In this document: one piece after another, positions 1-64,000 of the stretch
How the letters are laid out: the number at the start of each line of letters is the position of its first letter
Position numbering within the stretch: position 1 is the first letter of the stretch
NCBI GenBank assembly: GCA_036280195.1
Contig: DASURF010000022.1
Coordinates: 3,161 to 67,160 of the forward strand
Direction: 5' to 3'
Length of the DNA: 64,000 nt
Source of the DNA: Solirubrobacterales bacterium
Lineage (GTDB): Bacteria; Actinomycetota; Thermoleophilia; Solirubrobacterales; 70-9
Notes under the pieces: generated by a model
What the model was told of the DNA's origin: nothing
Seen by the model: only the letters and a program-made list of their open reading frames with translations
Database searches by the model: none
Made by a program: the position numbers and the translations under genes

Positions 1-327
1 TTCGCCTGCCACGAGCCCGACACCGCTCGCACGATGGTCGTCGAGGCGCGGTCCGCCAGCGCCACCGCGGTTAGGCGCCGTGTCGAGCTTATGGACGAGT
101 TCGCGCGCTGCCTCGAATCGCAGGCTCGCGAGCTCCTTCCCGGCACCCGTGAGCACACGCCGCTGACCGCTTCCGGGATCGTCGGCGGAGTCGAATCCCT
201 GCTCTATTCGCGCCTCTGCAAGCAGGAGTACGACCAGCTCGAATCGCTTCTGCCCTCGCTGATGTACTTCGTGGTTCTTCCCTACGAGGGTCATGAGGCG
301 GCTAGTGAGGCGTTCGCGGTCAACTAG
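1..327 (+). CDS. TetR/AcrR-family regulator, C-terminal part (5' end outside window)
   Basis: Frame is open from nt 1 through the 34..327 ORF. The helical Leu/Glu-rich C-terminal region is typical of TetR ligand domains. No HTH is visible because the N-terminus is off-window. Confidence 0.45.
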   Translation, partial: FACHEPDTARTMVVEARSASATAVRRRVELMDEFARCLESQARELLPGTREHTPLTASGIVGGVESLLYSRLCKQEYDQLESLLPSLMYFVVLPYEGHEAASEAFAVN

Positions 328-395
328 ATCCAGAGTACTAAAATTGGACAACAAGTACAGCTCTTTTCTCGGTTGCATCGCTTAGTGTCGAGAAG

Positions 396-827
396 ATGCG
401 AAACCCCCGGCTCGCCCGCTTCGCGCTAATCGTTCTCTTCGTCAGTGCCCTGCTGATCGGCCTCACCGCGACGGCCTTTCCCCGCACCTTCTACGACGAC
501 TTTCCATTCCTCGCCCACTGGGTCGATCTGCTGCCGCCCTACAACGAGCACCTGGTCACCGACGTCGGCGGCCTCTATCTCGGCTTCGCGGTGCTCTTCG
601 GCTGGGCGGCTCGGAGCTTGGATCCGACGCTGATCCGCGCCACCTCGGTCGCCTGGCTGGTCACGGCTACCCTGCATCTTGCTTTCCATGCCGGCCACCT
701 CGGGGGCTTCGGGACCGCCGACGCGATAGCGGAGATCGCCTCGCTCGCGCTGCTGCTGCTGCCGGCGCCGCTGGCGATCTGGGGCTCGGGGCGGGAGCTG
801 CCGCCGCCCGAGGGGCCGCGACCCTAG
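396..827 (+). CDS. hypothetical integral membrane protein (about 4 TM segments)
   Basis: 143-aa ORF with alternating hydrophobic stretches (LIVLFVSALLIGL, LYLGFAVLFGW, VAWLVTATLHLAF, IASLALLLLPAPLAIW). An AT-rich spacer lies upstream. Confidence 0.5.
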   Translation: MRNPRLARFALIVLFVSALLIGLTATAFPRTFYDDFPFLAHWVDLLPPYNEHLVTDVGGLYLGFAVLFGWAARSLDPTLIRATSVAWLVTATLHLAFHAGHLGGFGTADAIAEIASLALLLLPAPLAIWGSGRELPPPEGPRP

Positions 828-848
828 AATCACTTGCCGCGGTTTCCT

Positions 849-937
849 GGAGGGGTGCCGGAGTGGTTGAACGGGGCGGTCTCGAAAACCGTTGGCCCTC
901 GTAAGGGGGCTCGTGGGTTCGAATCCCACCCCCTCCG
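849..937 (+). tRNA. tRNA-Ser (anticodon CGA)
   Basis: Acceptor GGAGGGG/CCCCTCC. Anticodon stem-loop GCGGT-CTCGAAA-ACCGT. Long variable arm and T-arm GGTTCGAATCC. 89 nt. Confidence 0.9.
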
Positions 938-948
938 TCGTCGTTTAA

Positions 949-2940
949 GTGGACACCGGGGTTTGTCGAAGTAGTCGTGTGGCCGCCGGAGAGCAGACCA
1001 AGGTCGGCCGATTCTTCGATCGGCATCCGCGCCTGCTGCGGGCGTTGGCGCTGCTGGCCCTGACCTGGGGGCTCGGCTACCTGACCTGGCGGATCGGCTG
1101 GAGCGGCGAGGGCGCCGACCCCGTCGCCTTCGCGATGCTGCTGGCAACCGAGGTCTACGGCCTCTACGCCCTCGCCGTGCTCACCTGGTTCTCGTGGTCG
1201 CGCCGGCCGGCCCGGCGGCCGGCGACCACCCCCGGCCGCGCGGTCGACGTCTACGTCTGCACCTACGACGAGCCGGTCGAGGTGGTGATGGCGACGCTGG
1301 CCGGCTGCCGCGCGCTCACCTATCCGCACACCACCTACCTGCTCGACGACGGGCGGCGGGCCGAGATGCGGGAGCTGGCCGAGCTGGCCGGCGCCCGCTA
1401 CCTGACCCGGCCCGACAACTCCCACGCCAAGGCGGGCAACATCAACGCGGCGCTGCCGCGGACCGACAGCGACCTGGTCCTCGTCCTCGACGCCGACCAC
1501 GTGCCGATGCCCGACGCCCTCGACGCCCTGGTCGGCTACTTCGACGACGAGCGGATGGCGATCGTCCAGACCCCGCACGACTTCTTCAACCACGACTCGG
1601 TCCAGCACTACGTCGTCGGCCGCCACGAGCAGTCGCTCTTCTACCGGGTGATCTGCCCCGGCAAGGACCGCCACCACGCCGCCTACTGGTGCGGCTCGGC
1701 GGCGCTGATCAACCGCCAGGCGCTGCTCGCGATCGGCGGCGTCGCGACCGAGACGATCGCCGAGGACTTCCACACCACGATCCGGCTGATCCGCCACGGC
1801 TGGCGCACCCGCTACCACGACGAGGTCCTGGTCCAGGGGCTGGCGCCGCACGACCTCGACGGCTACCTGCTGCAGCGCGACCGCTGGGCGCGCGGCAACC
1901 TGGCGGTCTTCCGGCTGCCGGAGTCGCCGCTGCGGGCGCGGACGCTGAGCCCCTTGCAGCGACTCTCCTTCCTCGCCAGCCTGCTCGCCTACCTGGCGCC
2001 GCCGATGCGGCTGCTGCTGTTGCTCACCCTCGGTCTGGTCCTCTGGACCGGGGAGTTGCCGATGAAGATCAGCGTCGCCGCCCTGGCGGCGCTCTGGATG
2101 CCGTACCTCCTGCTCAACCTCGGCGCCGGCGCGGCTCTCGCCCGCGGCTACATGCGGATTCCCGAGACCGCCCACTACGAGCTGCTGACGATGGAGATCT
2201 ACACGCGGGCACTTCGCTGCGCCCTGGTCCCCGGCAAGACCGCCTTCAAGGTGACGCCGAAGCAGGGACGCGACGGCGGTGGCCTGCAGGCGCTGCGCAA
2301 GCTCCACCTGGTCCTCCTCTGCACGGCGCTGCTGGCGGCGGGGACGTTGATGCGGCTGCTCGACCTCGCCGGGGTCGGCCCGCTGCCGGACCTGCCGGGA
2401 ATCGCGGCGGTGGTCGTCCCGCTGCTCGGCCTCTTCGAGCTGCGGCGGCTGCTGGCGACGCTCCTGGCGGTCGGCCGGCGGCGCCAGCGCCGGCTCGTCT
2501 ACCGCTTCGAGGGCGACGCGGAGGCGAACCTCTACGACTCCAGCGCCCACACCCCCGCCCGCCTCGTCGACGCCTCCGCCGCCGGCCTCGGCATGGTCGC
2601 CGCCGCGCCGCTGGAGGTGGGGAGCCGGCCGGCGGTCCTGCTCGAGCTGACCGACGCCGCCGGCGAGCCGCACGAGATCGCCGCGCGGGTAGAAGTCCGT
2701 ACCTGCCGCGGGGTCGAAGGCAGCTTCCTGATCGGCGCCACGATCCTCGAAATCGACCCGGACGCCCGCCTGCGGCTGATGGAGTGGTGCTACGTCGTCT
2801 GCAGCCACGAGCGGCTGCGCGGACGGCGCCCGGCGGCGCCGCTGCCCGAGTCGGAGGCGATCGTCGTCGCCCTCGACGACTACCGCGATCGCGAACCGAT
2901 TCCGACCCGTCCGTCGATTCCCGCACTGCGGCAAGCTTGA
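949..2940 (+). CDS. family-2 glycosyltransferase, cellulose-synthase (BcsA)-like, with C-terminal PilZ domain
   Basis: GT2 motifs are present: DDGRR, DADHVP, QTPHDF and QRDRWARG (QxxRW), followed by several TM helices. The C-terminus carries PilZ signatures RRRQRR (RxxxR) and DASAAG (D/NxSxxG). Confidence 0.85.
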   Translation: MDTGVCRSSRVAAGEQTKVGRFFDRHPRLLRALALLALTWGLGYLTWRIGWSGEGADPVAFAMLLATEVYGLYALAVLTWFSWSRRPARRPATTPGRAVDVYVCTYDEPVEVVMATLAGCRALTYPHTTYLLDDGRRAEMRELAELAGARYLTRPDNSHAKAGNINAALPRTDSDLVLVLDADHVPMPDALDALVGYFDDERMAIVQTPHDFFNHDSVQHYVVGRHEQSLFYRVICPGKDRHHAAYWCGSAALINRQALLAIGGVATETIAEDFHTTIRLIRHGWRTRYHDEVLVQGLAPHDLDGYLLQRDRWARGNLAVFRLPESPLRARTLSPLQRLSFLASLLAYLAPPMRLLLLLTLGLVLWTGELPMKISVAALAALWMPYLLLNLGAGAALARGYMRIPETAHYELLTMEIYTRALRCALVPGKTAFKVTPKQGRDGGGLQALRKLHLVLLCTALLAAGTLMRLLDLAGVGPLPDLPGIAAVVVPLLGLFELRRLLATLLAVGRRRQRRLVYRFEGDAEANLYDSSAHTPARLVDASAAGLGMVAAAPLEVGSRPAVLLELTDAAGEPHEIAARVEVRTCRGVEGSFLIGATILEIDPDARLRLMEWCYVVCSHERLRGRRPAAPLPESEAIVVALDDYRDREPIPTRPSIPALRQA

Positions 2941-3140
2941 ACCGCTAGGCTTGATTGATGCGGCGGTTTCTTGTAAACCGCTGATGGGGAAACGGAGAGG
3001 ACCGACATCATCGGCCAAGAAACGCCGGTCCTCTCACGGGGTCGCAACGGAGCCGAAAGCTCCGCTGCCTGCCTGAGTATAGAGTCGACCTCAATTACTC
3101 GGGCAGCGACTGAGCGCCCACGGTCGCTACTTGCGGGTAG

Positions 3141-3230
3141 CGGAGAGGGTGGGATTCGAACCCACGAGGCGGGTTAACCCCGCCCACGCGATTTCCAATC
3201 GCGCTCCTTAAGCCACTCGGACACCTCTCC
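3141..3230 (-). tRNA. tRNA-Ser (anticodon GGA)
   Basis: Reverse complement gives GGAGAGG...CCTCTCC acceptor, anticodon loop TTGGAAA, long variable arm and T-arm GGTTCGAATCC. Confidence 0.9.
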
Positions 3231-3254
3231 GGGTCCACACAGGGTATCGGCGCT

Positions 3255-3686
3255 CTAGCCGCGGCGGTCGGCGAAGAACTCGCGTAGGATCGCGGCGCAC
3301 TCTGCTTCGCGGACGCCGGCGATCACCTCGGGGCGGTGGTTCAAGGCCGGCTCGGCGAGGACGTCGAGGACGCTGCCGGCGGCGCCGGCCTTGGGGTCGG
3401 GGGTGCCGAACACGACCAGCGGGACGCGGGCGAGGACGATCGCGCCGGCGCACATCGCGCAGGGCTCGAGGGTGACGAAGAGCGTCGTCCCCGGCAGTCG
3501 CCAGCCGCCGAGCTCGGCCGCGGCGGCGCGGATCGCCAGCAGCTCGGCGTGGGCGGTCGGATCGCGGCGCAGCTCGCGCTCGTTGCCCGCCCGCGCCAGC
3601 AGCTCGCCGTCGCGGAAGACGGCGGCGCCGATCGGCACGTCGCCGTGCGCCTCGGCCTTGCGGGCCTCCTCGAGTGCGACCTCCAT
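3255..3686 (-). CDS. tadA: tRNA-specific adenosine deaminase
   Basis: Deaminase zinc motifs HAE (TAHAELLAI) and PCAMC (LEPCAMCAGA). 143 aa from the ATG at 3686; an alternative GTG lies at 3713. The upstream part of the 227-aa track ORF is not deaminase-like. Confidence 0.85.
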   Translation of the reverse strand: MEVALEEARKAEAHGDVPIGAAVFRDGELLARAGNERELRRDPTAHAELLAIRAAAAELGGWRLPGTTLFVTLEPCAMCAGAIVLARVPLVVFGTPDPKAGAAGSVLDVLAEPALNHRPEVIAGVREAECAAILREFFADRRG

Positions 3687-3804
3687 CCCGGCATCCAGGT
3701 TGCCCGTGTCCACGATCCGTGAGTATGTCCAGCGACAACTTCCGCGGCCTTGCGGTGTTGGTGGAGGGCCGGATCCAGGGATTCCGGCCGCCACTCGAGA
3801 ACAG

Positions 3805-5169
3805 ATGAGACGACTCCTTTCCATGCTTCTGCCGTTGCTGGGCGCAATCGGGGCGCTGTCCCTTGCCGCCTCCCCCGCCGCTGCCGCGACGGGCGTCTCT
3901 CCGGCGCGCGCGTTCGTTCCCGGGCAGCTGCTGGTCAAGTTCGAGGGGCAGCGGCGGGGCGAAGCGATCGCCCTCCCACGTGGGCTGGGCGTGCGCGCGA
4001 CGGCCCGCGCCCTGCGGCAGAGCCCGTCGGTCGTCTACGCCGCGCCGAACTACCTGGCCACGGCATCGGCGGCCCCCGAACCGTTCGACCCCGACGACTC
4101 GGGCCGGTTGAAGGGAGGCGCCCGCTCCTCGAGCGCGTCGGGCAGGTGGGCCTTCAGGCAGTGGAACTTCCTCGCGCCCAGGGCGAGCGCCGGGAGCCAC
4201 CTACCGACCTCGCCCGGGGGCATCGATGCCGTCGGCGCCTGGCGCAACCTGGTCGACGTCGGCCGGCCGGGCGCCGCCGGCATCGTCGTCGCGGTGCTCG
4301 ACAGCGGCATCGCCTACCGCGCTGACGGCACGCGGTTCCTCCCCAGCCCCGATTTCGGCCCTGAGCAATTCGTTCCCGGCCACGACTTCGTCGACGGCGA
4401 CCAGCTGCCACTCGACGAAAGCGGCCACGGCACCCACGTGGCGGGGACGATCGCCGAGAAGACCGACAACGGGTTCGGGCTCACCGGCCTCGCCTACGGG
4501 GCGAAGTTGATGCCGGTGCGGGTGCTGGACGAGCGGGGACTCGGCGACGCGCTGCAGATCGCCCAGGGGATCCGCTTCGCCGTCGCCCACGGTGCCCAGG
4601 TGATCAACATGAGCTTCAACTTTCCCTGTGGCAAGGAAGTGCCGATGGTGGACGAAGCGCTGCGCGAAGCCTACGAGCAAGGGGTCGTCGCGGTTGCCTC
4701 CGCCGGCAATCGCGGCACCGAGAAATGCGTCTCGGCGCCGGCGACCGGGCCACGGGTGATCGGGGTCGGCGGGACCACGGAGGGTGCCTGCCTGGGTGAC
4801 TACTCCCTGCCCGGAGCCGGCATCGACCTCGTCGCCCCCGGAGGCGGCGAACCGCGGGCCCGCTGCCGCTCGGTCGCGGCGCGGCCGATCTACCAGGTGA
4901 CGCTTCGAACCGACAGCACCGACACGTTCGGGATCCCCGCCAATTACGTCGGCACCTCGATGGCCGCCGCCCACGTCTCCGGGGTCGCCGCGATGGTCCT
5001 CGCCAGCCGCCGGATAAACCCGCTGCTGGACGGCGAGGCGCGGGTCCGCGCGGTGACCAAGCGCCTGCGCAGCACCGCCCGCGACCTAGGCCTGTCCCGG
5101 CGCCAGCAGGGCGCCGGCCTGCTCGACGCCGACGCGGCCACGGGCACCGGGCCGACGTTCTACCCCTGA
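3805..5169 (+). CDS. secreted subtilisin-like serine protease (peptidase S8)
   Basis: Catalytic triad motifs VAVLDSGI (Asp), HGTHVAGTIA (His) and GTSMAAAHVSG (Ser). Signal peptide MRRLLSMLLPLLGAIGALSLAASPAAA starts at the ATG at 3805. Confidence 0.85.
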   Translation: MRRLLSMLLPLLGAIGALSLAASPAAAATGVSPARAFVPGQLLVKFEGQRRGEAIALPRGLGVRATARALRQSPSVVYAAPNYLATASAAPEPFDPDDSGRLKGGARSSSASGRWAFRQWNFLAPRASAGSHLPTSPGGIDAVGAWRNLVDVGRPGAAGIVVAVLDSGIAYRADGTRFLPSPDFGPEQFVPGHDFVDGDQLPLDESGHGTHVAGTIAEKTDNGFGLTGLAYGAKLMPVRVLDERGLGDALQIAQGIRFAVAHGAQVINMSFNFPCGKEVPMVDEALREAYEQGVVAVASAGNRGTEKCVSAPATGPRVIGVGGTTEGACLGDYSLPGAGIDLVAPGGGEPRARCRSVAARPIYQVTLRTDSTDTFGIPANYVGTSMAAAHVSGVAAMVLASRRINPLLDGEARVRAVTKRLRSTARDLGLSRRQQGAGLLDADAATGTGPTFYP

Positions 5170-5176
5170 CGCGCCG

Positions 5177-5620
5177 TCAGGTGGTGCGGACGATGATGAC
5201 GCTGCAGGGAGCGTGGTGGGAGACGTTGTTGGGGACGCTGCCGAGCAGGTAGCGGCGCGCGCCGGTCATCCCCTTGTTGCCGACGACGATCAGGTCGGCC
5301 TTGGTCTCTTCGGCGACGTTGAGGATCGCGTCGGCTGGATCGCCCTCGACCGGATGGGTCTGCACCTCGATCCCCGCTTTCTTCGCCTCGGCGGCAGCGG
5401 CGTCGAGGACCAGGATGACGTCCTCGCGCGGCCCGATCTCGTACTGGACGTCGGCCGGCGCTTCCGACTGCTCGGCTTGGACCCGGCGGGCGGAAGTGGG
5501 CGAGTAGGCGCTGACGATGCTGAGCGTCCCGCCGGTGAGCTTGGCGAGGTCGATCGCCTGATGCACCGCCTCGGCAGCCGTCTCGGATCCATCGGTCCCC
5601 ACCACGATGCGATTGAACAC
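5177..5620 (-). CDS. universal stress protein (UspA family)
   Basis: 147 aa. Typical Usp pattern: IVVGTDGS...A...A, LIVVGNKG, GSV...V..HAPCSV.IV. RBS GAAGGAGG lies upstream. Confidence 0.85.
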   Translation of the reverse strand: MFNRIVVGTDGSETAAEAVHQAIDLAKLTGGTLSIVSAYSPTSARRVQAEQSEAPADVQYEIGPREDVILVLDAAAAEAKKAGIEVQTHPVEGDPADAILNVAEETKADLIVVGNKGMTGARRYLLGSVPNNVSHHAPCSVIIVRTT

Positions 5621-5652
5621 GCCGCCTCCTTCGTCGCTGAACGCGCTCGATA

Positions 5653-5781
5653 CTAACGCTGGTTCGCCGGGAGGCTGCGGTAGCCGCGATAGCCGTCGCC
5701 GAGGATTTCGGTCGGCGTGGTGGCCAGCCGGTAGACGGCGATCACCATCGAGATCGCCAGGCAGACGACGAGGACGGCCAT
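5653..5781 (-). CDS. possible 42-aa single-TM peptide upstream of usp
   Basis: ATG preceded by GGAGAG. Translation is MAVLVVCLAISMVIAVYRLATTPTEILGDGYRGYRSLPANQR. It is below the ORF-track length cutoff and was read by hand. Confidence 0.3.
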   Translation of the reverse strand: MAVLVVCLAISMVIAVYRLATTPTEILGDGYRGYRSLPANQR

Positions 5782-5817
5782 CCCCACTCTCCAGATCAAA
5801 GGCACGCGGGAACCCTA

Positions 5818-6558
5818 GTGACCCCCGTTAAGGTGAGCACCATGGCACTGGAGAAGGTGGCGGACGGCGTCTGGCTGCTGCGGGGAGATTTCCGCGGGGC
5901 GATGAACATCTACTTCCTCGAGGACGGCGACGGGGTGGTCCAGTTCGACGCCGGCACCAGGGCGATGCGGAAGAAGGCGAGGGCCGCGGCGGAGGAGCTC
6001 GGCGGGCTGAAGCGGGTTGTGCTCGGCCACGCTCACGCCGACCACCGCGGCACCGCCCCCTACATGGGCGTGCCGGTCCTCTGCCACCCGGACGAAAAAG
6101 CCGACGCCGAAAGCGACGCCGCCCTCGCGCCCTACTTCGACCTCTCGCAACTGCCGGTCGCCTGGGTGCGGTGGCTCTACCCCTTCCTGCTGCGGCGCTG
6201 GGACGGCGGCGCGGTGCGGATCGCCGACACGGTGATCGAGGGGGACGAGGTCGCCGGCTTCGAGGTCCTCCACTTCCCCGGCCACGCGCCGGGACTGATC
6301 GGCCTCTGGCGGGAGAGCGACCGGGTGGCGATCGTCAGCGACGTCGTCTACCTGGTCGACTCGGCGCGGTTGAAACCGCTGCCGGAGGGCGAGGCCAGCG
6401 TCCCCCACCCCGCCTGGGCCTGGAACCACGCAAAGGCGAAGGAGTCGGTGCGGCGCCTGGCCGCGCTTGAACCGCGCGTCGTCTGCGCGGGGCACGAGCA
6501 TCCGCTGCGCGGGGACAACCTGCGCGAGACGCTCGAACGGGCGGCCGAGAAGTACTGA
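5818..6558 (+). CDS. MBL-fold metallo-hydrolase
   Basis: HxHxDH motif (GHAHADHRG), a later HFPGHAPG, and a C-terminal H. An alternative ATG start lies at 5842. Confidence 0.8.
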   Translation: MTPVKVSTMALEKVADGVWLLRGDFRGAMNIYFLEDGDGVVQFDAGTRAMRKKARAAAEELGGLKRVVLGHAHADHRGTAPYMGVPVLCHPDEKADAESDAALAPYFDLSQLPVAWVRWLYPFLLRRWDGGAVRIADTVIEGDEVAGFEVLHFPGHAPGLIGLWRESDRVAIVSDVVYLVDSARLKPLPEGEASVPHPAWAWNHAKAKESVRRLAALEPRVVCAGHEHPLRGDNLRETLERAAEKY

Positions 6559-6589
6559 AACCGGCTCCTGCCATAACTTCCAGCGCCTG

Positions 6590-9043
6590 ATGATCGCCAC
6601 CTACGCCTCGGCGGCGCTGGTCTGCGCCGTCTCGCTGCTGGTCGGCCGCGCCGTTCTCTCGCTCGCCGGCAGCCGCGTGTGGTCATGGCTGGAGCCCGCG
6701 GTCGGCCTCGGCGCGGTGCTGACCGTGACCGGCCTGCTGGCGCGTGCGCCGGGCCACGGCACCTCGGCGACCCTCGGGCTCGCGGCGCTGGTCGTGGCCG
6801 CGGCGCTGGTCCTGTGGCGAAGCGGCGTTCGTCCTTTTCCCGACAAGGACGTCCAAAGGACGAACGCCGGGAGTCCGTGGCGCGAGGGACTGCCGGTGGC
6901 GGCGGTGGTCCTGGTCGTGCTCTCGATCCCCTTCGCGATCAGCGGCCACTGGGGGCTGCTCGGCGTCGGCTTCAACAACGACCTCGGCCTGCACCTGGCC
7001 TGGGCCGAGTGGCTGCGCAGCGGCTTCGGCCCCGATGCCGACCCCGGCTACCCGCTGGGTCCCCACGGCCTGGCGGTGGCGACGGCGACCGTGCCGGGCA
7101 TCGGCCTCGGCCAGGCCTTCCTCGGCGAGATCATCGCGATCGGCGTCCTCACCGGATTGACGGCCCTGGGCGCGCTGCGATCGATGACCCCGACGCGTCG
7201 CACGATCGCCGCGGCCATGGTCGCCGTCCCCTACCTCGCCGCTTCCTACTACGCCCAAGCAGCCTTCAAGGAGACGGCAGAGGCCCTGCTCGTACTTGCT
7301 TTCGCACTTCTTCTGGCCTCTGTCTCAGAGGAGCAAAAGATGCGGCCGGATAGCGCCGGCAGCCAGACCCCCTCCCCAGACACTCAACATCGAGCGCGGC
7401 GAGATGTGTCTGAGGCGGGGGTCTGGCTGCCGGCGCTCACCCTCGCCGGTGGCATCTTCTTCAGCTACTCCTTCGCTGGGATCGCGTGGCCAGTAGCGAT
7501 CCTCGTCCTCTGGAGCCTGACGCTGCCTGAGGTGCGGGCGGCGCTGCGGCCGCGGGCGCTGCTGCGCTTCCTGTTGCGGCCGGTGACCCTGCTGGCGCTG
7601 GCCGCCCTGGCGGGGATCGCGGTGCTGGTCACGGTGGTCGGCCCCTTCGGCTTCGCCGGTAGCTTCAACAAGGTCGCCGGCAGCAACACCTACGGGCCGG
7701 TCTCGCCGCTCGAGGCGCTGGGGATCTGGCCCGCCTCGAACTACCGCCTCGACGCCGCCGGCGGAGCGCGGCTGCCGGGCCTGGCGGGGACGATCTCGAT
7801 CCTCGCCCTGCTGGTCGGCGTCGCCTGGTGGGTAAAGCGCCGCGAAGCGACGATCCCGATCGCCCTCGGCGCCGCCTGGCTCCTCTACCTCGTCTCGCTC
7901 CCCTCCGCGGGCGACTACTCCCAGGCCAAGGCGCTGATGATCGCCGCCCCCCTGGCGATGCTCGTCATCGCCCGCCCCCTGCTGGAGGAATTCCCGCGCG
8001 TCGGGCACCGGGGAAGTGGGTCCGCCGGACCCTCCCCCGCGGCGCCCCCCCTGCGGCTGGCGTGGGCGGTCCTGGCAGTGGCCTTCATCGGAGGCGCGGT
8101 CTGGTCCAGCTTCCTCGCGTTGCGCGACGCGCCGGTGGGGCCGCCCGGGCACGGGGCCGAGCTGAGCGCCTTCCTGCCGATCGTCCACGGCAAGCCGGTC
8201 CTCTACGCGGGCCAGGACCGCTACGCCGCCTACGAGCTGCTCGGCGCCGACACCCACGTGCCGCTGGTCGAGTTCCCCGACGACGCCGTCTCGCCCAACC
8301 CGGAGAAGCCCTTCGACACCGGCGACGCCTACAGCCCGATCGACTTCGACTCCTTCTCGCGCGGGACGCTCGACCGCTTCCCATACGTGATCACCAGCCG
8401 CGCCGCCTGGAACAGCCAGGCGCCACCCGACTTCAAGCGGATCGCGACCACCGACTCCTACGTGCTCTGGGAACGGACCGGCCCGACCCCCGAGAGCCGC
8501 CACGTCCTGCTCGAGGGCACCGAGGCCGGGGCGCCGGCCGGCTGCGCGGCGCCGGAGGTGCGGATCCTGCTCGCCGACCCCGGGCGCGCCGGCCTCTTCC
8601 CCGGCGCGGTGATCGGCCACAAAGAGGACTGGGACGAGGGCAGCATCCTCGAGACCGGCGAAGAGGCCTCGCAGGCGCTGCGGCTGCCGGCCGGCAGCTG
8701 GAACCTCTCGCTGCAGTACTTCTCGCCCTTCGACCTGACGCTCTCGGCGCCGGGCTTCAGCGAAGGGCTGAAGGCGGCACTGGACGGCCAGCGGCCGAAC
8801 ACGATCAGCCTCGGCAACAACGGCCAGTTCTGGCCCGCCGGCCGCTTCGAGAGCGAGGGCGGCAGGGTCCGCTTCACGGTCGAGGCCGCCGAGGCCAGCG
8901 CCCTGCAGAGCCTCACCGGCTACGACGGCAAGGCCTACCTCGGCGAGCTGGTCGCGGTCCCGGCCGAGCCGCACCGCACCGTGCCGCTCTCACAGGCTTG
9001 CAACCAGTGGATCGACTGGTACGAAGCCGACGAAGCGCCCTAG
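6590..9043 (+). CDS. large polytopic membrane protein with C-terminal extracytoplasmic domain (possibly GT-C-like)
   Basis: From the ATG at 6590 there are more than 10 hydrophobic helices, then a soluble domain of about 300 aa. The upstream part of the track ORF is Arg-rich and overlaps the MBL gene end. Confidence 0.65.
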   Translation: MIATYASAALVCAVSLLVGRAVLSLAGSRVWSWLEPAVGLGAVLTVTGLLARAPGHGTSATLGLAALVVAAALVLWRSGVRPFPDKDVQRTNAGSPWREGLPVAAVVLVVLSIPFAISGHWGLLGVGFNNDLGLHLAWAEWLRSGFGPDADPGYPLGPHGLAVATATVPGIGLGQAFLGEIIAIGVLTGLTALGALRSMTPTRRTIAAAMVAVPYLAASYYAQAAFKETAEALLVLAFALLLASVSEEQKMRPDSAGSQTPSPDTQHRARRDVSEAGVWLPALTLAGGIFFSYSFAGIAWPVAILVLWSLTLPEVRAALRPRALLRFLLRPVTLLALAALAGIAVLVTVVGPFGFAGSFNKVAGSNTYGPVSPLEALGIWPASNYRLDAAGGARLPGLAGTISILALLVGVAWWVKRREATIPIALGAAWLLYLVSLPSAGDYSQAKALMIAAPLAMLVIARPLLEEFPRVGHRGSGSAGPSPAAPPLRLAWAVLAVAFIGGAVWSSFLALRDAPVGPPGHGAELSAFLPIVHGKPVLYAGQDRYAAYELLGADTHVPLVEFPDDAVSPNPEKPFDTGDAYSPIDFDSFSRGTLDRFPYVITSRAAWNSQAPPDFKRIATTDSYVLWERTGPTPESRHVLLEGTEAGAPAGCAAPEVRILLADPGRAGLFPGAVIGHKEDWDEGSILETGEEASQALRLPAGSWNLSLQYFSPFDLTLSAPGFSEGLKAALDGQRPNTISLGNNGQFWPAGRFESEGGRVRFTVEAAEASALQSLTGYDGKAYLGELVAVPAEPHRTVPLSQACNQWIDWYEADEAP

Positions 9044-9966
9044 GCGGCTTTCGAGGCCATCCGCTCAGGACTCACCCGGACGACGTCCCACACGAGCCCG
9101 GCCTTCTCGAGCCCGTCGATGATCAGGGCGGAGATGTCGACCTGGTACCAGCGCAGGCCGTGGGTGGCGGAGGTCGGGAAGGCGTGGTGGCTGTTGTGGA
9201 AGGCCTCGCCCAACGTCGGGATCGCGATCAGCGCCAGGTTGCGCGACTCGTCGGTGGTCTCGAATTCGCGCTTGCCGAAGGTGTGGCAGAGGGAGTTGAT
9301 GCTGTAGGTGAAGTGGTGGAGGACGAAGACCCGCACCAGGCCGCCCCAGAGCAGGCCGGTGAGGCCGGCGACGAGGGTGCCGCCGATGATCCAGCCGAGG
9401 AAGAAGGGGAGCAGCAGGCCGGCGATCGCCCAGAGCAGGAAGGTGCGATCGACCCAGCTGATCACCGGGTCCTTGATCAGGTCCGGCGCGAAGCGTTCCT
9501 TGTTGCCGCGCTGGGTGTGGATGAAGATCCAGCCCACGTGCGCGTGGAAGAGGCCCTTCATCGCCCCCTTCCAGCCGCCGCCGTGGTCGACGTGGGGGCT
9601 GTGGGGGTCGCCGTGTTCGTCGGAGAAGGTGTGGTGCTTGCGGTGGTCGGCGACCCAGGAGATCACCGGCCCCTCGATCGCCGCCGACCCCAGAATCCCG
9701 AACAGACCGCGCAGCCAGGGGTAGGTCTTGAAGGCGCGGTGGGTGAGGAGGCGATGGAACCCGACGGTGATGCCGAGCCCGGTCAGGAAGTACAGCCCGA
9801 AGAAGAGGAAGATGTCGGTCCAGTTCAGCGCGCTTCCCCATACCTGCCAGCCGGCGACGATGACGGCGAGGAAGGGGATCACGGTGACCAGACCGGTGAT
9901 GATCCGGTCCCTGGTCTCGTTCTCGACGGGCTGGATATCTGAGGGAAGTGGTCCTACGGTCGTCAT
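9040..9966 (-). CDS. acyl-CoA (delta-9-type) fatty acid desaturase
   Basis: Three His boxes are present: HRLLTH, HRKHHTFSD and HNSHHAFP. Membrane helices are also present. Confidence 0.9.
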   Translation of the reverse strand: MTTVGPLPSDIQPVENETRDRIITGLVTVIPFLAVIVAGWQVWGSALNWTDIFLFFGLYFLTGLGITVGFHRLLTHRAFKTYPWLRGLFGILGSAAIEGPVISWVADHRKHHTFSDEHGDPHSPHVDHGGGWKGAMKGLFHAHVGWIFIHTQRGNKERFAPDLIKDPVISWVDRTFLLWAIAGLLLPFFLGWIIGGTLVAGLTGLLWGGLVRVFVLHHFTYSINSLCHTFGKREFETTDESRNLALIAIPTLGEAFHNSHHAFPTSATHGLRWYQVDISALIIDGLEKAGLVWDVVRVSPERMASKAA

Positions 9967-10040
9967 GGCGGCGATGATACGGACCGGAGTTGAAGGTTCC
10001 TAGTCGGCCACTTGATCGGAAGTTGTAGGGTCCCCCGGCA

Positions 10041-11255
10041 GTGCCCTTCGCAAACACCGCACCACTGCGACGGGAGATCGCATCCCGCCTCCCGGAGCGG
10101 CCGTTCACGATCGAGTTCTGGGACGGCTCCGAGCTTCCCTCCACCTCCGGCGACGGCCCCGTCTTCAGCGTCCGCTCGCCGCGCGCGATCGCCCATGCGC
10201 TGCGGGCACCGGGCCAGCTGGGGCTCGGCCGCGCCTATGTCAGCGGCGAGCTCGAGGTCGACGACATCGACAAGGTGATCCGCGTCCTCGACGGCTGGCA
10301 GGCCCCCTCGCTCGACGGCGCCGACCAGCGGGCGCTGATGTTCGCCGCGGTGCGGGCGATGGGGCTCGTGATGCCGCCGCCGCGCCCGGCGGCCGAGCTG
10401 CGCCCGAGCGGCAAGCGCCACAGCAAGGAGCGCGACGCCCGCGCCGTCCGCCACCACTACGACGTCTCCAACGAGTTCTTCGAGCTCTTCCTCGGGCCGA
10501 CGATGGTCTACAGCTGCGCGATCTGGCGCGGCGGCGAGATGAAGACGCTGGAGCAGGCGCAGGAGGAGAAGCTCGACACCGTTGCGCGAAAGCTGCAGAT
10601 CAAGGAGGGCGAGCGCGTCCTCGACGTCGGCTGCGGCTGGGGCGGCTTCCCGCTCTGGGCGGCGACGAAGTACGGCGCAGACGTGGTCGGCATCACCCTC
10701 TCACCGCCGCAGGCCGAGAAGGCGCGGCAGCGGGCCGAGGAGGCCGGCGTCGCCGACCGGGTCGACATCCGCGTGATGGACTACCGCGACCTGCCGGCGC
10801 TCGGCGAGAAGTTCGACGCGATCGCCAGCATCGGCATGGTCGAGCACGTCGGCTCGGCCAACATCGACCTCTACGCCGAGACCCTGGCCAGCCTGCTCGA
10901 CTCCGGCGGCCGCCTGCTCAACCACGGCATCACCCGCCTGCGCCACACCGACCCCGAGGCGGGCGACTTCTCCGAGCGCTACGTCTTCCCCGACGCGGCG
11001 CCGCTGCACCTCTCGCGCAACCTGCTGGCGCTGGAACGCGCCGGCTTCAACGTGCACCACGTCGAGGACTTCGGCCCCGACTATGCCGAGACGCTGAAGC
11101 ACTGGGCGCAGAACCTGGATGCCAACCGGGCCGAGGGCGAGCGCCTAGCGGGTGCCGAACGGATGCGCGTCTGGCGCCTCTACCTGCGGATGGCCCGCAA
11201 CGGCTTCGAAAACGGCTTCTTGAACATCTACCAAGCCCGCTGCAGCAAGGCCTAA
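10041..11255 (+). CDS. cyclopropane-fatty-acyl-phospholipid synthase family SAM-dependent methyltransferase
   Basis: HYDVSNEFF and YSCA motifs, SAM motif I VLDVGCGWGG, and a CFA-synthase-like C-terminus (HWAQNL, WRLYL). Confidence 0.9.
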   Translation: MPFANTAPLRREIASRLPERPFTIEFWDGSELPSTSGDGPVFSVRSPRAIAHALRAPGQLGLGRAYVSGELEVDDIDKVIRVLDGWQAPSLDGADQRALMFAAVRAMGLVMPPPRPAAELRPSGKRHSKERDARAVRHHYDVSNEFFELFLGPTMVYSCAIWRGGEMKTLEQAQEEKLDTVARKLQIKEGERVLDVGCGWGGFPLWAATKYGADVVGITLSPPQAEKARQRAEEAGVADRVDIRVMDYRDLPALGEKFDAIASIGMVEHVGSANIDLYAETLASLLDSGGRLLNHGITRLRHTDPEAGDFSERYVFPDAAPLHLSRNLLALERAGFNVHHVEDFGPDYAETLKHWAQNLDANRAEGERLAGAERMRVWRLYLRMARNGFENGFLNIYQARCSKA

Positions 11256-11265
11256 GCCCCGCGCT

Positions 11266-11931
11266 TCAGACCGGGAAGCCGGCCGAGACCTCGGGGATCG
11301 CCCAGTTGGCGCCGGCCTGGCGCAGCTCCTCGACCGTGAAGTTGCCGGTGGCGACGCCGACGACCTCGATGCCGGCGCCGTGGCCGGCGGCGACGTCGCG
11401 GGGGGTGTCGCCGACCGAGATCGCGTTGCCGATGTCGAGAATGCCGCCGGAGACGAGCTTGCCGCGGTCCAGGGCGCAGCGGGTCAGCTCGGTGCGCTGG
11501 TTGGAGTCCGAGCCGTAGCCGCCGAAGGAGAAGAAGCGATTGAGCCCGCCGCGGGCGAGCTTGATGTGGGCGGCGGCCTCGACGTTGCCGGTGGTCAGGC
11601 CGAGCAGGTGGCCGGCGTCGACCAGGCGCTCGAGCAGCTCCTCGATCCCCGGCATCACCCGGTAGCCCTCCGATTCGTCGACAGCGCTGGAGAGGTGGCG
11701 CAGGTAGTGGCCCATCGCTGCCGCCAGCTCCTTCCCGTCGGGATCGCGGCCGAGGATGTTCTGCAGCGCCACCCGCCCCACTTCGGGGTCGGTCATCCCC
11801 GACTCGGTCACCTCGCGGATGTCGAGCGGCTTGCCGTAGAGCTCGACGAAAGCCTGCTTCCACGCCTCGCCCCCGGCACCGCCGGTGGTGATCAGCGTCC
11901 CGTCGATGTCGAAGAGGATGGCCTCGATCAC
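11266..11931 (-). CDS. HAD-superfamily hydrolase (phosphoglycolate phosphatase-like)
   Basis: DxDGT motif (FDIDGTL), TGN motif, and GD.P.D near the C-terminus. Confidence 0.85.
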   Translation of the reverse strand: MIEAILFDIDGTLITTGGAGGEAWKQAFVELYGKPLDIREVTESGMTDPEVGRVALQNILGRDPDGKELAAAMGHYLRHLSSAVDESEGYRVMPGIEELLERLVDAGHLLGLTTGNVEAAAHIKLARGGLNRFFSFGGYGSDSNQRTELTRCALDRGKLVSGGILDIGNAISVGDTPRDVAAGHGAGIEVVGVATGNFTVEELRQAGANWAIPEVSAGFPV

Positions 11932-11944
11932 GCGGTCAGCGTAC

Positions 11945-12949
11945 TCAGTGCTCGGACTCGAGCATGTCCTTCTGGGCCAGCGCGTAGAGCAGCCCCAGCG
12001 AGGGAAGGACGAGGACCGCGGCGACCCCGAAGACGACGAGGACGATGGTCAGCGTGGGGTCGGGTGCGGCGGCCTGGTCGATGCGGAGGCCGGTCGGCAG
12101 CAGGTAGGGGAACTGGGCGACGGCCCAGCCCCAGATCACGGTGACGAAGGCGGCGCCGGCGAGCGGCCGCAGCGGCCGGCGGCCGCCGCGCATGAGCACG
12201 ACGATCGCGGCGGCGCCGCAGAGCAGCGAGAGGACCACCAGCGGCAGGCCCTGGTCGAGGAGGCGGTCGTGGACGTAGCCGGCTTCGGAGTCGAGGAGGA
12301 AGAGGCCGGCGACCGCCAGGGCACCGGCGACCACGGCAGCCCCCAGGGCGCGGCGCTCGAAGTAGCGCTCCATGTCCGGCTCCCCGGCCCGCCGCGCGTC
12401 GCCGACGAGGAAGATCGCCGCCAGGTAGGCCCCGCCGACCACGAACAGTGCCCCGGTCAGCAGCGGCAGCGGCTGCAACCAGGAGGAGAAGGCGTCGCCG
12501 TTGCCGTCGGCGGGGACGTTTTCGGCGGCGATCGCGCCGACCACCGCCCCCATGAAGAACGGCGTCAGCAGCGAGGAGATCGCGAAGGTGGCACCGGCGG
12601 CGCGGCGGCCGGAAAGGCCTTCGATCGACTTGCGGAAGGCGAAGCCGGAGCCGCGCAGGATGATCCCGAAGGCGGCGACCGTGATCGGCACGTACAGCGT
12701 CGTCATCACGGCGTAGAAGGCCGAGGGGAAGGCGGTCCAGAGGACGACGAGGCAGAAGATCAGCCAGACGTGGTTCGCCTCCCAGACGGGGGTCAGCGAG
12801 CGCTGGATCGTCGCCCGCGGGCGCTCGCCGCGCTCGGCCCCGCCGGCGACCAGGTCCCAGAAGCCGCCGCCGAAGTCGGCACCGCCGAACAGCGCGTAGA
12901 AGGTGACCCCGGCCCAGAGGATGACCGCTGCGGCGTCCGCCAGGCTCAT
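11945..12949 (-). CDS. cydB: cytochrome bd ubiquinol oxidase subunit II
   Basis: 334-aa polytopic protein with the GADFGGG motif. It has a 4-nt overlap with cydA upstream. Confidence 0.9.
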   Translation of the reverse strand: MSLADAAAVILWAGVTFYALFGGADFGGGFWDLVAGGAERGERPRATIQRSLTPVWEANHVWLIFCLVVLWTAFPSAFYAVMTTLYVPITVAAFGIILRGSGFAFRKSIEGLSGRRAAGATFAISSLLTPFFMGAVVGAIAAENVPADGNGDAFSSWLQPLPLLTGALFVVGGAYLAAIFLVGDARRAGEPDMERYFERRALGAAVVAGALAVAGLFLLDSEAGYVHDRLLDQGLPLVVLSLLCGAAAIVVLMRGGRRPLRPLAGAAFVTVIWGWAVAQFPYLLPTGLRIDQAAAPDPTLTIVLVVFGVAAVLVLPSLGLLYALAQKDMLESEH

Positions 12950-14370
12950 GCGCCACCTCCGCCGACGGGCCGATCTGCGGTTACGTCAACCGCTTTTCGT
13001 CCCGCCGGTGCGTAGGGGCCCTCGCCTTCCGGCTCGGCTCCGCCCTCGCGCCAGCGCTTCGACATCGCCCGCAGGACGCCGATCGTGATCGCGGTCAGCG
13101 CCGCGTAGATCGACATCACCAGGGCGAAGGTGAACCAGATCCCGTCGGCTTTGGTCACCGCTTCGGAGGTCCGCATGTACCCCTGGACGATCCAGGGCTG
13201 CCGGCCTACCTCGGTGACGATCCAGCCGCACCACAGGGCGATGATCGCGCCGACTCCGGAGACCGCGACCGCGCGCAGGAACCACGGCGTCTGCGGGATA
13301 TCGCGCCGTCGCCACCAGACGAAGGCGAACCACAGCGCCAGCAGCATCAGCGCCGACCCGATCCCGACCATCGTGTCGAAGGAGAGGTGGAGCATGGTGT
13401 GCGCCGGCGGCTCCTCGTCGTCGGGGATCTGGTCCAGCCCGGTCACCTTCGTGTCGAAGCTCCAGCCGACGAGGAAGGAGTCGAGGTCGGGGATCGCGAT
13501 CGCCCCCTTCACCTCTTCGTCGGTGCAGATGCCGCCGATGTACTCGTCCTGATGGGTCCCCGTCTCGTAAATGCACTCCATCGCCGCGAACTTGGCCGGC
13601 TGGTGGTCGGCGACTTCGCGCGCCGCGGTGTCGCCGACGAAGAGCTGGACCGGGGTGGCGATGCAGGCGATCGTCAGCGGGATCAGCAGGCCGAGCCGGT
13701 GCAGGCGGTCGCGCCGCCCCTTCAGCATTCCGACCGCGTAGATCGAGGCGACGAGGAAGCCGACCACCATGTAGGCGGCGAGCAGCATGTGGAAGAACTC
13801 GTAACCCGTGGCGGGGTTGATGAGCACCTTCAGCGGTTCGACGTCGACGACCTTGCCGGCGGCGTCCAGCGTGAAGCCCTGCGGCTGGTTCATCCAGGCG
13901 TTGGCGGCGATCACCGAGAGGGCGCCGCCGATGCCGGTGACGACCATCGGCACTCCGGCCCAGAAGTGCGGCCAGGGCTTGAGCCGTTTCCAGCCGTAGA
14001 TGTAGATGGCGAGGAAGATCGCCTCGAGGAAGAAGAAGATCCCCTCGATCGCGAAGGCGACCCCGAAGGCGGCGCCGAAGCGGTCCATGAACTCCGGCCA
14101 GAGGAGGCCGAACTCGAAGCTGATCAGGGTGCCGCTGACGGCGCCGACGGCGAAGGTGACCGCCATCGCTTTCGACCAGCGGCGGGCCAGCTCCATCGCC
14201 GCCTCGTCGCCCTTTTTCAGCCCCAGGTAGTTGGCGACCAGGATCGTCGCCGGCAGCGCCACCCCGAGGCAGGAGAAGACGATGTGGAAGCCGAGCGTCC
14301 ACGCCATCTGGTTGCGCGCGGCGAGCAGGTTCGACGACTCCGCCAGGGGAAGCGGATCGAACGGCAGCAT
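12946..14370 (-). CDS. cydA: cytochrome bd ubiquinol oxidase subunit I
   Basis: 474 aa with conserved CydA features (RNQMAWTLGFHIVF, a Q-loop region, and GWIVTEVGRQPW near the C-terminus). Confidence 0.9.
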   Translation of the reverse strand: MLPFDPLPLAESSNLLAARNQMAWTLGFHIVFSCLGVALPATILVANYLGLKKGDEAAMELARRWSKAMAVTFAVGAVSGTLISFEFGLLWPEFMDRFGAAFGVAFAIEGIFFFLEAIFLAIYIYGWKRLKPWPHFWAGVPMVVTGIGGALSVIAANAWMNQPQGFTLDAAGKVVDVEPLKVLINPATGYEFFHMLLAAYMVVGFLVASIYAVGMLKGRRDRLHRLGLLIPLTIACIATPVQLFVGDTAAREVADHQPAKFAAMECIYETGTHQDEYIGGICTDEEVKGAIAIPDLDSFLVGWSFDTKVTGLDQIPDDEEPPAHTMLHLSFDTMVGIGSALMLLALWFAFVWWRRRDIPQTPWFLRAVAVSGVGAIIALWCGWIVTEVGRQPWIVQGYMRTSEAVTKADGIWFTFALVMSIYAALTAITIGVLRAMSKRWREGGAEPEGEGPYAPAGRKAVDVTADRPVGGGGA

Positions 14371-14380
14371 GTGGGCGAGA

Positions 14381-16021
14381 TTACTCCCCCGAACGGAGGC
14401 TGCGGTAGCGCCGGATCAGCGCGTTGGTGGAGCTGTCGTGGCGCAGCTTCGGCTCCTCCGGCGACTCGAGCTCGGGGATGATCGCCTTGGCCAGGACCTT
14501 GCCCAGCTCGACCCCCCACTGGTCGAAGGAGTCGATCCCCCAGATCGCCCCCTGGGTGAAGACGCTGTGCTCGTAGAACGCGACGAGGGCGCCCAGCGTC
14601 TCCGGCGTCAGCCGCTCGGCGAGGATCGTGTTCGAGGGCCGGTTTCCCTCCATCACCCGATGCGGGACGACATCCTCCGCCGTCCCCTCCTCCCGCACCT
14701 GCTCGGGCGTTTTGCCGAAGGCGAGCGCTTCGCCCTGGGCGAAGACGTTTGACATGAGGATGTCGTGGTGGCGGCCGAGTGGGTTGAGGGTGTTGCCGAA
14801 GCCGATGAAGTCGCAGGGGATCAGCCGCGTCCCCTGGTGGATCAGCTGGTAGAAGCTGTGCTGGCCGTTGGTCCCCGGCTCGCCCCAGTAGACGGCGCCG
14901 GTGTCGTAGTCGACGTGGGCACCGTCGAGGGTCACGTGCTTGCCGTTCGACTCCATCGTCAGCTGCTGCAGGTAGGCGGGGAAGCGGTGCAGGTACTGCT
15001 CGTAGGGCAGCACCGCGTACGTTTCGGCGCCGAAGAAGTCCGTGTACCAGACGGCCAAAAGACCGTGGATCATCGGCAGGTTGGCGCCGGTCGGGGTCTC
15101 GCGGAAGTGCTCGTCCATCGCGTGGAAGCCGGCCAGCATCTCCTTGAAGCGGGCCGGGCCGATCGCCAGCATCGTCGAGAGGCCGATCGCCGAGTCCATC
15201 GAGTAGCGGCCGCCCACCCACTCCCAGAAGCCGAACATGTTCTCCCGGTCGATCCCGAACTTCGTCGTCTCCGCGGCGTTGGTGGAGATGGCGACGAAGT
15301 GCTTGGCGACAGCCACCTCGTCGCCGCCGACCCCGGCCAGCAGCCATTCGCGCGCGGTCTGGGCGTTGGTCATCGTCTCCAGCGTGGTGAAGGTCTTCGA
15401 GGAGATGACGAAGAGGGTCTCCTCGGGGTCGAGGTCGCGGGTCTTCTCGGCGAAGTCGGTGCCGTCGACGTTGGAGACGAAGCGGAAGGTCATCTCGCGG
15501 CGGCTGTAGTGCTTCAGCGCCTCGTAGGCCATCACCGGGCCGAGGTCGGAGCCGCCGATGCCGATGTTGACGACGTTGCGGATCGGCTTGCCGGTGTGGC
15601 CGCGCCACTCCTCCGAGCGCACCCGCTCGCTGAAGCCGGCCATCCGGTCGAGCGTCTCGTGCACCTCCTTGACCACGTCCACCCCGTCGACCACCAGCGA
15701 GCGGTTGCGCGGCATCCGCAGCGCCACGTGGAGGACGGCGCGGTCCTCGGAGACGTTGATGTGCTCGCCGGCGAACATCGCGTCGCGGCGCTCGGCGACC
15801 CCGCGCTGCTGCGCCAGGGAACCGAGCAGCAGCAGCGTCTCGTCGGTGATCCGGTTCTTCGAGAAGTCGAGGTAGAGGCCGGCGCCCTCGGCGATCAGCC
15901 GCTCGCCGCGGTCGGGGTCGGCGGCGAACAGCTCGCGCAGATGGGTGCTACCGACCTGCGCGAAGTGGGACTCCAGCTCGGCCCAGGAGGGCGCCTGGCG
16001 CAGCGCCGAGGGCTCGGTCAC
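14381..16021 (-). CDS. pgi: glucose-6-phosphate isomerase
   Basis: 546 aa. PGI signatures are [15 protein letters not shown] and [18 protein letters not shown]. Confidence 0.95.
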
Positions 16022-17121
16022 CCGGCCGTGACCCCGCTCTGATCCTCGATCGACTTCAGCAGCTCTTCCCAGGACTTGTTGAAGGCCTCTTTGCCCTCCT
16101 CCTGGAGGCGGGTCGCCAGCGCGGCGACGTCGATCCCGGCCTCGGCGAACTCGGCCAGGACCTGCTCGGCGTTGCCTCCGTCCTTGGGGAAGAGGTCGGT
16201 GACCTGGCCGTGGTCGGCGAAGGCGTGCAGGGTCGGCTCCGGCATCGTGTTGACCGTGAAGGGCGAGGCGAAGGCCTCGATGTAGAGCGTGTCGGAGGCG
16301 TCTGGGTCCTTGGTCCCGGTGCTTGCCCAGAGCAGCCGTTGCGGCCGCGCGCCCTCGTTCATCAGGCGCCGCATGCGGTCGGACTCGAGCAGCTCGTTGT
16401 AGGCGCGGAAGGCGCGACCGCCGATCGCGATCCCCAGCCGGTTGACGAGGTGCTCCGGCACGTCCTTGCCGACGGCGACGTCCCAGCGGCTGATGAAGAG
16501 CGAGGCGACGGAGGCGACGTTCGGGTCGAGCCCGGCCTCGATCCGCCGCTCGATCCCGCGCATGTAGGCATCGGCGGCGCCGAGGTACTGCTTGTCGTCG
16601 AAGAGCAGGGTGACGTTGATCGGGATGCCGGCGAAGATCGACTCCTCGATCGCCTCCCGGCCGGCCTCGGTGCCGGGGATCTTGATGTAGAGGTTGTCGC
16701 GCTCGCCCTTGGCGTGCAGCGCCTTGGCCTCCTCGATCGTCGCCGCGGCGTCGTCGGCGATCAGCGGCGAGACCTCGAGCGAGCAGAAGCCGTCGACGCC
16801 GGCGGTGCGGCGGTGGACGTCGGCGAAGAGGTTGCAGGCGTCGCGCAGGTCGGCGAGGGCCAGCTCGAAGAAGATCTTCTCGTTCTCGTTGGCGCCGACG
16901 CCCTCGCCGGCAGCCGCCTTCGGCGCCAGCTCGGCGATCTGCTCGTTGTAGGCGTCGCCGCCGGAGATCGCCTTGTCGAAGATCGACGGGTTCGAAGTCA
17001 GGCCGGTGACCGAGAGGTCGCGGATGTAGCCCTCGAGCACCCCCTCGCGCAGCATCGGCCGCGTGATGTTGTCGAGCCAGAGGCTCTGTCCCAAGTCGTG
17101 CAGACGCTGCGTCGGCTTCAT
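16018..17121 (-). CDS. tal: transaldolase
   Basis: 367 aa. Motifs [15 protein letters not shown] and the active-site region IKIPGT. It has a 4-nt overlap with pgi. Confidence 0.95.
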
Positions 17122-17134
17122 GTTGAGCGCCCCC

Positions 17135-19195
17135 TTAAGGCGTTGGGTTGGCGGTCGCGCGCTCGGCGACCTCTCGCGCCACCTTGGTGACGTTGTCGAC
17201 GGTGAACCCGAACTCGGCCTCGACGTCCGCGAACGGCGCCGACTGCCCGAAGGTGGTCATACCCATGATGGCACCCTCGCTTCCCACCCATTTCTCCCAG
17301 CCGAGCGGCGAGGCCTCCTCGATCGCGAGACGGGCGGTGACGTCCGGCGGCAGCACCTCGTCGCGGTAGGACTGGTCCTGCTTTTCGAAGATCTCCCAGC
17401 AGGGAAGGCTGACGACGCGGCTGCGGATTCCGTCGGCCTTGAGGCGCTCGTGGGCGCCGACCGCGAGCTGGACCTCGCTGCCGGTGGCGATCAGGATCAG
17501 CTCCGGATCGCCGTCCTCGGGGTCGGCGAGGACGTAGCCGCCGCGCTGGACCCCCTCGGCCGAGGCGTACCTGGAGCGGTCGAGCACCGGCACGTTCTGG
17601 CGGGTCATCACCATCGCGACCGGGCAGTGGGTCCGGTTCAGCGCGAGCTTCCAGGCCTCGGTCACCTCGTTGGCGTCAGCGGGGCGGATCACGTCGAGCT
17701 CCGGCATCGCCCGCAGGCCGGCGAGCTGCTCGACCGGCTGGTGGGTCGGGCCGTCCTCGCCCAGCCCGATCGAGTCGTGGGTGAAGAGGTGGACGACCGG
17801 CAGCTCCATCTGCGCCGAGAGGCGGATCGCGGCGCGGGCGTAGTCGGAGAAGGTGAGGTAGGTCGACCAGAGCGGGCGCAGCTTCGCCGTTGACATCCCG
17901 CTGCAGGCCGCGGCGGCGGCGTGTTCGCGGATCCCGAAGTGGACCTGGCGACCGTCGTAGCTGCCCGGCTCGTACTGGTCGGCGTCGGCGAGCCGGACCG
18001 AGGTCGAGTCGGTCAGGTCGCAGGAGCCGGCGATCAGCCACGGGATCTTGGCGGCGATCGCGTTCTGGACCTTGTTCGAGGCCTTGCGGGTGGCGAGGCC
18101 CTTCTCTTCGTCGGCCTCGAAGCTCGGCAGGTCGGCGTCCCAGCCGTCGGGCAGGCCGCGGCGCTGCATCATCTCCAGCTCGGCGGCTTTCTCGGGGTTG
18201 TCGCCCTTGTAGGACCGGAACCTCTCGACCCAGGCCGAGTGCGCCTCGGCGCCGCGCCGGCCGATCACCTCGTCGAAGCGCTCGCGGACGCCGTCGGGGA
18301 CGAGGAACTTGGCGTCCTTCGGCCAGCCGTAGACCTCCTTGGTCAGTTCGATCTCCTCTTCGCCGAGCGGTTCGCCGTGGGCGGACTCGGTGTCCTGCTT
18401 GTTCGGCGAGCCCCAGCCGATGTGGCTGTCGACGACGATCAGGGTCGGGCGGCCCACCTCAGCCTTGAACTCGTTGAAGGCTTTGCCGAGCAGCCCCGTG
18501 TCGTTGGCGTCGCCGACCCGCAGCACGTTCCAGCCGTAGCCCTCGAAGCGGGTGAGGACGTCGTCGGAGAAGGCGAGGGCGGTGTCGCCGTCGATCGAGA
18601 TGTGGTTGTTGTCGAAGATCCAGCAGAGGTTGTCCAGCTTCAGGTGGCCGGCGAGCGAGGCGGCTTCGTGGGAGATCCCCTCCTGCAGGCAGCCGTCGCC
18701 GGCGAGGGCGTAGGTGTCGAAGTCGAACAGCTCGGCGCCGTAGGTGGCGCCCAGCCACTTCGAGGCCATCGCCATCCCGACCGAGCTGCCGACCCCCTGG
18801 CCGAGCGGCCCGGTGGTGGTCTCGACGCCGGTGGTCCAGCGGTACTCGGGGTGACCCGGGGTGCGCGAGTGCAGCTGGCGGAAGTTTTCGATCTCCTCCA
18901 GCGAGCAGGCCGGTTCGTCGGTGACGTTGTACTCGGCGTCGACCTTGCGGACGCCGGCGAGGAAGATCATCGAGTAGAGGAGCATCGAGGCGTGGCCGGC
19001 AGAGAGCACGAAGCGGTCGCGGTTCGGCCAGACCGGGTTGGCCGGGTCGTAGCGCAGGTGGTTCTGCCAGAGCTCGTAGGCGACGGGCGCCAGCGACATC
19101 GGCGTCCCCGGGTGGCCCGAGTTCGCCTTCTGGACGGCGTCCATCGAGAGGGTGCGGATGGTGTTGATTGCGAGCTGATCGATGTCCTGGGTCAT
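17135..19195 (-). CDS. tkt: transketolase
   Basis: 686 aa. Contains SGHPG, the ThDP motif GDGCLQEG and the HDSIGLGEDGPTHQP motif. Confidence 0.95.
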   Translation of the reverse strand: MTQDIDQLAINTIRTLSMDAVQKANSGHPGTPMSLAPVAYELWQNHLRYDPANPVWPNRDRFVLSAGHASMLLYSMIFLAGVRKVDAEYNVTDEPACSLEEIENFRQLHSRTPGHPEYRWTTGVETTTGPLGQGVGSSVGMAMASKWLGATYGAELFDFDTYALAGDGCLQEGISHEAASLAGHLKLDNLCWIFDNNHISIDGDTALAFSDDVLTRFEGYGWNVLRVGDANDTGLLGKAFNEFKAEVGRPTLIVVDSHIGWGSPNKQDTESAHGEPLGEEEIELTKEVYGWPKDAKFLVPDGVRERFDEVIGRRGAEAHSAWVERFRSYKGDNPEKAAELEMMQRRGLPDGWDADLPSFEADEEKGLATRKASNKVQNAIAAKIPWLIAGSCDLTDSTSVRLADADQYEPGSYDGRQVHFGIREHAAAAACSGMSTAKLRPLWSTYLTFSDYARAAIRLSAQMELPVVHLFTHDSIGLGEDGPTHQPVEQLAGLRAMPELDVIRPADANEVTEAWKLALNRTHCPVAMVMTRQNVPVLDRSRYASAEGVQRGGYVLADPEDGDPELILIATGSEVQLAVGAHERLKADGIRSRVVSLPCWEIFEKQDQSYRDEVLPPDVTARLAIEEASPLGWEKWVGSEGAIMGMTTFGQSAPFADVEAEFGFTVDNVTKVAREVAERATANPTP

Positions 19196-19241
19196 TGGCC
19201 CGATCCTAGAGATTTGGCCGACCCGATCAGCGCGCCGAACG

Positions 19242-21035
19242 TCAGGGCTCGATGCGGGTGACGGTGCCGTCTCCGTTATTTGCGACCCAAACCGCGTCGC
19301 CGCCGACCGCGACGGCGCCCGGTTCGGGCCCGACCTCGATCGGGGCGCCCTCGACCTCGCCGCTCTTCAGGTCGATCCTGGACACCGCGTCGTCCTCGCG
19401 GTCGGCGACCCAGACGGTGCTGGTGCCGGCGTCGATCCCGCCCGGGTGGCCGTCGATTTCGATCTTCTCGACCACCGTCCGCAGCGAGGGGTCGACTTTG
19501 GACACGGTGCCTTCGCGGCTGTTGGCGACCCAGACGAAACCGCCGGCGACGGTGAGGCCCGCGGGTCCGCGGCCGACGCGGATCGGATCGCCGGCGACGA
19601 GCGTGCCCGGGTCGACGCGACGGATCACGTTGGCGTCGGCGATCGCGACCCAGAGGCCGCCGTCGCCCCAGGCGAGGCGCAGCCCCGGCGCCTGCGGCGG
19701 CAGGCCGCTGCGGTAGAGGTCGGCGCCTTCGGCGTTGACGGCGCTGATGCCGCGGCCGCCGAGGTCGGCGAGCCAGACCCGGTTGCCGCCGAGGGCGATC
19801 GGCCCGGGCTCGCCCGGGACGGAGACCGCTTTTTCCCGACCGCTTCGCGGTTCGAGCCGGAGCAGCACGCCGCGGCGCGGATCCGTCACCCAGGTCCACT
19901 TGCTGCCGACGGCGACGCCGGAGACGCCCTTGCCGAGTTCGCGGGTGGAGACGACTTCGCCGCTGTCGGGATCGAGCCTGGTCAGGGTGCCGTCCTTTTC
20001 GCTCGTCACCCAGATCGCCTTCGGGCCGGCGTCGAGCCGCAGCGGCGGGGTGCCGATCGCGATCGGGTCCGAGACCTCCGGCCCGTCGTCGCCGAGCAGC
20101 AGGAAGAGGACGGCGGCGACCATCGCCAGGACGAAGATCGCGAAGCCGCTTGCCAGCCAGGCGGTCGCCCTTCCTCCCAGCCCGAAGAAGCCGCGCGAAC
20201 GGGCGGGGACGGTGGTGCGCTCGCTGCGGTCGCGGGAGAGGACCGCGGTCGGCCGCACCTCGGAGCCTTCGGCGCCGCGGGCGGCGGCGATCAGGGCCCC
20301 GGCGGTCGCGTAGCGGGCGGCCGGGTCCTTGGCGACGGCGCGGCGGATCGCCTCGTCCACCCCCTGCGGCATCTCCGGCTCGGTGTCGGCTTCCTCGCGC
20401 TCGAAGGGAGCGATGCCGGTGATCGCCTCGTAGAGGACGCAGCCGAGCGAGTAGACGTCGGCGGCCGGGCCGATCGAGTCGCCGCGCCACTGCTCCGGCG
20501 ACATGTACTGGGCGGTGCCGACGACCGAGGCGCTGCCGGCGGCGGCGCTCTCGTCGATCGCTTTGGCGAGGCCGAAGTCGGAGAGGTAGGCGCGATCGCC
20601 TTCGACGAGGATGTTGTGGGGCTTGACGTCGCGGTGGACGACGCCGGCGGCGTGGGCGGCGTCGAGCGCGTCGGCGACCTGGGCCAGGAGGTCGAGTGCC
20701 CGCCCAGGTGGCAGCGGCCCCTCCTCGTCGATCAGCTTGCGCAGGTCCCCGCCCTCGACCAGCCGCATCGCCACCACCAGCTCGCCGTCGACCTCGCGCG
20801 AGTCGTAGATCGGCACCACCGAGGGGTGCTCGAGCCGGGCCGCGAGGCGGGACTCGCGCAGGAAGCGCTCGCGGAAGCCGCGGCGGTCGGCGAGCTCGCG
20901 GGCGATCACCTTCAGCGCCACCGGGCGGTCGAGGCCGACGTGGGTGGCACGGTAGACGACGCCCATGCCGCCGCGCGCGATCAGCTCCTCGATGCGGTAG
21001 CCGGCAACTTCGTCGCCAATAGAGAAGTCCCCCAC
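19242..21035 (-). CDS. Ser/Thr protein kinase with TM segment and C-terminal beta-propeller repeats (PknD-like)
   Basis: Hanks motifs are present: GGMGVVY, ALK, HRDVKPHN, DFG and SPE. One TM helix follows, then repeated units of type G..P.GvavggdaVWVan. Confidence 0.9.
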   Translation of the reverse strand: MGDFSIGDEVAGYRIEELIARGGMGVVYRATHVGLDRPVALKVIARELADRRGFRERFLRESRLAARLEHPSVVPIYDSREVDGELVVAMRLVEGGDLRKLIDEEGPLPPGRALDLLAQVADALDAAHAAGVVHRDVKPHNILVEGDRAYLSDFGLAKAIDESAAAGSASVVGTAQYMSPEQWRGDSIGPAADVYSLGCVLYEAITGIAPFEREEADTEPEMPQGVDEAIRRAVAKDPAARYATAGALIAAARGAEGSEVRPTAVLSRDRSERTTVPARSRGFFGLGGRATAWLASGFAIFVLAMVAAVLFLLLGDDGPEVSDPIAIGTPPLRLDAGPKAIWVTSEKDGTLTRLDPDSGEVVSTRELGKGVSGVAVGSKWTWVTDPRRGVLLRLEPRSGREKAVSVPGEPGPIALGGNRVWLADLGGRGISAVNAEGADLYRSGLPPQAPGLRLAWGDGGLWVAIADANVIRRVDPGTLVAGDPIRVGRGPAGLTVAGGFVWVANSREGTVSKVDPSLRTVVEKIEIDGHPGGIDAGTSTVWVADREDDAVSRIDLKSGEVEGAPIEVGPEPGAVAVGGDAVWVANNGDGTVTRIEP

Positions 21036-21098
21036 CCGGCCGTTATAGCCGGATGGGGGACGGAACCGCCGACTGGTCGCTGCGGGGAAGGCGCGCCT

Positions 21099-22157
21099 TT
21101 AGCGGCGTTGCGGCACCGGCTGCCAGTCGATCACCGGGCCGAGGACCGTGCCTTCGCCTTCGTCGAAGTCGTAGCCCTGGGCGAGGCTCGACTGACGGCG
21201 GGTGGCGACGGCGATCGAGACGAGCTGCTGTTCCTCGCCGACCGCGACGAAGGCGGCGACGCGCTTGCCGTCGGAGGAGAAGACCGAGGTCGTCTCCGAC
21301 TGGTCCGGCAGCTGGCTCAGCTTGCGGGCTTTGGTGCGGCCGATCTTCTTCGCCCACAGCCCTTGGTCGCGACGGAAGATCAGCATCTTTCCGTCGGGGG
21401 AGACGTCTTCGACGTAGGCGGAGCCGACGCCGGCGACCTGCGCCTTCACTTTGTTGCCGTTGGCCAGCATCGTGTAGATGTCGGCGTAGGCCGCCGGGCC
21501 CGGGGTGCTCTCGCCGCGGCTGAAGATCACACCGCCGGCGAAGTAGCGGGGCGCGAACTCGTCGACGCCGGCGGTGCGGCTGAGCCGGGCCAGGCCGGAG
21601 CCGGTCGGGCGGATCGAGTAGACGTCGTCGTTGACCGGGTTGACCGAGGCCTCTCCGGCGGTCGAGCGGACGAAGACGATCGCCTTGCCGTCGGGCGCGA
21701 AGGCGGCGTCATGGTCGTCGGCGCCGCTGGTCAGCGCTCGCAGGCCACCGCCGGTGGCGCCGACCGTGTAGAGGGCGGCCGGGCCGCCCACGGCGGCGCG
21801 CCGCTCGAAGACGACGTATTTCCCGTTGGGGGCGATCTTCGGCAGCGAGTCGATCTCCGGACCGCTGGTCAGCTGCCGCTGGCCCGAGCCGTCGGGCCGC
21901 ACCGAGAAGATGTCGCCGCCGCGGGCGAAGGCGATCGTGCGCCCGTCCGGCGAGAAGTTCGGTTCGGTGTCGGTCGGGTCTTCGGTCAGCTGGTTGAGCC
22001 GCCCGTCCTTGACGGCGAAGAGGCCGCCTTTGACTTCGTCCCCGACTTTGGAGGATTTCGAGAAGACGACCGCGCCCGTGTTGGACGCCGCCGAGGCCGC
22101 CGCCGGGACCACGAGGGCGAGCAGCGCGAACATTGCGATCAGGGTCTTCTTGAACAT
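21099..22157 (-). CDS. secreted TolB-like / PD40 (WD40-like) beta-propeller protein
   Basis: Signal peptide MFKKTLIAMFALLALVVPAAASA. Repeated units of type P.fSPDGk.iaF.r are present. RBS AAAGGAG. Confidence 0.8.
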   Translation of the reverse strand: MFKKTLIAMFALLALVVPAAASAASNTGAVVFSKSSKVGDEVKGGLFAVKDGRLNQLTEDPTDTEPNFSPDGRTIAFARGGDIFSVRPDGSGQRQLTSGPEIDSLPKIAPNGKYVVFERRAAVGGPAALYTVGATGGGLRALTSGADDHDAAFAPDGKAIVFVRSTAGEASVNPVNDDVYSIRPTGSGLARLSRTAGVDEFAPRYFAGGVIFSRGESTPGPAAYADIYTMLANGNKVKAQVAGVGSAYVEDVSPDGKMLIFRRDQGLWAKKIGRTKARKLSQLPDQSETTSVFSSDGKRVAAFVAVGEEQQLVSIAVATRRQSSLAQGYDFDEGEGTVLGPVIDWQPVPQRR

Positions 22158-22326
22158 CAGATGCTCCTTTCACGAGCACTAGGTGACTTGATGCACCAAT
22201 GCTCGGACCTGGAGCCGTGCCGGCCAATGACACCCGGTTCACCTACCGGGCCACGTTTGGCCCGGTGCGGGTCATACGCGCGATATAGATAACGTTTCGT
22301 ACCAGTTCGATACGGAAAGGGGGCCT

Positions 22327-22896
22327 ATGAACGGACTTATCTACCACCACCTCGACGAGGATGCCGTTCGCGACTCGATGCTTGCAGCCTGGGAGGAAGA
22401 GCGCAAAGGACTAATCGCCGATGGGATGGAACGGGATTGCTACGGAAAAGATTTAACTAATGAAGGCTGGGAGATCTTTCTGAAGGTAATGCCAACTGCC
22501 CTCAAGGAGCAAACTGACTCATGGCTTGCCGGGCAGATGGACGTAATCGACTACTGGCAGCCGGAACGATGGGACAAGCGGGGATGGTGGGTGAACTACA
22601 GCAAGCCCCAAGCGTTGGAGATTCTCTGTATTGGAGAGTTCAATATTGCCTACATCAGAGGTTTAGCCCGGACCTTGCAGGCAGAGGGCCAAGGGGAGTG
22701 TGAAATCTATCGGGCCGGCGATGCCATCGAGAAAGACCGCGAATGCACGCCATGGGAGGGAAATCTATTTCCGGTGCAGCAAATCCTTGATGGACACCGC
22801 GCGCGGTATTGGCCTCCTCCCGGTAATCGCAAAGCGTGGTCTCTACCCACCCAGCCTGGGTGCCATCACAGCATCTGCCGGGTTGGCGCAAGCTAA
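22327..22896 (+). CDS. hypothetical protein in a low-GC single-gene insertion
   Basis: 189-aa ORF with RBS GGAAAGGGGG. The Trp/Cys-containing sequence has no motif I recognise. Composition is visibly AT-richer than the flanks. Confidence 0.6.
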   Translation: MNGLIYHHLDEDAVRDSMLAAWEEERKGLIADGMERDCYGKDLTNEGWEIFLKVMPTALKEQTDSWLAGQMDVIDYWQPERWDKRGWWVNYSKPQALEILCIGEFNIAYIRGLARTLQAEGQGECEIYRAGDAIEKDRECTPWEGNLFPVQQILDGHRARYWPPPGNRKAWSLPTQPGCHHSICRVGAS

Positions 22897-22902
22897 TTAG
22901 AT

Positions 22903-22937
22903 GGTTCCTTTGTCCGGATATATAGGACAAAGGAACC
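22903..22937. repeat. perfect 13-bp-stem hairpin GGTTCCTTTGTCC-N9-GGACAAAGGAACC
   Basis: Read directly. It lies 7 nt after the stop of the 22327 gene. Confidence 0.85.
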
Positions 22938-22971
22938 AGGAGATGCAACCGGATCAGGCTCATGGCAAGTC

Positions 22972-23010
22972 GTGGTTCGTTTGTCCTCTCTTGGCGGACA
23001 AAGGAACCAC
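22972..23010. repeat. second hairpin built from the same 13-mer (GTGGTTCgTTTGTCC-N9-GGACAAAGGAACCAC)
   Basis: Read directly. It has one arm mismatch and lies 34 nt after the first hairpin. Confidence 0.85.
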
Positions 23011-23061
23011 GGAATAGACAGCGCCGGAGGCCTTCACTCTGTCCGCACAGAAACTGGAATC

Positions 23062-23649
23062 TCAGCGCGGGCGGTCGAGGCCGAGCTCGATGACGCGGGC
23101 GGCGATCTGCCGGGGGCGGTCGCGGCCGGTGTCGCCGGGGACTTCGAGCTTGGCGGCGAGGGCGTCGAGGCGGCGTTGGGCGGTGCGCTCGGAGACGTGC
23201 AGCTCGGCGGCGATCTCGGCCCGGGTGGCGGGGCGGCCGGCGAAGGCGCCCTCGCTGCGGTAGGGCGCGACGAGGGCGGCGGCGGTCGCCCGCTCCTCCT
23301 CGCTCAGCGCCACCGCCGGCTCGCTCGCCGCGACGGTCGCCCCGACCGGCGTCACCGATCCCGTCTTCACTTCCAGCCGGTGGCCACCGACGATCAGGGT
23401 GTCGCCGTCGCGCAGGCGCCGTGGCCGGTCCAGCGGCTCGCCGTTCAGCGCGGTGCCGTTGCGGCTGTCGAGGTCGGTCGCCATCAGCACGTCCCCCCGC
23501 CGCTCGATCTCCAGGTGGTTCCAGGAGACCGCCTCGTCGGAGAGCACGACGTCTGCCTCCGGCGAGCGCCCGACCACCGTCCGCTCCTCCCTCAAAGCAA
23601 CCGAATGCGGCGCCTCACCGCCAGCTGAAATCCAAAGCCTCGGATCCAT
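23062..23649 (-). CDS. FHA-domain protein with C-terminal helix-turn-helix
   Basis: FHA core is TVVGRSP.ADVVL.D..VS..H..I...G......DL.S.NGT.LNG. The C-terminus RAEIAAELHVSERTAQRRL is HTH-like. The ATG at 23649 gives 195 aa. Confidence 0.8.
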   Translation of the reverse strand: MDPRLWISAGGEAPHSVALREERTVVGRSPEADVVLSDEAVSWNHLEIERRGDVLMATDLDSRNGTALNGEPLDRPRRLRDGDTLIVGGHRLEVKTGSVTPVGATVAASEPAVALSEEERATAAALVAPYRSEGAFAGRPATRAEIAAELHVSERTAQRRLDALAAKLEVPGDTGRDRPRQIAARVIELGLDRPR

Positions 23650-23735
23650 CCGCGCGAGGATAGATAGAGCAACGGATCGGCCCCTCCCGCGGGTGGAAGA
23701 CAGGACCCGCAGGCCGAGGCCCTCGTCCCTAAGCC

Positions 23736-25850
<2,115 letters not shown>

Positions 25851-25864
<14 letters not shown>

Positions 25865-26891
25865 AGCTCTTCTTCACCTTCTTGCGCACCTTCTTCCCGT
25901 CCTTCATGAAGGTGATCTTTGCGCCGGCCTTATGAGTCGAACCGGGCGCGAAGCCTTCGGTGGAGAAGGCCGCTTCCCACGGCTTCCTCTTGTCGGACCT
26001 CTTCTGCGCGTCGAGGGAGAAGTCGACCCGCTTGATGGTGGCGTGGGGCGCCTTGCTCTTCTTCTTCTTCGACTTGACCTGCAACCTGATGCCGCGACCG
26101 GGGGTGACGCATGACCTGGGGTAATAGAAGGTGACGCGCTGGTCGCCGAAGGTGAAGCTGAAGGAACGGTTCGGCGCCGGGCTCGCGTAGTAGACGGATT
26201 CGGCGATGAAGAACCGGCTGTCGCCCTGGTTGACGTAGAGGCAAAGCCGGAGCGCCCCGTACTCGGGGTAGAAGTCCTCCCGCGCCGTCTCGCTGCCGGA
26301 ACCGGTGTGAACGTCGCCGACGTAGGCGATGTGAGCGCCGTTAGGGGAGCAGGGCTGGGAGCTGGGGTATTGCCAGGCCTCCGGGAACCAGCCGCAATAG
26401 CCGCCGACGCAGTGGTCGAAGTTGGTGGTGTAGGTCGCTTCCACACGCCCGCCGCTGATCGCATGGACGTTGCTGATAGCGCCTGACATGCTCGAGGTCG
26501 GGGTAAAGGTCGCTTCGGCGATGAAGTAGTTGGCGCCCGACTGGTAGGCGTAGAGGCAGATCCGAATCGGACCTTCGAAAGCCGGGGCGAAGCGGTCGGC
26601 GGCGGTCTCACTCCCCGAGGTGGCGTGAAGATCCCCGACGTAGGTGAGATGGGCGCCGCTCGGGGCGCAGGGCTGGCTCGCCGGGTATTGGTACGCGTGC
26701 GGGAACCAGCCGCAATAGCTTCCGTCGCAGATATCCATGTTGGTCGTATAGGTGGCTTCGACTTCGCCCCCCACCGCATGGACGTTGTCGATCGATCCGG
26801 AGGCGGCTCGTGCCGTCGGCGCTTGGACCGCGAGCAGACCAACCAGGGCGACGAGGAGAACAGTGACGCGGACCTTCATTGGGCTAACCAT
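25851..26891 (-). CDS. secreted protein with two tandem ~105-aa Cys-containing repeats and a Lys-rich tail
   Basis: Signal peptide MVSPMKVRVTVLLVALVGLLAVQAPTARA. Two units share the blocks NVHA..G.VEATYTTN.D.C.G.YCGWFP.A.QYP.SQPC.P.GAH..YVGD.H..SGSETA. Confidence 0.7.
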
Positions 26892-27046
26892 GGGCCGACC
26901 GTAGAACGAACCAGCGAGAGGACCATCCCGGCTCCGCCACATTCAAGGCGCGACGCGCTACGGACGCAGTTCGAAACTGGCCACAGGTGGCAACGCTCGT
27001 AGATAGTGTGGAGCTGGTCACTAACCGTTCAGGAGGAGAGCCCGAA

Positions 27047-28414
27047 ATGACCGACTTCAGCGGGCTGGCGATCGCCGGCCGTATCGCGACCCCTGCCGAC
27101 GCCGACTGGGACCAGGCGCGGATGGGCTGGAACCTCGTCGCCGACCAGCAGCCCGAGGCGGTCGCCTTCGTCGAGAGCGGAGAGGACATCGCCGCCGTGC
27201 TCCGCTTCGCGGGCGAGAACGGACTGCGGGTCTCCGGCCAGGGGACCGGCCACGGCGCCGTCGCCCTCGGCTCGCTGGAGGGCGCGATCCTGGTCAAGAC
27301 CGAGCGGATGAAAGGCGTCGAGGTCGACGCCGGCGCGGGGACGGCCCGGGTCGAGGCCGGGGTGCTCTCGGTCGAACTGGCCGAAGCCGCCCAGGCCCAA
27401 GGCCTCAGCTCTCTGCCCGGCTCATCGCCCGACGTCGGCGTCGGCGGCTTCCACCTCGGCGGCGGCCTCAGCTGGTTCGGCCGCAGGTACGGCTTCGCCT
27501 GCAACCGGGTGCGGGCGATCGAGCTCGTCACCGCCGACGGCGAGGCCCGTACGGTCGACGCCGACAACGACCCCGACCTCTTCTGGGCGCTGCGCGGGGG
27601 CGGCGGCGACTACGCGATCGTCATCGCGCTCCACCTCGACCTGGTCCCGGTCAAAGACGCCTACGCCGGAGCGATGCTGTGGCCGGCCGAGGTCGGCGCC
27701 GACGCCGTCCGCCTCTACCGCGACTGGGTCGCCGGCGCCGGCGAGAACGTCACCTCGGTGGTCCGCTTCCTGACCCCGCCCGACGTCCCCGACGTTCCCG
27801 AGCCACTGCGAGGCACGCCGCTGCTGACGATCGACGGCGCCTGCATCGGCAGCCGCGAGGAGGGCGAAGCCGCCTTCGCGCCGCTGCTGGAGATCGGCGA
27901 GCCGATGATGAGCACCTTCGACCAGGTCCCGCCCGCGGCGCTCTGCCGGATCCACATGGATCCCGAGCAGCCGGTCCCGGGCCTGGGTCACCACCGCGTC
28001 CTGCGTGAGCTGCCCGACGAGGCGATCGAGACCTTCGTCTCCCTGGCGGGACCAGACTCCGGCACGCCGCTGCTGCTGACCGAGATCCGCCAGCTGGGCG
28101 GAGCGATGGCCCGGCCCGACGCGAACGGCGGCGCCCTCTCCCACCTCGACGCCGAGTTCGTGATGCTCGGCATCGGGCTGCCGATGACGCCAGAGCTGGG
28201 CCAGGCGATCGAGGGTCACCTCGACAAGCTGCACGAGGCGATGTCCCCCTGGGCAGCCGACGGCGGCTACTTCAACTTCGCCGAGCGCGCCTGCGACGCC
28301 GACGCGATCCTCCCCCCAGAGGTCTGCGCCCGCCTGAGCGACGTCAAGCGCAAGTACGACCCCGACGGCCGCATCCTCGGCAGCCACGCGGTCTCGCTCG
28401 ACCCGGCTGTTTAA
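27047..28414 (+). CDS. FAD-binding (PCMH/BBE-type) oxidoreductase
   Basis: RBS AGGAGGAG then ATG at 27047. FAD_binding_4-like N-terminus (VSGQGTGHG; GGLSWFGRRYG) and a BBE-like C-terminus (YFNF, KYDPDG). Confidence 0.85.
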   Translation: MTDFSGLAIAGRIATPADADWDQARMGWNLVADQQPEAVAFVESGEDIAAVLRFAGENGLRVSGQGTGHGAVALGSLEGAILVKTERMKGVEVDAGAGTARVEAGVLSVELAEAAQAQGLSSLPGSSPDVGVGGFHLGGGLSWFGRRYGFACNRVRAIELVTADGEARTVDADNDPDLFWALRGGGGDYAIVIALHLDLVPVKDAYAGAMLWPAEVGADAVRLYRDWVAGAGENVTSVVRFLTPPDVPDVPEPLRGTPLLTIDGACIGSREEGEAAFAPLLEIGEPMMSTFDQVPPAALCRIHMDPEQPVPGLGHHRVLRELPDEAIETFVSLAGPDSGTPLLLTEIRQLGGAMARPDANGGALSHLDAEFVMLGIGLPMTPELGQAIEGHLDKLHEAMSPWAADGGYFNFAERACDADAILPPEVCARLSDVKRKYDPDGRILGSHAVSLDPAV

Positions 28415-28461
28415 GCCAAATCTAGGACTTGTAGGCCGGTTAGTGGTATCTTTTACCCACT

Positions 28462-28962
28462 ATGGCGTACGTGGTAGCAACCAAGCCAGGTCGTTTCGAG
28501 GTGCGAGAGTCGGTGAACACTGCCGAGGGTCCGCGCAGCCGGACGCTCGCTAGCTTTCGCGAGCTAACCGCTGAGACCGTCGAAAAAGTTCAGGCTCGCG
28601 CCGAGAAGCCGCCCACGGCTGCGGAGCTAACCCATTTGGCGTTGCGAGCGGGCGCCCCAGTCCGTGGCTCGGAGCTAGACGAAGCAGCCAGCGAGACCCT
28701 GCGCCGAATCGCCAGCGGCGAGCAACCGGACCCGAAGCTGCGACGTCTCCTCATCGACGCACTTTCCAACGAGGGTCCGAGCGAACACCCATCCGAGTCC
28801 AAGAGCCTTGTCTCCGACGCGGCTCGGGCGGCGACTCAATGGATCGGCGTCGGCGTCGAGGATCGAGCCACCGCCCTGCGCGAACTACTGGAACTGGCCG
28901 ATGCGTTGCCGGTCAGGCTCCGCCCGCATGAGATCGGCTTTCCCCGTCTGAGATCGACCTAA
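28462..28962 (+). CDS. hypothetical protein, upstream partner of the NTase-fold protein
   Basis: 166-aa ORF in a lower-GC patch. Its stop is 2 nt before the next start. No motif recognised. Confidence 0.55.
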   Translation: MAYVVATKPGRFEVRESVNTAEGPRSRTLASFRELTAETVEKVQARAEKPPTAAELTHLALRAGAPVRGSELDEAASETLRRIASGEQPDPKLRRLLIDALSNEGPSEHPSESKSLVSDAARAATQWIGVGVEDRATALRELLELADALPVRLRPHEIGFPRLRST

Positions 28963-28964
28963 CA

Positions 28965-29519
28965 GTGGCTCCCTCGCTGCCCGACAAGGTGACGGCGATT
29001 CACGACGCCCTGGACAAAGCCAAGGTGCCCCATGCGATCGGCGGAGCTCTCGCCCTTGCCTACTACGCGGAGCCGCGGGCGACGATTGACGTCGACATCA
29101 ACGTCTTCGTACCTACGAACCGTTGGCCAGAGATCTGCGAAGCGCTCGCGCCACTGGGGGTCAACGTCGAGGTTGATGTCGATGATTTGAACCGGGACGG
29201 ACAGGTGCGCATCTGGTGGGACCGCAACCCGGTCGACCTCTTCTTTTCCTACGACCCCTTCCACGACGCGATGCGGCGTAATGCGCGAAAGGTTCCCTTC
29301 AACGAGGAGACGATTCCGATCCTCTCGCCCGAGCACCTGACGGTCTGCAAGGCGATGTTCGATCGACCGAAGGACTGGATTGACATCGAGCAGATCCTCG
29401 TCGCCACCGATCCATTCGACCTCGGGGAAGTCGAAGACTGGCTGCAGCGGATGGTCGGCGCCGATAACCCGCGGATGAAGAAGCTGGCTGAGATGAAGGT
29501 CGAGCTTTCGCTCGGCTAA
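28965..29519 (+). CDS. minimal nucleotidyltransferase-fold protein (AbiEii/MNT-like)
   Basis: Motif GGALALAYYAEPRATIDVDINV matches the G[GS]-x(9-13)-DxD pattern of polymerase-beta-type NTases. 184 aa. Confidence 0.55.
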   Translation: MAPSLPDKVTAIHDALDKAKVPHAIGGALALAYYAEPRATIDVDINVFVPTNRWPEICEALAPLGVNVEVDVDDLNRDGQVRIWWDRNPVDLFFSYDPFHDAMRRNARKVPFNEETIPILSPEHLTVCKAMFDRPKDWIDIEQILVATDPFDLGEVEDWLQRMVGADNPRMKKLAEMKVELSLG

Positions 29520-30184
29520 CCGGCTGCCGCCTCGTCGGCGACTACGAGGATGTTGTCGTTCTTGACCCGGCCCGCGGGGATCGATTCGTCGCCTTCGAGC
29601 AGCTTGGCGAGTGGCTCCTTCTTGTCGGGGCCGGTGACCAGCCAGACGATGCGGCGGGCGGCGTCGAGCGCCGGATAGGTGAGGGTCATGCGGCGGTGGT
29701 TCTGGTAGGCGGTCTCGGTCAGGGCGACGCGGCGGTCGGTCACCTCGAGGACCGGGTCGCCGGGGACGAGGGAGGCGGTGTGGCCGTCGGGGCCGAGGCC
29801 GAGGTGGACGAGGTCGAGGCGGTCCGGCAGCGACTCTTCGTACTCGCGCGCCGCCGCCTCGAGGTCGCGCTGGGTGACGGGCATCGGCCGCAGCGCCGGC
29901 TGGTGCTCCATCGAGAGGCCGAGGACCATGTGGGTGAGGTTGCGCGCCGGGTCGCCGGGCGCCGCGATCCGCTCGTCGACCTGGAAGAGCTCGGTCCGGT
30001 CCCAGGGCATCGCCTCCAGCTCGCCGAGGATCGCCAGCATCGCCCAGGGCGAGCGGCCGCCGCTCATCGCGAAGGCGAAGGCGCCGCGCTCGGCGGCCGC
30101 CTCGTCGCCGGCGGCGGCGATCAGCTCGGCGGCGCGGCGCGAGGCCGCCTTCTCATCGCCGGCGACCTCGAGCTCGATCGGCAC
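29516..30184 (-). CDS. pgl: 6-phosphogluconolactonase
   Basis: Motifs SGGRSP, VDER and LGLGPDGHTASLVPG. 222 aa. Confidence 0.85.
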   Translation of the reverse strand: MPIELEVAGDEKAASRRAAELIAAAGDEAAAERGAFAFAMSGGRSPWAMLAILGELEAMPWDRTELFQVDERIAAPGDPARNLTHMVLGLSMEHQPALRPMPVTQRDLEAAAREYEESLPDRLDLVHLGLGPDGHTASLVPGDPVLEVTDRRVALTETAYQNHRRMTLTYPALDAARRIVWLVTGPDKKEPLAKLLEGDESIPAGRVKNDNILVVADEAAAG

Positions 30185-30188
30185 GGGG

Positions 30189-31205
30189 TCAGCTCGCCTT
30201 CTCGTCGTGGCCGCCGAACTGCTTGCGCATCGCCGAGAGGACCTTGTCGCCGAAGTCGCCGAGACCGCGCGAGTAGAAGCGCTCGTGCAGGGCGGTGGTG
30301 AGGACCGGCGTCGGCACCCCCTCGTCGATCGCCGCGATCGCCGTCCAGCGGCCCTCGCCGGAGTCGGAGACGCGGCCGGCGAAGTCGGAGAGGTCGGGGG
30401 ATTCCTGCAGCGCCGCCGCGGTCAGGTCGAGCAGCCAGGAGCCGATCACGCTGCCCCGCCGCCAGACCTCGGCGACCTCGGGCAGGTCGAGGTCGTACTG
30501 GTAGTACTCGGGGTGGTCGAGCGGCGCCGTCTCGGCGTCGGCCTCGCGCTGCACCTTGCCGGCGTCGGCGTTCTTCAGCACGTTCAGGCCCTCGGCGTAG
30601 GCGGCCATGATCCCGTACTCGATCCCGTTGTGGACCATCTTCACGAAGTGGCCGGCGCCGTTCGGGCCGCAGTGGAGGTAGCCCTGCTCGGAGGGCGAGG
30701 GGTCGCCGGAGCGGCCCGGGGTGCGCTCCGCCTCGCCGAGCCCCGGCGCCAGGCTGGCGAAGATCGGGTCGAGCCGGCTAACAGCGCCGTCCGGCCCGCC
30801 GATCATCAGGCAGTAGCCGCGCTCCAACCCGAAGACGCCGCCGCTGGTGCCGCAGTCGATGTAGTCGATCCCCTGCTCCCCCACCTTCGCCGCGCGACGG
30901 ATGTCGTCGCGGTAGTAGGAGTTGCCGCCGTCGACGATCGCGTCGCCCGAGTCGAGGACCGCGGCGACGGCGTCGACCGTCTGCTCGGTGATCTCCCCGG
31001 CCGGGACCATGATCCAGACCGCCCGCGGCGCGCTCAGCTTCGCCGCCAGGTCCTCCAGCGAGTCAGCGCCGGTCGCGCCCTCGCCGGCCAGCTGCGAGAC
31101 CGCGTCGGGGTTGACGTCGAAGGCGACGATCTCGTGGCCGTCGCGCATCAAGCGCCGGGCCATGTTGGCTCCCATCCGTCCGAGCCCGACGATTCCCAGT
31201 TGCAT
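30189..31205 (-). CDS. gnd: 6-phosphogluconate dehydrogenase, decarboxylating (short ~340-aa type)
   Basis: Starts [19 protein letters not shown] after RBS GGAGGA. Contains the [13 protein letters not shown] motif. The track ORF extension beyond 31205 is not homologous. Confidence 0.85.
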
Positions 31206-31260
31206 GCATGTCCTCCGCTGGTGGCGAGTTAGGGGTGGGTGGACGATAGCCTCCCCGCCG

Positions 31261-32667
31261 ATGGGCAAGGCCGCCTCCAAGCACGCGGACAAAGCCGCCG
31301 ACGTGCTGGCGATCTTCGGGATCAGCGGCGACCTGGCGAAGAAAATGACCTTCCGGGCGCTGTACCGGCTGGAGGAGCGCGGCAAGCTCGACTGCCCGAT
31401 CGTCGGCGTCGCGATCGACGAGTGGGACGACGAGCAGCTGCGCGCCCACGCCCGCGACGCGATCGGCGCCACCGTCGGCGACCCCGACGAGGACGTCTTC
31501 GCCCGGCTGGCGGGGCGGCTCTCCTACGTCCAGGGCGACTACGCCGACCCCGACACCTTCGCCCGCGTCGGCGAAGCGCTCGGCAACGCCGAGCAGCCGG
31601 TCTTCTACCTGGAGATCCCGCCCTCGCTGTTCGCCACCGTCGTCCAGGGCCTGGGCAGGGCGGGGCTGACCGAGAACGCGCACGTGGTGATCGAGAAGCC
31701 CTTCGGTCACGACCTCGAATCGGCCCGCGCGCTGAACGCCGAGCTCTGCTCGGTCCTCAGCGAGGACCAGATCCTCCGCATCGACCACTACCTCGGCAAG
31801 GAGCCGGTGCTGGACATCACCTACCTGCGCTTCGCCAACGCGCTGCTGGAGCCGGTCTGGAACCGCGAGCACGTCTCCCAGGTGCAGATGACGATCGCCG
31901 AGAACTTCGGGGTCGAGGACCGGGGGCGCTTCTACGACGCGGTCGGGGCGATGCGCGACGTGATCCAGAACCACGCCCTGCAGGTGCTCGGCCTCGTCGG
32001 CATGGAGCCGCCGTCCGGCAACCACCCCGACAGCGTCCGCGACAAGAAGCTCGAGTTCTTCAAGGCGATGCGGGCGGCGGACCCGAAGCGCTACGTGCGC
32101 GGCCAGTACGAGGGCTACCTCGAGGTCGAGGACGTGGCGCCGGACTCGCAGATGGAGACCTTCGCCGCGGTCGAGCTCGAGGTCGACAACTGGCGCTGGG
32201 CCGGGGTGCCGTTCTTCGTCCGCGCCGGCAAGTGCCTGCCGGTGAAGGCGAGTGAGGTGACGGTCTTCTTCAAGCGCCCGCCGCAGCTCGGCATCGGCCA
32301 CGGCAAGACGCCGGAACCGAACCAGGTGACGATCCGGATCGAGCCGAAGCCGGGGGCACGGATCCGCCTCTACGCCAAGCAGGCGGGCGAGGAGGCCTTC
32401 CAGACCACCGACCTCGCGGTGCTCTTCGAGAAGGTCCCGGGCGAGGACCCGGAGCCTTACGAGCGCCTGCTCGGCGACGCGATCGCCGGCGAGCACCAGC
32501 TCTTCACCCGCCAGAGCGCGATCGAAGAGACCTGGCGCGTGGTGCAGCCGCTGCTCGACGAACCGGGTCCGGTTCGCGCTTACGAGCAGGGAAGTTGGGG
32601 ACCGCAGGAGGCAGGCGACCTGCTCCGCGGCACCGGCCAGTGGGCCAAGCCCTGGCTGCCTGAGTAG
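31261..32667 (+). CDS. zwf: glucose-6-phosphate 1-dehydrogenase
   Basis: Motifs [19 protein letters not shown] and QNH. The ATG at 31261 gives 468 aa. Confidence 0.9.
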
Positions 32668-32684
32668 GCGTCCCCACCTCAATC

Positions 32685-32706
32685 CCTAGCGTCCTGCTAG
32701 GTTTTC
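32685..32706 (+). terminator. possible zwf terminator: CCTAGC-GTCCT-GCTAGG followed by TTTT
   Basis: Short 6-bp stem plus T-run, 18 nt after the zwf stop. Confidence 0.35.
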
Positions 32707-32711
32707 GGGCG

Positions 32712-32736
32712 CCCTAATTAGGGTGGCCTAATACCA
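32712..32736. promoter_or_regulatory. AT-rich palindrome CCCTAATTAGGG plus TTAGG-type half-sites (IdeR/DtxR iron-box-like) abutting the efeB start
   Basis: TTAGGGTGGCCTAATACCA compared with my memory of the iron-box consensus TTAGGTTAGGCTAACCTAA gives about 11-12 of 19 matches. It sits directly before an iron-uptake gene. Confidence 0.25.
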
Positions 32737-32737
32737 G

Positions 32738-33991
32738 TTGCCAGGAACCCCCTTGCCTCCGATCCCTGCACTCACCCGCCGCCGCCTGCTGGCATCTGCC
32801 GGCGTGGGCGCAGCCGGGCTGAGTCTCGGGGGCGGGGGGCTCCTGGCGGGCCGCCGACCGGCCGAGGCGAGCGAAGACGGCACCGGCAGCGTCGACTTCT
32901 ACGGCGAGCACCAGGCGGGCATCGGGACGGCTGCCCAGGACCGTCTCCACTTCGCCGCCTTCGACCTCCTCGGCGAAGACCGGGCGGAGCTGCGCGAGCT
33001 GATGCGCGAGTGGACCGTGGCGGCCTCGGAAGCGACGGCGGGCGAGATGGTCGGCAACGTCAACCACGTGCCGCTGGCGCCACCCGCGGACACCGGCGAG
33101 ACCGTCGGCCTCCTCCCCTCCCGCCTCACCGTCACCTTCGGCTTCGGCCCGAGCCTGTTCGAGAAGCCGGGCCTGGGGCTGCGCGACAAGCGCCCGCCGG
33201 CGCTGCAGCCGCTGCCGCCGCTGCCCGCCGACGAGCTGAACCCGGCCGAAAGCGGCGGCGACATCTGCGTCCAGGCCTGCTCCGACGATCCCCAGGTCGC
33301 CTTCCACGCGATCCGCAACCTGGCCCGGATCGGCCGCGGCACGGTGGCGATGCGCTGGAGCCAGCTCGGCTTCGGCCGCACCGCCAGCACCAGCCACAGC
33401 CAGGAGACGCCGCGCAACCTGATGGGGATGAAGGACGGCACCGCCAACATCCGCGCCGAGGACACCGAGGCGATGGACGAGTTCGTCTGGGTCGGCGGCG
33501 AGGGTCCGGCCTGGATGCGCGGCGGCAGCTACCTGGTCGCGCGCCGGATCCGGATGCTGCTCGAGGTCTGGGACCGGGCCTCGCTGCAGGACCAGGAGCG
33601 GACGATCGGCCGCCACAAGTACAGCGGCGCCCCGCTCGGGGGGACGGACGAGTTCGAGCCGCTGCCGCTGGAGGAGGAGCGCAACGGCCACCCGGTGATC
33701 CCGATCGACGCCCACGTCCGCCTCGCCTCCGCCACGGAGAACGACGGCGCCCGCATCCTCCGCCGCGGCTACTCGTTCACCGACGGCGTCGACGAGAGCC
33801 TCGGCGAGCTCGAAGCCGGGCTCTTCTTCATCAGCTTCCAGCGCAACCCGGAGCAGTTCGTCGCGATCCAGCGCCGGCTCGGCTCCATGGACGCGCTCAA
33901 CGAGTACATCAAGCACGTCGGCAGCGCCCTCTTCGCCGTGCCCCCGGGGGCCACCCCCGGCGGCTACGTCGGCGAGGGGCTGCTGGCGTGA
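32738..33991 (+). CDS. efeB: Dyp-type peroxidase, Tat-exported (EfeB-like)
   Basis: Twin-arginine signal TRRRLLASAGVGAAGL. Dyp-like core includes the GMKDGTAN motif and a RRG.S/F region. Confidence 0.85.
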   Translation: MPGTPLPPIPALTRRRLLASAGVGAAGLSLGGGGLLAGRRPAEASEDGTGSVDFYGEHQAGIGTAAQDRLHFAAFDLLGEDRAELRELMREWTVAASEATAGEMVGNVNHVPLAPPADTGETVGLLPSRLTVTFGFGPSLFEKPGLGLRDKRPPALQPLPPLPADELNPAESGGDICVQACSDDPQVAFHAIRNLARIGRGTVAMRWSQLGFGRTASTSHSQETPRNLMGMKDGTANIRAEDTEAMDEFVWVGGEGPAWMRGGSYLVARRIRMLLEVWDRASLQDQERTIGRHKYSGAPLGGTDEFEPLPLEEERNGHPVIPIDAHVRLASATENDGARILRRGYSFTDGVDESLGELEAGLFFISFQRNPEQFVAIQRRLGSMDALNEYIKHVGSALFAVPPGATPGGYVGEGLLA

Positions 33992-34016
33992 GACCAAGGA
34001 AAGGAACCACCAGTCG

Positions 34017-35165
34017 ATGAACCGAACCCTCGTCCGAACCCTGCTCTGCGCCGGGGTGGTCGGGCTCCTCGCCCTCTTCGCCACCGCCTGCGGATCGAGC
34101 GACGATGAGACCACCAGCGGCAGCTCCGGCGACGCCGAGCAGCTTGCCTTCACCCTGAACGAGCACGGCTGCGACCCGGCTGACGCCGAGGCGGGCGCCG
34201 GCCCGATCACCTTCGAGGTCGAGAACGCCAGCTCCAACCCCGACCTGCACGAGCTCGAGGTCCTCGACGGGGAAACGGTGCTCGGCGAGACGCCGGACCT
34301 CAGCGAGGGGGACAGCGGCACCTTCACCCTCACCCTCGAGCAGGGCGAATACACCCTCCTCTGCCCCGGCAGCGACGGCGAGCCCGGCACGCTGACCGTG
34401 AGCGGCGAGCTGGAGACCGCGAACAGCCCCGAGGTCGACGCGGCGATCGACGACTACCGCTCCTACCTGGAGGAAAACACCGCCGAGCTGGTCTCCGCGA
34501 CCGAACCGTTCGTCGCCGCGGTGGTCGCCGGGGACGTCGCCAGGGCGAAATCCCTCTACGCCGCCGCCCGCATCCCCTACGAGCGGATCGAGCCGGTCGC
34601 CGAGTCCTTCGGCAGCCTCGACCCGAAGATCGACGCGCGTGAAAACGACGTGCCGGCGAGCGAATTCGAAGGCTTCCACCGGATCGAGAAAGCGCTCTGG
34701 GAAGAAGGCACGGCCAAGGGCATGGCGCCCGTCGCCGAACAGCTCATGGCCGACGTCGAAGAACTGGCGCAGAAGGTGAAGACCGTCGAACTGCAGGCGG
34801 TGCAGATCGCCAACGGCGCCAACGAGCTGCTCGGTGAGGTCTCGGCTTCGAAGATCACCGGCGAGGAGGAGCGCTACTCGCACATCGACCTGGTCGACTT
34901 CGAGGCCAACGTCGAAGGGTCGGAGGCGGCCTTCGAAGCGGTGAAGCCCTTGCTTGACGAATCCGATGCCGACCTTTCGGGGGAGATCGAAGCGGACTTC
35001 AAGATGGTCTTCGACTCGCTGGAGCCGTACCGGACCGAAGGCGGGTTCGTGAGCTACACCGAGTTGACGAAGGCGGATACCAAGAAGCTGGCGGTTGGGA
35101 TCGACACGTTGGCGGAGAAGTTGAGTCTGGTGCCGGCGGCTATTGCGCAGGCGGAACACGGGTAG
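34017..35165 (+). CDS. efeO: EfeO/EfeM-family iron-uptake lipoprotein (cupredoxin + M75-like domain)
   Basis: Lipobox LFATAC. N-terminal cupredoxin-like segment and a C-terminal imelysin-like segment (HRIEKALW). It follows efeB. Confidence 0.8.
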   Translation: MNRTLVRTLLCAGVVGLLALFATACGSSDDETTSGSSGDAEQLAFTLNEHGCDPADAEAGAGPITFEVENASSNPDLHELEVLDGETVLGETPDLSEGDSGTFTLTLEQGEYTLLCPGSDGEPGTLTVSGELETANSPEVDAAIDDYRSYLEENTAELVSATEPFVAAVVAGDVARAKSLYAAARIPYERIEPVAESFGSLDPKIDARENDVPASEFEGFHRIEKALWEEGTAKGMAPVAEQLMADVEELAQKVKTVELQAVQIANGANELLGEVSASKITGEEERYSHIDLVDFEANVEGSEAAFEAVKPLLDESDADLSGEIEADFKMVFDSLEPYRTEGGFVSYTELTKADTKKLAVGIDTLAEKLSLVPAAIAQAEHG

Positions 35166-35181
35166 GGCGGGGTTTGCCGGC

Positions 35182-35274
35182 TAGGGACCATGGTCTCTGG
35201 CCGGCGGGTCCTGTCTCCGATATTGGGCTCTCCCTAGCGGGAGAGTCCTCAATATCGTCGCCACCCGCCGGAGA
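35182..35274 (+). repeat. copy 1 of a ~95-nt imperfect-palindrome repeat family (sense with recQ)
   Basis: TAGGGACCATGGTCTCTGGCCGGCGGGTCCTGTCTCCGATATTGGGCTCTCCCTAGCGGGAGAGTCCTCAATATCGTCGCCACCCGCCGGAG. It aligns end to end with the copies at 41542 and 49672. Confidence 0.85.
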
Positions 35275-35281
35275 AGTGCCT

Positions 35282-36847
35282 ATGGTGGCCGGTCCGATGG
35301 CCGGAGAGGAGAAAAAGGCTGACGAGCTACTAGGCGTCCTTGGCTACCGCGAATGGCGGGCGGGTCAAAGGGAGGCGGTTGTCGCTGCCCTTGAAGGGCG
35401 GGATTCGTTGATCGTCATGCCTACGGGCGGGGGGAAGAGCCTCTGTTATCAGCTGCCTGGGCTTGCTTCTGAGGAGTTGACGATTGTTGTCAGTCCTCTG
35501 ATCGCTCTGATGCGGGATCAGTGGGGGAAGCTGAGCTCGCAGGGGCACCGGGTGGCGATGATCACCTCGGGGATGGAGGACTGGGAGGTCTCCGAGGCGT
35601 TGGAGATGGTGCGGGGGGATGCGCGGATCGTCTACTGCGCGCCGGAGCGGTTCGGGTCGCAGGTGTTTCTCGACGCGCTCGCCCAGCGCGAGGTCGACCT
35701 CGTCGCGGTCGACGAGGCGCACTGCGTCTCGGAGTGGGGGCACGACTTCCGCCCTGACTACCTGCGCCTGCCCGAGGTCGTCCAGCGGCTGGGCCGGCCG
35801 ACGGTGATGGCCTGCACGGCGACGGCGACGGTGCCGGTCGCGCGCGAGATCGCCACCCGCTTCGAGATGCGCGAGCCCCTGCAGGTGCGCGCCGGCTTTG
35901 ACCGGCCGAACCTCTCCTTCGACGTCGTCGCGCTCGAGGGCAAGGGCTCGCAGGCGCGGCGGCAGGCGCTGCTGGAGACGGGGCTGGGCGACGCGGCCAA
36001 CCTGCCGGCGATCGTCTACTGCGGCACCCGCAAGCAGACCGAAGAGGTTGCCGCCGAGCTGCGCGACGAAGGAATCGCCGCGGTCGCCTACCATGCCGGG
36101 CTCGAACCGGCCCACCGGACGGCGATCCAGGAGCGCTTCATGGCCACCGACAGCGGCGTCATCTGCGCCACCAACGCCTTCGGCATGGGCGTCGACAAGC
36201 CAGACGTGCGCTCGGTCTGGCACATGACGATCCCGACCAGCGTCGAGGCCTACTACCAGGAGGCGGGCCGCGCCGGGCGCGACGGCCTCCCTTCCCGGGC
36301 GGTGATGCTGGCGCTGAAAGCCGACCTCGGCCGCCTCGTCCGCTTCAACGAACAGCGCGCCGGCGACCCGGACCTGGCGATCGCCCGCGAGCGCGGCTGG
36401 CGCGCCTACCACGCGATCAAGGACTTCATCTACGGCAGGGAGTGCCGCCGCCGCGCCCTCCTCGACCACTTCTCCGACCGCACCGCGGGGGCGCCGCTGG
36501 AGCGCTGCTGCGACGTCTGCGACATGCTCGACTGGCTGCCCGACCCGGACACGATCGCGGTCCGCAAGTCGGCGCGGGCGAAGGCTCCGGCGACGCCCGC
36601 TCCCGACCTCGGCCCGGCCGATGCACCCCTCTTCGAGGCGCTGAAAGCCTGGCGACTGGGCGCTGCTGTCGGCAAGCCCGCCTACACCGTCGCCAGCAAC
36701 AAAACCCTGACCGCGATCGCCACCGCCCGCCCGCACGACGAGGACTCGCTGCTGGCGATCAGCGGCGTCGGCCCCGCCTTCATCGAAAAGTACGCCCCCG
36801 AAGTCCTGGCGATCGTCGCCGAGCACGCCCAGCCGCTCGCCGCCTAG
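35282..36847 (+). CDS. recQ: ATP-dependent DNA helicase RecQ
   Basis: Motifs GYREWRAGQ, PTGGGKSLCYQLP, DEAHCVSEWGHDFRPDY, TATAT and QE.GRAGRDG. A Zn-binding Cys cluster and a C-terminal HRDC domain are present. Confidence 0.9.
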   Translation: MVAGPMAGEEKKADELLGVLGYREWRAGQREAVVAALEGRDSLIVMPTGGGKSLCYQLPGLASEELTIVVSPLIALMRDQWGKLSSQGHRVAMITSGMEDWEVSEALEMVRGDARIVYCAPERFGSQVFLDALAQREVDLVAVDEAHCVSEWGHDFRPDYLRLPEVVQRLGRPTVMACTATATVPVAREIATRFEMREPLQVRAGFDRPNLSFDVVALEGKGSQARRQALLETGLGDAANLPAIVYCGTRKQTEEVAAELRDEGIAAVAYHAGLEPAHRTAIQERFMATDSGVICATNAFGMGVDKPDVRSVWHMTIPTSVEAYYQEAGRAGRDGLPSRAVMLALKADLGRLVRFNEQRAGDPDLAIARERGWRAYHAIKDFIYGRECRRRALLDHFSDRTAGAPLERCCDVCDMLDWLPDPDTIAVRKSARAKAPATPAPDLGPADAPLFEALKAWRLGAAVGKPAYTVASNKTLTAIATARPHDEDSLLAISGVGPAFIEKYAPEVLAIVAEHAQPLAA

Positions 36848-36913
36848 CCGGGAGCGCAACTGCGGTTGCAGGCCCTCGGCTCACGTCGGGGCCAACCCTT
36901 GCCGCTTGCCACC

Positions 36914-38005
36914 ATGGACCGCTCGGTGCCCGGCCCGCTGAAGTCCCGTGCCGCACTTGCGGTTGCCCTTTGCAGCGCTCTCGCGCTGCTGCTGCTCGCT
37001 GCGCCCGTCGCCTCCGCCGGCGGTCTCCTCAAGCCGCCCGGCAAGAAGGTCTACTGGGGCGTCTCCGACACCGGCGACCCGGCCGACTTCGGCCAGTTCG
37101 CCGACGTGCTCAACAAGCACCCCGCGGTGATGCAGTCGTTCCGCACCTGGGGGACCGACTTCGACGAGGTGATCCGGCGCTGGCAGATCGCCAACGCGCG
37201 GCCGATGATCCACATCTCCACCGCCGACAACAACAGCGGTGCCGAGCTGATCACCCCCGCGCAGATCGCCGCCGGGGCCGGCGACGAGTACCTGGTCCGG
37301 CTCAACAAGCTCTTCGTCAACAAGAAGATGAAGGCCTACGTGCGGCCGCTGGGCGAGCCCAACCGCTGCCTCAACGTCTGGGCCGCCTACGACTGCTCGG
37401 GCGCCTCGCGCGGTCCCGAGCACAGCCCGCGCGCCTACAAACGCGCCTTCCGCCGCATCTACGTGATCGTCCACGGCGGCGGCAAGGCGGGGAAGATCAA
37501 CCAGCGCCTGGCCGAAGCCGGACTGCCGCCGCTGAGCGTCGACGTGCCGGGCCTGGCGAAGGCGCCGATCGCGATCGTCTGGAGCCCCCTCCCCTCCGGC
37601 TCGCCGACCGTCCCCCACAACCGGCCGCGCCACTTCTACCCCGGCTCGCGCTGGACCGACTGGGCCGGGACCGACTTCTACGCCGGCTACCCGGAATGGA
37701 AGAGCCTGACCGGGCTCTACCGGCGCTTCTCCGGCAAGCCCTTCGCGATCACCGAGTGGGCGCTGGAAAGCAGCGACGACCCGGCCTTCGTCAGCAAGCT
37801 GTTCGCCTGGGTGCGCAGCCATCCGCGGACCAAGATGCTCGTCTACTACCAGGACTTCGGCAGCACCAGCAGCTACCGGATCCAGAACTACTCGACCGCG
37901 CTCAACGTCCTGCGCGCCCGCCTCCACTCCGGCCGCTTCCCCTCTTACGCGCCGGGCGCGCCTCAGCTACCGCCGCCACCCCCCGGTGGGGTTGGAGCGC
38001 CGTGA
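36914..38005 (+). CDS. secreted protein, possibly GH26-like glycoside hydrolase
   Basis: Signal peptide ...ALALLLLAAPVASAGG. Weak GH26-like strings are RPLGEPN and FAITEW. The family assignment is tentative. Confidence 0.55.
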   Translation: MDRSVPGPLKSRAALAVALCSALALLLLAAPVASAGGLLKPPGKKVYWGVSDTGDPADFGQFADVLNKHPAVMQSFRTWGTDFDEVIRRWQIANARPMIHISTADNNSGAELITPAQIAAGAGDEYLVRLNKLFVNKKMKAYVRPLGEPNRCLNVWAAYDCSGASRGPEHSPRAYKRAFRRIYVIVHGGGKAGKINQRLAEAGLPPLSVDVPGLAKAPIAIVWSPLPSGSPTVPHNRPRHFYPGSRWTDWAGTDFYAGYPEWKSLTGLYRRFSGKPFAITEWALESSDDPAFVSKLFAWVRSHPRTKMLVYYQDFGSTSSYRIQNYSTALNVLRARLHSGRFPSYAPGAPQLPPPPPGGVGAP

Positions 38006-39293
38006 TGCTCGAGTAGCCGGTGAGGTAGATCCGGCGCCCGTCGGAGATCACCGGCGTGTAAGTCCCCCTCGGGTAGCGGAAGACCCGCCGCCCGCTCCTC
38101 ATCATGAAGCCGCTGGTCGTCTTGTTGGTGAACTCGGCGACGTAGACGATGTCACCGATCGCCGAGAGCGAGCCGATCACCTGGCCGCCGGCCGAACGGC
38201 TCCAGCGCACGCTGCCGTCCTTGGCGTCGAGCGCGTAGACGTTGCCGTCGAAGGAGCCGATGTAGACGGTCGGCGGGCTGTGGCGGGTGTTGGCGACGGT
38301 CGGGCCGGAGTAGGCGTAACCGCCGGTCGAGTAGGACCAGGCGAGGTCGCCGTTGGAGGTGTCGTAGCTGTAGACGCGGGCGTCGTTGTTGCCGGCGTAG
38401 ACGCGGCCGTAGGCGACTGCCGGGGTCGAGTAGAAGGCGCCGGAGCCGCCGAAGCCGGGGCCGAGCGAGCCGCTCTGCCAGACCAGCTCGCCGGTCTCGG
38501 CGTCGACCGCGTTCATGTAGCCGCCGTAGTCGCCGACGAAGAGCTTGCCGCCGTAGTAGGCGGGCGCGGCCTTGATCGCGCCGCCCAGCGGGGTCGACCA
38601 GCGCACCTGCCCTTTGCCGGTGCTCATCGCGAACAGTTCGCCGTTCTCGACGCCGAAGTAGATGGTGCGGTCGATGATCAGCGGCGAGGACTCGGCCCGG
38701 CCCGGCAGGTCGCGTTTCCAGATCACCCTGCCGGTTTTCGCGTCGAGCTTGACGATGTGGCCGGGGACCAGGTTGACGATGTAGAGCCGGTGGTTGTAAT
38801 AGGCCGGCGAGGAGGCGTTGAGGCGGCCGACCCGCCGTTTCCAGAGCTCTTTCCCGGTGTCGGCGTCGAGCGCGTAGGCGAAGCCGCTGTTGTTGACGAA
38901 GTAGAGCTTGCCCCCGACGTAGATCGGCGGGAACTCGAGCAGCGGCCGGTCGGTGAAGCGCCAGAGTTTGTCGAAGGGCGGCTTGATCCCTTTCACCGGC
39001 AGGTAGCGGGTGCGGGCGTTGTTGAAGCCGTAGACCGGCCAGTTGACGGTTTTCGGCTCCTTCGGCGGCGGCGGCTTCTGCGGCTTGAAGTGTTCGATCG
39101 CCTCCTGGTTGTGGACGTCGCCCGGGCGCTTCAGCTCCTGGTAGGCGACGAGGGCGCCGACCACCGCGACGAGGGCGCCGATGATCATCCCGATCGCCCA
39201 AGGCCGGTGATCGCGCCAGAGCCTGCGTGGGTGCAGCAGCAGCCGCAGGGGAGAGTCACGCAGGCGGCGGGCGGGTCGCCCGCCCTCAGCCAT
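37902..39293 (-). CDS. membrane-anchored PQQ-like (BamB-type) beta-propeller repeat protein
   Basis: One N-terminal TM helix (IIGALVAVVGALVAY), then repeated strands of type G.lyalDa.tG...W... A later start (MIIG, about 39188) is possible. Confidence 0.75.
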   Translation of the reverse strand: MAEGGRPARRLRDSPLRLLLHPRRLWRDHRPWAIGMIIGALVAVVGALVAYQELKRPGDVHNQEAIEHFKPQKPPPPKEPKTVNWPVYGFNNARTRYLPVKGIKPPFDKLWRFTDRPLLEFPPIYVGGKLYFVNNSGFAYALDADTGKELWKRRVGRLNASSPAYYNHRLYIVNLVPGHIVKLDAKTGRVIWKRDLPGRAESSPLIIDRTIYFGVENGELFAMSTGKGQVRWSTPLGGAIKAAPAYYGGKLFVGDYGGYMNAVDAETGELVWQSGSLGPGFGGSGAFYSTPAVAYGRVYAGNNDARVYSYDTSNGDLAWSYSTGGYAYSGPTVANTRHSPPTVYIGSFDGNVYALDAKDGSVRWSRSAGGQVIGSLSAIGDIVYVAEFTNKTTSGFMMRSGRRVFRYPRGTYTPVISDGRRIYLTGYSSITALQPHRGVAAVAEARPARKRGSGRSGGGRAGR

Positions 39294-39729
39294 TCGCGGC
39301 GCGGCGCTCGGACTCTTTCGCGACGCCGGCGATCAGGTCCCGGATCGCTTTCTTCAGGATCGCCATGAAGACGGGCCCGGAGAGCGGGATCGTCGGCGTC
39401 GTCTTCACCGCGTAGGTGAGCTCGGTGCCGGCGCCCGCCGCTTTCAGTTCGACGGTGCCGACGTGGTCGCGCACCGGCAGGCCGGAGAGGATCTTGTAGG
39501 AGAAGCGGGTGGGGCGCTCGTAGCCGATCACTTCCTCGCGCATCGGCGGCCCCGGCACGGCGCTGAGGACGCGGATCGCACCGAGCCCGTTCGGGGCCGG
39601 ATCGCCCTCGCGCTCGAGCTCGGCCTTGCGCAGGGACGTTATCTCCGTATAGCGGCGGTGGTCGGTGAGGACGTCGAAGACGACCTCGGGCGGCGCGGCC
39701 ACCTGGCGGACGTATCTGAAGCTCGCCAT
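39286..39729 (-). CDS. SRPBCC (polyketide cyclase/START-like) family protein
   Basis: 147 aa from the ATG at 39729. Pattern V.AP.E.VFDVLTD...Y is typical of this fold. Confidence 0.7.
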   Translation of the reverse strand: MASFRYVRQVAAPPEVVFDVLTDHRRYTEITSLRKAELEREGDPAPNGLGAIRVLSAVPGPPMREEVIGYERPTRFSYKILSGLPVRDHVGTVELKAAGAGTELTYAVKTTPTIPLSGPVFMAILKKAIRDLIAGVAKESERRAANG

Positions 39730-39740
39730 CGCCGGACAGG

Positions 39741-40739
39741 CTACGTCAGACGCCAGCGTTGCGGGTCGGTGCCCTCGACCGCCTCGACCTCGCCGCCGAT
39801 CGCCAAGTGGTCGAGGCAGGAGAGGACGATCTGCAGGGCCCAGGCGCTGGCGGGGGTGTTGACGTTCTCCGGGCCGATGATCAGGGCGACGATCTCGAAG
39901 GCGGTCTTCTCCCCCTCGGCGAGCGCCGCCCGCACTTTCCCCAGCAGCGAATCGACCTGGCGGCGGGACTCGGCGATCTTCGCCTCGGGGTCGCGAAAGG
40001 TGCGGCCGTGGCCGGGGAGGACGAGTTCCACGTCGAGGCCCTCGACCTGCTCCAGGCTGGAGAGGAATTCGCCGACGGGGTCGGGGCTGTGGCCGTAGTC
40101 GAAGAAGAGGACGGTGCGGCCGAGAAGGTGGTCGCCGGAGATCAGCAGCTTGCGCTCGGGCTGGTGGAGGACGACGTGGGACGGGGCGTGGCCCGGCGTC
40201 TCGTGCACCTGCCAGGTGCCGAGGTCGGTCTCCACCTCGACCCCCGGGACGAGCTCGCGGTCGGGCTCCTTGAGGACGTCGATCCCGGTTTCGTCGTCGC
40301 TGCGGGCCTCGCGGTAGCGCTCCAGCGAGGCCGGCGGCACGCCGCTCTGCCGCGCCACCTCGATCCGCGCCTCCAGCGCCGCCGCGGGGTCGTCGGCGAG
40401 CAGACGCACGTGCTCCCAGCGCGGGTGCATCCATAGCTCGCAGCCGGCCGCCTCGACGATCGAGCCGCCGAGCCCGTAGTGGTCGGTGTGGGAGTGGGTG
40501 CAGACGACGAGACGGACGTCCTCGATCCCGAAGCCCGCCTGGGTGAGGGCCAGGTCGAGCTGCCGCAGGCGGCCCTTGCCGCCCATCCCGGTGTCGAACA
40601 TGACGAGGCCGCCGTCGTGCTCTACCGCCCAGGCGTTGCCGTGCGGGACTCCCGGCCAGGGCAGCGGCAACCGCAGTCGCCAGATGCCTGGAAGAACGCG
40701 TTCGGTCCGGGGCGCCTCGGCTTTTCCCGCACTGGCCAC
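39741..40739 (-). CDS. MBL-fold metallo-hydrolase
   Basis: Motifs HSHTDHYG (HxHxDH), GHAPSH and LPGHG. Confidence 0.8.
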   Translation of the reverse strand: MASAGKAEAPRTERVLPGIWRLRLPLPWPGVPHGNAWAVEHDGGLVMFDTGMGGKGRLRQLDLALTQAGFGIEDVRLVVCTHSHTDHYGLGGSIVEAAGCELWMHPRWEHVRLLADDPAAALEARIEVARQSGVPPASLERYREARSDDETGIDVLKEPDRELVPGVEVETDLGTWQVHETPGHAPSHVVLHQPERKLLISGDHLLGRTVLFFDYGHSPDPVGEFLSSLEQVEGLDVELVLPGHGRTFRDPEAKIAESRRQVDSLLGKVRAALAEGEKTAFEIVALIIGPENVNTPASAWALQIVLSCLDHLAIGGEVEAVEGTDPQRWRLT

Positions 40740-40752
40740 GCAGCCAATCCTT

Positions 40753-41526
40753 TCAGGGACGCTCGCGCTCCTGCATCAAGCCGGCGATCGCGAAGCAGGC
40801 GGCGCCGGCGAAGGTGGCCCAGTTGGCGATCCCGACCGCCAGCTCGTCGCCGGTCGCGGGGCGGACGAAGGCGGCGACCGCGGCGGCCATGAAGAGGGCC
40901 GAGCCGAGCTGGTTTACGACCACGATCCACCAGCCGAGGTCGGCGCGGCGCCCGCGCGGGCGGTCGCGGCGCATCTCGGTCAGGGCGAGATGGCCGGAGA
41001 GCAGGAAGAGGACGCAGCCGACGAATTCGGGCGTCCAGACGAGCCGGTGGACCTGGGCGGTGGTGAGGTCGCCGAGCAGCGCCGCCATCAGGCCGGCGCC
41101 GAAGTAGAGGGTGCCGACGAACAGGGCGACGGCGCTCGCCCAGTCGAGCCGCCCCGGCTCGGTCGACCACCAGCGCCAGGGCGCAGCCCGCACCACACCG
41201 TCTGGCCCGGTCCCGCGCGGCGCGTTGGCGACCTGCAGCACCGACGCGTAACCACCGGTGGTGAAGAACACCCCGCCGACCATGAAGACCGCCGCAGCCA
41301 ACCGCGGCCCCCCGACATGCGCCTGCGCCAGCAGCGCCCCCACGCAGAACAACGACCCCCCGATCAAGAACGCGGTGGCGGCAACGGCATTGATCAACGT
41401 CAGCCGCCGCTTAGTCCCCTCATCCGCCCGCGCCCGAGCCGCGGCCGGCTCTGCACCCCAGCCACCACCAACCCCCGCTTGCGCAACGCCCGCCGATCGA
41501 GATCCACCGCGGCAGCGTATTGCCAC
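40753..41526 (-). CDS. hypothetical integral membrane protein
   Basis: About 6 hydrophobic helices. The start is uncertain; GTG at 41526 was chosen because the ORF upstream of it runs through repeat copy 2 and into the AKR gene. Confidence 0.5.
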   Translation of the reverse strand: MAIRCRGGSRSAGVAQAGVGGGWGAEPAAARARADEGTKRRLTLINAVAATAFLIGGSLFCVGALLAQAHVGGPRLAAAVFMVGGVFFTTGGYASVLQVANAPRGTGPDGVVRAAPWRWWSTEPGRLDWASAVALFVGTLYFGAGLMAALLGDLTTAQVHRLVWTPEFVGCVLFLLSGHLALTEMRRDRPRGRRADLGWWIVVVNQLGSALFMAAAVAAFVRPATGDELAVGIANWATFAGAACFAIAGLMQERERP

Positions 41527-41541
41527 GTTGACCGACCTCAA

Positions 41542-41635
41542 TTCTCTGGCGGGTGGCGACGATCGGGAGGACTCTCCCGGTAGGGAGAGCCCCCGATCGG
41601 AGACAGGACCCGCCGGCCAGAAGCCCTGGTCCCTA
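41542..41635 (-). repeat. copy 2 of the ~95-nt repeat family
   Basis: Plus strand reads TTCTCTGGCGGGTGGCGACGATCGGGAGGACTCTCCCGGTAGGGAGAGCCCCCGATCGGAGACAGGACCCGCCGGCCAGAAGCCCTGGTCCCTA, which is the reverse complement of copy 1. Confidence 0.85.
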
Positions 41636-41636
41636 A

Positions 41637-42476
41637 TCAGTCGGCGTTGAAAGTCCCAGGATCCGACCCGATGCGCTCGCCCGTGTCCAGCCGCGCCAGC
41701 GCCGCCATGTCGTCCTCGCTCAACTCGAAGTCGAAGACCTCGAAATTCTCGCGGATCCGCTCCGGCGTCGCCGATTTCGGAATCACCACGTTGCCGACCT
41801 GCAGGTGCCAGCGGAGGATCACCTGCGCCGGGGTCCGGTCGCGGTGGGCGGCGACCGTGGCGATGGTGCCGTCCTCGAGCAGGTCCCCCTGCGCCAGCGG
41901 GCTCCAGGCCTCGGTGGCGATCTGATGCTCGTCGTCCCAAGCGCGCAGCTCGGGCTGCTGGAAGCGCGGGTGGAGCTCGACCTGGTTGACGGTCGGCCGC
42001 CGCTCGGCCTCCCGCTCCAGGCGTTCCAGATCCTCGATCCTGAAGTTGGAGACGCCGATCGAGCGGGCGCCGCCTTCCTCCTGGATCCGTTCGAAGGCGC
42101 GCCAGGTCTCGAGGAAGAGGTCACGGTCCGGCCGCGGCCAGTGGATCAGATAGAGGTCGACGTAGCCCGTGCCGAGCCGGCCGAGGCTCTTCTCGAATGC
42201 GGCCAGGGTCGAGTCGTACCCCTGCTGCGAGTTCCACAGCTTGGTGGTGACGAAGACGTCCTCGCGATCGACCCCGGTGGCGGCAATCGCCGCTCCCACC
42301 CCGACCTCGTTGCGGTAGGCGGCGGCGGTGTCGATGTGGCGATAGCCGACGCCGAGCGCCTCCTCGACCGCCTCCTGCGTCTCGTCGGGAGGGATCTGGA
42401 AGACGCCGAACCCGAGCTGGGGAATCTCGACGCCGTCGTGCAGGGTCAGGACGGGGACTTCGGTCGCATTGGCCAT
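41637..42476 (-). CDS. aldo/keto reductase (2,5-diketo-D-gluconate reductase-like)
   Basis: 279 aa. Motifs GYRHIDTA, LYLIHWP, IGVSNF and IPKS. Confidence 0.9.
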   Translation of the reverse strand: MANATEVPVLTLHDGVEIPQLGFGVFQIPPDETQEAVEEALGVGYRHIDTAAAYRNEVGVGAAIAATGVDREDVFVTTKLWNSQQGYDSTLAAFEKSLGRLGTGYVDLYLIHWPRPDRDLFLETWRAFERIQEEGGARSIGVSNFRIEDLERLEREAERRPTVNQVELHPRFQQPELRAWDDEHQIATEAWSPLAQGDLLEDGTIATVAAHRDRTPAQVILRWHLQVGNVVIPKSATPERIRENFEVFDFELSEDDMAALARLDTGERIGSDPGTFNAD

Positions 42477-42594
42477 GCGCCCTCGGCTACCCCCGAGTTC
42501 GACTGACCAAGCAGGTCAAGGACGCAGGGAGCGCCGCGTGCTCTGCACGCAAGCGACCGAGGACGCCGAGATGCGCCGGTCAGGCGGACTTGGG

Positions 42595-42768
42595 CTAAGC
42601 GGTGGAGAGGCCGATGGCGAGCAAGGGGAAAGCGCTCATCACGCCGAGGTAGGCGCCCATCGCGGCGCCGCTGCCGAGGCTGGCCGTGCGCGAGCGCGCA
42701 CCGGCGAACGCGCCGATCAAGACGAAGGCGGCGGCGATTCCGAATCCGAGCCAGAAGACCTGAGGCAT
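42595..42768 (-). CDS. possible 57-aa two-TM small membrane protein
   Basis: From the internal ATG at 42768: MPQVFWLGFGIAAAFVLIGAFAG...AFPLLAIGLSTA. Confidence 0.4.
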   Translation of the reverse strand: MPQVFWLGFGIAAAFVLIGAFAGARSRTASLGSGAAMGAYLGVMSAFPLLAIGLSTA

Positions 42769-42830
42769 TGCGGCGGCGAGAATACCCGAAGCCGGGGAGG
42801 AATCGCCGTCCGCGCGGCAAAGGCGCAGGC

Positions 42831-44363
42831 ATGAACCAGTCAAGCGCCCAGAACAGCAAGCTGATCCTCGCGGCGATGATCTTCGCCGTCTCGATGACCT
42901 TCATCGACCAGACGATCGTCGCGATCGCGATCCCGACGATCCAGGACGACCTCTCGCTCTCGGCGACGGGGGTGCAGTGGATCATCAACGGCTACCTGCT
43001 CTCGCTCTCGGCGCTCTTCGCCTTCGGCGGGCGGCTGGCCGACATCGCCGGCCACCGCCGCATGGTGGTCCTCGGCGTCGTCGTCTTCGCCGTCGCCTCC
43101 GCCCTCTGCGGCGCCACCCCGACCGGCGAGCTCGACGAGACCTGGCTGATCGTCTTCCGCGTGATCCAGGGCGCCGGCGCGGCGATCATGTTCCCCGCGG
43201 CACTGGCGATCGTCCTCAACGCCTTCCCGGTCTCCGAACGCGGCAAGGCGATGGCGATCTTCTTCGCGATCGCCGGCGGCCTCACCGCGGTCGGCCCGCT
43301 GGCCGGCGGCTACCTGGTCGAGATCGACTGGCGGGCCATCTTCTGGGTCAACGTCCCGGTCGCGATCATCGCCCTCGCCCTGATCTGGAAGTCGAAGCCG
43401 GCCGACGAGAAGCACCCGGCGCCGATCGACAACACCGGCACGGCGCTGATCACCCTCGGCATGGGCTTCGCGGTGCTCGGCCTGCAGCAGTCGAGCGTCT
43501 GGGGCTGGGACAGCCCCGCCACCTGGGCCTGCATCGCCGGCGGGCTGGTGATCCTCGCCTCCTTCGTCCGCTACGAGCTGCGGACCGAGAACCCGCTGCT
43601 GCGGCTGGAGATCTTCAAGGACCGGGCCTTCGCGGTGGACAACATCATCCTCTTCCTGCTGATGATCCCCTTCGTCCCGCTGTTCTTCTTCGCCAGCATG
43701 TACGCGCAGATCTCGCTCGGCGAAAGCGCCTCGGAAACCGGGCTCTACCTGCTCATCTTCTTCGCCGGCTTCGCCACCGCCTCGCAGCGCGGCGGCCGCC
43801 TGCTCGACAAGGTCGGCGCCCGCAGCGCGGTCGTCCCCGGCTGCGCGATCGCCGCGGTCGGCTTCTACCTCTGGGGCAACTCGCTGACCGAGCTCTCGGT
43901 CTCCGACCAGTGGTACTGGATCGTGCTCTCCGGAATCGGGGTCGGGCTGGTCCTCAGCCCGGCCAACACCGACGCGCTGAACCGGGTCTCGCGCGACCGC
44001 TACGGCGAGGCGACCGGGATCACCCAGACCGTGCGCAACTTCGGCTCCAGCCTCGGGCTGGCGGTCCTCGGCTCGATCCTGATCCTCGAGAACCGCTCCA
44101 ACCTGGAAGCGACCGCCGGCGAAAACGGGATTCCGAAGGAAGTCGGCAAGGAAATCGCCGACACGATCAGCCAGGGAACCGGGGCCGGCGAATCGCCAGA
44201 ACACCTACCGGCGAACGTGCAGAAGGTGGTCGACTCGATCCCCCACGACTTCGCCCTCGCCTCGCGCACCGTCTTCTACGCGATGGCGGGCGTCATGGCG
44301 GTCGCCTTCGTCATCGCCCTCGTGCGGATGCCGGCGGGCAAAGTGGAAGATCCCGGCGACTAG
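42831..44363 (+). CDS. MFS transporter, DHA2 (14-TMS, EmrB/QacA-like) family
   Basis: N-terminus ...FIDQTIVAIAIPTIQ, motif GRLADIAGHRR, about 14 helices. Confidence 0.9.
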   Translation: MNQSSAQNSKLILAAMIFAVSMTFIDQTIVAIAIPTIQDDLSLSATGVQWIINGYLLSLSALFAFGGRLADIAGHRRMVVLGVVVFAVASALCGATPTGELDETWLIVFRVIQGAGAAIMFPAALAIVLNAFPVSERGKAMAIFFAIAGGLTAVGPLAGGYLVEIDWRAIFWVNVPVAIIALALIWKSKPADEKHPAPIDNTGTALITLGMGFAVLGLQQSSVWGWDSPATWACIAGGLVILASFVRYELRTENPLLRLEIFKDRAFAVDNIILFLLMIPFVPLFFFASMYAQISLGESASETGLYLLIFFAGFATASQRGGRLLDKVGARSAVVPGCAIAAVGFYLWGNSLTELSVSDQWYWIVLSGIGVGLVLSPANTDALNRVSRDRYGEATGITQTVRNFGSSLGLAVLGSILILENRSNLEATAGENGIPKEVGKEIADTISQGTGAGESPEHLPANVQKVVDSIPHDFALASRTVFYAMAGVMAVAFVIALVRMPAGKVEDPGD

Positions 44364-45151
44364 CGCCGGCACAGGTACACGGCCTTCGAATGGACCTCTT
44401 CGTCGAGGCCGGGGTATAGGTCGCCCTCCTGCTCGCCGTAGAGAGCGACGAACCTGAGCCCGGCCGCCTCGATCGCCCTCAGCACCTCGTCTTCGGAGAA
44501 GTGGCGCTGCCGGTGCACGCCCTCGGCGCCCGGTTCGTCCGTCGCTTCGAACCGGGACTCGTAGAACGATCTCGGCGCCACCTCCTCCGCCGAGGTCCGC
44601 CCCCGCCAGACGAACCGCCGCCCTGTGCCCTCGACGACGAATTCCCCGCTGAAGAAGCCGCGGTAGGTGACCAGGGTGTTGACGTCGAAGACCGCGATCC
44701 CGTCGGCCGCCAGGTTCTGGCGGATCCCCTTCAGGGTCGCCTCCAGTTCCTCGGTCGAGAGCAGGTAGTTGATCGGATCGTTGATGACCCAGATCAGATC
44801 GAACTTGCCGAAGCTGGGAAGCTCGCGCATGTCGGCGACCCGCAGCGAGGCGCCGTGGCCGACCTTCGCCCGGGCGATCTCGATCATCGCCGGAGAGACG
44901 TCGCAGCCGGTCACCTGCCAGCCCCGCTCGAGCATCGGCAGGAAGCTGAAGCCGGTCCCGCAGCCGACGTCCAGCAATCGCCTGCCGCCGATCCCCCTCT
45001 CTTCGGCTTTCTCCAGCAGGACGCCGGTCCAGTGCTCGTACTTGTAGCCGTAGGCCCGGTTGAAGTCGTCGTAGACCGGGGCAAAGGCCTCGTAGGCTTC
45101 CCGCGCCCCGTCACCGGCGGGCCAGCGCGTCTTCATCTTTCTTGTCTCCAC
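44360..45151 (-). CDS. class I SAM-dependent methyltransferase
   Basis: SAM motif I LLDVGCGTGF and an acidic motif II. A later ATG at 45136 is possible. Confidence 0.85.
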   Translation of the reverse strand: METRKMKTRWPAGDGAREAYEAFAPVYDDFNRAYGYKYEHWTGVLLEKAEERGIGGRRLLDVGCGTGFSFLPMLERGWQVTGCDVSPAMIEIARAKVGHGASLRVADMRELPSFGKFDLIWVINDPINYLLSTEELEATLKGIRQNLAADGIAVFDVNTLVTYRGFFSGEFVVEGTGRRFVWRGRTSAEEVAPRSFYESRFEATDEPGAEGVHRQRHFSEDEVLRAIEAAGLRFVALYGEQEGDLYPGLDEEVHSKAVYLCRR

Positions 45152-45272
45152 TTGGCACAGGCGCCCCCCGAGGCTTGCCTGAATGACTGGTTGATCTCAC
45201 TGATCAAGTTTTCCTGATGGGGTTCGTAGTTCCCTCTCCGGGGTCACCAAAACCGCTGATACGTTCCCCCGC

Positions 45273-47228
45273 ATGAGAGCCCGGGGCCTCGTCCTGCTGG
45301 GGGCCACCCTTCTCGCAGCGCTGGGATCGACCGCAGGGGCAGCCGCTGCCGGTCCGGGCCTGCCGGCACCGCCGGTCGATCCGGCCGCCCGGAAGCTGGC
45401 CGAGAGGTACGTCCCGATCGCGATGCTGCGGGAGCAGCAGGACCCGCCCTGCAACACCAAGGAGGAGCAGTACCAGCCGACCAGCGTCGAGGCGGTGCTC
45501 GGCAACCCCACCGTCACCCTCACCCACGAACTGCCGAACGGCAAGCTCAAGGACGTGAAGAAGGCGCCGACCGCGGCCGACATCGCCGGCCTGCGCGACG
45601 GCTGGTACCTCGACTACGAAGGCAAGGTCCTCGGCGACACCTGCGTCTACGCACGCGCCTTCGAGAAGCTGCTGGAGGAAGGCAGGGCGCCGGCGATCAC
45701 CTACGCCCACGTCGCCCGCGAACCGAACCACGACGGCTTCGTCCTCCAGTTCTGGTTCTTCTGGTACTTCAACCAGTTCAACGACCTGCACGAGGCCGAC
45801 TGGGAGGGGATGCAGCTCGCCTTCGAGTCGAACACCACGGCCGGGGCGCTGGAGGAAGAACCGAGCGAAGTGATCCTCTTCCAGCACGCGGGCGGCGAGC
45901 GCGCCGACTGGGAAGACGGCAAGGTGCAGAAGGAAGGCACGCACCCGGTCGTCTATCCCGCCGCCGGCTCGCACGCGACCTTCTACGACTCCGCCGTCTA
46001 CGTCGAGAACGGGCAGAACGGGTCCGGGGTCGGCTGCGACGTCACCTCCGAACCGCTGCGCGAACTGAGGCTGCGGCCGGTGCTGCTGCCGGAAACGGCG
46101 CCGGAAGTGGGCGCCTTCCGGTGGCTCAGCTATCGCGGCCGCTGGGGCGAACGCGAAAAGGGGTTCAACAACGGCCCGACCGGTCCGGTGACGAAGACGG
46201 TCTGGCGCGAACCGTTCACCTGGATGGCGAAGCAGCGCTCGACCAGTCCGCGCTTCCCCGGCGGCTCGGTGGTCGGCGGCTCGGTGACGGGCGCCTTCTG
46301 CGGCGCGGTCACCGCGGTCACCGACTTCACCCACCTGGCGACCAAGTCGCGGCCGACCGCGATCGCGATCCTGGTCGCGATCCTCCTCCTGCTGATCGCC
46401 TTCGTTCTGGCGACCCGCTGGGGGCCGGTCGACCTGACCGAGCTGCGGGCGCGGCGCGCCTTCGGGCAGCTGCTGCGGACGGCGCGCCGTCTCTACCAGC
46501 GCCACTGGGCGGTGCTGGTTCCGATCGGGCTGCTCGCCTTCCCGATCGTCGGCGGCGTCAACCTGCTGGCCGAAGCGCTGCAGAACGGCCGCGGCGTCGA
46601 CGAGGTAGCCGGGCGGGCAGGGGTGCACCTGGCGGCCGCCGACCTGCTCGAATCGATCGGCCGGCCGGTGGCCCAGGCCCTGGTCGCCGCGATCGTGATC
46701 ATCTTCGTCCGCGAACTGGTCCGCGGGCGGCGGGCCGGCGTCGGCGACTCGGTGCGGGGAATGCTGGCGCGCTTCTGGCGGGTGGTCGCTGCCCAGCTGC
46801 TGGCGATGCTGGGGGTTTTCCTGCTCGCGCTCACGGTTGTCGGCCTCCCCTTCGCCGCCTGGAAATACGTCAGCTGGCTCTTCGTCCAGCAGGAAGTCCT
46901 CTTCACCGACAAGTCGATCCGCGAGGCCTTTCGCGGCAGCTCGGAGCTGGTACGCGGCCGCTGGTGGCACACGGTCCGCGTCGCCGGCGTGCTCTGGCTG
47001 CTCAGCATCGCCGCCGGGCCGATCCTCGGCTTCGCGCTGATCTTCGCCGACTTCCCGCTGTTCTGGATCAACGTCGTCGGCTCGGTCGTCTTCGCGCTCT
47101 TCATCCCCTACGTCGCGGTCGGGCAGACGCTCCTCTACTTCGACCTGCAGGTACGCGAGGGGGAGGAACCGGTTCCGAAGCGACGGCGGCTGCGTTTCTG
47201 GCGGCCGAGCCCGGCGCCGAGCAGCTAG
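45273..47228 (+). CDS. secreted Vps62/DUF946-like domain fused to a C-terminal polytopic membrane domain
   Basis: Signal peptide. N-terminal strings RYVPIAMLREQ..., QFWFFWYFNQFNDLHEADWEGMQL and GSHATFY resemble the Vps62 family. About 6 TM helices follow. Confidence 0.65.
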   Translation: MRARGLVLLGATLLAALGSTAGAAAAGPGLPAPPVDPAARKLAERYVPIAMLREQQDPPCNTKEEQYQPTSVEAVLGNPTVTLTHELPNGKLKDVKKAPTAADIAGLRDGWYLDYEGKVLGDTCVYARAFEKLLEEGRAPAITYAHVAREPNHDGFVLQFWFFWYFNQFNDLHEADWEGMQLAFESNTTAGALEEEPSEVILFQHAGGERADWEDGKVQKEGTHPVVYPAAGSHATFYDSAVYVENGQNGSGVGCDVTSEPLRELRLRPVLLPETAPEVGAFRWLSYRGRWGEREKGFNNGPTGPVTKTVWREPFTWMAKQRSTSPRFPGGSVVGGSVTGAFCGAVTAVTDFTHLATKSRPTAIAILVAILLLLIAFVLATRWGPVDLTELRARRAFGQLLRTARRLYQRHWAVLVPIGLLAFPIVGGVNLLAEALQNGRGVDEVAGRAGVHLAAADLLESIGRPVAQALVAAIVIIFVRELVRGRRAGVGDSVRGMLARFWRVVAAQLLAMLGVFLLALTVVGLPFAAWKYVSWLFVQQEVLFTDKSIREAFRGSSELVRGRWWHTVRVAGVLWLLSIAAGPILGFALIFADFPLFWINVVGSVVFALFIPYVAVGQTLLYFDLQVREGEEPVPKRRRLRFWRPSPAPSS

Positions 47229-47238
47229 TTTTCTCCCC

Positions 47239-47835
47239 GTGAAGATCCTCGCCTTCAGCGACCTCCACCGCGACCTCGAGCAGGCGGCGCGGCTGGTCGA
47301 GATGGCCGCCGATGCCGACGTCGTGATCGGCGCCGGCGACTTCGCCTCGGTTCACGAGGGGTTGGAGGAAACGATCGGCGCCCTCGCAGGGATCGAGACG
47401 CCGACCGTCCTCGTACCTGGTAACAACGAGACCGCCGATGCGTTGCGGTCCGCTACCACGGATTGGGGAGCCGCCACCGTGCTGCACGGCGAGGGGACGA
47501 CGATCGAGGGCACCGAGTTCTTCGGCCTCGGGGCCGGAATTCCGGTCACCCCCTGGGACTGGAGCTTCGACCTCGACGACGAGGCGGCAACCGGGCTTCT
47601 GGCCGCCTGCCCCGAGGGCGCCGTCCTCGTCCTCCACTCGCCGCCCAAGGACCACTGCGACGCCGCCGGCGACGGCGGCAACTTCGGCAGCCCGGCCCTG
47701 CTGCGGGCGATCGAAGAGAAGCGCCCCCGCCTCGCCGTCTGCGGCCACATCCACGAGTCCTGGGGCTGCGAGAGCCAGGTCGGCCCCACCCCGGTCCGCA
47801 ACCTCGGCCCCAAGGGCACCTGGATCGAGATCTAG
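47239..47835 (+). CDS. metallophosphoesterase family protein
   Basis: Motifs AFSDLH, GAGDF, GNNE and CGHIHE. Confidence 0.8.
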
Positions 47836-48084
47836 GCGTTCTGCGCGGCCAGCTGATGCAAGGTCTCGGGAGCGATATCCGCTCCGTTCGGCCAGACGAT
47901 CGTCCCTAGCTCTTCATCGAGCTCTACCCGGGCGAAGAACTCAGGGTCGGACAACACGGGCAAATACCCCGCTCCAGTCTTCGTTCGAGAAATCGACCTC
48001 TCCGACGGTTCCGTCGTTGAAGCCGAGGCGGAGTCGGTGAGCCCCGACAAGGTCCAAATCAGTGACATGGACGACCTTCTCCAT
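47832..48084 (-). pseudogene. DUF2442-family gene disrupted by a frameshift
   Basis: Two overlapping minus-strand ORFs (47941..48204 and 47832..48068) together give [39 protein letters not shown] / [36 protein letters not shown]. The frame switches at the C/G run at 47967-47970. Confidence 0.6.
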
Positions 48085-48204
48085 CAGGGTGATACTAGGG
48101 AAGGGGTCAATGCGCTCCAGTACCTCTCCATGCTCTGCAAGATCCCAGTTCTTCAGCAACTCGCTCGAACCTAGGAGGCCGCGACGCACGAGTGGCGCGC
48201 ACAA
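48085..48204 (-). pseudogene. 5'-truncated remnant of a DUF4160-like gene
   Basis: Only a C-terminal-like tail remains (SSELLKNWDLAEHGEVLERIDPFP), directly upstream of the DUF2442 start as in intact pairs. Confidence 0.35.
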
Positions 48205-48236
48205 TGTGCCAGCTCCCTCACGCCATACTTGCGTGA

Positions 48237-48677
48237 ATGTCGTATCGCCTCCTTCGCGCCGCCGACGCCTTCTGGCGGCGGTCGAACCAGATGCAGACGC
48301 CGAACACGGACCTCGGCGGGCAGCTCGAGGCGTCGCAGCTGGGGGCGCGGATGTGGCGGTTGGAGCCGGGGAAAGCCTCGACCAAGCACCGGCACTTCAC
48401 CCAGGAGGAGCTATACGTGCTGCTCGAGGGCGAGGGCCGGGTGCGGATCGGGGACGAGGTGCTGACGCTGGCGCCGCTGGACTCCCTGCTGGTCGAGCCG
48501 GACACCGAGCGTCAGCTGTTCAACGACACCGATGCCGACCAGCTGTGGCTCGTGGTGGGCGCTCCCCGCGAAGAGATCACCAGCACCCTCGAGATGAGCG
48601 AGGAGCAGCTGCGGCACATGTACCCGGACGGCCCGAAAGCACTGCCGCCCGAGCTGGACGAATTCAGTGGACGCTGA
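48237..48677 (+). CDS. cupin-domain protein
   Basis: Cupin motif G.....H.H...EE.Y.LEG.G (HRHFTQEELYVLLEGEG) and a second beta-barrel motif. Confidence 0.8.
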   Translation: MSYRLLRAADAFWRRSNQMQTPNTDLGGQLEASQLGARMWRLEPGKASTKHRHFTQEELYVLLEGEGRVRIGDEVLTLAPLDSLLVEPDTERQLFNDTDADQLWLVVGAPREEITSTLEMSEEQLRHMYPDGPKALPPELDEFSGR

Positions 48678-48686
48678 ATTCGATCA

Positions 48687-50018
48687 CTAGAGGGCGAGCG
48701 AGACCGGCTCTTCGAGCAGCTGCTTGACCCGGGCGAGGAACTCGGCGCCCTCGGCGCCGTAGAGGATGCGGTGGTCGCAGGAGAGGGTCGCCTTCATCAG
48801 CTGCGCCGGGACGATCTCGCCGTCGCGGACGGCGGGAAGCTCGCGGATCGCGCCGACGGCGAGGATCGCCGCCTGGCCCATGTTGATCACCGCGTCGAAC
48901 TCGTCGATCTCGAACATCCCCAGGTTGGAGACGGTGAAGGTGCCGCCCGAGAGCTCCGGCGGCGTCACCGAGCCGTCGCGCACCTTGGCGGCGACGGTAC
49001 GGGTGTCGGTGGCGATCTGCCGCAGGCCCTTCCTGTCGGCGTCGAAGATCGTCGGCACGACAAGCGCTTCGGAGGCGGCGACGGCGACGCCGACGTTGAC
49101 CCGCGAGTAGAGCTCGAACCGCCCGTCGCGATAGGCGCCGTTGGCTTTCGGGAACTCACGCAGGGCGATCGCGCACGCCTTGACGATCATGTCGTTGAAG
49201 GAGGGCACCACGTCGCCCTCCTTGGACGCGGCCTTGATCGCCGCCCGCGCCGCGACCGCCTTCCCCATGTCGATCTCGATCGTCAGGTAGAAGTGCGGCG
49301 CCGTCGCCTTCGACTCCGCCATGCGGCGGGCGATCGTCTGCTGCAATTTGTTCAGGTCACGAGTTTCGACTTCACCCTTGGCGGTTTCAGACGGAGCCTG
49401 TTGGCCAGCGGGTCCTGCCACCTGCGGAGGTGCCTGCGCTGGATGCTCGGCACCTCCTCCGGCGCCACCCACTGGAGAAGCGCCTCCGGCTGACTCTGCT
49501 TCCTCTACGTCGTGCTTGATGATCCGGCCCCCGGGGCCGGAGCCATGTAGGTCTTTCAGGTTCAGGCCCTTGTCACGAGCCAGGCGACGAGCCAGCGGCG
49601 AAGCTTTGACCCGCTCCCCGTCCTCGGACCCCGGCTCAGCGGCTCGACCCTCGGCGTCAGCCGTCTTCTCTTGTCCCGTGGGTGGCGACGATTCCGAGGA
49701 CTCTCCCGGTAGGGAGAGCCCGGAATCGGAGACAGGACCCGCGGGCCGAGCGCTCCGTCCCTGATCCGAAGCTGCCTGCCCGTTCGACTCCCCGATGCGC
49801 GCGATAGGACTGCCGATCGGCAGAGTCTCGCCTTCCTGGGCCAGGATCTCGGTCAGCGTCCCCGCGACATCGGATTCGTAGGCCATGTTCGCCTTGTCGG
49901 TCTCGATTTCCACCAGCTCGTCGCCGACCGCGACCTCGTCCCCGACCTGCTTCAGCCAGGAGAGGATGGTTCCCTCCTCCATCGAGTCGGAGAGGCGGGG
50001 CATCACCACCTCACTCAT
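48687..50018 (-). CDS. dihydrolipoamide acyltransferase (2-oxoacid dehydrogenase E2 component)
   Basis: Lipoyl domain (IETDKA), PSBD (SPLARRLARDKGLNLKDLHGSGPGGRI) and catalytic domain with DHRILYG. A long linker contains repeat copy 3. Confidence 0.9.
   Translation of the reverse strand: MSEVVMPRLSDSMEEGTILSWLKQVGDEVAVGDELVEIETDKANMAYESDVAGTLTEILAQEGETLPIGSPIARIGESNGQAASDQGRSARPAGPVSDSGLSLPGESSESSPPTGQEKTADAEGRAAEPGSEDGERVKASPLARRLARDKGLNLKDLHGSGPGGRIIKHDVEEAESAGGASPVGGAGGGAEHPAQAPPQVAGPAGQQAPSETAKGEVETRDLNKLQQTIARRMAESKATAPHFYLTIEIDMGKAVAARAAIKAASKEGDVVPSFNDMIVKACAIALREFPKANGAYRDGRFELYSRVNVGVAVAASEALVVPTIFDADRKGLRQIATDTRTVAAKVRDGSVTPPELSGGTFTVSNLGMFEIDEFDAVINMGQAAILAVGAIRELPAVRDGEIVPAQLMKATLSCDHRILYGAEGAEFLARVKQLLEEPVSLAL
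49672..49765 (-). repeat. copy 3 of the ~95-nt repeat family, inside the E2 coding sequence
   Basis: Plus strand reads GTCCCGTGGGTGGCGACGATTCCGAGGACTCTCCCGGTAGGGAGAGCCCGGAATCGGAGACAGGACCCGCGGGCCGAGCGCTCCGTCCCTGATC. It is translated in the E2 frame as RPAGPVSDSGLSLPGESSESSPP. Confidence 0.85.
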
Positions 50019-50063
50019 GGGGCAACTCCATGCCTACAGATTGCCACTTCGGCCCGGCGGCTC

Positions 50064-50816
50064 TCACCCGCGGGTGAGCAGAGCGCCGAGGACGAGCGAA
50101 GCGGCCGCCTGGCGCAGGACGTCGCCGGTCACATTCCCCATCACGACCTCCTGCCGCGCCTGCAGCTTGCCGACCGTGGCGATCGGCTCGACGTCGGAGC
50201 GGGGTTCCGGCGGCGCCGTCGCCACCGCCTGGCCGTAGGCGAGGCAGCCTTCGACGCCCTGGGCGATCAGCTGGGCCCGGTAGTCGGCGCCCTCTTCGAT
50301 CGGGTGCAGGTTGTCGGCCTGCATCAGCTCGGGGTGGGCGAACACCGCTCCCTGCCAGTCGGGCACCTGCGTCCCCGGCCGCGAGGCGGCGAATTCGGCC
50401 ACCACCCGGTTCTTGCCGCTGTCGTCGACGCCGCCGGGGTGCAACCCGTGGATCGTTGGCACGACCATGCAGCGATTGCCCACCGTTTCCGCGACCTTGG
50501 CGAGGTTGCCGGCGAGGATCTCGGGATAGGACGGGTTGTCGTTGGTCCCGGCGTCGAAGACGACCACGTCGACCGAGGGGTCGTAGCTTTCCTGGAAGAG
50601 GTCATAGATCTGGTAGCTGTTGTAGCCGCCGACCGCGTTGACGGTCAGTTCGACCCCCGGCAGGTAACGGCTCAGGTAGGGAGAGGTCAGCTCCTCGAGG
50701 CTGTCGCCGACGACCAGCACGTGCGGCGGGGCCGAGCGTGCCGGTGCCGGCGAAGCGCAGAGGCAGGCGAGCGCCACCGCCAGCATCAATCCCCCGAAGA
50801 GCCCGAATCGCCGCAC
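50064..50816 (-). CDS. secreted SGNH/GDSL-family hydrolase
   Basis: Block I VLVVGDSL, block III DAGTNDN, and a C-terminal HP motif. GTG at 50816 gives the signal peptide VRRFGLFGGLMLAVALACL. Confidence 0.75.
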   Translation of the reverse strand: MRRFGLFGGLMLAVALACLCASPAPARSAPPHVLVVGDSLEELTSPYLSRYLPGVELTVNAVGGYNSYQIYDLFQESYDPSVDVVVFDAGTNDNPSYPEILAGNLAKVAETVGNRCMVVPTIHGLHPGGVDDSGKNRVVAEFAASRPGTQVPDWQGAVFAHPELMQADNLHPIEEGADYRAQLIAQGVEGCLAYGQAVATAPPEPRSDVEPIATVGKLQARQEVVMGNVTGDVLRQAAASLVLGALLTRG

Positions 50817-50850
50817 GGGACGGGTTTCTACACGACGTAGACTGCCGCGC

Positions 50851-51393
50851 GTGCTCGCCGCCGCTCGGCTCCAGCTCCTCGCCTGCGCCGTGATCGGCGC
50901 GCTGCTGGTGGTCGGCTGCGGGGGCGACGAGGAAGGCACGACGCAGGAGCTGACGATCTCCAGTCGCCCGGACGGAGCGGCGAAGGACAAGGACGCGCCG
51001 GCCCCCCAGGGCGACGGAAGGCCGCGGCGCGCCCCCGCCGGCAGCCTCTGTCAGAGCCAGCTCGGCAGCTTCGTCGGCTCGATGGACGGCCTGCGCCGCC
51101 GCCTCGCCGTCGGCGTCACCTACGACCAGTACGTCGCCGAGGTGCGAGGCATCCGCTCCACCTACGGCGAGATCCCGACCCGGAAGCTGCAGATCGACTG
51201 CCTCACCCTGGTCGCCACCCCGAGCGAGAAGGCGTTCAACCGCTACATCGAGGGCGCCAACGACTGGGGCGAATGCGTCTCCGAGCTCGGTTGCGGCACG
51301 GCGACGATCGAACCGGTCCTGCAGCGCCGCTGGCGGATCGCCTCGCACTTCCTCTCGGAAGCGAAAGACGGCCTCGACGCCATCGCCGGCTAG
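50851..51393 (+). CDS. hypothetical lipoprotein
   Basis: Lipobox LLVVGC after a hydrophobic N-terminus. 180 aa. Confidence 0.6.
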   Translation: MLAAARLQLLACAVIGALLVVGCGGDEEGTTQELTISSRPDGAAKDKDAPAPQGDGRPRRAPAGSLCQSQLGSFVGSMDGLRRRLAVGVTYDQYVAEVRGIRSTYGEIPTRKLQIDCLTLVATPSEKAFNRYIEGANDWGECVSELGCGTATIEPVLQRRWRIASHFLSEAKDGLDAIAG

Positions 51394-51409
51394 TTCACGC
51401 CTTGAAAAT

Positions 51410-51439
51410 GCGAGAGCCGCCCCGGAGGACGGCTCTCGC
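51410..51439. terminator. 10-bp GC-rich hairpin GCGAGAGCCG-N10-CGGCTCTCGC (bidirectional terminator candidate)
   Basis: It lies 17 nt after the lipoprotein stop. On the minus strand it is followed by ATTTTCAAGG. Confidence 0.5.
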
Positions 51440-51605
51440 CTGGTGCAAAGGAACGAACGCGGGGAACTGCGACCGAGCGGGACAAGACCCGGCTCCCTTC
51501 GCTCGCCGGTGCCCGGGGTGGATTCCGCCGGGCGCCCTAACCAGTGCGGCGCCTAGCGGCCCTGCACCTCCAGAGTCCCATCAAGCATGTGAATCAAGTT
51601 AGGAC

Positions 51606-51633
51606 CACCTCCTTTCTCTGGTGAAAGGAAGTG
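51606..51633 (-). promoter_or_regulatory. hairpin sequestering a perfect 12-nt Shine-Dalgarno (AGAAAGGAGGTG)
   Basis: Minus strand reads CACTTCCTTTC-ACCAGA-GAAAGGAGGTG (11-bp stem, one mismatch). A TTG lies 8 nt downstream and opens a 14-codon ORF (51553..51597). Confidence 0.35.
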
Positions 51634-51662
51634 AAGCAAATGCGGAGGTCGGGCCCAAATCC

Positions 51663-52295
51663 CTACGTCGCGGCCTCCTCCGGCAGCTCGTCGCCGAGGA
51701 TGTCCTTGCCGCGGCGGCCCTGCCAGCGGCGCCAGGCCTCGAAGCCGGCGCCGACCGCCATCGCGGCGGCGAAGGAGGTCGCCAGCGGCAGCCAGAGGCT
51801 GTCCTTGAAGGTCTCGCCGCCGAGGTAGCCGAGCATCGAGATGTAGACGGCCCAGATGGCGGCGGCGAAGGCGTCGGCGACGAGGAACTGGCGATAGGGC
51901 ATCTCCAGGGTGCCGGCGGCGAAGGTGGTGGCCGTGCGGCCGCCGGGAATGAAGCGTCCGGCGCCGATCAGGATCGCCCCGCGCCGGCGCAGCGCCTGCT
52001 CCGCCCAGAGCAGTCGCGCCTGCCCCTTCTCGCCCTGAAAGAGACGGTCGGCGACCGGGTCGCCGATCTTGCGGCCGAGGAAGTAGCAGACGTTGTCGCC
52101 GATGAAGGCGCCGAGCGCCACCGCCGGCACGATCAGCCAGATGAAGAGTTCGCCCTGCGCCGCGAGGACCGAGGCGGTGATCACGATCGTCTCCGAAGGG
52201 ATCAGCGGGAAGAGGACGTCGGTCGCGCAGGCGAAGGCGACGACCGGGTAGGTGACGGCGCTCTGCGAGACCTCCTGCGTGAGCCAGTGGAACAC
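51663..52295 (-). CDS. DedA-family (SNARE-associated) membrane protein
   Basis: 210 aa. DedA-like strings are FPLIPSE, G...Y..G and RFIPGGRT. Confidence 0.85.
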   Translation of the reverse strand: MFHWLTQEVSQSAVTYPVVAFACATDVLFPLIPSETIVITASVLAAQGELFIWLIVPAVALGAFIGDNVCYFLGRKIGDPVADRLFQGEKGQARLLWAEQALRRRGAILIGAGRFIPGGRTATTFAAGTLEMPYRQFLVADAFAAAIWAVYISMLGYLGGETFKDSLWLPLATSFAAAMAVGAGFEAWRRWQGRRGKDILGDELPEEAAT

Positions 52296-52354
52296 CCCGT
52301 CCGGCTACCCGGATCGGGTTGGTTTACCAATCTCCAGCCGGGTATTGAAGCTGC

Positions 52355-52630
52355 ATGTCAACCGGACTGATCATCGCCATCGTCGTCCTAGTCGGCGTCC
52401 TCCTGGTCATTGCCTTCGTCGCCGCGCGCCGGCGACGGGCTCGCCGTGAAGTGGAACGCCAGCGCCTCAGCGAACAGGCCGGCGGCCACCGCCAGGAGGC
52501 CGATTTGCACGCCGGCAAAGCGCAGGAGCATGAGGAAACCGCCCAGGAAGCCGCCGAGCGCGCCGAGCGCGAGCGCCAGCTCGCCCGCCGGCACGGCGAG
52601 AAAGCGGACGACCTGGAGCAGAAGCTCTAG
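52355..52630 (+). CDS. small membrane-anchored protein with a highly charged helical tail
   Basis: N-terminal TM helix LIIAIVVLVGVLLVIAFVAA followed by an Arg/Glu-rich segment. Confidence 0.5.
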   Translation: MSTGLIIAIVVLVGVLLVIAFVAARRRRARREVERQRLSEQAGGHRQEADLHAGKAQEHEETAQEAAERAERERQLARRHGEKADDLEQKL

Positions 52631-52656
52631 ATCAACTCGACAGGGGAGAACTGAAA

Positions 52657-52899
52657 ATGCTTATCGGAGTCGTAGTCGGAATCTGCGTCCTGCTGTTGAT
52701 CCTCGGCTTCCTCGTGCCGAGGCTCTCCAACCACGCCAAGCGCGGAGCCGACAAGGGCTTCGGCGCCGGCCAGCGCGCCGGCGGCAAGGCCCCCGGCCCG
52801 ATCGGCCGTCTGCTGAGCAAATCGTTCGGCAAATCCCAGAGCGCCGCCGACAAGAGCCACTCGGCCGGCAAGACCGCCCGCCAGAAGCTGCCGTTCTAG
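52657..52899 (+). CDS. small membrane-anchored basic protein
   Basis: RBS GGGGAGAA. TM helix MLIGVVVGICVLLLILGFLV followed by a Lys/Gly/Ser-rich tail. Confidence 0.5.
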   Translation: MLIGVVVGICVLLLILGFLVPRLSNHAKRGADKGFGAGQRAGGKAPGPIGRLLSKSFGKSQSAADKSHSAGKTARQKLPF

Positions 52900-52938
52900 C
52901 GGCGCAGCGCTACAAAACTGGCCAGCCAGCCAGTATGC

Positions 52939-54204
52939 TTGCGCAGCGTGCCGGACCAAGCTGAGATCGCCGCCGGGAAAGGGAACATCGAGGACGCCCT
53001 GGTGCTCGAGCGGGAGCACTGGGAGAACGGGCCGCCGCTGGAGCTGTTCAAGCGGATGCGCAGCGAGTGCCCCGTGCACTGGACCTCGGAAGTGACCGAG
53101 CTGCCGCAGGCGAAGGGCTTCTGGTCGGTGACGCGCGCCGACGACGTCCACAAGATCAGCCGCGACTGGGAGACCTACTCCTCCGAACGCGGCGGCGTGG
53201 TGGTGATCGACGAGGTCTTCCCGATCGAGCTGGCGCGGGCGATGTTCATCGGCATGGACCCGCCCAAGCACGACCGGCTGAAGGCGCTCTTCCAGGCGGG
53301 CTTCACGCCGAAGCGGATCGCGGCGCACACCGACGCCATCCGCGAGATCGTCACCGGCACGCTCGACAAGCTCGAGGGGCAGGAGACCTGCGACCTCGTC
53401 ACAGCCGTCGCCCAGCCCGCGGTCTCGCGGGTGATCGGCAGCTTCATGGGCATCCCCGAGGAGGACGACGCGGCCTGGGCGGAGCTGATGAACATGGCGC
53501 TGGCCGCCAACGACCCCGACTACAGCCCCGACGTCGAGAACGTCGAAGAGACGATCCAGGAGGCGGTCCAGCAGATCTTCGCCCGCTGCAGCGGGATGAT
53601 CGCCGAGCGGCGCGAGAACCCCACCGACGACCTCACCACGGTCCTCGTCAACGCCGAGGTCGAAGGCCAGAAGCTGGAGGAGCACGAGATCGTGATGGGC
53701 TTCTTCCTTCTCGTCGCCGCCGGCAACGACAGCACCAAGGCGACCTACTCGAGCGCGATGCGGGCGCTGATGGAACACCCGGACCAGCGCCAGATGCTGG
53801 TCGACGACCCCTCGCTGATCCCCGGCGCGGTCGAGGAGGCGCTGCGGATGTTCCCCGCCTTCGCCCACTTCCGCCGCACCGCGACCAGGGACGTCGAGCT
53901 CGGCGGGCAGCAGATCAAAGAGGGTGAGAAGGTGGTCATGTGGTACGCGTCGTCCAACCGCGACGAGACGCGCTACGAGGACCCCGACCGCTTCGACGTC
54001 CTCCGCAACCCAGAGCACCAGGCCTTCGGGGCGGGCGGGCGCCACTTCTGCCTCGGCGCCGCGCTGGCCCGGCTGGAGCTGAAGATCCTCCTCGAGGAGA
54101 CCCTCGCCCGCTACCCGAAGATGGAGATGGCGGGCGCCCCGATCTACGTCGAGTCGGGCTTCCTCAACCAGCTGAAAAGCCTGCCGGTCCGGCTCAACGG
54201 CTGA
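52939..54204 (+). CDS. cytochrome P450
   Basis: I-helix AAGNDST, ExxR (EEALR) and the heme loop FGAGGRHFCLGAALAR. Confidence 0.9.
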   Translation: MRSVPDQAEIAAGKGNIEDALVLEREHWENGPPLELFKRMRSECPVHWTSEVTELPQAKGFWSVTRADDVHKISRDWETYSSERGGVVVIDEVFPIELARAMFIGMDPPKHDRLKALFQAGFTPKRIAAHTDAIREIVTGTLDKLEGQETCDLVTAVAQPAVSRVIGSFMGIPEEDDAAWAELMNMALAANDPDYSPDVENVEETIQEAVQQIFARCSGMIAERRENPTDDLTTVLVNAEVEGQKLEEHEIVMGFFLLVAAGNDSTKATYSSAMRALMEHPDQRQMLVDDPSLIPGAVEEALRMFPAFAHFRRTATRDVELGGQQIKEGEKVVMWYASSNRDETRYEDPDRFDVLRNPEHQAFGAGGRHFCLGAALARLELKILLEETLARYPKMEMAGAPIYVESGFLNQLKSLPVRLNG

Positions 54205-54216
54205 CCCCGGGAACCG

Positions 54217-54816
54217 ATGGCGGCGGTCAGCGCGGCGACCAGGTCGGAGGTCGGACGCGTCGTCGCCGACCTGCACGCCGCGTTCATGGACGACCCGGTC
54301 CTCTGCTGGGCCTTCCCGGACGAGGACAGGCGCCGCCGTTACGGCAGGCACTACTTCGAGATGCAGGCGCGGCGGCTCGTCCGGGACGGGCTGGCGTGGC
54401 GAGCAGACGGAGGCGGGGCGCTGTGGGCCGGAGCGGGCCGCTGGCGCGAGTCGCCGCTCGAGGCGCTGCGGCTGGGCATAGCCACCTTCCGCGGCACCTG
54501 GCCCCGCGGCGGCCGGGTCGCCCGCGGCCTGCTCGGAGTCGAGTCCCGGCACCCGCGGGAGCCGCACCTGTACCTGGCGGTCGTCGGCGTCCGCCCGGAG
54601 CGGCAGGGCCAGGGTCTCGGCACCGCCCTGCTCCAACCCGGCCTCTCCGAGGCCGACCGGCTCGGCCTCCCGGCCTACCTGGAGAGCAGCAACATCCGCA
54701 ACGTCCCGCTCTACGAACGCCACGGCTTCGAGATCACCGAGGAAGTGCGGCTCCCGGGCGGGCCGCCGGTGTGGCTGATGTGGCGCCCGGCCGGCGCCGA
54801 GCTCAGGGCAGCGTGA
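54217..54816 (+). CDS. GNAT-family N-acetyltransferase
   Basis: Acetyl-CoA motif VGVRPERQGQGLGTALL and a C-terminal YERHGF. Confidence 0.8.
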   Translation: MAAVSAATRSEVGRVVADLHAAFMDDPVLCWAFPDEDRRRRYGRHYFEMQARRLVRDGLAWRADGGGALWAGAGRWRESPLEALRLGIATFRGTWPRGGRVARGLLGVESRHPREPHLYLAVVGVRPERQGQGLGTALLQPGLSEADRLGLPAYLESSNIRNVPLYERHGFEITEEVRLPGGPPVWLMWRPAGAELRAA

Positions 54817-55303
54817 CCGGAGTCGAGGGCGGCGAACCGCTCTTCAGCAGCGTCGAGAGGTAGATCACGACCGGCTTGCTGCCCCGGTTGGCCGCTTCGT
54901 GGATGTCGGACGGCTGCTCGACCAGCCACTGCCCGGCCTCGATGCGGGCGGTCTGCCCGGCGGCGATCGTCCGCACCCGCCGCGGGTCTTTTTCCGCGTC
55001 GCCTTCGCTGACCACCGCCGAGCCCTTGCGCACCGTGTAGGTGAGGGTCCCGGAGGCGATCCGCGAGATCTGCGTCCCGAGGTGATGGTGCAACGCCAGC
55101 TTCGCCCCCGGTTCGACCACCACCCGGCTCAGCACCATGGTCCGGCCGGGAGCGCCCTGCACCTTGTCGGTCTGAGCGAGCGCACTGCGCACCGCGGTCG
55201 GCCCGGAGGGACCAGCCAGGGCGCCCGGCAGCAGCGCACCGAGCGCGAAAACCGCGGCCAGAGCGGTGGCCAGCGAAAGTCGAGAACGAGTCGTGGTCGG
55301 CAT
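54803..55303 (-). CDS. secreted cupin-domain protein
   Basis: Signal peptide ...ALAAVFALGALLPGALAG and the cupin His cluster LALHHHLG. Confidence 0.7.
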   Translation of the reverse strand: MPTTTRSRLSLATALAAVFALGALLPGALAGPSGPTAVRSALAQTDKVQGAPGRTMVLSRVVVEPGAKLALHHHLGTQISRIASGTLTYTVRKGSAVVSEGDAEKDPRRVRTIAAGQTARIEAGQWLVEQPSDIHEAANRGSKPVVIYLSTLLKSGSPPSTPVTLP

Positions 55304-55416
55304 CGGAGAGGCACCCTAGGACGGCGATCGGATGGGTGGAGACGCCTCTGTCCCACCCGCCGAACTGCTCGCGCGCAAAGTGGCGAACCGCATACACATG
55401 TACACATAAAGGTTTG

Positions 55417-55445
55417 TTGACTCTGACTAGTTAGGTGTGTTTTAT
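55417..55445 (+). promoter_or_regulatory. sigma-70-type promoter candidate TTGACT-N17-TTTTAT
   Basis: It sits in a sharply AT-rich 60-nt patch just upstream of the 55484 gene. Confidence 0.4.
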
Positions 55446-55483
55446 GAATGCGTACTGTTCACGTCCACGGAAAGGTCGCCGCG

Positions 55484-56164
55484 ATGGATTCCGAGTTCCG
55501 CGAGATACCGAGGCCGACGCGGGCGGGCGCCGTCGAGGTCCCTGCGCCGCTGATCGAGCCGCCGCTGCGCGAGATGCCGGAGTGGCCGGGAGCACAGCTC
55601 GAACGCGACCCCGAGCCCTTCGAGGTGGAACCCGGAGACGACATCGAAGGCCTGGTGGCGCGAGCGCAGGAGGTGGCGCAGGCCGACCCCCGCGTCCGCG
55701 AGCACCTCGGCGGCGGCCGCGTCGCCTGGATCGGCGCCGGCGTTCTGGACGCCAAAGACGACGAGGGCCCGAGCGCGGTGGCGGTCGCCTTCGACTACGA
55801 CCGCAGCCTGGCGGTGGAGGTGCGGCTCGCCGGCAAGGACGGCAACTTCGAGGTGATCGACGTCGCGGACGTCGCCTACCATCCCGCGCCCAGCGACGAG
55901 GAGATCGCCCGGGCGACCGAGCTGGCGCGCAGCGACCGGCGGGTGGCCGAACAGCTCTCCGAGGAGCTGGAGTCGACCGCGATCCTGGTCAGCGACGTCG
56001 AGCAGGGGGACCGGCACTACGGCAGCCGCCGCATCGAGATCGGCTTCGGCCGCGCCGACGAACGCCTGCCGCTGATCCGCGCCCTGGTGGACCTGGGCGA
56101 GGAGCGGGTGCTCGGAGTGCATGCAGAGAACGGGTACCGCTACGAGTCGGGAGGAGAGCGCTGA
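55484..56164 (+). CDS. copper amine oxidase N2/N3-domain-like protein (first half of a split gene)
   Basis: The segment HPAPSDEEIARATELARSDRRVAEQL...GSRRIEIGFGRADERLPLIRALVDLGEERVLGV follows the CuAO N3 pattern (P..eE...dp.v...l...rR...f.r...VDL...v). ATG at 55484 follows GGAAAGG. Confidence 0.55.
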   Translation: MDSEFREIPRPTRAGAVEVPAPLIEPPLREMPEWPGAQLERDPEPFEVEPGDDIEGLVARAQEVAQADPRVREHLGGGRVAWIGAGVLDAKDDEGPSAVAVAFDYDRSLAVEVRLAGKDGNFEVIDVADVAYHPAPSDEEIARATELARSDRRVAEQLSEELESTAILVSDVEQGDRHYGSRRIEIGFGRADERLPLIRALVDLGEERVLGVHAENGYRYESGGER

Positions 56165-57039
56165 TGAGCGAGTCAGGGCACATCGTCTGGCCCAGCGCCT
56201 CGAACAAGCTGTGGGAGATGGACTACACCCTCGCCGACAGCCCGGACTCGGAGGGGATCGTGGTCAGGGGCGTGCGCTTCCGCAACCGGCTCCTCTTCTA
56301 CAAGGCCAGCCTGCCGTCGCTGCGGGTGCAGTACGACCGCAACGCCTGCGGGCCCTACAAGGACCCCCTCAACTACGACGTGTCGGTGCCCTCGAGCCGC
56401 TGCCCGAACAAGCGCGTGTGCGTCTTCACGTACAGCAGCGGCGGTCATCAGTGCCTGGGGCTGCAGGCCAACTACCGGATCGGCGCCTACCGCCTGATCC
56501 AGTACTTCGTCTTCGTCGACGACGGCCGGGTCCTCTGCCGCCTCTACAGCGCGGGACTGCAGTGCAACGCAACCCACCGGCATCACGCCTACTGGCGCTT
56601 CGACTTCGACATCGAGGGAGCTTCCAACGACCTCGGGTTCGAGTACAACACCTACACCTCCAACCTCGGCTGGGGTCAGGGTTGGCACATGAAGAACCCC
56701 GAGATATCTAGGGTCAAGAATCCCGGCTCCCGCCGCTGCTGGGCGATCATGGAGGGCTCCAGCGGCCGCGGATATTTCATCCTGCCCGGTGGCGACGACG
56801 GTGTCGCCGACGCGTTCTCCAACCAGGACATCTGGTTCATGCGTTACCACGGCAGCGAGGACCAGCACGGCCGGCTCGGATCCGCGGCCAACGACGGCCT
56901 CGCACCGCTGCTCAACGGCGAGAACCTGAACGGCCAGGACATCGTCGTCTGGTACTGCGCCCACCTCCACCACCACGCCGACGACGGCGGCGAGGAGTGG
57001 CACAGCGCCGGGCCGGATCTGGTGCCCTTCCGCTGGTAG
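56164..57039 (+). CDS. truncated copper amine oxidase catalytic-domain-like protein
   Basis: Three matches to CuAO, from motif memory. ANYRIGAYRL corresponds to the TPQ motif NY[DE]YGFYW. HRHHAYWRFDFDIEG corresponds to HxHxFxxRLDxDIDG. QDIVVWYCAHLHHH corresponds to DIVxWxxxGxxH. The start overlaps the upstream stop (TGATG). Confidence 0.6.
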   Translation: MSESGHIVWPSASNKLWEMDYTLADSPDSEGIVVRGVRFRNRLLFYKASLPSLRVQYDRNACGPYKDPLNYDVSVPSSRCPNKRVCVFTYSSGGHQCLGLQANYRIGAYRLIQYFVFVDDGRVLCRLYSAGLQCNATHRHHAYWRFDFDIEGASNDLGFEYNTYTSNLGWGQGWHMKNPEISRVKNPGSRRCWAIMEGSSGRGYFILPGGDDGVADAFSNQDIWFMRYHGSEDQHGRLGSAANDGLAPLLNGENLNGQDIVVWYCAHLHHHADDGGEEWHSAGPDLVPFRW

Positions 57040-57076
57040 CCGGCACCCGGTGCCATATATAGGGAGGAGGGTTCTG

Positions 57077-57310
57077 ATGACACGGCTCCTCTGCCGGGTT
57101 ACCGGTGGGGGTACAACGCGACCCCCAACCGCGGTCGCGTTCTTTGTCGATCTAACTAACAGCGGCGGCACCTTTGAAGGCATGCCCCGGCGGCAACTCG
57201 ATGTCGATTCTTCGCTGCCCGTACCGGTGACAGAGCCTTATGCGGTGCCAACACAGTCACCAATCCGGCTTGCTTCGGGAAGCGCATTGACGAATCTCCC
57301 GAGAGGGTGA
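57077..57310 (+). CDS. possible 77-aa ORF after a strong RBS
   Basis: GGGAGGAGGG lies 6 nt before the ATG at 57077, 38 nt after the CuAO-like stop. No recognisable motif, and coding status is uncertain. Confidence 0.25.
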   Translation: MTRLLCRVTGGGTTRPPTAVAFFVDLTNSGGTFEGMPRRQLDVDSSLPVPVTEPYAVPTQSPIRLASGSALTNLPRG

Positions 57311-57398
57311 ATCCCGAGCAAAATACTCAGCTGTTCTTGACGGGTACTGGTCGCGGGTGTAAACAGGCACGAGTTTCTCACTCACAGAAGGAGACAAA

Positions 57399-57959
57399 AT
57401 GAAATGCTTGAGGATGTTCGGAGCTGTTGCGGCGATCGCAGCTGCCTTTATGGCATTCGCGGGTCCTGCTTCGGCTACCACTGCCACATCATCTGGCGGC
57501 AGCTTCACAGCCACAATTCACATCGTCTGGGGCAGTTGGGAAATGCATGGCGAAGCTTTTTCAGTGAATTGCAGAAGCGGGACATTGCATATGACAATTC
57601 ATGTCCACGGCTCATCAGTGACAGCTGCGGGCCCCGTTAACAACACATCGCTAAGTGAATGCAGCTTTCCAATAACAGTGCTCAAATCTGGAACGGTGGA
57701 ATTCCACGCTACCTCGGGAGGCAACGCCACAGTCACATCAACGGGTGCCGAACTGACATTCCATGGGCCCTTTGGCATTAACTGCCTCTATAAAACTACC
57801 GCCACTGACATCGGTACGTTAACAGGTGGCACCACAGCAAAACTGGACTACGACTCTTCGCTGATCCCACGGACCGGCGACAGCGCTTTTTGCGGTGGCA
57901 ACGGAGAATTGACAGGGAGTGGAGTAGTGTCTTCCCCTGACACTCTGATATTTGACTAG
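57399..57959 (+). CDS. secreted Thr/Ser/Gly-rich, Cys-containing hypothetical protein
   Basis: RBS GAAGGAGA. Signal peptide MKCLRMFGAVAAIAAAFMAFAGPASA. The gene has low GC, and a terminator follows. Confidence 0.7.
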   Translation: MKCLRMFGAVAAIAAAFMAFAGPASATTATSSGGSFTATIHIVWGSWEMHGEAFSVNCRSGTLHMTIHVHGSSVTAAGPVNNTSLSECSFPITVLKSGTVEFHATSGGNATVTSTGAELTFHGPFGINCLYKTTATDIGTLTGGTTAKLDYDSSLIPRTGDSAFCGGNGELTGSGVVSSPDTLIFD

Positions 57960-57985
57960 TAGGTTTTTAGCTGTTTTCATAACGC

Positions 57986-58011
57986 GTGGCCGCCCTTTTG
58001 GGGGCGGCCAC
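57986..58011 (+). terminator. hairpin GTGGCCGCCC-TTTTG-GGGCGGCCAC
   Basis: 10-bp GC stem, 27 nt after the stop of the 57399 gene. Confidence 0.6.
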
Positions 58012-58244
58012 GTTCCCTAGGTATTAGTTCTCGTCCCTTTGCGGTTGGCACAGCTTGCGTCGGATAGAAATATTCTCTGATTCGGCTGAGATCGGCAGGA
58101 ATCTGTGGGCTTCTTGCCCCGGCGTCCAGCGGAACGAGGCATCAGGGGACCAGGACCATGTGCCGCCGCCCCAGCTGAGCCCCCTCGGAACCAGCGTTTT
58201 TGAGAAATCTGATGTTCTGTTGCGGAACGGTAGGATCGCGCGCC

Positions 58245-58784
58245 ATGGGCAAGGGGTACTTCGCCATCCAGGCAATCGGCAAAGACAAACCCGGTTTGGT
58301 CGCGAAGATCACGGGAGTGGTCTGCGAAAGGTTTGGCTGCAACATCGAGGGGTCGGCGATGACGATCGTCGGTGGCCATTTCGCCTCGACGCTAATTGCT
58401 TCGGCCCTCGAAGAGATCAACGAGGCCAACCTGCGGGAGGCCTTGGCCGCAGAGCTCGAGCTCGGCCTCCATGTCAGTCCAATCGCTGAGGCCGACGTTG
58501 GTCGCTCCTGGCGCGAAGCCTCGCATGAGGTGACGGTCGAGACCGTGGAGCGCCATGGGCTGGTCCTCGAAATCTCCCGCGTCCTCTTCGACCATGGGAT
58601 GAACATCAACTATCTCGGCAGCTCCTGCAACTCCGGCCGGAACTCCTGCACGGTCGTGATCACCACCGCTCTCCCCGGAAGCATGCGTGCGAAGGAACTC
58701 GAGTGGCTCCTCGAAAAAACCCTCCCCGGGGACGTCTTCGTCGATGTCAAACCAGTTCAGGCTGGCTCTTCTGAAGCTCCATAG
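58245..58784 (+). CDS. tandem ACT-domain protein (GcvR-like)
   Basis: There are two units of type G.D.PGlva.i......g.Ni: AIGKDKPGLVAKITGVVCERFGCNI and VETVERHGLVLEISRVLFDHGMNI. Confidence 0.7.
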   Translation: MGKGYFAIQAIGKDKPGLVAKITGVVCERFGCNIEGSAMTIVGGHFASTLIASALEEINEANLREALAAELELGLHVSPIAEADVGRSWREASHEVTVETVERHGLVLEISRVLFDHGMNINYLGSSCNSGRNSCTVVITTALPGSMRAKELEWLLEKTLPGDVFVDVKPVQAGSSEAP

Positions 58785-61081
58785 CCGACCGGGACCTCGC
58801 GCAGGCGACGCACCGCGGCATTGATCAGGGTCGCACCCTCGCCGCTCTCCGCGCTGATTCGTTGATCGATCAGGGTCGCGAATTCGGAGACCGCCGCCTG
58901 CAGCTGATCGGTGCCAGCGGCAGGCCTGTCCAGCCTCCACATACCGAACTCCGCCCATCCCTCCTCACGCTCGCGCAGTGCCCCGCAAACAGGTTCGTCC
59001 CAATGTTCGGGAACTTCTTCGATCGCGACATCGTCGGGAAAGAGGTTGGCGAGCTCTACTGCTTCCTCGGTGACCTGGCGCGGTGAGAACTCAACGCCGC
59101 TATCGGGCTCGAACAGCTCCCCGCCCCCCGCTAGGCGCGCCGCGTGCAGGATCTGCTCCGCCCAGCGCCAAGTCGGGACGAACTTTGCCCGCGCTTCGGC
59201 GGGTGGCGCCTTGACCGCGGCGCCCGTTCGGATTCGATTTTCCAGCGTGGCGAAGCGGCCGTTGCGCGAATCGAGCAGAGCCCCGATCCGAATCGCCGCG
59301 TAGATCGTCTCCGGATACTGCGTCGCCTGGTGGAGAAAGAGCTCCTCGCAGAGCGCCTTCATCGCTCCCAGCGGGTCGGCGACTGCGCCGGCGCGGCGCG
59401 AGGAGATGTGGACGACGCGGGGCACGCCGGTCTCCCCCGCGGCCCGCACGGTTTCCCTGGCGGCTCCCGCCTCGTTGACGAAGAGGCTCTTCCAACCGAA
59501 TGGATCGATGTAGAGACGACGCGGCTCGAAGGCTTCCGGCGAACCGTTGCCAGTGGCATTGAAGACAACATATGGAGAGCAACTCTCGAAGACTCCAGTC
59601 AGGAACCCTGATTCGCTGGCGTTCCCGAGCCGGACCTCGATCGCTTCGAAGTCACGAAAATCGCACAACTCGGTTTCGATCTTTCTCAGTGCGCTTTCGC
59701 GCTGGTCAACGACGACCAGGCGACGCACCTCCGCATCGACGAGGCGCCGGCAGAGCTCGGCGCCGATCGCGCCGGCTCCGATCACGACCACCGTCTTGAA
59801 CTGAAGCCAGCCGGTCGCGAGCAGATCGAGGGCTCGGCGCTCCTCGCCAAGCGTCTCCTCAATCCGCACCGGCCGCAGCTGCGTCATCAGACTCCTGCGA
59901 TTCTCATTGCGAGTCCAGCCAATGCCCAGCTCGTGCATTCCCGGGAGGTTGAGAAGCGGCGTCTCGGCCTCGCGGCAGGCGAGGACGACCTTACGCCGTC
60001 GGGCCCCCGAGAGCGTCGGGATTGCCAGCAGCACTTCATCCGGCTTGATGTCACCCAGCAAGCCGGTGAGGTCCTCGATCCGCCCGAGAATCGGATCGTT
60101 AGCCGCGCCGGGAACCTCGGCAACCCCGTCGTCGACGAAGCCGCAGACGAAATAGCGCTCCGGATCGAGCGACTCGCGCAGGTAGGAACCACCGGACCCG
60201 GCGCCCACGATGATCACCCGCCGCACCGAGTCGTCCAACCGGGCGAAGGCGCCACGCTGGACCTTCATCTGTAGCTGCCAAGGGCGCCGCAGCGGTTTCC
60301 TCGTCCGCACCATCGCCTCGTAGCGGTCCATCGTCGCCAGCTCATCGCCCGCCTGCTCGGTCAGGTCCTTGGCGCAATCGGCTGCCAGCACCTTGCGCAG
60401 GTACCGCCGGGATTCGGTGAACTGGTTGCAATCTTTGAGGTGCCGGGCGAGGCCCAGCGCGCTTTCCGAGAAGAGGCGGGGGTCACGCGTTCCCATCGCA
60501 TAGTGGAACAACTTCTCGACGCGCTCACCCACCAGGTGGACGCTGCCCAGCTGCAGCGCCATCCGGAGGGCGGCGTACGGGGAAACCTCTTCGTCATGCA
60601 TTTCGACCACTCGACGCCAGCGCTCATAGGCCTCCTGTGGCGCCTCCTCGACTCGCAGGTCGGCGAGGCGGTACTCGGCGATCGCGACGATGTGGCGCTC
60701 GGCCGCACTAGCTGAGCGGTTCGGGTCGATATCCCTGACCAGCACGGCGTAGGCGCGCCGTGCGCGGTCGTACCTCCCGATCTGCTGCCAGGCCCGGGCC
60801 AACTGCAACTGCACTTCCAGATACTGGGACTGCGGCTTTCCAAACTCTTCGGGACGGTGGTCCTCGGTTGCGCTGGCTGCGTCAAGCAGGGCTCGCTCAG
60901 CCCACTCGTTGGCGCCGATCTGCTGGTACAGGAGGGCAATCTGAATCCAGCCCTCGGAGGTTGCGTACGGGTGGCCGAGACTCTGGATCTCGTCCATCGT
61001 CCGAAGTGCCTCCTCCTGTTCGCAACTAGCCACGTGGTCGCGGAGCCTGCTCAAGGCATCTTTGGTCAGATTGCGGTTCAT
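58757..61081 (-). CDS. TPR-like N-terminal domain fused to a CapD/PglF-like nucleotide-sugar dehydratase scaffold with degenerate catalytic motifs
   Basis: The CoA_binding_3-like block (RVIIVGAGSGGSY...GFVDD...ILG...DEVLLAIP) and the Polysacc_synt_2-like block (IEETLGEE...VVVIGAGAIGAELCRRL...VVHISSRRAG...GAMKALCE) are both present. The first ~270 aa are helical-repeat rather than TM. Confidence 0.75.
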   Translation of the reverse strand: MNRNLTKDALSRLRDHVASCEQEEALRTMDEIQSLGHPYATSEGWIQIALLYQQIGANEWAERALLDAASATEDHRPEEFGKPQSQYLEVQLQLARAWQQIGRYDRARRAYAVLVRDIDPNRSASAAERHIVAIAEYRLADLRVEEAPQEAYERWRRVVEMHDEEVSPYAALRMALQLGSVHLVGERVEKLFHYAMGTRDPRLFSESALGLARHLKDCNQFTESRRYLRKVLAADCAKDLTEQAGDELATMDRYEAMVRTRKPLRRPWQLQMKVQRGAFARLDDSVRRVIIVGAGSGGSYLRESLDPERYFVCGFVDDGVAEVPGAANDPILGRIEDLTGLLGDIKPDEVLLAIPTLSGARRRKVVLACREAETPLLNLPGMHELGIGWTRNENRRSLMTQLRPVRIEETLGEERRALDLLATGWLQFKTVVVIGAGAIGAELCRRLVDAEVRRLVVVDQRESALRKIETELCDFRDFEAIEVRLGNASESGFLTGVFESCSPYVVFNATGNGSPEAFEPRRLYIDPFGWKSLFVNEAGAARETVRAAGETGVPRVVHISSRRAGAVADPLGAMKALCEELFLHQATQYPETIYAAIRIGALLDSRNGRFATLENRIRTGAAVKAPPAEARAKFVPTWRWAEQILHAARLAGGGELFEPDSGVEFSPRQVTEEAVELANLFPDDVAIEEVPEHWDEPVCGALREREEGWAEFGMWRLDRPAAGTDQLQAAVSEFATLIDQRISAESGEGATLINAAVRRLREVPVGYGASEEPA

Positions 61082-61102
61082 CGTGACAAGTGAAGCAGCG
61101 CG

Positions 61103-62062
61103 TCAGGCCATTACCGGATCTTTTCCTAAATCCGGGTCGAGGTAGAGGGCGCGGTCGACAACCCTCACTGCTTGGCAATACGGCTCCGCGTGAGAGTGAT
61201 GGAACTCATGGAGTCGTAAACGTTCACCAGGGGTAGCGGCCGCGTATGTCGAGGCCTGCCGGGCAAGCTGCTCCGCGCCCCTCATCAGCTCGGCCGGCGG
61301 CACTGCCGACCGCTGCGCGCCATGGGCGAGGAAGTACTCCGGTGCCTCCTCGGCAGGGAACCGGAAAAGGTGCTCCTCTAGGACCCCAGAACCGCCGCTG
61401 TGACAGCTCTGCAGGTCCTTGATCCGGATGAAGGTCGGCTTCTTCGGGTCGGCCCCGCCGCGGTGCCTCGCGAAGAGGGTCTCCGCCGAGTCCTCATTTA
61501 AGAGATCGAGTGGGTCCTCGGGCTCCCAGACAGGGCAAAAGCGATCGTGCCCGTTTACCCTCATCGCGTAGGGAACGCTGGCCAGCAGGAGGCGGCGTCG
61601 TTCCCTCTCGGTGGCCAGCTCCGGCTCAAGGGATATCAGCGGAACACCAGCGACATCGACCTCCCGTTCGTCCAGCACCGCCGCGCAATCTGCCAGTGCC
61701 TCGCCCGCGAGACTGGACCATGACTCGCAATTCTGGTCATCCCTGCGCCCGATCGATATCAAGGGGCAATGGTCCACGTCCTGCGCAAAGACGCTGACGG
61801 TACGGAGGCTGGAGCCGCGTTCGTCAACCCCGCCAGGGTTGACGCTGGTACCGTCGATGATGATCGCCGAGACCGCGACAATCGTGCTGACCGCCTGGTC
61901 CTGCAGGTTCGAGGTATCCCGGTTTTCGAGCAGTCTGAACTGCCATCGGTCGGACCTCCCGGCCGGGATCGGCATGTCGGTAAGCCGAAATAAGCCAGCG
62001 GCTGCTCCGAAGAAGCCCTGTCCGAAGTCCAAGCTCTCGTCGTCTGAGATAGGCGGTGGCAT
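61103..62062 (-). CDS. hypothetical protein (first gene of the 62062-58757 operon)
   Basis: 319-aa ORF, 21 nt upstream of the TPR-CapD-like gene. The only string of note is HEFHH near the C-terminus. Confidence 0.6.
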   Translation of the reverse strand: MPPPISDDESLDFGQGFFGAAAGLFRLTDMPIPAGRSDRWQFRLLENRDTSNLQDQAVSTIVAVSAIIIDGTSVNPGGVDERGSSLRTVSVFAQDVDHCPLISIGRRDDQNCESWSSLAGEALADCAAVLDEREVDVAGVPLISLEPELATERERRRLLLASVPYAMRVNGHDRFCPVWEPEDPLDLLNEDSAETLFARHRGGADPKKPTFIRIKDLQSCHSGGSGVLEEHLFRFPAEEAPEYFLAHGAQRSAVPPAELMRGAEQLARQASTYAAATPGERLRLHEFHHSHAEPYCQAVRVVDRALYLDPDLGKDPVMA

Positions 62063-62206
62063 CGTCTCTATTCCCGCCGGTAGTCAACACGAGACCTTGC
62101 AGACATCCGCCATTTTTCCCACGCCCCGAAACTCGTCCGGGTGGTCGCGATCCCGGATTGGGGAATTCACACAGCGTGCCTGGAAGCTGTCGCTACCTTC
62201 GAATCC

Positions 62207-63175
62207 ATGGGAACGGAGGAGACAGGAGGAAGCAAGGTCAGCGCCAACACCGAGGGCCCCCAGAGTCCGCGGTGGAAGCCGCCAATGGGCAGCGGGACGG
62301 CGCTCGGCTCGCTGTTCACGCTGGCCGCGGTAACGATCAGCGTGATCTACCGCGGGTCGCTGCTCGGCACCGATGCGCTTACCGGCATCACCCATTGGCT
62401 CTTTCTCGGATTGGCGATCGGGTGGGTCACCCGCACGATGATCCACGCCATGATCGGCTACTTCCGCCGCACCGAGGTGGAGGGCGCGGGGCCGTACGTG
62501 CTGCCGCTGGTCAGCACCGTCAACGCCCTTTTTGCGATCGCCTGGCTCTGCGCCGCGATCTTCGTCGTCACTGAAACGAGCGGCCCGGCAACGATGGCGC
62601 TGGTGATGGCGATCGCCTGCCTGGTCTCATTCGTGCTAGCCCTCGTCACCCATTGGGCTGCCCAGAAGGCAAAACGCCCGCGCGCCAGCGAGAAGGTCCG
62701 TGCGAAGCTTCGCGATCCGCTCGACCCCGGCTACAGCACGCCCCTCGGCTGGCTTTTGGTCAAATCAATCGACCTGCGGTCTCCGCCGCACTTGCTCAGC
62801 ACCTACGTCGCCGGCAGCCTCGCCGTCCTCCTCCTCGGCCTCGTGTTAACCGCTTCGGCGGCTATCTCGGAAAGCGCTCCCGGCGAGTCGCGGCCCGGGA
62901 TCGGAAAGAGCAAAGCGACTGCGCCCAAGGGATCTCAGTTGAGCGGCCCGATCGTCGCCGAGGCTTCCCCGCAGGGGCGCGCCCCGACCCCGGCTGGCCT
63001 GCGCGTGGGCGGGACGAAGAAGGCAATGGACCTCTTCTGTTTCCCGATCAACCTAAGCGCCCCGGTGCCGCCCAGCCAGCATCCGGCTTCGCCAGTCACC
63101 TTCTTCTGCATTATCGTCGTCGACGATCAACTCACTAACCGGTTCCTGATCCTCGCCCCGGCGTCGCTGCCCTGA
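62207..63175 (+). CDS. hypothetical membrane protein with a Pro/Ser/Gly-rich tail
   Basis: 4-5 TM helices (LFTLAAVTISVIY, WLFLGLAIGWV, ALFAIAWLCAAIFVV, MALVMAIACLVSFVLALV, LAVLLLGLVLTA). The start is uncertain (62141, 62207 or 62285). Confidence 0.55.
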   Translation: MGTEETGGSKVSANTEGPQSPRWKPPMGSGTALGSLFTLAAVTISVIYRGSLLGTDALTGITHWLFLGLAIGWVTRTMIHAMIGYFRRTEVEGAGPYVLPLVSTVNALFAIAWLCAAIFVVTETSGPATMALVMAIACLVSFVLALVTHWAAQKAKRPRASEKVRAKLRDPLDPGYSTPLGWLLVKSIDLRSPPHLLSTYVAGSLAVLLLGLVLTASAAISESAPGESRPGIGKSKATAPKGSQLSGPIVAEASPQGRAPTPAGLRVGGTKKAMDLFCFPINLSAPVPPSQHPASPVTFFCIIVVDDQLTNRFLILAPASLP

Positions 63176-63381
63176 GGCACGCACGCCCTCCCTGCAGTTT
63201 CGCGATGACCGAGGCAGCCGCGAAGGTAGCGCGACAGCGCCGGTGCCTCCTGTGCAGGTGAACCAATAGAGCTCCGCACAAGGAGGTCTCTCGGGACCCA
63301 CCTTGCCCCAGAGGACTTTTGCTGAGTTCTAGGCACTCATAAAGATCCGCAAAACCCGCTTCACAAGCGAGAGCACGTCAA

Positions 63382-63455
<74 letters not shown>

Positions 63456-63513
63456 AAGATCGGGGGTGGCTCCCCGGAGGGGCGATTCTACGGGCTTTGG
63501 GGCTCGGGGCGCC

Positions 63514-63996
63514 TCAGGCGGGCTTGTCTTTGAGACGAACGTGCCAGTGGACGGTGGCGGTGGCGACGCGGTTGCCGTCCTTGTCGTGGAGCTCTACTTC
63601 GCAGGGGAACTCGACCTTGCCCTCGGCGTCGAGGGTGGCGATCGCTTCGGCAGCGTCGATGCCGAGCTTGGCGGTCGCGGTGATCGGGCCGTGGGCGATC
63701 TTTTCGAAGTCGATCTCGGCCGACTTGGCGAGCGGGACGACGTCGCCCATGCGGACCGCGAAGGCGCCGACGAAGGCCGCCCCCGACGCGGTCTCGGCGA
63801 CGGTGAAGAGCGCCCCGGCGTGCTGGGAGCCGACGTGGTTGTTGAGCTCGGCTTTGCGCGGCAGGACGACGGTCGCCTCCCCCGCACCCACCTCGGTGAT
63901 GTCCAGCCCGAGGTAGCCCGCGAAGGGCACGGCCATCGACAGCCCTTTGGCGATCGCGTCGAAGTCGACGTTCGGCATTCCGGGAACTCCTGGCAT
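63514..63996 (-). CDS. PaaI-family (hotdog-fold) thioesterase
   Basis: 160 aa. The pattern N..G..HGGalft.aE.a.G.a is seen as [22 protein letters not shown]. Confidence 0.8.
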
Positions 63997-64000
63997 TCGC

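Follow-up and report, generated by a model that had tools for sequence, protein, structure and literature searches.

Three structured repeats in a Solirubrobacterales contig are members of a large, undescribed family of palindromic DNA hairpins in soil Solirubrobacterales. The window, the whole stretch of DNA that we analysed, comprises 64,000 nt of a Solirubrobacterales bacterium (GCA_036280195.1, DASURF010000022.1, positions 3,161 to 67,160). We observe the family dispersed through Solirubrobacterales genomes; about half of the copies are intragenic and the others lie between genes. At orthologous sites its cassettes are replaced, flipped, deleted or absent, and the inner part of the element is homogenised within genomes. 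On balance, we think it probable that each repeat is a copy of a selfish, non-coding DNA hairpin element that behaves like the Rickettsia palindromic elements (RPEs) and bacterial MITEs.

The window contains three full copies and a fourth that is internally deleted, each full copy being a 71-nt hairpin within a looser unit of ~95 nt. Copy 1 lies on the forward strand and fills the spacer between efeO and recQ. It consists of a left flank, or shell, at 35182..35200 (TAGGGACCATGGTCTCTGG, with the loosely conserved motif (T)AGGGAC-N5-GCTCNGG), the hairpin at 35201..35271 (71 nt; DNA fold of -24.5 kcal/mol, z = -6.7), and a right flank at 35272..35281 (AGAAGTGCCT) that joins the stem end to give GGAGAAG, which resembles a Shine-Dalgarno sequence. 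The order within this hairpin is N4 (CCGG), CGGGT, an internal loop, GAT-ATT, a tip hairpin with a TAGC loop, AAT-ATC, a loop, ACCCG, and N4' (CCGG). Copy 2 (41542..41635 on the minus strand, hairpin 41546-41616) begins 1 nt past the TGA stop (41637-41639) of an aldo/keto reductase gene, and copy 3 (49672..49765 on the minus strand, hairpin 49675-49745) sits in frame in the E2 acyltransferase ORF 48687-50018(-). The inner triplets of the three are ATT/AAT, CGG/CCG, and TCC/GGA for copies 1, 2, and 3, respectively. The tip 23-mer GGCTCTCCCTANCGGGAGAGTCC occurs three times in the window versus 0.00 expected from 100 shuffles, and nhmmer with the family profile finds the three full copies at E=1e-23 to 1e-25.

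The initial annotation of this DNA had described three copies alignable over ~95 nt, one of them filling the efeO-recQ spacer, and the position of each copy, the alignment, and the placement of copy 1 are all borne out. Its observation that the inner triplet of each copy is fully self-complementary is likewise correct, and its outer stem is kept in general, apart from one C.A mismatch each in copy 2 (CCGG/CCAG) and copy 3 (CGGGT/ACCCA). The three copies are real; however, the annotation overlooked the fourth, which we detected with the family profile and a search for the ends of the element. Copy 4 (23676..23731 on the minus strand; nhmmer E=0.15) lies directly past the TAG stop of ORF 23736-25181(-) and comprises the flank TAGGGACGAGGGCCTCGG, a 28-nt stump at 23686-23713(-) that reads CCTG-CGGGTCCTGTCT/TCCACCCG-CGGG, and then AGGGGCCGAT. 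At its ortholog, L006, a complete hairpin stands between the same flanks. In the second linker of the E2 gene, 49402-49422 (+) carries CCAGCGGGTCCTGCCACC, which resembles the left end of the element (nhmmer E=2.8) and, on the coding strand, encodes ...QVAGPAGQ...; either a very ancient stump or chance resemblance could account for it.

The hairpin opens with a 5' base of N4-CGGGT, followed by the internal loop CCTGTCTC and CGAT-N3-GGG. Its tip is CTCTCCC, a TA(C/G/T)C loop, and GGGAGAG, and the 3' arm continues with TCC, a TC bulge, N3'-ATCG, and a second loop, TCGCC, to end in ACCCG-N4' at the 3' base. The core is a 63-nt cassette, CGGGT...ACCCG, which four further locus-specific base pairs extend to the 71-nt hairpin, and both RNA and DNA parameters give the same three-tier fold on both strands. 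Outside the hairpin, the left flank (T)AGGGAC-N5-GCTCNGG and the right flank AGGAGCGNCT are only loosely conserved: GGGAC is present in 41 of the 112 listed copies, and the shell is ~70-75% conserved among orthologs. The unit length of ~95 nt in the initial annotation arises because this flank was included. Copy-specific complementarity extends over exactly the four N4 pairs, which are Watson-Crick in 95-100% of cases within a copy versus 55-79% when arms from different copies are paired. Beyond N4, pairing ends abruptly at an invariant GG...AG that is never paired.

The family is far larger than the window suggests. The exact tip 23-mer is found at at least 115 loci in 32 species-level assemblies, so that further copies, for which the initial annotation had proposed to look, do exist. 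This sample consists of the exact 23-mer matches listed from species-representative genomes, all of them MAGs; every listed match is labelled Solirubrobacterales, Actinomycetota, or uncultured Actinomycetes, and among the matches listed the consensus is identical across the 32 species. At gathering score, Rfam returned only three tRNAs in the window and left the element unmatched (the three tRNA genes lie at 849-937 (+), 3141-3230 (-), and 63382-63455 (-)), and a permissive Rfam scan gave only chance miRNA-type matches of 15-18 bits versus gathering scores of 60-168. The element had no match among viral contigs, plasmids, and phages, and such elements are not described in the literature that we searched on Solirubrobacterales, Conexibacter, or Actinobacteria. 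The initial claim of a new repeat family that forms a structure is supported.

Covariation of the stems is statistically solid. Across 111 distinct copies among the listed matches from 32 assemblies, in which orthologous copies are not independent observations, 98.6% of stem cells are paired versus 89.1% in shuffles, 229 cells versus 74 have changed on both sides, and the covariation score is 0.210 versus 0.042 when shuffled, a value reached by 0 of 500 shuffles; registers slid along the alignment are at most 51% paired. The covariation that the initial annotation saw in three copies, and proposed to check, thus remains significant with the 111 listed copies aligned. Stem variation in these copies is confined to the two blocks N4 and N3, and the remainder is invariant. 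Most N3 pairs among the listed copies are CGG/CCG (54), TCC/GGA (19), or ATT/AAT (15), accompanied by single-step neighbours, a few of which have C.A mismatches, and these inner types assort freely with the outer N4 types. Mismatches on the sense strand are C.A in 31 cells versus G.U in 8 cells of the 111 listed copies. We do not accept this excess as evidence for an antisense RNA because many of the cells are shared by orthologs and an invariant G.U in the tip favours the other strand.

Many copies lie within protein-coding genes. Copy 3 encodes PAGPVSDSGLSLPGESSESSPPTG (...RPAGPVSDSGLSLPGESSESSPPTGQ...) in frame in a 443-aa E2 acyltransferase, where the peptide lies in the linker that joins the lipoyl domain (residues 3-75) to the E3-binding domain (137-172); the initial annotation had not noticed that this copy is coding sequence. 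Family-wide, 54-66 of the 112 listed copies are within ORFs, in both orientations. Our gene calls come from a simple home-made caller based on GC3, which places 66 of the 112 listed copies inside ORFs, with 64 of the 66 in just two phases; when at least 40 codons upstream are required, 26 listed copies are sense, 27 antisense, and 1 other. A stringent set, for which both sides had to show high GC3 and an open frame of at least 40 codons, retains 30 of 116 listed copies (16 sense and 14 antisense), and all 30 are in the two phases. There is one codon phase per orientation, and the two used phases mirror each other about the palindrome. The sense phase encodes PAGPVSDxGLSLPGESSxSSPPAG and the antisense phase PAGGDDxEDSPGRESPxSETGPAG; both peptides are rich in Pro, Gly, Ser, and acidic residues, flexible, and sited in linkers and loops. 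Of the four other phases, three are open but Arg-rich or hydrophobic and one contains a stop. Insertions or deletions of 1 nt occur in only three of the listed copies (L009, L055, and L072), all outside called genes.

Host sites include the Lhr helicase (one site between motifs II and III of the DEAD domain, and a second site), loops of a Wzy-like membrane protein, the PyrK-PyrD junction, a DnaX linker, two different E2 linkers, and the C-terminal region of NusA. At the PyrK-PyrD junction, PyrK and PyrD form a single continuous ORF joined by the element-encoded peptide (L046 2690-4546 (+); L110), and the repeat may have fused the two genes. A search with a 48-aa concatenated peptide yielded just 23 short ORFs, all of them called on intergenic copies, and none of the host proteins, so it gives no census of the latter.

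The cassette described above has sister variants that share the ends CGGGTCCTGTC...CGCCACCCG (GGGTCCTGTC...CG(C/T)CACCC) and differ in their palindromic interiors. These variants are 63, 66, 72, 75, and 84 nt long, five of five measured lengths being multiples of 3, and all fold to the same three-tier hairpin. At the E2 site, 120 orthologs that are 75-91% identical carry variant A (~28), variant B (~35), variants C plus D (~48), variant E (4), or deletions (5), all in the linker position occupied by copy 3, and variant B here does not differ in DNA sequence from its copies at unrelated loci. Lhr site 1 similarly holds variant A in L008 and L067 and variant C in L043. Orientation also changes: at the pyrK-pyrD and Wzy sites the element is found in opposite orientations between species, and the flanking GG/AG dinucleotides flip with it. 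At PyrK-PyrD, L046, L075, and L103 carry the element in antisense; L110 and L105 carry it in sense.

In the window, the copy 2 (AKR) site, where we compared filled and empty alleles by eye, carries variant A; among syntenic relatives, L118 has another hairpin variant there and L119 and L120 show no trace of an element. The L118 sequence (15158-15279) is a further variant, GCGGGGCCCGTCTCAGGCTGATGGGGGTTGCC...GGCAACCCCCACACCTGAGCCACCCGCCGG, in an intergenic position; by our boundaries it is 71 nt long and so is not a multiple of 3. We considered other 'empty' alleles as pristine targets and rejected this for E2 in L116, Lhr site 2 in L008, and the Wzy site in L035. These alleles look like hairpin deletions because they retain fragments of the flank or ends; the E2 allele of L116, for example, lacks exactly 63 nt between two CGGG repeats. 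Since several 'empty' alleles resemble deletion stumps, a clean gain is shown at the AKR site only.

Different parts of the element follow different histories. Core positions left unfixed by the search pattern are 96.9% identical between orthologs, versus 67-77% for the flanks, which are partly coding, and 47% for N3. Ortholog pairs share N4 in 70% of cases versus 24% of random pairs, whereas N3 (32% versus 27%) and loop type (58% versus 59%) are shared about as often as in random pairs. Pairs from the same genome, in contrast, match in loop type in 73% of cases versus 60% expected (permutation p=0.0005) and in the N3 triplet in 35% versus 28% expected (permutation p=0.015). The inner triplet and loop therefore follow the genome and not the locus, which points to copying from one copy to another: copies within one genome exchange or re-lay the inner cassette, and each site keeps its own closing base pairs. 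A small set of internally complementary triplets (CGG/CCG, TCC/GGA, and ATT/AAT) turns up in every genome and passes from copy to copy. Because of this exchange, the substitutions that the initial annotation called compensatory are mostly drawn from a small pool of self-complementary cassettes; compensation in the stem is real but, for the most part, is not fresh compensatory evolution at each locus.

Under the selfish reading, the element would be passed as DNA from copy to copy. A putative trans-acting enzyme might recognise the conserved ends and the hairpin, or short-tract gene conversion might proceed through the invariant blocks of 14-26 nt. Both arms could be replaced together (co-conversion), or one arm could be repaired from the other; such arm-templated repair is quasipalindrome template switching. 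We propose that the stems stay complementary without any RNA function because the arms are co-replaced or mutually templated. Selection on host proteins would then filter the phase and length of copies and remove insertions in other phases. Local effects are plausible but would be secondary: a TAG stop and a GGAG ribosome-binding site for adjacent genes may come from the flank, as appears to be the case at efeO-recQ.

Neither the comparison of same-copy with cross-copy complementarity nor a listing of all flanks revealed a target-site duplication. Copy-specific similarity stops at the stem, and the outer 4 nt are inverted and not direct repeats. An 8-bp duplication was considered and rejected, as the self-palindromic CCCGCGGG class alone agrees with it and CCGGCGGG/CCCGCCGG does not. 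In ~1 Mb of sampled loci we found no longer autonomous element or IS with the same ends, and the candidates for one, obtained with a regular expression for a left end without a nearby right end, were all variants or stumps. Two further observations count against a selfish element. The locus-specific outer four base pairs stay complementary, which gene conversion alone does not explain, and the 32 species have one identical consensus even though many sites are old and common to several species, a pattern that host selection on every copy could account for equally well.

Host selection is the substance of one alternative, in which each copy is a DNA structural element, a putative protein-binding or cruciform site for a nucleoid protein, topoisomerase, or recombination factor, kept by purifying selection much as is envisaged for REP/BIME, and copies in ORFs are tolerated as their peptide is harmless. 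The far higher identity of resident orthologous copies than of their flanks fits this alternative, as do the single consensus among the matches listed, the alternation of invariant blocks with covarying stem blocks that is expected of a protein-recognised hairpin, and the near-equal numbers of sense and antisense genic copies, which would suit an orientation-independent function. However, orthologous sites lose copies, keep them with internal deletions, or exchange them for variants that differ in sequence, all without visible consequence, selection acting site by site does not predict homogenisation within genomes, and no binding protein is known; we regard this alternative as unlikely. We give a similarly low standing to a more radical proposal, a self-renewing hairpin cassette system in which fixed sites closed by a palindrome, many in essential genes, would repeatedly have their 63-84-nt cassette overwritten, flipped, or excised by a structure-specific activity, without target duplication of the transposase type, or else every copy would be a host-selected DNA hairpin site. 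If true, the cassette system would be a mode of mobility or homing so far undescribed in bacteria that continually rewrites protein linkers. That the peptide itself is selected, as a linker or motif, with the DNA palindrome incidental, is scarcely credible. The peptide does sit in linkers of multidomain proteins, and public annotation includes it in proteins; but identical DNA occupies intergenic spacers (copies 1 and 2), the two orientations yield different peptides, synonymous positions are as invariant as the rest, and at one site variants whose peptides are unrelated take each other's place. A protein module is already contradicted by the intergenic and antisense copies.

A cis-acting structured RNA, with the hairpin acting in the host transcript in processing, stabilisation, termination, or translation control, corresponds to the folded RNA proposed in the initial annotation. 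The stems covary, all three window copies are in transcript sense, and as RNA they fold stably (-52 to -58 kcal/mol for 109-116 nt; z -4.3, -2.9, and -0.95). Between co-directional genes, 18 listed copies are sense versus 5 antisense, and the flank is able to give a stop codon and a GGAG ahead of the next start. Folding of the reverse strand, however, is no less favourable (-59.1 kcal/mol, z = -6.0), one copy in two lies in coding sequence, with both orientations represented, and 7 of the 18 sense co-directional cases belong to one orthologous group (recQ). The hairpins of window copies 1-3 are followed by AGAAGTGCC, AGAATTGAGG, or ACAAGAGAAG and not by a T-run, so none of the three has the form of an intrinsic terminator, a GC-rich hairpin with a T-run directly after it. 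The lack of an Rfam match also speaks against a structured RNA, as does the predominance of C.A over G.U among sense-strand mismatches, and lengths in multiples of three and a single phase per orientation point to translation and not to RNA function. The shared sense with the host transcript that the initial annotation reported holds for the window copies but not for the family, which uses both orientations in genes and beside them. Of the two structures that it offered, a functional folded RNA is disfavoured and a cruciform or hairpin DNA stays viable: the two orientations, the coding copies inside genes, and the swapped triplet types favour a constraint at the DNA level, and we consider an RNA function for the family to be quite improbable.

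Some intergenic copies could nevertheless have been co-opted, given the stable RNA hairpin, the GGAG and TAG signals, and the 18:5 lean towards sense. At the end of copy 1 (35270-35284 (+)), GGAGAAG lies 6 nt ahead of the recQ ATG (35282), and the arrangement ...GGAG-N-CCTATGGTGGCC is also present in five orthologs of the recQ locus (L015, L028, L037, L089, and L113). As this arrangement is kept in five orthologous loci, the repeat may supply the recQ ribosome-binding site. The TAG of the upstream gene is often provided by the left flank.

REP sequences and REPINs, which are mobilised by RAYTs, are extragenic, with a conserved 5' GTAG and a hairpin of 20-40 nt; REPINs are doublets of REP hairpins. 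The present family resembles REPs as a clade-conserved, very abundant set of GC-rich imperfect palindromes without target-site duplication, for which hairpin DNA is thought to be the substrate. It differs in that about half of the listed copies are intragenic and in being a single long three-tier hairpin of 71 nt with a 5' foot, ...GCTCNGG-N4-CGGGT, that lacks GTAG. MIRUs, reportedly described by Supply and colleagues in 1997, are said to be actinobacterial repeats of 46-101 bp between operon genes, in operon sense, with stop and start signals that overlap the flanking genes. Copy 1 at efeO-recQ resembles this intergenic placement, but MIRUs are tandem direct repeats and not long hairpins, and they are not known as in-frame intragenic palindromes.

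In behaviour, the closest match is the Rickettsia palindromic element. RPEs (Ogata et al. 2000, 2002) are described, in PMC10969869, as short palindromic dispersed repeats of about 100-150 bp, many of them in frame in unrelated housekeeping genes, that add a tolerated peptide, fall into several related families, and have no known transposase. With RPEs, the present family shares a palindromic repeat in frame in ORFs, a conserved peptide, and related families (PMC10969869). Our family is found in free-living Actinomycetota and not in Rickettsiales, and we liken it to RPEs by behaviour and not by sequence, in which we expect no relationship, without filing it as an RPE. Its cassette of 63-84 nt is shorter than the RPE lengths given there, it uses both orientations in mirrored phases, differing cassettes swap at one site, and it has two short covarying stem blocks in an otherwise invariant hairpin. 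Bacterial MITEs such as Correia, ERIC, RUP, and QMITE are small, non-coding, multicopy elements with inverted termini that fold to a hairpin, are sometimes intragenic, and can donate regulatory signals (PMC10969869). The element has the size and dispersal of a MITE (non-coding and <~500 bp, with a 71-nt hairpin in a ~95-nt unit at at least 115 loci), and its invariant CGGGT/ACCCG and four covarying base pairs at the hairpin base correspond to terminal inverted repeats. It departs from MITEs in having no target-site duplication, a far higher intragenic share, strict multiple-of-3 lengths, and no parent IS in the ~1 Mb sampled. GC-rich hairpin elements of mitochondria, such as the repetitive hairpin-forming elements of sponges, are likewise short and repeatedly invade genomes, according to PMC2800124; they share with our family the character of invading GC-rich hairpin repeats but are organellar and unrelated in sequence.

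In-frame 'protein-coding palindromes' have so far been mainly a Rickettsia curiosity, and the family described here is an independent and more extreme case, in abundant and mostly uncultured soil Actinomycetota. About half of the listed copies are in coding frames, including those of the core genes for DnaX, NusA, Lhr, PyrK-PyrD, and the 2-oxoacid dehydrogenase E2, and interchangeable cassettes give different peptides at one site in sister species. The family provides a natural system for how DNA hairpins stay complementary, whether by selection, gene conversion, or template switching, and bears on how selfish DNA stays compatible with translation. It is also a likely source of assembly breaks, and it explains hypervariable linkers in host proteins and spurious 'hypothetical proteins' of 65-74 aa in MAG annotations. 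Public protein clusters P0121-P0143 are 65-84-aa 'hypothetical proteins' annotated across intergenic copies, and they are probably spurious ORFs. The window is syntenic with L113, L040 (DASUTJ010000055.1) and L089, L056, L094 (OY969703.1, 16-48 kb), and the distance from the copy upstream of recQ to the E2 copy is 14.5 kb in DASUTJ010000055.1, the same as in the window.

Follow-up and report, generated by a model that had tools for sequence, protein, structure and literature searches.

Frequent in-frame insertion into protein-coding genes has been regarded as a peculiarity of Rickettsia (2024 MITE review, PMC10969869), whose palindromic elements comprise RPE-1 to RPE-10 (Ogata et al. 2000, 2002, as summarised in PMC10969869). 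The repeat family described here, found in 64,000 nucleotides of a Solirubrobacterales contig (hereafter the window), behaves similarly. Both are dispersed palindromic repeats of about 100-150 nt with a stable predicted hairpin and several subfamilies. In both, a large fraction of the copies lies in frame in unrelated housekeeping genes, with a preferred phase and at tolerated surface or linker positions, and copies are conserved at orthologous positions. The likeness is one of behaviour only, and no sequence relationship is expected. The Rickettsia elements inhabit an AT-rich obligate intracellular alphaproteobacterium, whereas the present family occurs in a free-living actinobacterial lineage. 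It also differs in make-up and placement: all subfamilies are built on one conserved core and vary in an inner hairpin that can be swapped, near-identical genes show an exchange of the element at a given site, copies lie in frame in either orientation with a phase specific to each, and a domain is bracketed by head-to-head pairs.

Some MITEs form in-frame fusions as well, including Coxiella QMITE1, the Neisseria Correia elements, ERIC and Anabaena MITEs (PMC10969869, PMC5896051). As in the present family, these repeats are short and non-autonomous, on occasion form part of a translated host protein, and can provide ribosome-binding sites or alter mRNA structure. Such MITEs have clear terminal inverted repeats, target-site duplications and a recognisable parent insertion sequence, and their in-frame copies are exceptional. 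In contrast, the terminal inverted repeats of this family are confined to 8 bp, target-site duplications were not detected, and over one third of the family is in frame.

REP sequences, which by definition lie outside genes, are single hairpins of 20-40 nt with a 5' GTAG, while PATE have two subterminal hairpins. The REP, BIME and REPIN elements resemble the present family in being G+C-rich imperfect palindromes found mostly just downstream of genes, often as inverted pairs and with neither target-site duplications nor terminal inverted repeats, and they too are believed to function as single strands in folded form. Unlike REP, this family has a nested structure of 71-92 nt followed by a tail, and 38% of its copies are intragenic. 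In contrast to REPIN-RAYT systems it has no conserved 5' GTAG, and no RAYT was found in a sparse sampling of the genomes. A literature search found no such family described for Thermoleophilia or Actinobacteria, in agreement with an earlier note on this DNA that knew of no high-G+C actinobacterial precedent.

Results

The window holds five copies of the family according to a covariance model: c1, c2, c3, c4 and a core-only copy. The first three score 100-103 bits (E~1e-19), and the 72-nt core, searched for as an exact match, was absent from all 100 shuffles. The earlier note had assigned positions 49672-49765 to a palindromic repeat family, and the model bears this out with a score of 100 bits. 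This copy, c3, extends over 49671..49762 on the + strand and has a type A hairpin (100.3 bits, E=2.7e-19). Its layout is CCCGTGGG-TGGCGAC-(hairpin GATTCCGAGGACTCTCCC GGTA GGGAGAGCCCGGAATC)-GGAGACAGGA-CCCGCGGG-CCGAGCGCTCCGTCCCT. The 5' arm of the closing helix P1 (49675-49682) is followed by the loop TGGCGAC (49683-49689), the P2 hairpin (49690-49727), the loop GGAGACAGGA (49728-49737), the 3' arm of P1 (49738-49745) and a tail that ends in GTCCCT (49746-49762).

The family is defined by a conserved core that carries an interchangeable inner hairpin. The core consists of the 8-bp helix P1 (CCSGYGGG/CCCGCSGG), an asymmetric internal loop with UGGC on its 5' side and GACAGGA on its 3' side, and a tail of about 17 nt ending in GTCCCT. 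The P2 hairpin defines at least four subfamilies, among which the junction nucleotides are near-invariant. The inverted repeats are limited to the 8-bp P1 arms, beyond which the two sides differ (TGGCGAC versus TCCTGTCTCC). About 90% of the copies have CT at -2/-1, while GGTAG is variable and is seen only in the loop or stem of P2.

The remaining copies in the window differ in completeness and setting. A diverged type D hairpin with ...CCGAGCATCCAGCGCAGG... is found in the previously overlooked c4 (49384..49480, or 49401-49480 in its narrower bounds, - strand; 39.3 bits, E=3.2e-6), which has a P1-to-P1 length of 71 nt as in type A, and orthologous copies of c4 are present in three related loci (L118-L120). 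The type A copy c1 (41541..41634, + strand; 101.7 bits) lies between the stop codon of an aldo/keto reductase gene (41637-42476, - strand) and a membrane-protein ORF (40753-41526, - strand), antisense to both. Another type A copy, c2 (35183..35276, - strand; 103.2 bits), is located between an imelysin gene (34017-35165, + strand) and recQ (35282-36847, + strand). Its reverse-complement end ...CCGGAGAAGTGCCT stands before the recQ ATG and looks like a ribosome-binding site for this gene. The core-only copy (23681..23730, + strand; 28.8 bits, E=6e-4) adjoins the stop codon of ahcY (23736-25181, - strand). It lacks the P2 hairpin and keeps P1, the junctions and the tail (CCCGCGGGTGG^AAGACAGGACCCGCAGG...GTCCCT).

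The fold is supported by covariation, and one strand folds better than the other. Among 41 non-redundant copies, 92.9% of the cells were paired compared with 80.1% in shuffles, and double changes were present at ten pairs. The observed pairing was reached by none of 500 shuffles, and slid controls gave 35-50%. The + strand has a better fold than its complement for c1, c3 and c4. On this strand G:T wobbles outnumber A:C mismatches by 27 to 3, and the bias is strand-specific whatever the direction of transcription. In the E2 mRNA, c3 has C:A mismatches (z -1.8 vs -3.3).

Two of the copies are translated as parts of a 2-oxoacid dehydrogenase E2 (dihydrolipoamide acyltransferase). The gene (48687..50018, - strand) is an intact ORF encoding 443 aa, identified by Pfam and its orthologues, and the protein has a lipoyl domain (residues 3-75), an E3-binding domain (137-172) and a catalytic domain (216-442). 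In the orthologue alignment, lipoyl Lys42 and the catalytic DHR motif (415-417) are invariant. c3 is in frame with the gene, as the note had proposed for its repeat, and antisense to it. It encodes residues ~86-116, in the linker between the lipoyl domain and the peripheral-subunit-binding domain (PSBD), and the translation ...RSARPAGPVSDSGLSLPGESSESSPPTGQE... is identical to the peptide quoted before. One predicted tryptic peptide spanning the insert is ...PAGPVSDSGLSLPGESSESSPPTGQEK. The second copy, c4, is sense to the gene; it is translated as residues ~180-206 and fills the linker between the PSBD and the catalytic domain. The segment coding for the PSBD is bracketed by c3 and c4 in head-to-head arrangement. 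AlphaFold gives pLDDT values below 50 for residues 80-135 and 179-210 and above 80-90 for the three domains. GC3 is 0.83-0.85 on either side of the element in the same frame. The in-frame repeat in the E2 linker is thus confirmed.

Residing in frame within genes is characteristic of the family as a whole. The hosts are Solirubrobacterales MAGs with 69% G+C, and 736 kb of related loci contained 118 model matches. The density of the family in this clade is about one copy per 13-30 kb of DNA sampled. Approximately 38 of 100 copies are inside called genes, 20 in sense and 18 in antisense orientation, and each orientation uses essentially one phase. Antisense copies read PAGPVSD..SSPPAG in 18 of 19 cases, and 18 of 20 sense copies read PAGGDD..ETGPAG. 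The host genes include those for DnaX, Lhr, a Kgd-like E2-E1 fusion, a ParA-like ATPase, NuoC, Wzy and the FtsZ region, among others, and two 2-oxoacid dehydrogenase E2 proteins. The predominant P1-to-P1 lengths are 71, 80 and 92 nt; each equals 3n+8, so that the unit minus one arm is 63 nt, or 72 or 84 nt in the longer subfamily. Because the element can be read without a stop in five of its six frames, an open frame alone is weak evidence. The RPE-like behaviour suggested for c3 is therefore broader than was first noticed, with a second copy in E2 and about 38 of 100 family copies in genes.

The other 62 of 100 copies are intergenic, and most of them directly follow stop codons. The reverse complement of their end places GGAG ahead of the next start. 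In co-directional contexts 25 are antisense and 12 are sense to the flanking genes, a bias that may reflect function or selection rather than neutrality. Orientation relative to GC skew or the local gene-strand majority, a proxy for the replication strand, gave no signal (42:51, p=0.4). Inverted pairs in head-to-head arrangement were found repeatedly, in E2, in DnaX and in four further loci (L019, L021, L033 and L080).

Comparison of E2 genes shows that the site is widely occupied and that its contents are replaced. An element occupies it in ~115 of the 120 closest orthologues, the peptides falling into discrete types, and the c3 copy is neither private nor a recent insertion. More than 100 orthologues from independent assemblies have the same architecture and phase. 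DNA identity is 93-100% in the domain-coding parts and 55-80% in the linkers. The hairpin type at the site differs among genes that are 93-100% identical elsewhere, and the change between near-identical genes maps exactly to P2, with identical cores in both. In a few close orthologues ~21-31 codons are missing with sharp boundaries. These alleles lack the 63-nt P1-to-P1 unit, and two of them (L115 and L117; ...GCTCGG CCCGCGGG AGAG...) retain one P1 arm and the tail. The block is absent from all more distant orthologues (up to 68% identity). Turnover is also seen at the c1 site: the window carries type A there, L118 a type D-like copy, L120 half an element, and L119 is empty.

Searches for the origin of the family found its core elsewhere and no partner enzyme. 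The same core is present in Acidimicrobiia and in a low-GC Planctomycetia MAG. Rfam 15 gave no match at gathering thresholds in the window or in the variant loci, and around c1 only noise at E<=10. There was no blastn match in PLSDB or INPHARED, and four pattern matches in viral contigs were due to chance, the element itself being absent. A phage or plasmid origin was accordingly rejected. No copy-specific target-site duplication was detected; the longest common substring of a copy's own flanks averaged 4.55 nt compared with 4.40±0.10 nt for permuted flanks. On this point the empty E2 alleles are ambiguous, P1 being palindromic in its own right. Apart from the 8-bp P1, no long terminal inverted repeats were seen. 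About 1 Mb of six-frame translation contained no RAYT motif (Y..NP..AG-type), each genome being sampled at only 8-20 kb, and this sparse sampling yielded no transposase, parent insertion sequence or other partner. Integron attC sites were rejected, since the ends are CT-CCSGYGGG and ...GTCCCT with no GTTRRRY core sites. An HDV-like ribozyme topology, a T-box UGGN bulge, ykkC/guanidine, ZTP and others, compared by hand, were rejected on helix order and the lack of Rfam support.

Discussion

The family is probably a non-autonomous selfish structured repeat, similar in behaviour to RPE or to REP and MITE elements, whose copies are tolerated in disordered linkers and kept alike by gene conversion. 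It populates the genomes of an uncultured Solirubrobacterales clade, and its copies would persist at positions of low cost to the host, namely just after stop codons, in the spacers between cistrons, and in frame within disordered interdomain linkers. In-frame copies would be tolerated because the unit minus one P1 arm is 63 nt (or 72 or 84 nt), and because, in one phase per orientation, the encoded peptide has no stops and is rich in Pro, Gly, Ser, Asp and Glu. For E2, c3 would simply lengthen the swinging-arm linker between the lipoyl domain and the PSBD by ~21-31 residues, and c4 would do the same in the next linker. The insert is presumably neutral for E2 function. The occupant of a site may be overwritten through ectopic gene conversion from other family members, with the shared core providing homology, and occasional loss may occur by deletion between the two P1 arms. 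The family is presumably mobile; no fresh insertion with clean boundaries was caught, and the spread could be entirely by recombination. The selfish element would propagate via its folded + single strand, as DNA or RNA, recognised by a trans-acting protein.

Another possibility, although an unlikely one, is that the copies are functional cis-acting nucleic-acid modules under selection. The core, possibly pseudoknotted with the GUCC tail, would be a site that a host factor binds or processes, with possible roles in mRNA decay or processing, in translation pausing between domains, or as a single-stranded-DNA signal, and linkers and intercistronic spacers would simply be sites where the module fits. 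The conserved unpaired junctions and the presence of the core in other phyla would fit a selected function better than junk. The strand-asymmetric wobble pairs point to selection on one folded strand, orthologous sites stay filled while the occupant changes, intergenic copies mostly follow stops and offer GGAG to the next start, and head-to-head pairs recur. However, both orientations occur relative to transcription, within coding sequences and among intergenic copies, and thus the favoured fold is absent from many host mRNAs, as illustrated by the mismatches of c3 in the E2 transcript. Orientation is uncorrelated with GC skew, some close relatives have empty or half-filled sites and retain the gene, there is no Rfam family, and a conserved promoter-like flank was not seen.

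A selfish element could be mobilised as the substrate of a single-stranded-DNA enzyme (HUH/Y1, of RAYT or IS200/IS605 type), comparable to REP/REPIN and PATE, with the + strand cut beside the 5' CT. This mechanism is proposed tentatively, with a probability no higher than that of the cis-acting modules. It is consistent with the wobble bias, which is independent of the direction of transcription, with the CT in ~90% of copies, with the lack of both target-site duplications and long terminal inverted repeats, and with inverted pairs like those of REPINs or BIMEs. On the other hand, a helix with one nested hairpin is unlike REP or PATE, orientation has no GC-skew bias, and no RAYT motif was detected, a weak argument at 8-20 kb per genome.

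Somewhat more doubtful is a broader scheme in which the core (P1, the UGGC/GACAGGA loop and the GUCC tail) would be the recognition module of a single-strand-specific propagation system, either enzyme- or RNA-templated. Such a system would carry interchangeable hairpins as cargo and write disordered spacers of 21-28 codons into linkers, sometimes placing inverted copies on both sides of a small domain, for example the E2 PSBD.

Selection at the protein level is very improbable as the cause of the spread. According to this explanation the peptide module PAGPVSD...SSPPAG spreads as a flexible spacer and the DNA palindrome is incidental, which would account for the strict phase rule and for the disordered, hydrophilic character of the peptides. 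It is already largely refuted by the intergenic copies, which are 62 of 100, and by base-pair covariation that alters the peptide and keeps the helix. In addition, the same DNA read both ways gives unrelated peptides, and hairpin swaps replace the whole peptide at one site.

That E2 is a pseudogene, two genes or an assembly artefact with an accidental reading frame has almost no probability and is refuted as far as sequence can show, since the open state of five of six element frames is outweighed by a single ORF with three domains, Lys42 and the DHR motif, by the shared architecture and phase of the independent assemblies, and by the even GC3.

A selfish repeat of this kind has implications beyond the locus. 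Protein-coding palindromic repeats have so far been treated as a Rickettsia curiosity, and the same behaviour in free-living, high-G+C soil actinobacteria shows that it is not restricted to intracellular genomes undergoing reduction. The swapping of hairpin types between genes that are 93-100% identical provides a natural experiment on the evolution of linker length and composition, and the compact conserved core offers a handle on how such elements propagate. The family also has consequences for annotation. A protein-database search with the encoded peptides found only "hypothetical proteins" of 65-96 aa over intergenic copies, and the family explains hypervariable linkers as well as the spurious ~68-aa "hypothetical proteins" in MAG annotations.

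Repeat copies in the E2 gene

The gene for the dihydrolipoamide acyltransferase (E2) of a 2-oxoacid dehydrogenase contains two in-frame copies of a palindromic repeat, both in linkers between domains. It is a 443-aa ORF on the minus strand (48687-50018), the region's only long ORF with high GC3, in a window with 69% G+C. Copy c3 lies within it at 49672-49765 and reads, on the + strand, CCCGTGGG TGGCGAC GATTCCG-A-GG-A-CTCTCCC GGTA GGGAGAG-CC-CGGAATC GGAGACAGGA CCCGCGGG CCGAGCGCTCCGTCCCT. Across this stretch the ORF is translated as ...GRSARPAGPVSDSGLSLPGESSESSPPTGQE.... Pfam places Biotin_lipoyl at residues 3-75, E3_binding at 137-172, and 2-oxoacid_dh at 216-442, and therefore the c3 stretch encodes residues ~86-116, in the first inter-domain linker. 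An earlier note had reported such a copy, likening it to Rickettsia palindromic elements (RPEs); direct reading, ORF translation, and Pfam show that its coordinates, translation, and placement were all correct. A fifth copy in the window, c4 (49384-49480, minus), is diverged and lies in frame and sense in the linker between the peripheral-subunit-binding domain (PSBD) and the catalytic domain, at residues ~180-206. It matched a covariance model of the repeat at 49401-49480 (-) with 39 bits and E=3e-6 (filters off). The PSBD-coding segment is thus bracketed by two head-to-head copies. The E2 protein with both inserts is very probably functional, because AlphaFold, on the E2 alignment, models the three domains confidently and gives pLDDT <50 at residues 80-135 and 179-210, and all aligned orthologues keep lipoyl Lys42 and the DHR motif.

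Structure and distribution of the repeat family

The repeat folds into a closing helix (P1) and an inner hairpin (P2), and its core is common to all subfamilies. The 5' flank ends in CT in ~90% of copies, P1 has 8 bp (CCSGYGGG / CCCGCSGG), and the internal loop has UGGC on its 5' side and GACAGGA on its 3' side, to which the commonest types add GA/GA beside P2. The ~17-nt tail, in which a small palindrome is frequent, finishes with GTCC(CT); 44 of 99 copies have GTCC at +8..+24, compared with a background of 6.6%. P2 varies between at least four subfamilies: type A (GAGGACTCTCCC-GNNA-GGGAGAGCCC), type B (GCGGGACCCGCGCC...), type C (ACGGTAGGGGGGACC...), and type D (...CCGAGCATCCAGCGCAGG..., as in c4). 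Types A and B can lie side by side on one contig (loci L019 and L070 from related genomes). The P1-to-P1 length is 71 nt in 86 of 104 copies and 80 or 92 nt in type C. Every such length equals 3n+8. An occupied site therefore differs from an empty one by a unit of 63, 72, or 84 nt.

Compensatory changes support the fold. Besides c3, repeat finding and direct reading gave two near-identical full copies, c1 (41541-41634, +) and c2 (35183-35276, -). Four base pairs at the hairpin foot differ among these three, and every change is compensated (CGGG/CCCG, ATTG/CAAT, TCCG/CGGA). Across 41 non-redundant copies, 92.9% of cells are paired compared with 80.1% in column shuffles (none of 500 reached the observed value) and 35-50% in slid controls, and ten pairs show double compensatory changes. 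The covariance model was built from these 41 copies and scores the full window copies at 100-103 bits (E~1e-19). Rfam has no match to the repeat. The '+' strand, the repeat's own, folds better than its complement in c1, c3, and c4 (c3: -55.0 vs -47.7 kcal/mol, z-scores -3.3 vs -1.8). In P1 and the P2 foot this strand has 27 G:T wobbles vs 3 A:C mismatches. Not all of these events are independent, so the evidence for the '+' strand as the relevant folded form is moderate.

The family is dispersed among related genomes. The 3' junction pattern AGACAGGACCCGCNGGCC occurs at at least 114 loci in a collection of species-representative genomes; among the matches listed, ~95 are true copies, and nearly all loci are from Solirubrobacterales or 'uncultured Actinomycetes' MAGs. 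The window also has a core-only copy directly past the ahcY stop codon (23681-23730, +), consisting of P1, junctions, and tail without the central P2 hairpin. It resembles a hairpin-deletion derivative, and some E2 orthologues have the same form (protein P0038).

Genic and intergenic copies

In-frame residence in genes, claimed by the earlier note for E2, is general to the family. With genes called by a simple GC3-based method, 38 of 100 copies are fully inside genes, 20 of them sense and 18 antisense. The reading is PPAGGDD.EDSP.RESP.SETGPAG in 18/20 sense copies and (R)PAGPVSD..SSPPAG in 18/19 antisense copies; the few exceptions look like gene-calling errors. A codon starts at the first base of P1 in either orientation, and P1 gives Pro-Ala-Gly both ways. 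Five of the six repeat frames are open, and the sixth is stopped by the TAG of the GGTAG loop.

Pfam identified several kinds of host protein. A Kgd/SucA-like lipoyl-PSBD-E2-E1 fusion has an antisense copy in its lipoyl-PSBD linker, a copy lies in the region upstream of the FtsZ GTPase domain, Lhr helicase has copies at two different positions, and further hosts are a ParA/MinD-like ATPase, NuoC, and Wzy-type ligases. In DnaX the copy lies between domain III and the C-terminal domain. Nine dnaX orthologues (L098, L010, L079, L036, L086, L018, L082, L102, L093) have a sense type A copy and, ~130-200 nt upstream of it, an antisense copy of type C (or A), both in frame in this low-complexity linker and head-to-head as in E2. 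At L076:843-2822 a type A copy lies exactly between the PyrK-like (Fe-S/NAD-binding) and PyrD (DHO_dh) parts of one stop-free frame, and it may have fused the two cistrons.

Intergenic copies tend to follow genes on the opposite strand. In 40 of the 62, the stop codon of an opposite-strand gene is a few to ~60 nt from the tail, and the repeat, read along that gene, then follows it in reverse-complement form. The rule also fits the head-to-head pairs between convergent genes (L019, L021). Where neighboring genes are co-directional, 25 copies are antisense vs 12 sense. The reverse complement terminates with ...CCGGAG(R); in c2 this motif is 10 nt upstream of the recQ ATG. Element orientation did not correlate with local GC skew. 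Many 'hypothetical proteins' of 65-96 aa in public annotations (P0271-P0295) are mere translations of intergenic copies.

Turnover at individual sites

Occupancy of the c3 site is conserved, while its contents are exchangeable. In an alignment of the 120 nearest E2 proteins, which are 75-91% identical and share the three-domain layout, ~115 have ...ARPAGPV...SSPP(T/A)G... at the c3 position. The middle of this block occurs as discrete types (SDSGLSLPGESSESS, SDTSPAPTGAGPASS, DAGDPPPAAEQQGVPPTT, TAGDPPPLPVAKASSGEVPPTV, TEEDPPCSTNRTARGGSSSA), which are the P2 subfamilies translated from the reverse strand. Five of the 120 lack the block. Two of these examined as DNA, L115 and L117, read ...GCTCGG CCCGCGGG AGAG..., that is, tail, one P1 arm, and 5' flank, and the missing piece is exactly the 63-nt unit. 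A remnant of this kind is expected from a deletion between the palindromic P1 arms. The block is also missing from orthologues with ≤68% identity, drawn from a library clustered at 50%, whose linkers are of the ordinary Ala/Pro-rich kind. Its absence, with sharp boundaries in L115 and L117, agrees with the insertion proposed in the earlier note.

Whole hairpins have been replaced. Over whole E2 genes, nucleotide identity is 93-100% in domain-coding parts and 55-80% in linkers. Between the window and L118, L120, L057, and L105, both core flanks of c3 are identical and ~32 nt of P2 are swapped entire, from type A to type B. Point mutation cannot produce this pattern; re-insertion can, and so can gene conversion with another copy of the family as donor. 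Copy c4 is kept in L118-L120 and missing in L057 and L105; L060 and L117 have other subfamilies in its place. The c1 site (window 40753-41634 compared with L118:15158-15279, L119:17646-17697, and L120:11344-11414) holds a type A copy in the window and a type D-like one in L118; L120 has just the 3' half, and in L119 the site is empty. A membrane-protein ORF at the c1 junction (40753-41526, -) is extra in the window and lacking in all three, so synteny breaks at the repeat.

Nature of the family

This is, on the combined evidence, a dispersed, non-autonomous, structured repeat that behaves like RPEs, its closest analogue. The family is probably selfish and would propagate via the folded '+' single strand, which some trans-acting factor would recognize; ectopic gene conversion through the shared core probably keeps copies similar and swaps P2 types. 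No target site duplication (TSD), long terminal inverted repeats, or phage or plasmid copy was found, and a motif scan of ~1 Mb of six-frame translation, with 8-20 kb sampled per genome, gave no partner enzyme. The main alternative treats the core as a cis-acting module under selection. Sites that can be empty in close relatives and copies used in both orientations relative to transcription speak against such a module, although it would fit the unusual conservation of the junctions and the related cores of Acidimicrobiia MAGs (L015, L087, L101) and of a multi-copy repeat in a low-GC Planctomycetia MAG. Assignment to known classes was rejected: to RPEs because host, composition, and presumably sequence differ, to classical MITEs because there is no TSD and the inverted repeat is only 8 bp, and to REPs because the family is not exclusively extragenic, having intragenic copies, and differs in architecture.

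A literature search found no such elements described in Thermoleophilia or Actinobacteria. A 2024 review singles out Rickettsia for frequent in-frame palindromic insertions and offers the same for other prokaryotes as speculation only (PMC10969869), and in-frame MITEs are reported in Coxiella as well (PMC5896051). The family is of interest for the phase rule it strictly obeys in either orientation, the cassette-like exchange of hairpins, the inverted copies bracketing a domain, and the cross-phylum core.

Related cores and other features of the window

The Planctomycetia MAG CAYZNX01 (L007, L011, L017, L020, L061, L104) and the Acidimicrobiia-type MAGs have their own multi-copy repeats with the family's core (CCAGCGGGTGGC...GGCAGACAGGACCCGCTGG), the latter with tandem extra 3' halves. 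These lineages are unrelated to the Solirubrobacterales and one is low in G+C, a hint that the core predates the Solirubrobacterales family or moves more readily.

The window has other repeats as well. A near-perfect palindrome of ~37 nt (TGGTTCCTTTGTCC...GGACAAAGGAACCA) occurs twice side by side at 22902-23009, between two + strand ORFs; it resembles an operator and has no relation to the family. A 161-nt direct repeat with 75% identity (26284-26444 and 26602-26762) inside the ORF at 25851-26891 (-) is probably an internal protein repeat. A long hairpin at 7352-7437 has a 22-nt loop between arms of 32 nt that are 94% complementary.
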